Below are positions 1 through 30,584 of a stretch of DNA of 30,584 nt, in pieces (the stretch's first letter is position 1; every line of letters starts with the position of its first letter). The DNA is taken from assembly GCA_947628195.1 (NCBI GenBank), contig CANQZB010000001.1, positions 1-30,584 on the forward strand, given 5' to 3'. Source of the DNA: an uncultured Clostridia bacterium (GTDB lineage: Bacteria; Bacillota; Clostridia; Christensenellales; UBA1242). Made by a program: the position numbers and the translations under genes. The notes beneath the pieces were generated by a model. That model made no database searches, had not been told where the DNA came from, and saw nothing but the letters and a program-made list of their open reading frames with translations.

Positions 1-604
1 CGCTTCCGTTTAGGTACAAGCCCAATTTAACATTAAGATTGTTTTCATCATCGGTTTTAATATAAAAATAGTAAGTTGTCCAATTTCTAAACGAACTAAT
101 ATTGTTTAATTCGCCAACAATATCATCGCTATCGGCATCTCTAAGTAGCAATGAGCCTATGCCGGCGTTTGTGTCGGTTAAAACATCTATAGTTATGCGG
201 TAATAACTGGAAGAAGAAAGCTCAATAGCGTTAGTGGTTTCATAACCGAAATAAGTTTGATGCACATTGTCGTTTTCATCTGCTGAGCTAATTTTTAGCG
301 CATAATTATCTGGCCTGCTAGCTTGTGGGATATTAAATTTATCATTTTTACTATCTGTTAAATTAATAACGCCAGTTTCAACATTGGATATTTCCGCATT
401 CGCACTGGCAGTGTAACTATTTGGCATGTAAGAAGAAGCGTTATAATCCATAAAGTTAGCGTTTGGCATTAAGTTAGTTTCAGTTGCAGCATTAACAATT
501 GGAATTTGCTTAATCGCGCCCATTAACCCTATGTTTGCAGTTAATATCAACACAAAGGTTAAAATAATGCCCGATATTTTTTTCATAAATTTAGTAATTT
601 TCAT
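1..604 (-). CDS. Partial (runs off window start) secreted protein with a possible CBM4/9-like beta-sandwich domain
   Basis: Not in the ORF track because it has no stop in the window. Hand translation from ATG 604 (SD-like AAGAGG at 615-610) is open to base 2: MKITKFMKKISGIILTFVLILTANIGLMGAIKQIPIVNA-ATETNLMPNANF...YYRITIDVLTD...WTTYYFYIKT. It has a signal peptide with a VNA cleavage site. The NL-x-N-x-F start and W-T-x-Y strand resemble CBM4/9-type domains. Confidence 0.75.
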   Translation of the reverse strand, partial: MKITKFMKKISGIILTFVLILTANIGLMGAIKQIPIVNAATETNLMPNANFMDYNASSYMPNSYTASANAEISNVETGVINLTDSKNDKFNIPQASRPDNYALKISSADENDNVHQTYFGYETTNAIELSSSSYYRITIDVLTDTNAGIGSLLLRDADSDDIVGELNNISSFRNWTTYYFYIKTDDENNLNVKLGLYLNGS

Positions 605-641
605 TGTAACCTCTTTTAAATTATTGCTAATAAACTTTCTT

Positions 642-670
642 ATTATAATACAAACTTAAAAAAAAAGCAA
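642..670 (-). promoter_or_regulatory. sigmaA-like promoter for the 1-604 gene
   Basis: On the minus strand: TTGCTT (670-665), 17 bp, TATAAT (647-642). The -10 lies in the palindrome TATTATAATA (641-650), which also gives a plus-strand TATAAT at 644-649. Confidence 0.5.
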
Positions 671-702
671 ATAAAAAATGGCAATTCGTGCACAATAAGA
701 GT

Positions 703-1065
703 ATGAAAAAGGTAAACAAATTCTATCTTGTGCTGTTTGGGGCGCTTATTGGCGTTATAAATGGCTTTTTCGGCGGTGGCGGAGGTATGGTGGTTGTGCC
801 AGTTTTGAATAAATTGTTTAAAATGGAACAAAAAAAGGCCCAAGCCACAGCTTTGTTCGTAATTTTGCCAATAAGTTTGGTTAGCACAATTGTGTATATG
901 TCGTTTAAGTCTATTAATTTTCAGGCTGGCTGGCCAGTTATAGCGGGCATTGTTGCCGGTGGCGTTATTGGTGCATTTTTGTTAAATAAGCTTAACAACA
1001 GAACAATAAAATATATTTTTATTTTTTTTATGTTTTTGGGCGGAATAGGAATGTTAATTTGGTAG
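703..1065 (+). CDS. TauE/SafE (TSUP) family membrane protein, half-size unit 1
   Basis: About 4 TM helices, with motifs GVINGFFGGGGGMVVVP and AQATALFVILP. ATG 703 is preferred over GTG 688. Confidence 0.85.
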   Translation: MKKVNKFYLVLFGALIGVINGFFGGGGGMVVVPVLNKLFKMEQKKAQATALFVILPISLVSTIVYMSFKSINFQAGWPVIAGIVAGGVIGAFLLNKLNNRTIKYIFIFFMFLGGIGMLIW

Positions 1066-1071
1066 GTTAAA

Positions 1072-1455
1072 ATGATTATTTGGGAAATTATAGCAGGAAT
1101 ATTAGGCGGAATTATTGGCGGAATGGGAATGGGAGGAGGAACTCTTACAATACCCATTCTAACAATTTTTTTGCATTATAAACAGTTGTTTGCTCAAGGC
1201 ATTAATTTAATTGCCTTTTTGCCAATGAGCTTTATTGCAATTATAATTCACATTAAAAATCATTTAGTGGCCTTTAAAGAAACCTGGTTGTTGGCTCTGG
1301 TGGGTTGCATTTTTAGTTTGGGTGGGGCATTAATTGCCAATCATATATCAAATTCCATATTAAAAAAGTTGTTTGCATTGTTTTTAATTGGCTTGGCAAT
1401 ATGGCAATTAATAGAACTTATAAAACAAAAAAATCAAAAACAAGATACAAAATAG
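1072..1455 (+). CDS. TauE/SafE (TSUP) family membrane protein, half-size unit 2
   Basis: About 4 TM helices, with motifs GGIIGGMGMGGGTLTIP and AQGINLIAFLP. It starts 6 bp after the unit 1 stop. Confidence 0.85.
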   Translation: MIIWEIIAGILGGIIGGMGMGGGTLTIPILTIFLHYKQLFAQGINLIAFLPMSFIAIIIHIKNHLVAFKETWLLALVGCIFSLGGALIANHISNSILKKLFALFLIGLAIWQLIELIKQKNQKQDTK

Positions 1456-2165
1456 TTATGCTCAACAACAATCTTAATTAAATTGTATTTCAACTTATAC
1501 AATTGGTTGTTGTTCACACAATCGCTCAATTCTTTTATGCAAGAGTTAATGTTGTTTATGTTTTGTTTGGATTTTATATATTTAGAATTTTCACTAAAAT
1601 TTGAAAAAAATTTGTTGCAAATCTGTTCATAATCAGTGCTTAAATTGTTAAAAAAATTTTTTAAATCGTCAATATTTATATCATTTTTATCAAAATTTAC
1701 AATATTTTCATACAAATTTTCAACATTTTCTAAATTTTTTTCAATAATTTCAAAAACTATTTGATTTTGTTTATCGGTTAAATTCTTGTGCTTTTTAAAA
1801 TTTGCACATTCAATTGAAAACACTTTTGCGGTTGGATAATCCTCTTTAATATTATTGCACACTTGCTGTGCGCTTTGCTGATTTAAATAATATCCCGCCA
1901 ACACATGATAAGAGGAGTCAAAATAAATATAACCAGCGCCATTGCGTGCCTGAATTTCGGCAGATAACGCATTTGCATCGAAATATTTTAAAAAATTGTT
2001 AACTTCAACAAAATAAAAGTTTGATACAACATTTTTTTTCGGCTTTATAAAATAAATTACCCCTAGCAGAACAACGGCAAAAAAAATTAACAAATAAATA
2101 GATATACCAATGCTAGACCTTACTTTACGCTTATATTCATTATAGTCAAACTTATAATCTTGCAT
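1434..2165 (-). CDS. Single-pass membrane protein with probable SPOR-like domain
   Basis: An N-terminal TM helix is followed by FYFVEV...EIQARNGAGYIY..SYHVLAGYY..QQSAQQVCNNI, a beta-alpha-beta pattern like SPOR peptidoglycan-binding domains. The C-terminus is helical. Its 3' end overlaps the convergent TauE gene by 22 bp. Confidence 0.6.
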   Translation of the reverse strand: MQDYKFDYNEYKRKVRSSIGISIYLLIFFAVVLLGVIYFIKPKKNVVSNFYFVEVNNFLKYFDANALSAEIQARNGAGYIYFDSSYHVLAGYYLNQQSAQQVCNNIKEDYPTAKVFSIECANFKKHKNLTDKQNQIVFEIIEKNLENVENLYENIVNFDKNDINIDDLKNFFNNLSTDYEQICNKFFSNFSENSKYIKSKQNINNINSCIKELSDCVNNNQLYKLKYNLIKIVVEHNYFVSCF

Positions 2166-2258
2166 ATCTATTATATTTTTTTATTTCAATTTTATGAAAA
2201 ATGTCAGTGTTTGGATAAATTCGTGCCTTTCATAGTTATAATGAGGGTAGGAGGAAAT

Positions 2259-2546
2259 ATGAAAATAAAACCTTTATTTGACAGGGTGGTTGTTCTACCC
2301 ATAAACGAACAAAAAGCCTCTCACGGAGGTCTGGTTTTGCCGGAGACGGCCATGTCCGAACAGACGATTGGCAAAATTGTTGCCGTTGGCAGTGGCACGA
2401 CTTTTGATGGCAATAGTTGTGAAATGTTTGTTAAACCTAACGACACAATAGTGTTTAACAAATATACGTGTGATGAGGTTAAATTAGACAACACCACACA
2501 TTACGTTTTGCGTCAAATAGATATTATAGGAGTATTAGATGATTAA
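2259..2546 (+). CDS. groES: Co-chaperonin GroES (95 aa)
   Basis: MKIKPLFDRVVV...GGLVLPET...GKIVAVGSG...YVLRQIDIIGVL. The start is ATG 2259 after SD GGAGG (2250-2254), not 2160 as in the track. Confidence 0.95.
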   Translation: MKIKPLFDRVVVLPINEQKASHGGLVLPETAMSEQTIGKIVAVGSGTTFDGNSCEMFVKPNDTIVFNKYTCDEVKLDNTTHYVLRQIDIIGVLDD

Positions 2547-4140
2547 ACATATTATAGAAAATGGCGATACTGCCAAATTAAAGTTGTTAAAAGGGGTGGA
2601 AACACTTTCAAACGCGGTTAAAATAACCTTGGGGCCAAAAGGCCGAAATGCAATAATAAGTTGCAATTATTCCAAACCCGTTATTACCAACGATGGTGTT
2701 AGCATTGCAAAAGACATAACGCTTGATGACGTTGTTGAAAATTTGGGTGTAAACATCATTAAGGAAGCCTGCACCAAAACCAACGATATTGCAGGTGATG
2801 GCACAACAACTGCCACAATTTTAGCGGAAAAAATATTTAGCGAAGGCTTAAAAAGTTTTACCACGGGCGCCAATCCAATAATGTTAAGAAACGGAATAAA
2901 AAAAGCGATTGAGTTTGTAATTAACAATGTAAAAAAGCATTCCAAACCTGTTAAAGATAATAATTCTATTTGCCAAGTTGCCAGTATTTCCGCGGGGAGT
3001 GAAAGTGTTGGCAAACTGATTGCTTTGGCATATGAAAAAGTGGGGTTAGATGGCGTTATTACAATAGAAGAGGGTAACAATATTGAAAATTGTTTAAACA
3101 TTGTTGAAGGGGCACGAATCAACCGTGGATACATTAGCCCATATATGTGCAATGACCAAGTTAAACAGACTGCCGAGCTTAATAATCCTTATATTTTAAT
3201 TACAGATAAAAAAATTTCTCATATCAATGAAATTTTACCGATAATTGAAAAAGTTAACAATGTTAACGGCTGTTTGTTTATTATTGCTGAAGATTTAGAG
3301 GGCGATGCGCTTACAACTGTGGTTATAAATAATATGCGCAATATATTTAGCTGTTTGGCAATAAAAGCACCATATTTTGGAGATAGGCGAAAGAAAACAT
3401 TAGACGACCTTGCGCTAAGTGTGGGAGGCAAATTTATTTCTTCAGATTTATATAATAATTTTAGCGATGTAACGCTTGATGATTTGGGCAGATGTGAAAA
3501 AGTTAAATCGGATAAAGATAATACAATAATAATTGGCGCAAAAGGAAATGAATTGCTTATTCAAGAGCGCGTAAAAGAATTAAAAGAAAAGCTTAAAACC
3601 ACAACAAATGAATTTGACCGAGAGGTGATAAAAGGAAGAATTTCACATTTAAATGGCGGAATTGCGGTTATAAAAGTTGGTGCAGTTAGTGAATATGAAT
3701 TAAAAGAAAAAAAATTAAGGATTGAAGATGCATTAAACGCTACAATGTCTGCCATTGAAGAAGGAATTGTTGCCGGTGGTGGCGTTGCACTGTTAAAAAC
3801 CAAACCCGAATTAGAGAAGTTTACTGAAAACTTAACGGGAGATGAAAAATACGGGGCGATGATAATTTTAAAAGCGATTGAAGCGCCAATAAGGCAAATT
3901 GCCAAAAACGCAGGGGTTGACGATGGAGTTGTTGTTCAAACCGTGCTAAATAATGAAAGCGATACTTTTGGCTATGATGCATATAACGATAAATTTTGCG
4001 ATATGTTTGAAACCGGAATATTAGACCCATTAAAAGTAACCCGAATTGCACTTGAAAGTGCAGGCAGTGTGGCTTCTACATTGCTTACAACCGAATGTGT
4101 TGTTGCTCAAGAATGTGATTTGGATGAAATAAGAAAATAA
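2539..4140 (+). CDS. groEL: Chaperonin GroEL (divergent, 533 aa)
   Basis: TLGPKGRN, ITNDGVSIA, AGDGTTTAT, RIEDALNAT and ILDPLKVTRIALESAGSVA are present. It overlaps the groES stop and has no C-terminal GGM tail. Confidence 0.97.
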   Translation: MIKHIIENGDTAKLKLLKGVETLSNAVKITLGPKGRNAIISCNYSKPVITNDGVSIAKDITLDDVVENLGVNIIKEACTKTNDIAGDGTTTATILAEKIFSEGLKSFTTGANPIMLRNGIKKAIEFVINNVKKHSKPVKDNNSICQVASISAGSESVGKLIALAYEKVGLDGVITIEEGNNIENCLNIVEGARINRGYISPYMCNDQVKQTAELNNPYILITDKKISHINEILPIIEKVNNVNGCLFIIAEDLEGDALTTVVINNMRNIFSCLAIKAPYFGDRRKKTLDDLALSVGGKFISSDLYNNFSDVTLDDLGRCEKVKSDKDNTIIIGAKGNELLIQERVKELKEKLKTTTNEFDREVIKGRISHLNGGIAVIKVGAVSEYELKEKKLRIEDALNATMSAIEEGIVAGGGVALLKTKPELEKFTENLTGDEKYGAMIILKAIEAPIRQIAKNAGVDDGVVVQTVLNNESDTFGYDAYNDKFCDMFETGILDPLKVTRIALESAGSVASTLLTTECVVAQECDLDEIRK

Positions 4141-4153
4141 AAATTAAAAAAAT

Positions 4154-4180
4154 AAAAATGCGGTTTAACCGCATTTTTTT
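4154..4180. terminator. Bidirectional intrinsic terminator between convergent groEL and valS
   Basis: AAAAATGCGGTT-T-AACCGCATTTTT perfect inverted repeat, with A and T tracts on either side. Confidence 0.85.
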
Positions 4181-6593
4181 AATTGTTTTCAACAATTTTG
4201 CCAATTTTAACATCAAAATTGTTGGTTTCGTAATTTAATTTCCTTATTCCGCAAACGGCTTTAATGTCTGCCTCGCACTGCTTAATAAAGGTTAAATCTG
4301 GGTTGGAAATTGTAACTTCTTCAATTTCGGTTTTTAAGCTTAATTTGTTTTCGCTTTTAAATTGCCTTACGCGTGAAACAACGTCAATAACCAAATCACC
4401 ATTTGCAATAATGTTTTCTTTTTCAATTTGGATTGGTGAAAGAGTGGTTAAGTGAATGCTTTTTTCGCCTTCAAATTGCCTAAAATAGGTTTGATAAATT
4501 TCTTCTGCGATGTGTGGCATAGTAATGCCCAAAAGTTGCAACATTTTAAACAAAACATTATAACAAGCCCACTGCGCGCTTTGTTTTGCTTCAATCCCAT
4601 AAATTTCTGGCTTATATAATCTGTTTTTAACAAGTTCAATGTAATTATCGCAAAAGAAGTAAAAGAATTTTTCAATTTCCGCTTTTGCATAACCCATTTC
4701 CACATCTTTATAAAAAGCGTAAGTTTTTGCATAGGCTTCGTTAAATTTGTGCATAATGTAACGGTCCATTGGCAAAATTGTTTTTGGCATTCTTGGGACA
4801 TAATCATATAAGAAATTTAAAACAAATTTACTGCCGTTCCAAATTTTATTTAAAAGTTTATATCCGTCTTTTAAACCTTCTTCGTTGAACATAACATCTC
4901 GCCCATAAGCACCGCTTGCGCTGAAATATCTTACAACGTCGGCACCGTAGGTGGACATAATTTGTGTTAAATCCATTTTGGTGTTGGAAAGGTGTTTACT
5001 AATTTTTATGCCTTTATCTGCCATCATCCAACCATTAATTATTAAGGATTTCCATGGCAAGGTGCCTTGATGATAGTATGCTTTAATTATTGTGCGCAAA
5101 CACCAGGTTGTGATAATATCGCGCCCGGCAAAACGCATATCCATAGGAATTTTTTTGTTTGCGCCAACTTCATCTTCTGCCCAATTTGTGTTAATTTGTG
5201 GGGTAACAGAACTTGTTGCCCAAGTGTCCATAACATCTGTTTCTGGCACAAAATTACCGCCACAAGCGCATTTTTCTTTTGGCTGGGTGGAAAGTGGGTT
5301 TACTGGCAAATCTTTAATATCTGCGTATTTAATTGCACCACAATTTTCACAATACCAAACAGGGAATGGCACGCCAAAATATCTCTGGCGGGAAATGCTC
5401 CAATCCTGATTTAAATTGTTTACCCAAGCCATATAGCGCGTTTTCATGCTTTCTGGGTGCCATTCTAATTCATTGCCCAACTCTGCCCATTTTTGCTTTA
5501 ATTCTGGCGTGGAAGTGCGAATAAACCACTGCTTTTTAGTTAAAAATTCAATAGGTTGATCGCACCTTTCGTGCACTTTAACGCTGTGGGTGAGTGGCTC
5601 TTGCTTATACAAATAGCCTTGCGCTTGCAAATCTTCAATAACCGCCTTGCGGGCCTCTGTTGTTTTAAGGCCGGCATATTTACCGCAAATATCCGTCATT
5701 CGCCCGCCATCATCAATGGCTTGCTTTAACTCTAAATTGTATTCCTTCCACCATTCTACGTCAGTTTGGTCGCCAAACGTACAGCACATAACAATGCCTG
5801 TGCCTTTATCTATGCCAACTTTGCTATCTGCATAAATTTTTACAACTCTATCTTCAAAAAGTGGAACTTTAACAAGTTTGCCAACTAGGTGGGCGTAACG
5901 TTTATCTTCCGGATTAACAAATATTCCAACGCAGGCAGGCAAAAACTCCGGCCTTGTGGTTGCAATTGGAATAGTGCCACTGTTATCTGCAAGTTTAAAA
6001 TTAAGGTAGTTAAATACGCTATCTAAATCTTTATCTTCCAACTCAAACATGGCAACGCTTGTTCTGCACTTTGTGCACCATGGGCTTGGCTTGTTCTCCC
6101 TATATGCAATGCCTTTTTTTGCAAGTTCTATAAACGATTTTTGGCTGGTTTTTTGACTGCGATTATCTATTGTGTTAAAACCCAAACTTAAATCACAACT
6201 CATGCCAGCACGCATCATTAAATCTTTATACTTTTGATTGTATCCCGCAACTAAATCTAACGCAATTTTTGTAAATTCCTCACGTGGAAGCGTGTGAGCA
6301 CGAATGTTATTAACTTTTTCAACCAACAACTCGGTTGGCAGGCCGTTGTTATCAAAACCAAGAGGGTAAAAAAGATTTTTGCCCTGCATTCTGTTAAAAC
6401 GAGCAATCATATCTGCTTGGCTAAAACCGTAAATATGACCTATATGCAACTCACCGCTAACTGTTGGGGGTGGGGTGTCTATAGAAAAGGTTGGCTTTTT
6501 GGAATTTGGGTCAAATTTATAAATTCCTTCATCTTGCCAAAACTTTTCCCATTTAAGTTCTTTTTCTTCAATGTTATATTTGTTATCTAGCAT
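4179..6593 (-). CDS. valS: Valine--tRNA ligase, archaeal-like (type 2) form, 804 aa
   Basis: DTPPPTVSGELHIGH (HIGH), ATTRPEFL, GTGIVMCCTFGDQTDVEWW, WSISRQRYFGVPFPVWY and VMDTWATSS are present. The KMSKS position reads KISKH. There is no C-terminal coiled-coil arm. Confidence 0.95.
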   Translation of the reverse strand: MLDNKYNIEEKELKWEKFWQDEGIYKFDPNSKKPTFSIDTPPPTVSGELHIGHIYGFSQADMIARFNRMQGKNLFYPLGFDNNGLPTELLVEKVNNIRAHTLPREEFTKIALDLVAGYNQKYKDLMMRAGMSCDLSLGFNTIDNRSQKTSQKSFIELAKKGIAYRENKPSPWCTKCRTSVAMFELEDKDLDSVFNYLNFKLADNSGTIPIATTRPEFLPACVGIFVNPEDKRYAHLVGKLVKVPLFEDRVVKIYADSKVGIDKGTGIVMCCTFGDQTDVEWWKEYNLELKQAIDDGGRMTDICGKYAGLKTTEARKAVIEDLQAQGYLYKQEPLTHSVKVHERCDQPIEFLTKKQWFIRTSTPELKQKWAELGNELEWHPESMKTRYMAWVNNLNQDWSISRQRYFGVPFPVWYCENCGAIKYADIKDLPVNPLSTQPKEKCACGGNFVPETDVMDTWATSSVTPQINTNWAEDEVGANKKIPMDMRFAGRDIITTWCLRTIIKAYYHQGTLPWKSLIINGWMMADKGIKISKHLSNTKMDLTQIMSTYGADVVRYFSASGAYGRDVMFNEEGLKDGYKLLNKIWNGSKFVLNFLYDYVPRMPKTILPMDRYIMHKFNEAYAKTYAFYKDVEMGYAKAEIEKFFYFFCDNYIELVKNRLYKPEIYGIEAKQSAQWACYNVLFKMLQLLGITMPHIAEEIYQTYFRQFEGEKSIHLTTLSPIQIEKENIIANGDLVIDVVSRVRQFKSENKLSLKTEIEEVTISNPDLTFIKQCEADIKAVCGIRKLNYETNNFDVKIGKIVENN

Positions 6594-6614
6594 TTTTATC
6601 TCCTAAACTTGGCA

Positions 6615-6643
6615 ATTATAACATAAATTAACATAAAAATCAA
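6615..6643 (-). promoter_or_regulatory. valS promoter (extended -10)
   Basis: On the minus strand: TTGATT (6643-6638), 17 bp, TG-T-TATAAT (6620-6615). SD AGGAG lies just upstream of ATG 6593. Confidence 0.7.
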
Positions 6644-6686
6644 CTAATTGCTAATTAAAATTAAACTAAAATAGCTCTTCATTTTG

Positions 6687-6716
6687 TTGACAAACTTAAA
6701 TTTTGCGTGTTATAAT
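6687..6716 (+). promoter_or_regulatory. Consensus sigmaA promoter
   Basis: TTGACA (6687-6692), 18 bp, TG-T-TATAAT (6711-6716). Confidence 0.75.
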
Positions 6717-6737
6717 CTTTTAACAAAAGGAGAAATT

Positions 6738-7100
6738 ATGACAATTGAAAATTTAAAAGAATTTTTTAAACAAATTGGCTTTGATTGGACCGGTAAAATT
6801 TTTGATTCAGCGTGGCACGTTGTGCCATTTGGAAGTGATGACCAAACTTTCACACCAAAAACCTTTGAGGAAATATTGAAATATGAACAAGAATGCGATC
6901 CGATGCCTCGTTTTGTTTTTATCCGCAAAGATTGGCAAGGAAACTTAATAAATTCCTATCATTCGTTTAGAGTTATACCCGAAAGGTTTGAAGAGTTCAG
7001 GGATTATGATGATGGTTTAGGCTGGGAATTGGGCAGAGGCATAAACTACACCGAACAATGGCTTGAATTTCAAAAAGGATTAGGTGTTAATTTGGCATAA
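6738..7100 (+). CDS. Hypothetical protein (120 aa)
   Basis: ATG 6738 follows SD AAGGAG. It has its own promoter and terminator. The protein is aromatic-rich, soluble-looking and has no motif I recognise. Confidence 0.8.
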   Translation: MTIENLKEFFKQIGFDWTGKIFDSAWHVVPFGSDDQTFTPKTFEEILKYEQECDPMPRFVFIRKDWQGNLINSYHSFRVIPERFEEFRDYDDGLGWELGRGINYTEQWLEFQKGLGVNLA

Positions 7101-7110
7101 TTATAAAATA

Positions 7111-7142
7111 AAAATGTCGGCATAAAGCCGACTTTTTCTTTT
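7111..7142. terminator. Intrinsic terminator, usable in both directions
   Basis: AAAAT-GTCGGC-ATAAA-GCCGAC-TTTTTCTTTT. Confidence 0.8.
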
Positions 7143-7190
7143 GTGCTTTAAAAATTTTATCTTTTGTATTTTATGTACTTCTTCTTTTGT
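7137..7190. repeat. Three exact TCTTTTGT direct repeats with 23-bp period
   Basis: Copies are at 7137-7144, 7160-7167 and 7183-7190. Confidence 0.8.
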
Positions 7191-7198
7191 ACATATTT

Positions 7199-7227
7199 AT
7201 ATTAGCACAATTTAAAAAATTTGTCAA
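7199..7227 (-). promoter_or_regulatory. Minus-strand sigmaA promoter with no downstream protein gene
   Basis: TTGACA (7227-7222), 17 bp, TG-C-TAATAT (7204-7199). The architecture matches the promoter at 28097-28069. Confidence 0.6.
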
Positions 7228-7283
7228 TTATTTTAATAAAAATGTTTTATTTGTAATATTTTAGTAAAAACTAACGCAAATTG

Positions 7284-7312
7284 TTGCAAAAAAGCAAACA
7301 AAATATTATAAT
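7284..7312 (+). promoter_or_regulatory. Candidate rsmA promoter
   Basis: TTGCAA (7284-7289), 17 bp, TATAAT (7307-7312). It would give a leader of about 180 nt. Confidence 0.55.
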
Positions 7313-7499
7313 TTATAAAAAGTTTAGATGCAGTGAGCGGATTACTTGGTGTTATTTTTATTTGCCATTGTGGAATTTATAATTTAATAAAAAAAATTAA
7401 TAAAAAATTAAAAAATTGATAAATTTATTCAAAAAATTTGCAAATTTTAATAAAAAATTGAAAAAAATAAAAAATTTTATTTAAAAATAAAGGATAAAC

Positions 7500-8285
7500 A
7501 TGGAACAAAAAATCAATTACAAAAAAAGTTTAGGTCAAAATTTTATTTATGATATTAATTTATTAAACGCTATTGTTTCCGATGGGGAAGTTGAGGCTAC
7601 TGATACAGTTCTTGAAATTGGTGCGGGCGTTGGCAGTTTAACAAAAGTTTTATGCCAACGGGCGCATAAAGTTATTTCTTTTGAAATTGACAAAAATTTA
7701 ATTCCTTATTTGGAAAATTTAAAACAAAAGTATAAAAACCTTACATTGCATTATCAGGATTTTATGTTAGCGGACATCCAATCTTTAAATTTGCATAACG
7801 CAAGGGTGGTTGCAAACATTCCGTATTACATTACAACACCTATTATTTTTAAGTTGATAGATAACATTAATTATTTTAAATCCATTTTAGTGCTAATTCA
7901 AAAGGAAGTTGCGGAAAGATTTTCTGCCAAGCCTAAAACTAAGGATTACGGCATAACAAGTGTAATTTTACAATCCATTTTTGATGTGCGCATAACGCGC
8001 ATTATTAAAAAAGAGTGCTTCACACCAAGCCCCAAAGTTGATAGCGCCTTAATAAAACTTGTGCCTCATAATAAATATAGCATAGAAGATTTTGACGGCT
8101 TTAAAAAATTTGTTCAAAACGCATTTTCCATGCGCAGAAAAACACTAATAAACAACTTGAAATTGTTATACGATAAAGCGCAATTAGAAAATGCGTTAAC
8201 TAAATTAAATTACAACATCAATGTCCGCCCGGAAGAAATTTCGGTGGAAGATTTTATTAAATTATATTTTTATTTAAAAAATTAA
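7500..8285 (+). CDS. rsmA: 16S rRNA dimethyladenosine transferase RsmA/KsgA
   Basis: KKSLGQNF, VLEIGAGVG, VVANIPYYITTPII, FTPSPKVDSA and F..RRKTL are present. Confidence 0.96.
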   Translation: MEQKINYKKSLGQNFIYDINLLNAIVSDGEVEATDTVLEIGAGVGSLTKVLCQRAHKVISFEIDKNLIPYLENLKQKYKNLTLHYQDFMLADIQSLNLHNARVVANIPYYITTPIIFKLIDNINYFKSILVLIQKEVAERFSAKPKTKDYGITSVILQSIFDVRITRIIKKECFTPSPKVDSALIKLVPHNKYSIEDFDGFKKFVQNAFSMRRKTLINNLKLLYDKAQLENALTKLNYNINVRPEEISVEDFIKLYFYLKN

Positions 8286-8298
8286 ACATAAAAAAATT

Positions 8299-8335
8299 AA
8301 TTAACAATTTTTGTTTTTGAATTGTTAATTTTTTT
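8299..8335 (+). terminator. AT-rich hairpin after rsmA, possible terminator
   Basis: AATTAACAATT-N10-AATTGTTAATT followed by a T tract. The stem is weak because it is nearly all A-T. Confidence 0.4.
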
Positions 8336-8470
8336 AAAAAAACAAAAAATAATTAAAAAATAATAAAAAATTGCGAAAATTTAATTGTTTTTTAAAAATT
8401 TTAAATATTTTTCTCAAATTTAATATTGTCATTAACAAACATTTTGACAAAATTCTTTTTTTAATTTCGT

Positions 8471-8499
8471 TTGACTTTAAAATTATATATTTATATAAT
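8471..8499 (+). promoter_or_regulatory. Promoter of the giant gene
   Basis: TTGACT (8471-8476), 17 bp, TATAAT (8494-8499). Confidence 0.65.
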
Positions 8500-8577
8500 T
8501 ATTTTGTAAAATTTTGTAGATAATAAGTTTACAGGGGTAATTGTAAAAATATTATTTAGCATTTTAGGTGGTAATAA

Positions 8578-11500
8578 ATGGCAAAAAAAATATTTAAAGT
8601 TATAGCTATTACACTTGCATCTATTATTGGTTTTGCGGGTGTGGTTTTTGGCGTTTTGGCTTTAATGGGCAAGTTTAAAGAGCCGGTGGTGTATCCGGAA
8701 GAACTTACTTTTTTAGAAAGTGAGCAAACTATTGTTTACGATGGTGAGGCGAATAACAAATATTCGTTTACTTTAACCGGCACAGCAAGTGGTGATCATG
8801 TGGTTAATAGGCGTGTTTGTTATTTAAGTTTTGACCAAGGGGAAGATTTAATCACCCTATTAGATTCCAATGGCGAAGAACTGGAGCATGTTGAAAACAC
8901 GCTTTACTATAAAGTTTTGTGCAACGAGCCAATTTATTACAAAGTTAATGGCAATGCGGAATTAGATGTTACCAAGGCGGAATTCGGCAAAGTGGTTATG
9001 AAAGCGCGTGATGAGCGCGAAAGAGTTAGGTCAAACACTCAAACGATTTGGATTGATAGAGCGGTTACAGATGTTTATTTAAAAGATTATAAATACGATA
9101 AAACACCAGACCTAGCTTCACAAGAAATTTCTTTAAACATTAATCAGGAATTGTCATTTGCTCAGTCTAGTTTTTATGCACTTCCAGAATATTCTTTAAA
9201 TCCTATAAGTGCCGAGCAGGCAAAAAATGTAAAAGTTTATTATGATGACCAAACAGGCAGAGATTTAATAGAAATTAGTGAAGAACTTCCTTTTATTGAA
9301 AAAGATGAGGACGAAAATTTATATTTTAAATCTTCCGAAAGTGGCACAAGTTATAAATTTGTAGTAGCTGTGTTTAACAGTTACAAAGCTGAAAGCGACT
9401 ATGTTGGAACAAACCTTCAATATCCTAATCAGGAAAAGGTTGACAACATGGTCTCAACCATCCTTAATGTAAGCGTTGCAAATAAAGATATTGATAGTGT
9501 TGAAATTAAAGAACAACTAAACTTAAACCTTTACAAAGAAACAGAATTTAGTTTAACCGACATTGGTTTAACCATGACAAAAGATGGCGAAATTACCGAT
9601 CGCTTTAACGAAGCTTCTTTTACATTAAACGAAAATAGAGTTTGGCAAAACACAAATTTGAAATTTGAAAATTCAGATGCAAGTAAAACCATAACATTTA
9701 TAGATTCTACAATCGTTAAAATTACCGGATTTGATAATCTTGCTGACGGAAGTTACACTTATTCAATTTCAATAAACGGTGGTAACATCTCAATAAATAC
9801 TTTAAATTTAACAATAAATTATGGCTCTAATTCAACTGATAATAAACGAATAACAATTAATAGCAAAAATTCAATTCGTGATTTAACATTTGGGCTAGAT
9901 AATTTCACCTGCGTTAATGGTTCAGCTTTTGTTGAAAACAACCATTTAACCATGCTAAAAACAGGAAGTTATTTAGATTTCTTTACAACAGATGCGGATA
10001 ATTATTCTTTAGCGAACGAGTTTAATTATGAACCAACTCAATTAACCACAACGGGAACAAAATCTTTTTCAATATTAACCAAAAATTATGTAAGCGAATT
10101 GCAATTAGGCGTGTTGGTGGTTAATAGCGATGGCAAAATGTATTCCGCTTTCCAAATTGCTAATGTATTGCCGGTGGAAACCGACCCAACATTTAAAACT
10201 AAAAATGTAAATTTAAACATTAATTATGTTAAAAATGGCGATGTTGTTGAACCTTCTTATGAGGAATTTGCTTTAACAGATTTAATAAACGAAAATAACA
10301 GTTCTTATAACGCTTTTGTAATGATTACTCCAAGCGGAAACTCTTGTGTTGAAACATTAAATAATTTTAACTGCACTATTAGTGATCAACAATATGTTTT
10401 GGTGGGCTACTTAAATGAAGCCGGCGCATTTGTAAATAGCATAAAAGTTAATGAAAATGCCGAAACAAAAACTTGTTCAATTTATTTGTTAAGGCTAAAA
10501 AATGCGTTTGAACAATCTGCCGAAGATCTAATTGAAAATAGCACTCAATTAACCGATATTGTTGCAGGTGATGTCAACACTTATGTTAACGATAGCTATG
10601 AAGTTAAAGTTAATTTGAATTACGAATTTAACCCAGATTTTGTAGATATTGCTTATGATGACGATGATTACATTTTAGCAAACGATGATGTTTTAAAAAT
10701 ATTGGAAAACACTAAAAGCCACACCTTAAAGCTAACTTCTTCTTGTTGGGATATGTTGGTTAAAGCCGACATAACACTTGAAGACATTAGCATTTTAATG
10801 GGTGGCAATGTAATTGATACTTCTAGCCTTGTAATAGATAGCCTTGTAATAGAAGATGCTGTTCTTAATAATCAATTCATTTTAATTACATTTAATGTGG
10901 GAGATGCCCGTGTTAACAGAGAAAACGTTGAAGAAGAATTTGAGATTCAAATTCTGCCTAAAAACGCAAATCGCCCAGTTAAAACCAAGCCTATTGTTGT
11001 TGCCAATTCCGAACCAACAGACATCGTTTTAAATTTGGAAGAAGATAATGTTATAAAGTTATATACATCTTCAGATGATGCAAACCAAGCAAACACTTAT
11101 TTAAAAATACTTATAAGTTACAACACCGAAACTGCAGGTTATGATTATAAATATTGCATTGTGCAAAACGGCGAAGAAGAGGGTTATCATCCTTTAAATG
11201 AAATAGCACAATTATTCAACAAAAAAACCAATGGCACATCTGGATTTATAGGTAATCCGCAATATGCCGGTTTTGAATTTGATATAATCTACACTTTAGC
11301 CAACGGAGATTTATTCGATTTAGATAATTTGCAAGTGAAAGGTGTGGGTGAAACCACATTGGCAATTTCAATTGGCAGTGTTACAAAATATTTTGGCTTT
11401 AAAATAACAACCGATGAAAACTTTGAGTTTAAAGCAGAGCAAAATTACAGCGTTCAAAACACAACTGCTACTATAAAAGATTTTGTAACTTATGAATATC

Positions 11501-14500
11501 AAGATGAAGATCTTGCTTCTCTAATAGAAATTGACTTTAACAGTTTAAAAGGCGCAATTGGCGGAGAACCGCTAGAAATATCACCTTTAGGTGGAAACTA
11601 TGAAAATGGTTGCCAATTAACCCATAATGGATCAGTAATATTAAATATCACCAAAAATGGCGATGGAATTTGGCAATTTTCAAGAAGTTCAGAGCAAAAT
11701 TCAACATTAACATTGAATTTTGATGTTAAAGTTTTAACTCATTCTGCACAAAGAGTTAATTTGTCATTTATTAGTGCGCTTATGGTGGACGTTAATACCG
11801 ACTATTTTGAAAATCTTTATGCCGACACAACTGTTTTAATGTATGAAATTATTACAGAAAAAAGCGAATTGAAAAATCAACCATATTTTATTATTACAAA
11901 TAAAACAGGAGATGATGCTAGCATAACAGTTAAGTTTTCAAAGGGCAATACAATAGAAAGCGACATGTCTGCAACATTAATGCTAGAAGAAGGCACATAT
12001 ACAGTAAACTTCTATCAAAACGAAGTTGAATTTGCAAGTAAAGAAATTACAGTGCTACCAAATGTTATAATAAGCGATAAAACCGATTTAACATTAGAAA
12101 GTTATACGGATTATAGCGATTTTGTTCCAACTTATTTTACTTTAGAAAGTTATAAAAATGATATTACATACGGCGTTCAAGATTTTTATACAAAAGACCA
12201 ATTAGAAACTTTATCATATACAACTTCATTAAGCATAAAAGAAGTTGAAACATTGGGCGATGACGGAAGCGATATTTTGACATTTGCAGGCAACACATTA
12301 ACAACGGGCTGGATTGAAAAAATTAGCGATTTTAAAACTGTTGAAATTCAATTTGTTTATAATAACAAAGATTTAGGCGCTGGCAATGTAAAATTTGCAG
12401 ATGGAGTTGTGCAATTAACAATAACAAATAAATATGATAAATATTTTAAAAACCTTAACAGTTATGAACTTATGGCATTTGTTGGGTCTGATAAGTTTGT
12501 AAATAATTTATCTTCATCAATATCCGGCTTATCTTTAACTAAAATTGAAGTAAATGAAAGTTTTTCTACTAATAAAACCATAGAATTTAACACTGCCGGC
12601 AAGGCAATTACTTTAACCACAGCAATAACTGAAAAAATTAATAACATTCCATTAATTTTTACCTTTAACATAAATTCAAAAACTTTAACTTATAAAAATA
12701 CTGATAATATAAATGAAGATTTAAACATTACAATAAGTTTAACTCCTTATAAGCCAGAACAAAACGCAACTTCTGCCGTTATGGGAGAAAACGTTAATTT
12801 AATTAAAGATGTTTTAACCATAACTGATGCAGGCACAGGCGATGTTAAAACAGAAATTGCAAACAATGTTGAAAGCATAAAAATTACAGAAATTTCAAAC
12901 AAAAATGCCCTTGCAAATTATGAAATTGTAATTGGCAGTGGTTATGAAAATGGAAGTTCGCTAGAAGATATTCCAACCGCATTGCTAGCAAAACTTCAAG
13001 AAAATGAAATTAAATTAACAATTTATTACACAATTTCATATACAACCGGTGGCGAATTTGTGTTTAGCTACGAGTTAACAATCAAAAATGAAATGAGCCT
13101 GAATATAACATATCCTTATAGCGATTTGTCCGCTCAAAATGTTTCATTTGCTTTTGTGGCTGGGGAGGATGCCGAACACGCCAAATCCGCATTGGATAAA
13201 GACGGGGACGGCACTATTGATCAGCCTTTCAACTACGAGCCAGTTTCTATGGGCCAAACAATTACATTTGGCTATGATGAAAATTTAAATATCACCCGCT
13301 CAACCAACGCACAAAACACAGAAGACGATTTAAAAATAAGTTTGGTGGCATATTTCAACGAGCCTTTAACAAGAAATTATTATCTTGCTAACAATATTGA
13401 AATTAATGAAAGTTTAAAATCCGTAACATTCCGCAATTCTGCAGTGTTTACTTATGGCTATTTTATTTTCAAATTAACCACCAGCACAGGATATTCTGCA
13501 TATTATTTTGTGCGCTTGCAAAACATATCTAACTATGTTGCTGATGATTATAGTTTTACATCAAAAGATGTTCAATCTGACGCTTTAGCAACATACGCAG
13601 GTGTTTTAGACACATTAGATTTAACAAAAGACTTTAAACTTAAAAATGTTAGCACAGACAATATTTCACTTTACATTTTGAATGCCACAGGGCTAGACGG
13701 CTCAACATTTAAATACGGCGATGTAAATTATAGTGGCACAACCCTAGAAAACGATGTTGAAGTAGGTTATGCAAGATATTCAAAAGTTAATGCAGAAACG
13801 ATGCCAAGCGTAAAGAATTACACAAATGTTAAATTGGCTTTAGTTTACAAAAATTCTTCAACCGAATTCTGCATAGGAACAGTCAATTTATATTTAAAAC
13901 CAGAAGGCGTTACAGTTGAAAAAGTTGCAGGTGATGTTAAATATATTAGTGGCGTAGATACTGGAGAATATACATACGAAAGAACAAACGGAACTGGTAA
14001 ATTTGCAAATCCATTTACTGTTACAGGTTGCACCTTTGAATCATTGGAGATTGAAAGCGAAAATGAAACAGATGGCATTGTTAGTGTGGGTGCCGATAAC
14101 AGCATTAATTTTGAAAAATATATAAACAACCGCAATTTGGAATTTACCGCTGTTTATACTTATAATATTGATAGTGCAAATTTTGTTTTAAAATTGCATA
14201 TTACATATAAAGGTTTGGAATTGGATTTATCTAAAGAAACCTTAACAGTTGGCGAGTTTAAGAAAGAATCTGGATTCAACACAAAATTGTCAATTAGTGA
14301 ATATTTTGGCGAATATAAAGGCGAAGTTAATATAATTGGGAAAGGCTTAAATTACACCATAGATTTAGCAAAAAACAAAATTACATCTAATGATAACGGC
14401 TCAATGTTAAGTTATGAAACAGGCAAATATTATTTAACATTTACTCAATCAAGCAGTGCACAAAAAATTGAATTTACAATGACTTTTACAGATTTAGCCG

Positions 14501-17500
14501 GAAGCTATTCTAAACAATTTGAAATAAATGTTAAAGAGAATTATTCTGTGCAAGCCGAAACATCTCCAAACAGCGGAAATCTGCAATCTCTAGCATTGTA
14601 TGCTACAGCAAATGGAACATATACAAGCAAGGTTGGCGGCTATATTGACATAGAAAAAACAGAAGGAAGTTCTTATTACTCATATAAAATAGGTGGGTTA
14701 ACATTCTATTGCGCTAAAAACTCTTCTTACAAAATTAAAATTGAATTAAGCAATGCGAGATATAGCGCGAATGATAACAGTGCAGTTGAATTTTCAGTGG
14801 GTGGCCAATTTAACTTTATACATATGCCAATCGATAGCCAAATTGTGCATTTAACAATTTCTTTAATTAATGGCAGTGATAGTCTTATAAACAGAGATTT
14901 TTACGTGCGTTTGCCACAAACTTATGTAACATTGCAAGCACAATATTTATTACAGTCTGATAATGACGCGATTGTCGATCACGAAAATGTGGCTTCAGGC
15001 TCTAACATTACAATAGATGAATTATTTAATTCTAAAGTAGATAACAATTATTTAAATAAATATAGATTTAAGTTAATTGTTCTAAAAGATGGCAGACAGC
15101 AAGAGGCTGAAGGATTTAATCTTTCCGCAATGGGCTTTACAGACCAAAACAACTTAAATTACATTAGCGATGATTATGTGGTTGTTGGGGATAACGCAAG
15201 TTATACTTCTTCTGGCAGAAAAATAACATTTAGCCAAGTAGAAACCAACACTTTAAGCACTTTAAGTTTAAAGAACGAGTTGTTACCAAACCCATTTACC
15301 TATCAGTTCCAAATCATGGCAGATGCTGTTGATGGCTTTAACTTTAACGGAGATGCCGTTTACGGAACAGATTATGCTTCAATTAACTATAACGATTTAA
15401 AGAACAATCAATCTAAACAAGTTCGTGTTGCAGAGTGGAAAGATGCTAGAAATACAATATTGTATTTAAAAAGTATTGGCGAAAAAACACCTCAAAGCAC
15501 GACAGGAAATCTGCCATTTAATATAGCAGAAAAAGCATATAGCTTTGTAGATGATTTTGGAACATTACAAATATCTTTAAACGCGCAAAAGCAATTAATT
15601 GTGGAACTTGTTGATCCAAATTCGGAATTTAAAAAATTGCAATTCAGTTTAACATTTGTTGGCAATGGTGGCCAAGATGTTTGCCTAAATATATATTTCT
15701 TCAATTATGAAATTGGTGCATATTCGGCAGTGGAGCAATATGCTGGCGAAAATTATAGTTTGGCAAACATTATAACCTTGCCAGAAGATTTAACATTAGA
15801 ATATTTAGAAAATGAATCCACATTCACTTATAAGCGAGATACATACGAATGTGGGGCTTCCAACCCTTATAAATTATTCACAGTGGATGCAGGCAACAAA
15901 ACATTAAATTTATTCTCTGTTTCGGAAGACGCAACATTAAATTTAAAATTTGCAATAAAAGATGGCGATGTTATAGTTAAAGAAGTTTCCTTAACCGTAA
16001 CTCAAAAACGAAATATTCAATTTAAAATTAATGACGAAACTTTGCCATACGGCAACACATTCGATTCAAATTACATTTTAAATAACGCTAACGATTCTAA
16101 TTTAACTTCTTCAGCAAATTTCCCATATAGTGAAGATTTAGCCTCGCAAGAACATAATGATAACGGAACAATAACATACGGCAATGTAATTTATTTAAAA
16201 GATCTTTGGGCGGATGTATATTCAATTAACAAAGATTCTAAAATTGAAGATTTAACTATAAGATACTCCTTAAGAGATAGTTATGATGGCGTTTCAATTA
16301 AAGACAATAAAATTGAATTTTCAAAAGATTTTACAGGAGTTTTGCGCTTAACATTATCCGTAACCACGCGTGCCGGCGTGAGTGTGGAAGATTTATATTC
16401 AGTAAATTGGGATATAAACGTGCAAGGTTTTGTAAATTATGTTTACAACAACACAACGCATAGCGAAAATTACATAATGCGCAACAGTGGCACGGCGTTT
16501 GCCGGCGGAACATCGGTTAATGTAATTTCTAATTTAGGGAATGCGTTAGGTTGCGCTATTACAACCAGCAACACTTTTGCCGATGAAAAAATTAAAGTGG
16601 AAACACCTGAATTCACTTACGATGTTAATTATGTCGTAATAGATAGTAAAACAAGCATAAACGCAAGTGAAGAATTTGCAAACAATTCACGAACCCAAGC
16701 AGAAATTGTTAAAAACGAAAAATCTCAATTTGGCTTTTCAACAAAACTGCCTTATGTGGTTACTGGCGACAATGCATATATTGTAATTTACCAAATAAAA
16801 ATTACATATTTAGGGCAAATCTCGCAAACATATTACGCAAACTATTATGTTTCAAATAATAGTTCAATTACACCATCTGAAACTAACAAAAGCATAAATG
16901 TGGATAGTGAGTTAACTTCAAAGGGCAATGCTTCAAACTATTTGCAATTATTCTGTTATAAAGATGAAATAACTTTCCAACCAAGTGAAAGTGGAGATGC
17001 TTTTAATGGAATATTAATTTATTTGAGCAATAAAAATTATCAGTTGAATATATCTGACGGCACGCATGCCGGAACATGGACTTCTTTAAATGGAGTTGAC
17101 TTTACAAAGGAAGAGAGTGATGAAACATTAACAATTTCATCTAATGGCACATATACATTAGGCGAAGGGCACGGCAGTTACACTTCAAATATAAGTTCGG
17201 AAAGTTTCTTTAACCACACCTTTAAAAATGTTAGCGAATTCGCTCAACTTGTTGATTCTGCCTATGTTGAATTTTCTGATATGAAAAATTATAACGCTAG
17301 CGAAGATGCGCAAATCTATTTTAAATTAGAATACATAGAGAATGGTTATTTTGGAATACATTTAACTGAACCTTATAAGGATAGTTCAACAACTGAACTA
17401 ATTGGCAGCAAAAAACCATTGTTCAACAACGAGCTAAATGCTGTTATTAAAGTGTTTACAACTTTAAACAATAAAGCCGTTGTGCAAGCCAATTTAACTT

Positions 17501-18525
17501 TAACTTCTAGTAATAAAATAACGCCAAAAGGGCAGTTTGAATTAAGTGAAATTTTCCCTGTTGGAACATATAAGGAAGAAGATGCAGATAAAGTTATAAT
17601 AGGCGTTGGTGAATCTGCGCAAAAGAACTGGGTTGAAACTGGCGAAATTAAAGAAGATTCAAATAGTGACGCCAATGCAACTGTAATAAAAATTGGGCAA
17701 ACCCAATATAAATTATATTCGGTAACATACTCTAGTGACGCTTCATCTGATTTATACTCAATTAGTGAAAAATTCTATTATGTTACAAAAGAAGGTGGCA
17801 ACCAATTTATATTCCTTGTTTATAATCCAAAGGCGGCTGATTACAGCACCTTTACTGTAAATTATGCGGATAATCAAGATTCAACAGCAGATTTAACCGG
17901 TAAATTCATAAAATACTTCAATGACGATAATGGTACATTTACAAAAGAAACATATAAAAATGATGGAGATTTCCCTATTTCGGTAAGTAGTGAAAACCCC
18001 GAATTGAATGATGCTTTGAAGGACATAAACGACCCCACTTCAATTACATTAACGCATGACAATTTAATTGAAATTAAAAATAACAATCCAGACAAAACTT
18101 ATGTGGATATTAACTTCACCGCAGTGCATGATGGAGTAACTGTAAATTTTGTTGTTACTTTCTATTTGCCACCAAAGCCTATGATTAATGTAAATCTTAA
18201 CTCGGAAGTGAATATATCATCGCTGAAAATACCTGTTATAAATGATGATGTAAAAGAATTTGCTAGCTTGAGTGAAAATTACAACAAAGTGCGTTCGGTG
18301 GAAGAAGTTTCTTCAACATACACAACAATATCTCTCACGCAGAATGATTCAGATGATAGTCATTTAGTTACAGGCGTTACAATTAGTTTAAACTTAGAAA
18401 GCATTAGCGCCTATTTTACCAACAACAACGAAGCCAAATATCTTGACATAAACATTACAATAACCACAACCGATAATTTGACATTATCATTTGTAATTCG
18501 CGTTAACAAAGCGGAAAGTGAATAA
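8578..18525 (+). CDS. Giant (3315 aa) N-terminally membrane-anchored, beta-rich surface protein of unknown function
   Basis: Uninterrupted 9.9-kb ORF with SD AGGTGG. It starts MAKKIFK plus about 22 hydrophobic residues. The rest is N/T/S/Y/F-rich with alternating beta-strand patterns. There is no LPxTG, SLH or C-terminal TM segment. Confidence 0.9.
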   Translation: MAKKIFKVIAITLASIIGFAGVVFGVLALMGKFKEPVVYPEELTFLESEQTIVYDGEANNKYSFTLTGTASGDHVVNRRVCYLSFDQGEDLITLLDSNGEELEHVENTLYYKVLCNEPIYYKVNGNAELDVTKAEFGKVVMKARDERERVRSNTQTIWIDRAVTDVYLKDYKYDKTPDLASQEISLNINQELSFAQSSFYALPEYSLNPISAEQAKNVKVYYDDQTGRDLIEISEELPFIEKDEDENLYFKSSESGTSYKFVVAVFNSYKAESDYVGTNLQYPNQEKVDNMVSTILNVSVANKDIDSVEIKEQLNLNLYKETEFSLTDIGLTMTKDGEITDRFNEASFTLNENRVWQNTNLKFENSDASKTITFIDSTIVKITGFDNLADGSYTYSISINGGNISINTLNLTINYGSNSTDNKRITINSKNSIRDLTFGLDNFTCVNGSAFVENNHLTMLKTGSYLDFFTTDADNYSLANEFNYEPTQLTTTGTKSFSILTKNYVSELQLGVLVVNSDGKMYSAFQIANVLPVETDPTFKTKNVNLNINYVKNGDVVEPSYEEFALTDLINENNSSYNAFVMITPSGNSCVETLNNFNCTISDQQYVLVGYLNEAGAFVNSIKVNENAETKTCSIYLLRLKNAFEQSAEDLIENSTQLTDIVAGDVNTYVNDSYEVKVNLNYEFNPDFVDIAYDDDDYILANDDVLKILENTKSHTLKLTSSCWDMLVKADITLEDISILMGGNVIDTSSLVIDSLVIEDAVLNNQFILITFNVGDARVNRENVEEEFEIQILPKNANRPVKTKPIVVANSEPTDIVLNLEEDNVIKLYTSSDDANQANTYLKILISYNTETAGYDYKYCIVQNGEEEGYHPLNEIAQLFNKKTNGTSGFIGNPQYAGFEFDIIYTLANGDLFDLDNLQVKGVGETTLAISIGSVTKYFGFKITTDENFEFKAEQNYSVQNTTATIKDFVTYEYQDEDLASLIEIDFNSLKGAIGGEPLEISPLGGNYENGCQLTHNGSVILNITKNGDGIWQFSRSSEQNSTLTLNFDVKVLTHSAQRVNLSFISALMVDVNTDYFENLYADTTVLMYEIITEKSELKNQPYFIITNKTGDDASITVKFSKGNTIESDMSATLMLEEGTYTVNFYQNEVEFASKEITVLPNVIISDKTDLTLESYTDYSDFVPTYFTLESYKNDITYGVQDFYTKDQLETLSYTTSLSIKEVETLGDDGSDILTFAGNTLTTGWIEKISDFKTVEIQFVYNNKDLGAGNVKFADGVVQLTITNKYDKYFKNLNSYELMAFVGSDKFVNNLSSSISGLSLTKIEVNESFSTNKTIEFNTAGKAITLTTAITEKINNIPLIFTFNINSKTLTYKNTDNINEDLNITISLTPYKPEQNATSAVMGENVNLIKDVLTITDAGTGDVKTEIANNVESIKITEISNKNALANYEIVIGSGYENGSSLEDIPTALLAKLQENEIKLTIYYTISYTTGGEFVFSYELTIKNEMSLNITYPYSDLSAQNVSFAFVAGEDAEHAKSALDKDGDGTIDQPFNYEPVSMGQTITFGYDENLNITRSTNAQNTEDDLKISLVAYFNEPLTRNYYLANNIEINESLKSVTFRNSAVFTYGYFIFKLTTSTGYSAYYFVRLQNISNYVADDYSFTSKDVQSDALATYAGVLDTLDLTKDFKLKNVSTDNISLYILNATGLDGSTFKYGDVNYSGTTLENDVEVGYARYSKVNAETMPSVKNYTNVKLALVYKNSSTEFCIGTVNLYLKPEGVTVEKVAGDVKYISGVDTGEYTYERTNGTGKFANPFTVTGCTFESLEIESENETDGIVSVGADNSINFEKYINNRNLEFTAVYTYNIDSANFVLKLHITYKGLELDLSKETLTVGEFKKESGFNTKLSISEYFGEYKGEVNIIGKGLNYTIDLAKNKITSNDNGSMLSYETGKYYLTFTQSSSAQKIEFTMTFTDLAGSYSKQFEINVKENYSVQAETSPNSGNLQSLALYATANGTYTSKVGGYIDIEKTEGSSYYSYKIGGLTFYCAKNSSYKIKIELSNARYSANDNSAVEFSVGGQFNFIHMPIDSQIVHLTISLINGSDSLINRDFYVRLPQTYVTLQAQYLLQSDNDAIVDHENVASGSNITIDELFNSKVDNNYLNKYRFKLIVLKDGRQQEAEGFNLSAMGFTDQNNLNYISDDYVVVGDNASYTSSGRKITFSQVETNTLSTLSLKNELLPNPFTYQFQIMADAVDGFNFNGDAVYGTDYASINYNDLKNNQSKQVRVAEWKDARNTILYLKSIGEKTPQSTTGNLPFNIAEKAYSFVDDFGTLQISLNAQKQLIVELVDPNSEFKKLQFSLTFVGNGGQDVCLNIYFFNYEIGAYSAVEQYAGENYSLANIITLPEDLTLEYLENESTFTYKRDTYECGASNPYKLFTVDAGNKTLNLFSVSEDATLNLKFAIKDGDVIVKEVSLTVTQKRNIQFKINDETLPYGNTFDSNYILNNANDSNLTSSANFPYSEDLASQEHNDNGTITYGNVIYLKDLWADVYSINKDSKIEDLTIRYSLRDSYDGVSIKDNKIEFSKDFTGVLRLTLSVTTRAGVSVEDLYSVNWDINVQGFVNYVYNNTTHSENYIMRNSGTAFAGGTSVNVISNLGNALGCAITTSNTFADEKIKVETPEFTYDVNYVVIDSKTSINASEEFANNSRTQAEIVKNEKSQFGFSTKLPYVVTGDNAYIVIYQIKITYLGQISQTYYANYYVSNNSSITPSETNKSINVDSELTSKGNASNYLQLFCYKDEITFQPSESGDAFNGILIYLSNKNYQLNISDGTHAGTWTSLNGVDFTKEESDETLTISSNGTYTLGEGHGSYTSNISSESFFNHTFKNVSEFAQLVDSAYVEFSDMKNYNASEDAQIYFKLEYIENGYFGIHLTEPYKDSSTTELIGSKKPLFNNELNAVIKVFTTLNNKAVVQANLTLTSSNKITPKGQFELSEIFPVGTYKEEDADKVIIGVGESAQKNWVETGEIKEDSNSDANATVIKIGQTQYKLYSVTYSSDASSDLYSISEKFYYVTKEGGNQFIFLVYNPKAADYSTFTVNYADNQDSTADLTGKFIKYFNDDNGTFTKETYKNDGDFPISVSSENPELNDALKDINDPTSITLTHDNLIEIKNNNPDKTYVDINFTAVHDGVTVNFVVTFYLPPKPMINVNLNSEVNISSLKIPVINDDVKEFASLSENYNKVRSVEEVSSTYTTISLTQNDSDDSHLVTGVTISLNLESISAYFTNNNEAKYLDINITITTTDNLTLSFVIRVNKAESE
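10824..10853 (+). repeat. In-frame 15-bp tandem duplication
   Basis: TAGCCTTGTAATAGA occurs twice, encoding SLVID-SLVIE. Confidence 0.9.
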
Positions 18526-18552
18526 AAGAGCCTAAATGGCTCTTTTGTTTTT
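18524..18552 (+). terminator. Intrinsic terminator after the giant gene
   Basis: AAAAGAGCC-TAAAT-GGCTCTTTT-GTTTTT. Confidence 0.85.
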
Positions 18553-18582
18553 TAAAAAAATTTTTTAAACCGCGCTAAATTG

Positions 18583-18611
18583 TTGACAAATAAAACATTT
18601 TTACTTAAAAT
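18583..18611 (+). promoter_or_regulatory. Promoter of the orf-sepF-lspA-rluD operon
   Basis: TTGACA (18583-18588), 17 bp, TAAAAT (18606-18611). Confidence 0.7.
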
Positions 18612-18631
18612 AGAATTAAGAGGTGAATTTT

Positions 18632-18874
18632 ATGGCAAATTTATCTACAGAAGAATTTGAAAACAAATGTATGGACATTATTGAAAAATGCGTGGCGGCA
18701 GACAAAAAAATGCAAAAGGCAAACGCAATTAAAATTGCAGAAAAGATGTTGGAAAATGCCAAGGCAAAAACAAGCAATAAAAACATTATTGCTATTTATG
18801 AACGCGTTATAAAAGAGTTCAACATTGCTTCAGATGAAGAATATGTTATGCTTTGGAAGCAGATTTGGAGTTAG
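18632..18874 (+). CDS. Small helical hypothetical protein (80 aa)
   Basis: ATG 18632 follows SD GAGGTG; the track's GTG 18623 lies inside that SD. The stop is 9 bp before sepF. Confidence 0.75.
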   Translation: MANLSTEEFENKCMDIIEKCVAADKKMQKANAIKIAEKMLENAKAKTSNKNIIAIYERVIKEFNIASDEEYVMLWKQIWS

Positions 18875-18883
18875 TAATCAATT

Positions 18884-19339
18884 ATGGGTTTTTTTGATTG
18901 GGTTATGCACGGTTTAGGGTTTGAAGGGAAAAGCGACAAAAAAAACAGCAAAACCAAAACTGAAGATGATAAGTATGCTAACTTTAATCTTCATGAGCGA
19001 GTAGCGGGCGAAACCGAAAATTTGGAAACTGTTTCATCAAACACAAACAGCTTTAATTCGTTTGGAATGCAAGCAGAATCAAATATAATTATGGTTGAGC
19101 CAAAAACGCAAAAGGAAATTCAGCAGGTGGTGGATTACCTTAAACAAGGGCAATCTGTTGCCGTAAATTTAGAGGGAATATCTTCAGCCGATAGCAACCG
19201 TATTCTTGACTTTTTGTCTGGCGCTATATATGGCATAAATGGCAGTATTCATCGCTGGCATGGAGATTTATTTTTGCTTACGCCAGAAGGTAGAAAAATT
19301 TTGCGCCCAGAAGGCAATTCTGGCGAAAATAAAAGTTAA
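18884..19339 (+). CDS. sepF: Cell division protein SepF
   Basis: N-terminal amphipathic MGFFDWVMHGLGF, followed by the core IIMVEPKTQKEIQQVVDYLK..QSVAVNLE...RILDFLSGAIYGINGSI...LFLLTP. Confidence 0.92.
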   Translation: MGFFDWVMHGLGFEGKSDKKNSKTKTEDDKYANFNLHERVAGETENLETVSSNTNSFNSFGMQAESNIIMVEPKTQKEIQQVVDYLKQGQSVAVNLEGISSADSNRILDFLSGAIYGINGSIHRWHGDLFLLTPEGRKILRPEGNSGENKS

Positions 19340-19357
19340 TAAATTGCTTTTTGTTTA

Positions 19358-19825
19358 ATGAAAAAATGGATAATAATATTAAGTTCAATTATTGGTGTGT
19401 TGGTGATTGATTTAGTCACCAAACATTTTTTATTTTCAGTTGAATATTTTAACATTATTCCTAATGTAATTAGCATTGCATCAAATGGTGGCAACAGTGG
19501 CATTGCGTTTGGCATGTTTTCGGGCAACACAATTATGTTAATAATTATAAGTTTGGTGCTAATTGTGGCTTTATTTATATTTAACTATTTTGTTAAAAAT
19601 AAAAACGTGCTTTACTGTTTGTCGTTTGGGTTTATAATTGGTGGCGCACTTGGGAATTTGGTGGATAGAGTTTTCCTTTCTTCCCACGCGGTTAGAGATT
19701 TTATTTTTCTAGATTTTTGGCCAACATTTCCAACCTTTAATTTTGCCGATAGTTTTTTAACAGTGGGGGCAATATTAATGGCAATCTATTTAATATTTAT
19801 GGCGGGCAAAAATGAAAAAACATAA
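19358..19825 (+). CDS. lspA: Lipoprotein signal peptidase II
   Basis: D(L)VTK, NSGIAFG, GGALGNLVDR, VRDFI and FNFADS are present, with 4 TM segments. Confidence 0.95.
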   Translation: MKKWIIILSSIIGVLVIDLVTKHFLFSVEYFNIIPNVISIASNGGNSGIAFGMFSGNTIMLIIISLVLIVALFIFNYFVKNKNVLYCLSFGFIIGGALGNLVDRVFLSSHAVRDFIFLDFWPTFPTFNFADSFLTVGAILMAIYLIFMAGKNEKT

Positions 19826-20705
19826 TTTCAAGTGTGATGAAACGGGCGTGCGTTTAGATGTGTTTTTAACCAAACACACCACCTTAACACGCAGTTACAT
19901 TAAAACGTTAAATGATGAAAAATTAATACGCGTTAATGGCAAGTTTGTAAAATCTGGTTATAGCCTTAATGCGGGTGATGAAATTGAATTAACCGAAAAA
20001 GAAATTGAACAAATTTCTGCCGGGCCGGAAGATATTCCGCTTAACATCGTTTATGAAGATGAAGACTTGCTTGTTATTAACAAACAAGTTGGCTTGGTGG
20101 TGCATCCTTGCAGTACAACAAAATCTCATACGCTTGTAAATGCGCTGATGTATCATATTAAAGATTTATCTTCAATTAACGGCGTTTTGCGCCCGGGCAT
20201 AGTGCACAGGTTGGATAAAGATACTGGCGGGCTTATGCTTGTTGCAAAAAACGATGCTAGCCACAAAGAACTTTCTAAACAACTTAAAGATAAAACTCTA
20301 AATAGAGAATACAAAGCCTTAATAAAGGGCAGAATTAAAGACGATTTTGTGGTTGAAGGCTATTTGGGTCGTAACCCCAAAAATCGCGAGCAGATGGCAT
20401 TGGTGGGCGAAGCAAATGGCAAGTATAGCAAAACTTTATTTACAATAGATAAAGTTTATGAGCATTACACTTTGTTAAACTGTAAACTTTACACGGGCAG
20501 AACGCATCAAATACGCGCACATTTAAAAAGCGTTGGGCACCCTATTGTGGGCGATACTCTATATGGCGGAGCTGATAAAATATATTCAAGCGGGCAATTA
20601 TTGTTTGCATATAAGATTTCGTTTGTTCACCCCAAAACACACAAGAAAATGACTTTTGAAATAGATTTGCCCGATTATTTTAAAGAAATTTTAAAAAAGT
20701 TATAA
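19812..20705 (+). CDS. rluD: RluA/RluD family 23S rRNA pseudouridine synthase
   Basis: N-terminal S4-like domain (GVRLDVFL), RPGIVHRLDKDTGG with the catalytic Asp, TGRTHQIRAH and PIVGDTLYG. The lspA-rluD synteny is typical. Confidence 0.92.
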   Translation: MKKHNFKCDETGVRLDVFLTKHTTLTRSYIKTLNDEKLIRVNGKFVKSGYSLNAGDEIELTEKEIEQISAGPEDIPLNIVYEDEDLLVINKQVGLVVHPCSTTKSHTLVNALMYHIKDLSSINGVLRPGIVHRLDKDTGGLMLVAKNDASHKELSKQLKDKTLNREYKALIKGRIKDDFVVEGYLGRNPKNREQMALVGEANGKYSKTLFTIDKVYEHYTLLNCKLYTGRTHQIRAHLKSVGHPIVGDTLYGGADKIYSSGQLLFAYKISFVHPKTHKKMTFEIDLPDYFKEILKKL

Positions 20706-20848
20706 AATTAGGCCAAATTTTTAAAAAATTTAATAAATTTAACCGATTTTTCAAAAAAATCATAAAATTTTTACTGATTTTTTAAAAAAAACTAAAAAGT
20801 TTAAAGATAAAAATTTTTTGCGAAACAACAAAAAAGTGTCAATTTTAA

Positions 20849-20878
20849 TTGCTAAACTTAAAAATGTTGTGATATAAT
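20849..20878 (+). promoter_or_regulatory. Extended -10 promoter
   Basis: TTGCTA (20849-20854), 18 bp, TG-A-TATAAT (20873-20878). SD GGAGGG follows. Confidence 0.6.
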
Positions 20879-20896
20879 AAAAATAGGAGGGTGTAA

Positions 20897-21169
20897 ATGA
20901 AGAATAAAGGATTAATTAACTTTTTAGCTTACATTGCTATTGCGTTTGTTGCCGTTGCTCTTGTGCTTGGTAGTGTGTTCAACTGGATCTTTGGCAAAGG
21001 TTCTACAATCGTTACGGCTATGAATTTAATTGCCCAAATCATTGCTTATGCAATTACCGCTATTTTTGCTTTCTATTATGCAAAAGGCAGAAAGAGCATT
21101 GGCTGGATGATCGCTTTTGTGGTGTTCATCATTATCATAGTTGTATTCTTGGTTGTTGGATTATTCTAA
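20897..21169 (+). CDS. Small membrane protein (90 aa, about 3 TM)
   Basis: Strong SD and three hydrophobic segments. Confidence 0.8.
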   Translation: MKNKGLINFLAYIAIAFVAVALVLGSVFNWIFGKGSTIVTAMNLIAQIIAYAITAIFAFYYAKGRKSIGWMIAFVVFIIIIVVFLVVGLF

Positions 21170-21508
21170 ATGAAAAAATTTAATTTCAAACTCGCCATTT
21201 CACTGGTGAGTTTATTTATAAGTATAGTATTGATTTTGTTGAGCAAGTATAGTAAATATTGCTTTTCTTTTGCCATGATTTTTTTAGCAGTGGCGCTTGT
21301 TTTGTTTGTTGCAGATAAAGTTGCCATTATTGGCGAAAGAATAAATCAGGCAAATTCTTATTTAGAAAGCGATGATTTTAATGCTGATGAAATATATGAA
21401 GTTAGCAGTCAGGCAAAAAAATTAGCTAAACAGCGAATATCTTTTATTTTGGGCACCGTTGTGTTTGTTATTCTATTTATTGTGCTGGCTTTTACAGTGT
21501 CTGTTTAA
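21170..21508 (+). CDS. Small membrane protein (112 aa, about 3 TM)
   Basis: Its ATG immediately follows the upstream TAA. It has two N-terminal TM segments, a charged loop and a C-terminal TM segment. Confidence 0.75.
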   Translation: MKKFNFKLAISLVSLFISIVLILLSKYSKYCFSFAMIFLAVALVLFVADKVAIIGERINQANSYLESDDFNADEIYEVSSQAKKLAKQRISFILGTVVFVILFIVLAFTVSV

Positions 21509-21549
21509 TTTATTAAAAGCAAAATCAATAATTAAAATTTTAAAATCTA

Positions 21550-21578
21550 TTGATTTATTATTTTTTGTGTGATATAAT
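21550..21578 (+). promoter_or_regulatory. tig promoter (extended -10)
   Basis: TTGATT (21550-21555), 17 bp, TG-A-TATAAT (21573-21578). Confidence 0.7.
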
Positions 21579-21600
21579 AGGCAGGTTTAAAGGAGAAATT

Positions 21601-22884
21601 ATGCAATTTGAAATTACAAAAAAAGAAAATGGGGTTTTTGAAGCCCTAATTAAAGTTGAAAAGCAGGAGTGGGAGGCAAGCCTTAATTCCGCTTATGAAA
21701 AAGAAAAAGGAAAATATAACGTTCCCGGATTTAGGAAGGGTCACGCTCCACGCAATGTTATAGAAAAAACTTATGGTGCAGGCGCGTTCTTTAATGGCGC
21801 TATTGATGAGGTTTATTATAAAGCCTACACTCAAATTTTAAAGGAACACAGCGAAATTAAACCTGTTTCCGCACCGGATTTAAACATTAAAAAATTAGAT
21901 GAAACAGGCGTTGAATTTATATTGTCAATCCCTTGTGTGCCGGAATTTACTTTGGCGCAATATAAAGGCCTAACTTTTACAAAACAAAAAATAGAAGTTG
22001 GTGAAAAGGAAGTTAAAGAGGCTATTGATAGGGAATTAATGCGCTCTTCAAGGCTTGTTGAAACCAAAAAATCAGTTAAGAATGATGATTTTGTAACCCT
22101 AGATTTTGACGGATATATTGACGGCAAGCAGTTTGACGGTGGCAAGGCAGAAAATTATCAATTAAAAATTGGCTCTCACTCTTTCATTGACACATTTGAA
22201 GATCAACTTGTTGGCTTAAATATCGGGGATAAAAAGGACGTTGAGGTTACCTTCCCAGCAGATTATCACGAAAAGAGTTTGGCCGGCAAACCTGCAGTGT
22301 TTAAAGTTGAAATTAAAAACATTCGTGAACGCGTTATTCCAGAATTAAATGAGGAATTTGTGTCTAATTCTACCGAATTTAACACTGTTGATGAATATAA
22401 GGCAGGCGTTAAAGATAGATTAATAAAAGAGGCTAATGAGCGTGCCGATGTTGAACTAGATAACGATATGCTAGATAAAATTATCGACGATACAGTTTTA
22501 ACCGCGCCAGAAGCAATGGTTGAAGAAGAAACTAACCGCCAAATTCAAGGCATGACCAACCAAATGAAATATCAAGGCATTCAGTTAGAAGACTATGTTA
22601 AATACATTGGCAAAACAATGGACGAATTTAAGGCAGAAGTGCGCACAAGTTCTGCCCGCAACGTTAAGGCGAGATTGGTGCTTGAAAAACTTATTAGAGA
22701 TGAAAATTTGGATATAACTGAAGCGGATATTGACAAAAAAGTGGAAGAACTTGCAAAATCTGCCAATAAACCCGTAGAAGAATACAAAAAACAAGTTAAT
22801 AATGATTTAGTAAACCAAATTGCAAACGAACTTTTAATGAAAAAACTGCTAGACTTCTTGCACGCAAACAACACAATTAAATAA
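21601..22884 (+). CDS. tig: Trigger factor (427 aa)
   Basis: GFRKGHAP ribosome-binding signature and an FKBP domain (VTLDFDGYIDGKQFDGGKAENY..IGSHSFIDTFEDQLVG). The start is ATG 21601 after AAGGAG. Confidence 0.97.
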   Translation: MQFEITKKENGVFEALIKVEKQEWEASLNSAYEKEKGKYNVPGFRKGHAPRNVIEKTYGAGAFFNGAIDEVYYKAYTQILKEHSEIKPVSAPDLNIKKLDETGVEFILSIPCVPEFTLAQYKGLTFTKQKIEVGEKEVKEAIDRELMRSSRLVETKKSVKNDDFVTLDFDGYIDGKQFDGGKAENYQLKIGSHSFIDTFEDQLVGLNIGDKKDVEVTFPADYHEKSLAGKPAVFKVEIKNIRERVIPELNEEFVSNSTEFNTVDEYKAGVKDRLIKEANERADVELDNDMLDKIIDDTVLTAPEAMVEEETNRQIQGMTNQMKYQGIQLEDYVKYIGKTMDEFKAEVRTSSARNVKARLVLEKLIRDENLDITEADIDKKVEELAKSANKPVEEYKKQVNNDLVNQIANELLMKKLLDFLHANNTIK

Positions 22885-22980
22885 ATTACCCAATAAGAAC
22901 AATGTTCGTAAAGGGGACCAAACCGGGCTCTCACAAGAACTTGTTTTCAAAGTGAGGATATAATAAAAGGAGAAAGTATT

Positions 22981-23559
22981 ATGATACCTATGGTTATTGA
23001 CCAAGTTGGCAATGTTGAACGCAGTTATGACATTTATTCTAGACTACTTGAAGATAGAATAATTTTCTTAACTGATGAAATTACCGACCAAACTGCAAAC
23101 ACAGTTGTTGCACAATTAATTTATTTGGAGGGTAAAAATCCGGATAAGGACATTTATATGTACATTAACAGCCCAGGTGGAAGCGTAACCGCCGGCCTTG
23201 CTATTTATGATACAATGCAATACATTAAATGTGATGTTTCTACCATCTGTATTGGCATGGCAGCAAGCATGGCAGCGGTAATTTTATCTAGCGGGGCAAA
23301 AGGCAAACGCATTTGCTTGCCTCATAGTGAAGTTATGATTCACCAACCACTTGGTGGCGCACAGGGCCAGGCAAGCGATATTGAAATTCACGCAAAACAC
23401 ATTCAAAAAACGCGTGAAACTTTAAACAAAATTTTAGCAGACAACACGGGCAAATCTATTGAAACTATCACTAAGGATACCGACCGTGATAATTTCTTAG
23501 ACGCAAAAGCCGCCCTAAAATATGGCTTAATAGATAAAATTTACGATAAACGCAAGTAA
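22981..23559 (+). CDS. clpP: ATP-dependent Clp protease proteolytic subunit
   Basis: [26 protein letters not shown] (Ser), MIHQP (His) and RDNFL (Asp) are present. Confidence 0.98.
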
Positions 23560-23697
23560 AGGACGTTTAAAGGGCGTTTAATTGTTATGGCTCGCTAAAC
23601 GGCGGGTCCTAGTCGCCTAAATTGTTCGCTATAATCAATTAAACCTTTAGGCAATAAGGTTGTAATTATAGCTCGCTGTTGGATTAGACTTCTTTTT
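23560..23697 (+). other. GC-enriched, multiply self-complementary clpP-clpX spacer (candidate structured RNA or MITE remnant)
   Basis: Stems: AGGAC/GTCCT, CGTTTA/TAAACG, GGGC/GCTC, GCTATAAT/ATTATAGC, AACCTT/AAGGTT and GCCTAAA/TTTAGGC. It ends in a T tract. Confidence 0.55.
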
Positions 23698-23771
23698 AAA
23701 TAAATAAAAATACAAATTTTTTGTATTAAAAATAAATATAGTTAAATAATAATGAAAGTAGGGGGAAAGTT

Positions 23772-25046
23772 TTGAAAGAGATTGAAACTATTTGTTCTTT
23801 TTGTGGCAGGCCGGCAAGGGAATTGACAGATGTTATTAGCAATCCGGAAGGGGATTGTTTTATTTGCCGTGATTGCCTTAACATTTGCCGAGATTTAATG
23901 GATTTTAAGGACCGCACTGAAAAGAGCGAAAAAAATGAGTTTATCGACCTTCCAAAACCTCAAGAAATTAAGCAAAGGTTGGACGATTTTATAATTGGGC
24001 AGGATGAAGTTAAAAAAATCCTTGCTGTATCTGTTTACAACCACTATAAACGCGTTAATTATAATATGATAAAAAAGGAAAATAACGAGGACGAAGTTGA
24101 ACTGGAAAAATCCAATGTTTTGCTTGTTGGCCCAACTGGCTCTGGCAAAACATTGCTTGCAAAAACGCTTGCAAAAACGCTAAAAGTGCCTTTTGCTTCC
24201 AGCGATGCCACCGCATTAACCGAAGCGGGCTATGTGGGCGATGATGTGGAAAACATTTTGCTTAAATTAATTCAAAATGCGGATTACGACATTGAAAAAG
24301 CCCAACGCGGAATAATTTATATTGATGAAATTGACAAAATTGCGCGCAAAACTCAAAATGTTTCCATCACTCGCGATGTAAGTGGCGAAGGCGTGCAACA
24401 AGCCCTTTTAAAAATTTTGGAAGGCACAATAGCATCTGTTCCGCCACAGGGTGGGCGCAAACATCCGCAACAGGAAAATATTAAAATAGACACAACTAAC
24501 ATTTTATTCATTTGCGGTGGTGCATTTGTGGGGTTAGATAAAATTATTAACGAACGCAAAAATTCTTCCGCACTTGGCTTTGGCGCAGATGTTAAAAAAG
24601 CGGATGAGGAAGAAAAGAAAAACTGTTTTGAAGACATTCAACCACAAGACCTTATTAAATTTGGCATGATACCCGAATTTGTTGGTCGCATCCCAATTGT
24701 TGCAACGCTTGAAAGTATTGATGTTAAGGATTTAGAGCGCATTTTGGTAGAACCTAAAAACGCCATAACAAAACAATATGTTCAAATGTTTAAAATGGAT
24801 GGCATTGACCTTACCTTTGAGCCGGAAGCAATAACTGCAGTTGCCCTAAAAGCCAAAGAACTTAAAACGGGCGCAAGGGGGCTACGCACCATTTTGGAAG
24901 AGCGTATGCTGGATTTAATGTACGCCAGCCATTTTGAAGATGACATTAAAAAAATTACCATAACGGCAGATTTTATTAACAAAACTGGCAAGGCTAAAAT
25001 AATTAAGTTTGAAGATAAGAAAAAATCTAAAAGGAAAACCGCATAA
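23772..25046 (+). CDS. clpX: ATP-dependent Clp protease ATP-binding subunit ClpX
   Basis: Zn finger CSFC..CRDC, Walker A GPTGSGKT, pore loop GYVG, Walker [12 protein letters not shown] loop and LGF loop. TTG start after GGGGGA. Confidence 0.98.
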
Positions 25047-25062
25047 TTTATGTGGTTTTTTT
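25035..25062 (+). terminator. Terminator overlapping the clpX stop
   Basis: AAAACCGCATAA-T-TTATGTGGTTTT (one G-U pair) followed by a T tract. Confidence 0.75.
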
Positions 25063-25090
25063 GTAAATAAATGAATTTGTTTAAAAATTG

Positions 25091-25119
25091 TTGACAAATA
25101 ATAAGTAATACACTATAAT
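25091..25119 (+). promoter_or_regulatory. Perfect-consensus sigmaA promoter
   Basis: TTGACA (25091-25096), 17 bp, TATAAT (25114-25119). Confidence 0.8.
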
Positions 25120-25138
25120 ATTTTTAAATGGAGGGATT

Positions 25139-26707
25139 ATGAAAAAAACAAAACGAATTTTAGCAACTGCAATGGCAGGTTTTTCGTTATTAACTTTGGT
25201 TGGCTGTGGAGGGGCTAAAAAATCACCTAACAACACAGTTCCTGAACAACCAAATGTTGAAAGCCCGGCAGATAACTCACTTCAAGAACAAATTGACGCT
25301 TTGCAAGATGCTTTAAAAGAAATGCAAAATCAGCTTAGTGATGCTCAAAAGGACATAGCCGAATTAAAAGAAACCGATAAAAACCTTTTGGCTTTAATTA
25401 ACACTAATATGGCAAGTTTAACTGAATCTTATAACAGCTTGCTAAAGCAAATTAATGATTTAAAGGAAAATCATGAGGCACTTTCTGGCGATGTTTCTGC
25501 ACTGCAAACACAATATAGCACATTAAATACGCAACTACAAAGTTTAACATCAAATTTAAGCACATTGCAATCCGTACTGGAAACTTTGCAACAAGACAAC
25601 ACAACTCAAACTTTGGTTGAAACAATTAAAGCGTTACAAAGCAAAATCAATTTGTTAACCGTTCAAAACGCCATGAGCTACACACTTAATACAAGGTACA
25701 ATTCCATTTCTGGTGGAGATAGCGCTTATGCTGTTAGGGTGAACGCAAATCCTAATGGTGAATGGTGCGGTTATTCTGAAAGTTACACATCACAATCTCA
25801 ATATTCATACGCAATAAGCTTGGATGGTTTTTGTTTTACAAACATAGATGGCGAACAAAAGGCAACGCAAGGCTATTCTTATACCGATATGTTTACACAT
25901 TATATTCATGCCAGTACAGGTGCAGAAAAATCTGGGAGCACTTACACATTAACCGGTTCAGAATTAACAAACGCAACTGTAACTTTAAACGATGAGGGAT
26001 ATGTTGAAAATTTTGTGGGTGAGCAAGGTGCAGAAAACCGTGTTTCTTTTAGTTTTACAGGTATTGATAGCAACCTATATAAATATGAATATGATAACTA
26101 TGTTGGTCATGTTCCAATTGTTAGTTACTATCAAACCGTATCCAATGCAATGGATGCAAGTTTTGACCTAAATTACGCCAAAATATCAGGTAAAATGACA
26201 GCGAATGGTGGTATAACCGGCGAAGCAATGGTAGTGGTTGGCAAGGGCAAATCTGCGCAATATCAAACAACAACAGAAGGAGAAAGTACATTTACAGGAT
26301 ATTTTGTTAATGAAAAGGGAGTATCGCAACAAGCATATACTGCAGAAAATGGAGAAATCACTTTTGATACATGGGATGAAAGTTCGGATGTTTCTGCTAA
26401 ATATATGGGTAAAAGTTTAAAACAGTCTTTATTTAGTTCTGAATTTACTATTAGTTTTGATCAAGATGCAAACACCTATACAATATCGCAAGAGGGTAAG
26501 CAATCTGTTACTGTAACTCTTAAAGAAGACGGCAAATTTACCGACTTTACAGCGATGGCCGCAGAAGAATATACCGGTTTCCCAGATCAAAAAGTAACTT
26601 ACCATATTGAGGGTCTGGATAAAGCAAAATTTGAAGAAGAATTTAAAGCAATTAAAGATAAGCTAGAAGAGTTAATTGAACAATATAATAGTAACCTTAA
26701 TCTTTAA
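25139..26707 (+). CDS. Lipoprotein with long coiled-coil stalk and beta-rich C-terminal region (522 aa)
   Basis: MKKTKR, a hydrophobic stretch and lipobox LVG-C23, then a Pro-rich linker. Heptad repeats run about aa 45-175 (LQEQIDALQDALKEMQNQLSDAQKDIAELK...). Confidence 0.88.
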   Translation: MKKTKRILATAMAGFSLLTLVGCGGAKKSPNNTVPEQPNVESPADNSLQEQIDALQDALKEMQNQLSDAQKDIAELKETDKNLLALINTNMASLTESYNSLLKQINDLKENHEALSGDVSALQTQYSTLNTQLQSLTSNLSTLQSVLETLQQDNTTQTLVETIKALQSKINLLTVQNAMSYTLNTRYNSISGGDSAYAVRVNANPNGEWCGYSESYTSQSQYSYAISLDGFCFTNIDGEQKATQGYSYTDMFTHYIHASTGAEKSGSTYTLTGSELTNATVTLNDEGYVENFVGEQGAENRVSFSFTGIDSNLYKYEYDNYVGHVPIVSYYQTVSNAMDASFDLNYAKISGKMTANGGITGEAMVVVGKGKSAQYQTTTEGESTFTGYFVNEKGVSQQAYTAENGEITFDTWDESSDVSAKYMGKSLKQSLFSSEFTISFDQDANTYTISQEGKQSVTVTLKEDGKFTDFTAMAAEEYTGFPDQKVTYHIEGLDKAKFEEEFKAIKDKLEELIEQYNSNLNL

Positions 26708-26708
26708 T

Positions 26709-26734
26709 AAAAAGCGGAAGTTTTCCGCTTTTTT
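26709..26734 (+). terminator. Intrinsic terminator
   Basis: AAAAAGCGGAA-GTT-TTCCGCTTTTTT. Confidence 0.85.
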
Positions 26735-26743
26735 GTTGCGTGG

Positions 26744-26824
26744 GTGGGGCTTATTCTGCGCCAGTGCGCAGAAAAATGGCAGAGCCATTTTGGCGCGAGA
26801 TAAATCTCGCGCAATAAGCCCCAC
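26744..26824. repeat. 81-bp four-way-junction (cruciform/cloverleaf) element with 12-bp terminal inverted repeats
   Basis: GTGGGGCTTATT [CTGCGC-CAGT-GCGCAG] A [AAAATGGC-AGA-GCCATTTT] G [GCGCGAGAT-AA-ATCTCGCGC] AATAAGCCCCAC. All pairs are Watson-Crick, and GC is 44/81. Confidence 0.85.
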
Positions 26825-26830
26825 ATTTGT

Positions 26831-26858
26831 TTGCCTTTTTAACAATTTGTGTTATAAT
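26831..26858 (+). promoter_or_regulatory. Extended -10 promoter for the Smr gene (leaderless spacing)
   Basis: TTGCCT (26831-26836), 16 bp, TG-T-TATAAT (26853-26858), then 6 nt to ATG 26865. There is no SD. Confidence 0.6.
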
Positions 26859-26864
26859 ATTTCC

Positions 26865-27206
26865 ATGCAGTTAATAACAATCGATATAAAAAGTAACAAT
26901 CAAACAGTTAGCGAGGCACTCGCGCAGTTTTTGGTTGAAGTTGACTCTTACAAAAAGGGTGGATATAAAGTTATGAAGGTCATTCACGGTTATGGCAGCC
27001 ATGGCGTGGGTGGGGCAATTAAAGTTGCATTTTTAAAAAAGTGCCAGGATTTAAAAAATCGCAAAATAATTTCCGATTACACCTGTTGTGATAAGTGGAC
27101 ATCCCAAAATGTTGTTCGTAAAATTGCAATAAATTATTGCCCGGATTTACTTGCAGATAAAGAACTTTATTTGTTAAACCCGGGTTGTAGCATTATTGTT
27201 TTGTAA
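26865..27206 (+). CDS. Stand-alone Smr (small MutS-related) domain protein (113 aa)
   Basis: ITIDIK..QTVSEAL..F...KVMKVIHGYGSHGVGGAIK...NPGCSII matches the Smr pattern (DLH-like first strand, IHG-G, NxG). The start is ATG 26865 rather than 26676. Confidence 0.85.
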   Translation: MQLITIDIKSNNQTVSEALAQFLVEVDSYKKGGYKVMKVIHGYGSHGVGGAIKVAFLKKCQDLKNRKIISDYTCCDKWTSQNVVRKIAINYCPDLLADKELYLLNPGCSIIVL

Positions 27207-27210
27207 AAAT

Positions 27211-27239
27211 AAAAAAAGCCTATATTCTAGGCCTTTTTT
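27211..27239. terminator. Bidirectional terminator between convergent genes
   Basis: AAAAAAA-GCCTA-TATTC-TAGGC-CTTTTTT. Confidence 0.6.
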
Positions 27240-28051
27240 AATGTGTTTTCAACAAAATTTGCAATGTTTATTTTTAAATTTTCAATTAAATTATATCTTT
27301 CAGTGTCAGAAAGTTTTCTAACACTGTCATAATTTCTTATAAAGTCTTCATCAACAGAATTGTCATCCATCAAAACAATTGAACTGTTTTCATATAACTT
27401 AGAAGGTTTTTGTTTGTTAGAGCAGATTTTTAATTCGTAAAAATTGCGCGGGTCGCCGTCAATGCCATCTAAAAAGCTTAAATAATCATCAAAGCAAAGT
27501 GCGTCAAGCACTGCCATAAAATAGAAGATGTTAACATCATTTTTTTGGAAAGTAATTTCGTTGGTGCTTAAATATTTCCTTGCCAAGCGAATATAATCGG
27601 CATCTTCAATGTTTTTAGCGTAATAATATAAGGATTCACTTGAGCCATATTCACAAATGCCGTCTTCTAATTTTTGAATGTCAAAATTTCTGCCAGAAAG
27701 TGCCAGCAAATATGTATACCATTCATTTTGCGAATTTAAAATGGCGTTTTGATATGCAGTTTTGTCAAAAAGCCTGTATCTAGCAAAAGTGTAAATCCAA
27801 TAAGTGTTGTTAGAATCCAAAATCTTTTTGCCAATTCTATTTAAATCTGCCCCCTCGGCATAGGAAAACTTGTTTAAATAGGCAAGGTCGCCGTTTTCAA
27901 TAACTTTCTCTTGCAAAAGGCTAAAAATCTTTTTCCCATCTTCAACATTTAAAAGTTTTTTAATGTACGATTGAAACTTAACAATGTTCAATTGTTTTAA
28001 TTTGATATATAACATATCTACAATTTTATTTAGTTGTTCATCTGTTCTCAT
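27227..28051 (-). CDS. Hypothetical protein with four 27-28 aa helical repeats (274 aa)
   Basis: Repeats span aa 52-162 with consensus xxxxxx(L/I/T)YxfAxxxxxaDxxxlxxxIl. It has its own promoter and terminator. Confidence 0.8.
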   Translation of the reverse strand: MRTDEQLNKIVDMLYIKLKQLNIVKFQSYIKKLLNVEDGKKIFSLLQEKVIENGDLAYLNKFSYAEGADLNRIGKKILDSNNTYWIYTFARYRLFDKTAYQNAILNSQNEWYTYLLALSGRNFDIQKLEDGICEYGSSESLYYYAKNIEDADYIRLARKYLSTNEITFQKNDVNIFYFMAVLDALCFDDYLSFLDGIDGDPRNFYELKICSNKQKPSKLYENSSIVLMDDNSVDEDFIRNYDSVRKLSDTERYNLIENLKINIANFVENTLKKA

Positions 28052-28068
28052 AATAATTTCCTATAAAT

Positions 28069-28097
28069 ATATTAACATATGCAGTAAAAAATGTCAA
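28069..28097 (-). promoter_or_regulatory. Extended -10 sigmaA promoter
   Basis: TTGACA (28097-28092), 17 bp, TG-T-TAATAT (28074-28069). Confidence 0.7.
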
Positions 28098-28219
28098 TAT
28101 GTTATTAAAAGATTTTTAAGATAAATAAAAAAATATTATAAAAAATTAAAAAAACTTAAATAATCATTTTATTTTTATTTAAAAATGTGCAATAATATAA
28201 AATAATAAAAGGGGTAGGT

Positions 28220-29668
28220 ATGGAACAAGTTGGAAAAATTAAAAGAAAACACAGCGGGCATTTCGGGTCATTCTTTTTTGGGTTTTTTATTGGCCTGTTG
28301 TTAACTCTTGGTGCAATAGTTGGCGTGGGCGTTTTCGCTTATTATAACATTTCAATTAATTGGCTAAACAGCACATTTAACACAAACATAGAAATTGGTA
28401 GCGAACAATTGCGCGATTTAACCGCAAACAAACTTTTAGAAAAAGTTATGCATGTTGCGGGGGACTTTAACAATTACACATTAAACGATTTAAAAGCCGA
28501 TTTTGGCATTGATGTAAGCGAAATTATTGGAAACGACATTATGGGCATAGATATTTCCGATTTAAAAGATGTGCCAATAGTAAACATTGTTGATTCCTTA
28601 CAAAACAAATTTAACAACCTAACAGCCGAAGAGCTAAACGGCATAATTAGCCTAGAATCATTAGATAATATTCTAAATAAAACTAACACATTTTATTATA
28701 ACGAAGCAGACAACAAACTTTATAAAACCGAAAGTTTTTCCGAACTTGCCGAATTTGATTATGAAATAGTTGAAGAAGGTGAGCCAATTCCTGTTAAAAA
28801 GGTTAAAATTAAAAACTTTGATTTAATAGATATCACCCAGCAGGAAAGCCATCAGGTTGCCAACATTCAATTAAGGTATCTTCCACTTAGCACTGCGTTT
28901 AATTCGTTTTCCGATGTAATAGGGGATTTAACCTTGGAAGAAATGGAAACCCAATTTAACATAACCCTTCCAAGCCTGTTTGATGATTATAAGCAGAGCA
29001 AGCTTTCAGAACTAAACGGCATATTTGACACAATGATAAACGATATGACCCTTGCCAAAATGGAAGAAGACTTTAACATAACCTTGCCAAGCATTTTCAA
29101 TGATTATAAAGAAACTAAACTTTCCGAACTCAACACAACCTTTAATGAAATTATTCAAAACTTAACAATTGAAGATTTACAAACCGAATTTGGAGTAACT
29201 CTGCCAACCTTTTTGGAAAACTATAAAACAAGCAATATTTCCCAGTTGGGCTCTATTATTAACAACCTTCAATTAAGCGAAATTCTTGACTACAAATATA
29301 AAAACGGCTCTTGGTATAAAGGTGATCAGCAAATAACTGGCATTTTATCCGCCCTTGCAGGCTATACAGTAAACAACATCGATTCTGCCATAGATAATTT
29401 AACAATAAAGGACGTTTTCCCAGATAGAAGCGGTGTTCTCTCCTTGGTGGCGGAATCAACCCCAATTAAAGACATTCCAAGCGCAATAATGTCATCAATC
29501 AACACTTCAACCGTTTCAAAATTAATTAAATTGGAACTTTTGCCAAGCTCACTTTCCGGCAAAACAATAGATGATACTCCAATAGATTCAATGACTTTTA
29601 CCGAATTTACACAAAAAATTGCCGAAGTAATAGATAAATACAACCAACTAATTGGCACATTAGGCTAA
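28220..29668 (+). CDS. N-terminally anchored helical-repeat surface protein (482 aa)
   Basis: A basic N-terminus and TM segment (FFFGFFIGLLLTLGAIVGVGVFAYY) are followed by Leu/Ile-rich helical repeats. Confidence 0.85.
   Translation: MEQVGKIKRKHSGHFGSFFFGFFIGLLLTLGAIVGVGVFAYYNISINWLNSTFNTNIEIGSEQLRDLTANKLLEKVMHVAGDFNNYTLNDLKADFGIDVSEIIGNDIMGIDISDLKDVPIVNIVDSLQNKFNNLTAEELNGIISLESLDNILNKTNTFYYNEADNKLYKTESFSELAEFDYEIVEEGEPIPVKKVKIKNFDLIDITQQESHQVANIQLRYLPLSTAFNSFSDVIGDLTLEEMETQFNITLPSLFDDYKQSKLSELNGIFDTMINDMTLAKMEEDFNITLPSIFNDYKETKLSELNTTFNEIIQNLTIEDLQTEFGVTLPTFLENYKTSNISQLGSIINNLQLSEILDYKYKNGSWYKGDQQITGILSALAGYTVNNIDSAIDNLTIKDVFPDRSGVLSLVAESTPIKDIPSAIMSSINTSTVSKLIKLELLPSSLSGKTIDDTPIDSMTFTEFTQKIAEVIDKYNQLIGTLG
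28925..29263 (+). repeat. Three tandem 117-bp (39-aa) coding repeats
   Basis: Units start at 28925, 29042 and 29159: DLTLEEMETQFNITLPSLFDDYKQSKLSELNGIFDTMIN / DMTLAKMEEDFNITLPSIFNDYKETKLSELNTTFNEIIQ / NLTIEDLQTEFGVTLPTFLENYKTSNISQLGSIIN. Confidence 0.88.
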
Positions 29669-29677
29669 AAAAACTGC

Positions 29678-29702
29678 GCCCGGCCCTTTGGCTGGGCTTT
29701 TT
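29678..29702 (+). terminator. Intrinsic terminator
   Basis: GCCCGGCC-CTTT-GGCTGGGC-TTTTT (one G-U pair). Confidence 0.85.
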
Positions 29703-29743
29703 ATTAAAATTTTTAAAAATCTGTTATTTCGCTTGTATTTCAC

Positions 29744-29772
29744 TTGACAAATATTTTATTTATTTATATACT
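29744..29772 (+). promoter_or_regulatory. sigmaA promoter
   Basis: TTGACA (29744-29749), 17 bp, TATACT (29767-29772). Confidence 0.7.
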
Positions 29773-29809
29773 TACAAAAAATAAGTGTGCCTATTTTTAA
29801 GGAGAGTTT

Positions 29810-30584
29810 ATGAATACTAAAAGCAAAATTGCAATAAGCATTAGCCTTGTTTGTGTTTTAATTGCCACCGCAGTTGTGGCAGTTGTTGGCATTTGGGCTG
29901 CCACTCGCCAATCATTTACTTCCACAATTAATGTTAGATACACCGCCATGGAGGTTAACGGAACAGCGTCCGCTCAATGGAAGGTGGGGGAATCAGGCGA
30001 ATGGAATGATATGACCACCTCCTCCGGTGGAACTGTGCTTGAATTTGGCAAAACCGCTTTGCCGGCTAACACCACCTTGCAACCTAAAGAAGATTATATT
30101 GACCTTACTTCTTCTAACCCTTTTGTGGTTTTTAAATATACTTTCACCAATTCCGGCTCAACTGATTATGCTATAGACTTGTTGTATTCAGACGATTCCA
30201 TCGCCGATGAAAACATCTCCGTCTTTTCCTTAAATTCGGATACCGAAATTGAAAGCGACTTTGAAAATAACATCACCACCGCTTATGGCAATTTCACCAC
30301 CACTTCAATTAAAAAGAGTGCAGAAAAATATGTTTACATTTTAGCCAGGGTGGAGGATATCTATTCCAAAGTTTCCTATTCCGGCTCTTTCAGTTTTCAA
30401 CTAGATGGTAAGGACTATTCTGGCGATCTTTCCTTCACACCAAATGGCGCAAATTACACCGTAACCGCCCTAAATTCAAACCTAACCACCTTGCGCATCC
30501 CTTCTACCTTTAACGGTGGCGCGGTTACCGAAATAGAAGCAGAAGCCTTTTCGGGCCAATCAAGCCTAGAAACAGTAACCATTC
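29810..30584 (+). CDS. Partial (runs off window end) surface protein with BspA-type leucine-rich repeats (LRR_5)
   Basis: Not in the ORF track. ATG 29810 follows AAGGAG and the frame is open to the end: MNTKSKIAISISLVCVLIATAVVAVVGIWAATRQSFTSTINVRYTA...LRIPSTFNGGAVTEIEAEAFSGQSSLETVTI. The last 30 aa are a typical first LRR_5 unit. Confidence 0.85.
   Translation, partial: MNTKSKIAISISLVCVLIATAVVAVVGIWAATRQSFTSTINVRYTAMEVNGTASAQWKVGESGEWNDMTTSSGGTVLEFGKTALPANTTLQPKEDYIDLTSSNPFVVFKYTFTNSGSTDYAIDLLYSDDSIADENISVFSLNSDTEIESDFENNITTAYGNFTTTSIKKSAEKYVYILARVEDIYSKVSYSGSFSFQLDGKDYSGDLSFTPNGANYTVTALNSNLTTLRIPSTFNGGAVTEIEAEAFSGQSSLETVTI

Follow-up and report, generated by a model that had tools for sequence, protein, structure and literature searches.

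Cloverleaf repeats: a lineage-restricted family of GC-rich nested palindromes in the intergenic DNA of AT-rich Clostridia

REP, BIME and REPIN sequences of Enterobacteria and Pseudomonas are GC-rich extragenic palindromes that are dispersed, lineage-specific, often placed at gene 3′ ends and able to fold on either strand (PMC2817692, PMC3733652). The REPs themselves are single imperfect hairpins of 20–40 bp with a GTAG-type head, present in hundreds of copies in genomes with a RAYT gene (PMC2817692, PMC3733652). Bacterial MITEs, such as bcr1 of the Bacillus cereus group, Correia and RPE, are short, non-coding, structured intergenic sequences with inverted termini, which carry target-site duplications, occur as near-identical copies and have a parent IS with matching ends (PMC3184786, PMC10969869). 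GC-rich hairpin formers also populate the spacers of small AT-rich genomes in mitochondria, as the yeast GC clusters (GC42 family, PMC4478555) and as the repetitive hairpin or double-hairpin elements scattered through the spacers of sponge and fungal mitochondria (PMC2800124). These are single or double hairpins with an AG target and many near-identical copies, and their complex forms are thought to arise by the merger of palindromes (PMC4478555, PMC2800124).

Here we analyse an 81-base element that resembles each of these systems and departs from all of them. Like REPs and MITEs, it belongs to a set of short, non-coding, GC-rich intergenic palindromes that are dispersed, specific to one lineage, often found at gene 3′ ends and foldable on either strand; as in the mitochondrial elements, the hairpin is kept, loops vary, a transposase is not known and complex forms may stem from merged palindromes. 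Unlike REPs, its relatives are nested palindromes of 68–96 bp with three inner hairpins and 5–9 copies per genome, with no conserved head and no RAYT found. We rejected REP/REPIN–RAYT membership on these grounds, given no RAYT in the source genome, three-hairpin units, variable heads and approximately 5–9 loci. Unlike MITEs, they show no duplication and copies that are only 50–65% alike, and no parent element was seen; unlike the mitochondrial elements, they sit in a bacterial chromosome, are few and divergent, and have a closed four-way junction as their unit. The T-shaped inverted terminal repeat of adeno-associated virus has an outer stem that closes back-to-back small perfect hairpins in single-stranded DNA, forming a three-way junction at the genome end that serves self-priming and Rep nicking; the cloverleaf differs in being a four-way junction inside a chromosome, without a Rep gene. 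Our literature search found no description of such a bacterial four-armed repeat family, which is apparently undescribed.

Fold and setting of the window element

The element lies in a 30,584-nucleotide stretch of contig CANQZB010000001.1 (assembly GCA_947628195.1), hereafter the window. The source genome (G000; 0.89 Mb, 117 contigs, 82% complete) comes from one rabbit-gut sample, whose four DNA runs, and no RNA run, were listed as containing this DNA, and belongs to a genus of AT-rich Clostridia with genomes of approximately 1 Mb whose relatives are likewise rabbit-gut MAGs.

Our analysis confirms that the four-way-junction fold of the 81 bases at 26744–26824 is real. This nested palindrome is assigned to neither strand and folds the same on both. 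Its 12-bp outer stem (GTGGGGCTTATT/AATAAGCCCCAC; 5′ half at 26744–26755, 3′ half at 26813–26824, the former carrying a GGGGCTT(A/T)T motif common to many other copies) closes three back-to-back hairpins, likewise without assigned strand. Hairpin 1 (CTGCGC-CAGT-GCGCAG, 26756–26771) has its sequence swapped by compensatory changes in orthologues, hairpin 2 (AAAATGGC-AGA-GCCATTTT, 26773–26791) has the A-tract, GC core and T-tract of a bidirectional terminator, and hairpin 3 (GCGCGAGA-TAAA-TCTCGCGC, 26793–26812) is unchanged in four of five orthologues. The only unpaired junction bases are A26772 and G26792. T26755 can pair with either A26813 in the outer stem or A26772 in hairpin 1, which allows one step of junction migration.

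Folded as RNA, the element has the four-way junction as its exact minimum free energy structure, at −51.2 kcal/mol (z = −8.95), a value that none of 200 shuffles equalled. With DNA parameters the two strands adopt the same fold at −34.9 kcal/mol (plus strand, z = −10.0) and −34.7 kcal/mol (minus strand, z = −10.3), with zero G–T pairs. The GC content is 54%, compared with 33–34% for the window and the genome. These values bear out an earlier note, made from the letters of the window, on the sequence, coordinates and architecture of the element, on the equal folding of its two strands and on its GC contrast with the surroundings. Its count of 35 mismatch-free pairs is slightly high: 34 are realistic, because a ninth pair in hairpin 3 would leave a loop of 2 nt, which is sterically unlikely.

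The element is set tightly between two genes on the plus strand. Upstream lies the gene of a 522-amino-acid coiled-coil lipoprotein (25139–26707), followed by a canonical intrinsic terminator of its own on the plus strand (26709–26735), outside the element. Downstream, a promoter-like site with an extended TG −10 box (TTGCCT-16-TGTTATAAT, 26831–26858, plus strand), whose −10 box is kept in relatives, precedes the gene of a conserved small protein of 113 amino acids (26865–27206, plus strand). The element begins 9 nt past the terminator and ends 6 nt ahead of the −35 box, and a pattern scan reproduced the placement between terminator and promoter that the earlier note had given. The same scan leaves the element itself unflagged as a terminator; the A-tract/T-tract form is confined to inner hairpin 2, and the outer stem is followed on its 3′ side by ATTTGTTTG. 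The −10 box stops 7 nt short of the ATG, so the mRNA of the small gene is probably leaderless, as judged from this spacing.

The sole annotation of the small gene is a weak, sub-threshold similarity to the Smr domain around a VIHGYGSHG motif (E = 0.0047, 17.5 bits against a cut-off of 25.7 bits), and the protein had no match in NCBIfam or the PDB. Its gene was found in 119 of 201 genomes of the taxonomic family and in all 8 genomes of the genus sampled in that scan, with elements present or not. The lipoprotein evolves very fast, with 46% identity in G068 and a 347-amino-acid version in its place in G220, although the adjoining ClpX is 97–98% identical. A genus without the element family has two tandem GC-rich mini-hairpins upstream of the promoter of its own copy of the small gene (GCCCC-TGTC-GGGGC and CCCCTCC-AA-GGAGGGG in G044, L041, approximately 60–120 nt upstream of the gene).

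Descent of the copy beside the small gene

Homologous copies accompany the small gene in five species. In G068 and G212 the element occupies the same position as in the source genome, between the lipoprotein terminator and the small-gene promoter, making the window copy orthologous in three species. In G221 and G232 a homologous copy that shares hairpin 3 and resembles the others in its outer stem stands at the far end of the small gene, 2–4 nt past its stop codon; the element is thus 5′ of the gene in three species and 3′ in two.

The earlier note had proposed looking for homologues and for covariation across copies, and these four MAGs supply both. In a structure-guided alignment of the orthologues, both partners differ in 12 pairs and no pair shows a change in just one partner, which exceeds all controls. 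Hairpin 2 is wholly different between the two arrangements (AAAATGGC compared with GCGGGC), and even the near-identical copies of G221 and G232 are separated by one clean double change, GCGTTGC/GCAACGC to GCGTTGT/ACAACGC.

Between G000 and G068 the element is 79% identical and the DNA of the small gene 78%; between G000 and G221 the values are 71% and 73%. Divergence at the rate of the neighbouring gene points to vertical descent with one local relocation, or to duplication followed by loss, and these identities indicate that the window copy is old and vertically inherited. Furthermore, a copy that diverges no faster than the adjoining coding DNA may be functionally constrained rather than selfish. 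The locus also occurs without the element: G231 and G211 keep the gene order and lack it, and G220, the closest relative (ClpX 98% identical), has no element at the small-gene locus, where the spacer measures only 56 nt.

Smr domains of MutS2 bind branched DNA. The element could accordingly be imagined as a locus-specific regulatory site of the Smr-like gene, for example a cruciform or junction bound by the protein that the gene encodes, and both the presence of a homologous copy beside the gene in five species and its divergence at the rate of the gene would suit such a site. We regard this as improbable. A functional link was not supported when tried, and a specific one is unlikely because the gene is widespread without the element, both among the genus and family genomes sampled and, at the locus itself, in G220, G231 and G211; most copies of the family adjoin unrelated genes, and the Smr assignment itself lies below threshold, with nothing from NCBIfam or the PDB to strengthen it.

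A dispersed family with a conserved fold

By sequence, the window element looks unique. A BLAST search of its own genome returned a single copy, the other matches being chance-level 14-nt stretches in coding DNA, and a search of 200 genomes of the taxonomic family returned only the G068 orthologue. By fold it does not. We scanned G000 for structures of 55–125 nt with a 7-bp closing stem, at least 78% of bases paired and simple branches only, and obtained six strict matches, all with exactly three branches (C1:26744, which is the window element, C93:2279, C97:592, C109:2709, C67:1085 and a tRNA-linked case on C21), of which five are clear family members. An additional copy lies at a contig end (C80:4594–4668). 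Structural scan and covariance models together give at least six elements of shared architecture in G000. Further copies, which the earlier note had suggested seeking, thus exist by fold, though BLAST gives one.

A control genome shuffled within 40-nt blocks yielded no structural-scan match. Together with the z-scores of about −9 to −10 and the compensatory orthologues in four other MAGs, this refutes a chance palindrome, and homologous copies at the same locus in independent MAGs exclude an assembly fold-back artefact, for which it could be said that Logan contigs of the source sample are short, fragmentary, low-depth pieces, one of which breaks off inside the element. The C80 copy sits exactly at a contig end, and such palindromes may break short-read assemblies, so that copy numbers in fragmented MAGs may be underestimates. 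The tRNA-linked site on C21 (5731–5980; L122:232–480) is of another kind: behind a tRNA-Arg(ACG) gene come a terminator and GC-rich hairpins that pair with the T-arm of the gene, and 172 nt farther downstream 21 nt of the tRNA 3′ end recur exactly as a direct repeat. From its sequence, this site resembles an att-site scar left by the integration or excision of a very small element.

To follow the family across genomes we used a covariance model built from four orthologues (R2) and a broader one (R3). R2 found more elements of the same architecture, with other inner sequences, in G068, G132 and G000. With R3, 9 of 64 species of the genus were positive, at approximately 4–9 loci per genome; the models scored none of 57 other genera in the taxonomic family and none of 149 other genomes in the class. 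Both fail to detect the copies of GGGGCGC type (C97, C109 and C67), so the copy numbers and the taxonomic range are lower bounds. G220 has one degenerate copy, and four genomes that are 94–98% complete (G256, G106, G157 and G231) gave no match even at E = 0.5. In a ClpX phylogeny the positive genomes group into three well-supported subclades within an unresolved polytomy that also holds negative clades, a distribution that would fit several gains or repeated losses.

We compiled 24 non-redundant elements. They are 68–96 nt long (median 79) with 54–79% GC, a median outer stem of 9 bp, median inner arms of 8 bp and hairpin loops of 3–4 nt, and 21 of the 24 have 0–3 unpaired junction bases. The window element conforms to this four-way-junction repeat family in having exactly three simple hairpins with no more than three unpaired junction bases, Watson–Crick pairing on both strands, a GC-rich island in intergenic DNA and several copies per genome. 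Paralogues have the fold in common and mostly not the sequence (approximately 50–65% alike within a genome), and the heads vary among GTGG, GGGG, GCGG and AGGG. The family therefore exists and is dispersed, and what it conserves is the fold, Watson–Crick-paired on both strands, rather than the sequence. This agrees with the earlier note in placing the element among intergenic repeats whose defining feature is the fold, and the dispersed, lineage-restricted and patchy occurrence is like that of selfish or mobile repeats. Two copies in G132 (L095:1470–1640 and L097:1470–1650) are embedded in longer GC-rich structured flanks and share an upstream motif, GTTGAAAGCTnGGnGACGGGG, and a further enclosing stem, which suggests composite, BIME-like assemblies.

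Copies have been gained or lost between close relatives. At the 3′ end of uvrC a four-way junction is present in G000, G068 and G255, and absent from G212 and G222; the elements there are 65% and 50% alike (random, approximately 48%), compared with 82% and 76% for the adjoining genes. The C97 copy is found in G000 only.

Constraint, mobility and significance

All 27 loci examined are intergenic, most of them between co-directional genes. About half start within 7 nt of a stop codon, and approximately nine independent loci do so at −4 to +7 nt, several as TAG|GGGC; others, the window copy among them, come after a canonical terminator, or are placed between divergent genes. In the GGGGCGC-type paralogues (C97, C109 and C67), as in the window copy, the central hairpin is built like a bidirectional terminator, and its similarity between paralogues shows that it belongs to the element.

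This placement raises the main rival to a DNA-level reading, a primary role as an RNA 3′-end module in untranslated regions that, made as part of the upstream gene's transcript, would block 3′-to-5′ exonucleases, or terminate or insulate transcription, making the family a set of functional terminator or stabiliser cassettes. We consider this possible and give it a good deal less than an even chance. About half of the loci start within 7 nt of a co-directional stop codon, there is no other terminator at C97, C109, C67 or G221:C64, several copies have a canonical A-tract/GC/T-tract terminator as their central hairpin and the fold is very stable as RNA. However, the window copy has a canonical terminator on its 5′ side and the next promoter on its 3′ side, divergent genes flank some of the copies, the outer stem has no consistent U-tract on its 3′ side, and termination at the central hairpin would leave the full junction untranscribed.

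The pairing itself also speaks against an RNA module, since G–U pairs are nearly absent and show no strand bias. Among 22 elements with an assignable sense strand there are 4 in 701 pairs in the sense and 6 in 701 in the antisense direction, and the folding energies of the two strands lie within a few kcal/mol. The loop motifs show no orientation relative to flanking genes; GNA triloops, counted on either strand, make up 12 of 30 triloops against 12.5% expected from a calculation not corrected for composition. In this strand symmetry the family is unlike ordinary structured RNAs, and the symmetry points to constraint on DNA or on both strands.

Mobility is at present unproven, and a REP- or MITE-like lifestyle would be assigned by resemblance. 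The earlier note had taken the flanks of the window element for a possible eroded target duplication, a reading that we could not sustain: their longest common word is TTTGTT (p of approximately 0.5), and no target-site duplication exceeds chance at this locus or at the 18 others among the 19 compared. No genome contained near-identical copies, and copies within a genome that are only approximately 50–65% alike give no sign of recent transposition. Filled-versus-empty alignments of relatives gave no clean empty site, the spacers being too diverged, and a non-exhaustive look found no parent IS with matching ends. Membership among MITEs, including bcr1, was rejected on the chance-level flank repeats and the lack of near-identical copies. 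Nor did the HUH (TnpA/RAYT) partner anticipated by the earlier note appear, as Y1_Tnp (PF01797) is absent from G000 and from eight of the nine element-bearing genomes. Its proposal of a new mobile element thus holds as far as a dispersed and patchy family is concerned, and finds no match in target duplications, an HUH/RAYT partner or signs of recent transposition.

The absence of the HUH Y1 transposase bears also on the idea of a recombination site that folds from a single strand, as integron attC sites and HUH substrates do, and is used by a site-specific recombinase or nickase. Structure kept without sequence, placement directly past stop codons and one or two unpaired junction bases would all be expected of such a site. 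We nevertheless hold it to be very improbable, as the two strands are equivalent, no RYYYAAC/GTTRRRY cores were seen in the element sequences and the copies stand beside housekeeping genes rather than in cassette arrays; for the same lack of R″/R′ cores and the same dispersal, integron attC was rejected as a class.

Searches of known RNA and mobile-element classes were likewise negative. ARAGORN found no tRNA or tmRNA in the window, Rfam gave no match at gathering score for the window or seven other copies and only noise at E values up to 10 (for example, an L20 leader on the neighbouring terminator), and phage and plasmid collections held no match to the element. Across 185,579 species genomes, the 20-mer of hairpin 3 (GCGCGAGATAAATCTCGCGC) occurs in three relatives, within a Microvirga gene and as single hairpins in Anaerolineae, KSB1, Melainabacteria, Algoriella and others. 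We did not take the distant matches for homologues, their number being about that expected by chance among very many 8-bp hairpins. In many Anaerolineae MAGs (L065–L090) this 20-mer is a single GTAG-headed REP-like hairpin, and in a KSB1 MAG (L071:7200–7450) it stands in a tandem array with compensatory variants, GGGATAAATCCC; by their sequences these hairpins are probably an unrelated REP family.

On balance we lean, a little beyond an even chance, towards the window element being one copy of a lineage-restricted, GC-rich nested-palindrome or ‘cloverleaf’ intergenic repeat family that is maintained at the DNA level with a REP/MITE-like lifestyle. Its unit is an outer stem of 8–12 bp, usually GGGGC…GCCCC, that closes three hairpins of 5–12 bp with almost no unpaired junction bases, and the constraint would act on DNA, or on both strands. 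Whenever strands separate, through replication, transcription or supercoil-driven extrusion, either could fold into a four-way junction resembling a Holliday junction. Perfect palindromy may be kept by selection for the fold, by arm-to-arm template-switch correction or by both, and copies would rarely spread through some trans-acting host function. Transcribed copies, typically right after a stop codon, may secondarily form a highly stable 3′ barrier or terminator module, and the window copy would be an old one that was inherited vertically in the spacer that separates the small Smr-like gene from the lipoprotein gene. Against this DNA-level reading, the approximately nine loci at stop codons, some with a terminator-like central hairpin, would also fit a primary RNA role.

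A bolder version, which we put forward only tentatively and think rather doubtful, would see cloverleaf repeats as a new class of mobile or self-maintaining DNA that is defined by its fold and lacks a transposase. The junction itself, formed from either strand, or as a double cloverleaf extruded from supercoiled DNA, would be the substrate for host junction-processing or template-switching machinery, which would copy, correct and occasionally relocate it, and streamlined genomes would have recruited copies as terminators or insulators that work in either orientation.

Structured intergenic repeats of the REP and MITE kinds are known in single-hairpin form, linked with a transposase; the cloverleaf family conserves a whole closed four-way junction, lets its sequence vary freely, has equivalent strands and shows no evident mobilising enzyme. 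Repeat finders that work by sequence overlook such families completely, as BLAST did here in seeing one copy, so they go unnoticed in genome annotation. Should selection or copying act on the fold, the family would offer a natural system for the tolerance, maintenance and use of junctions and cruciforms in bacterial chromosomes, and would bear on how perfect palindromes persist and how tiny genomes acquire terminators and insulators.
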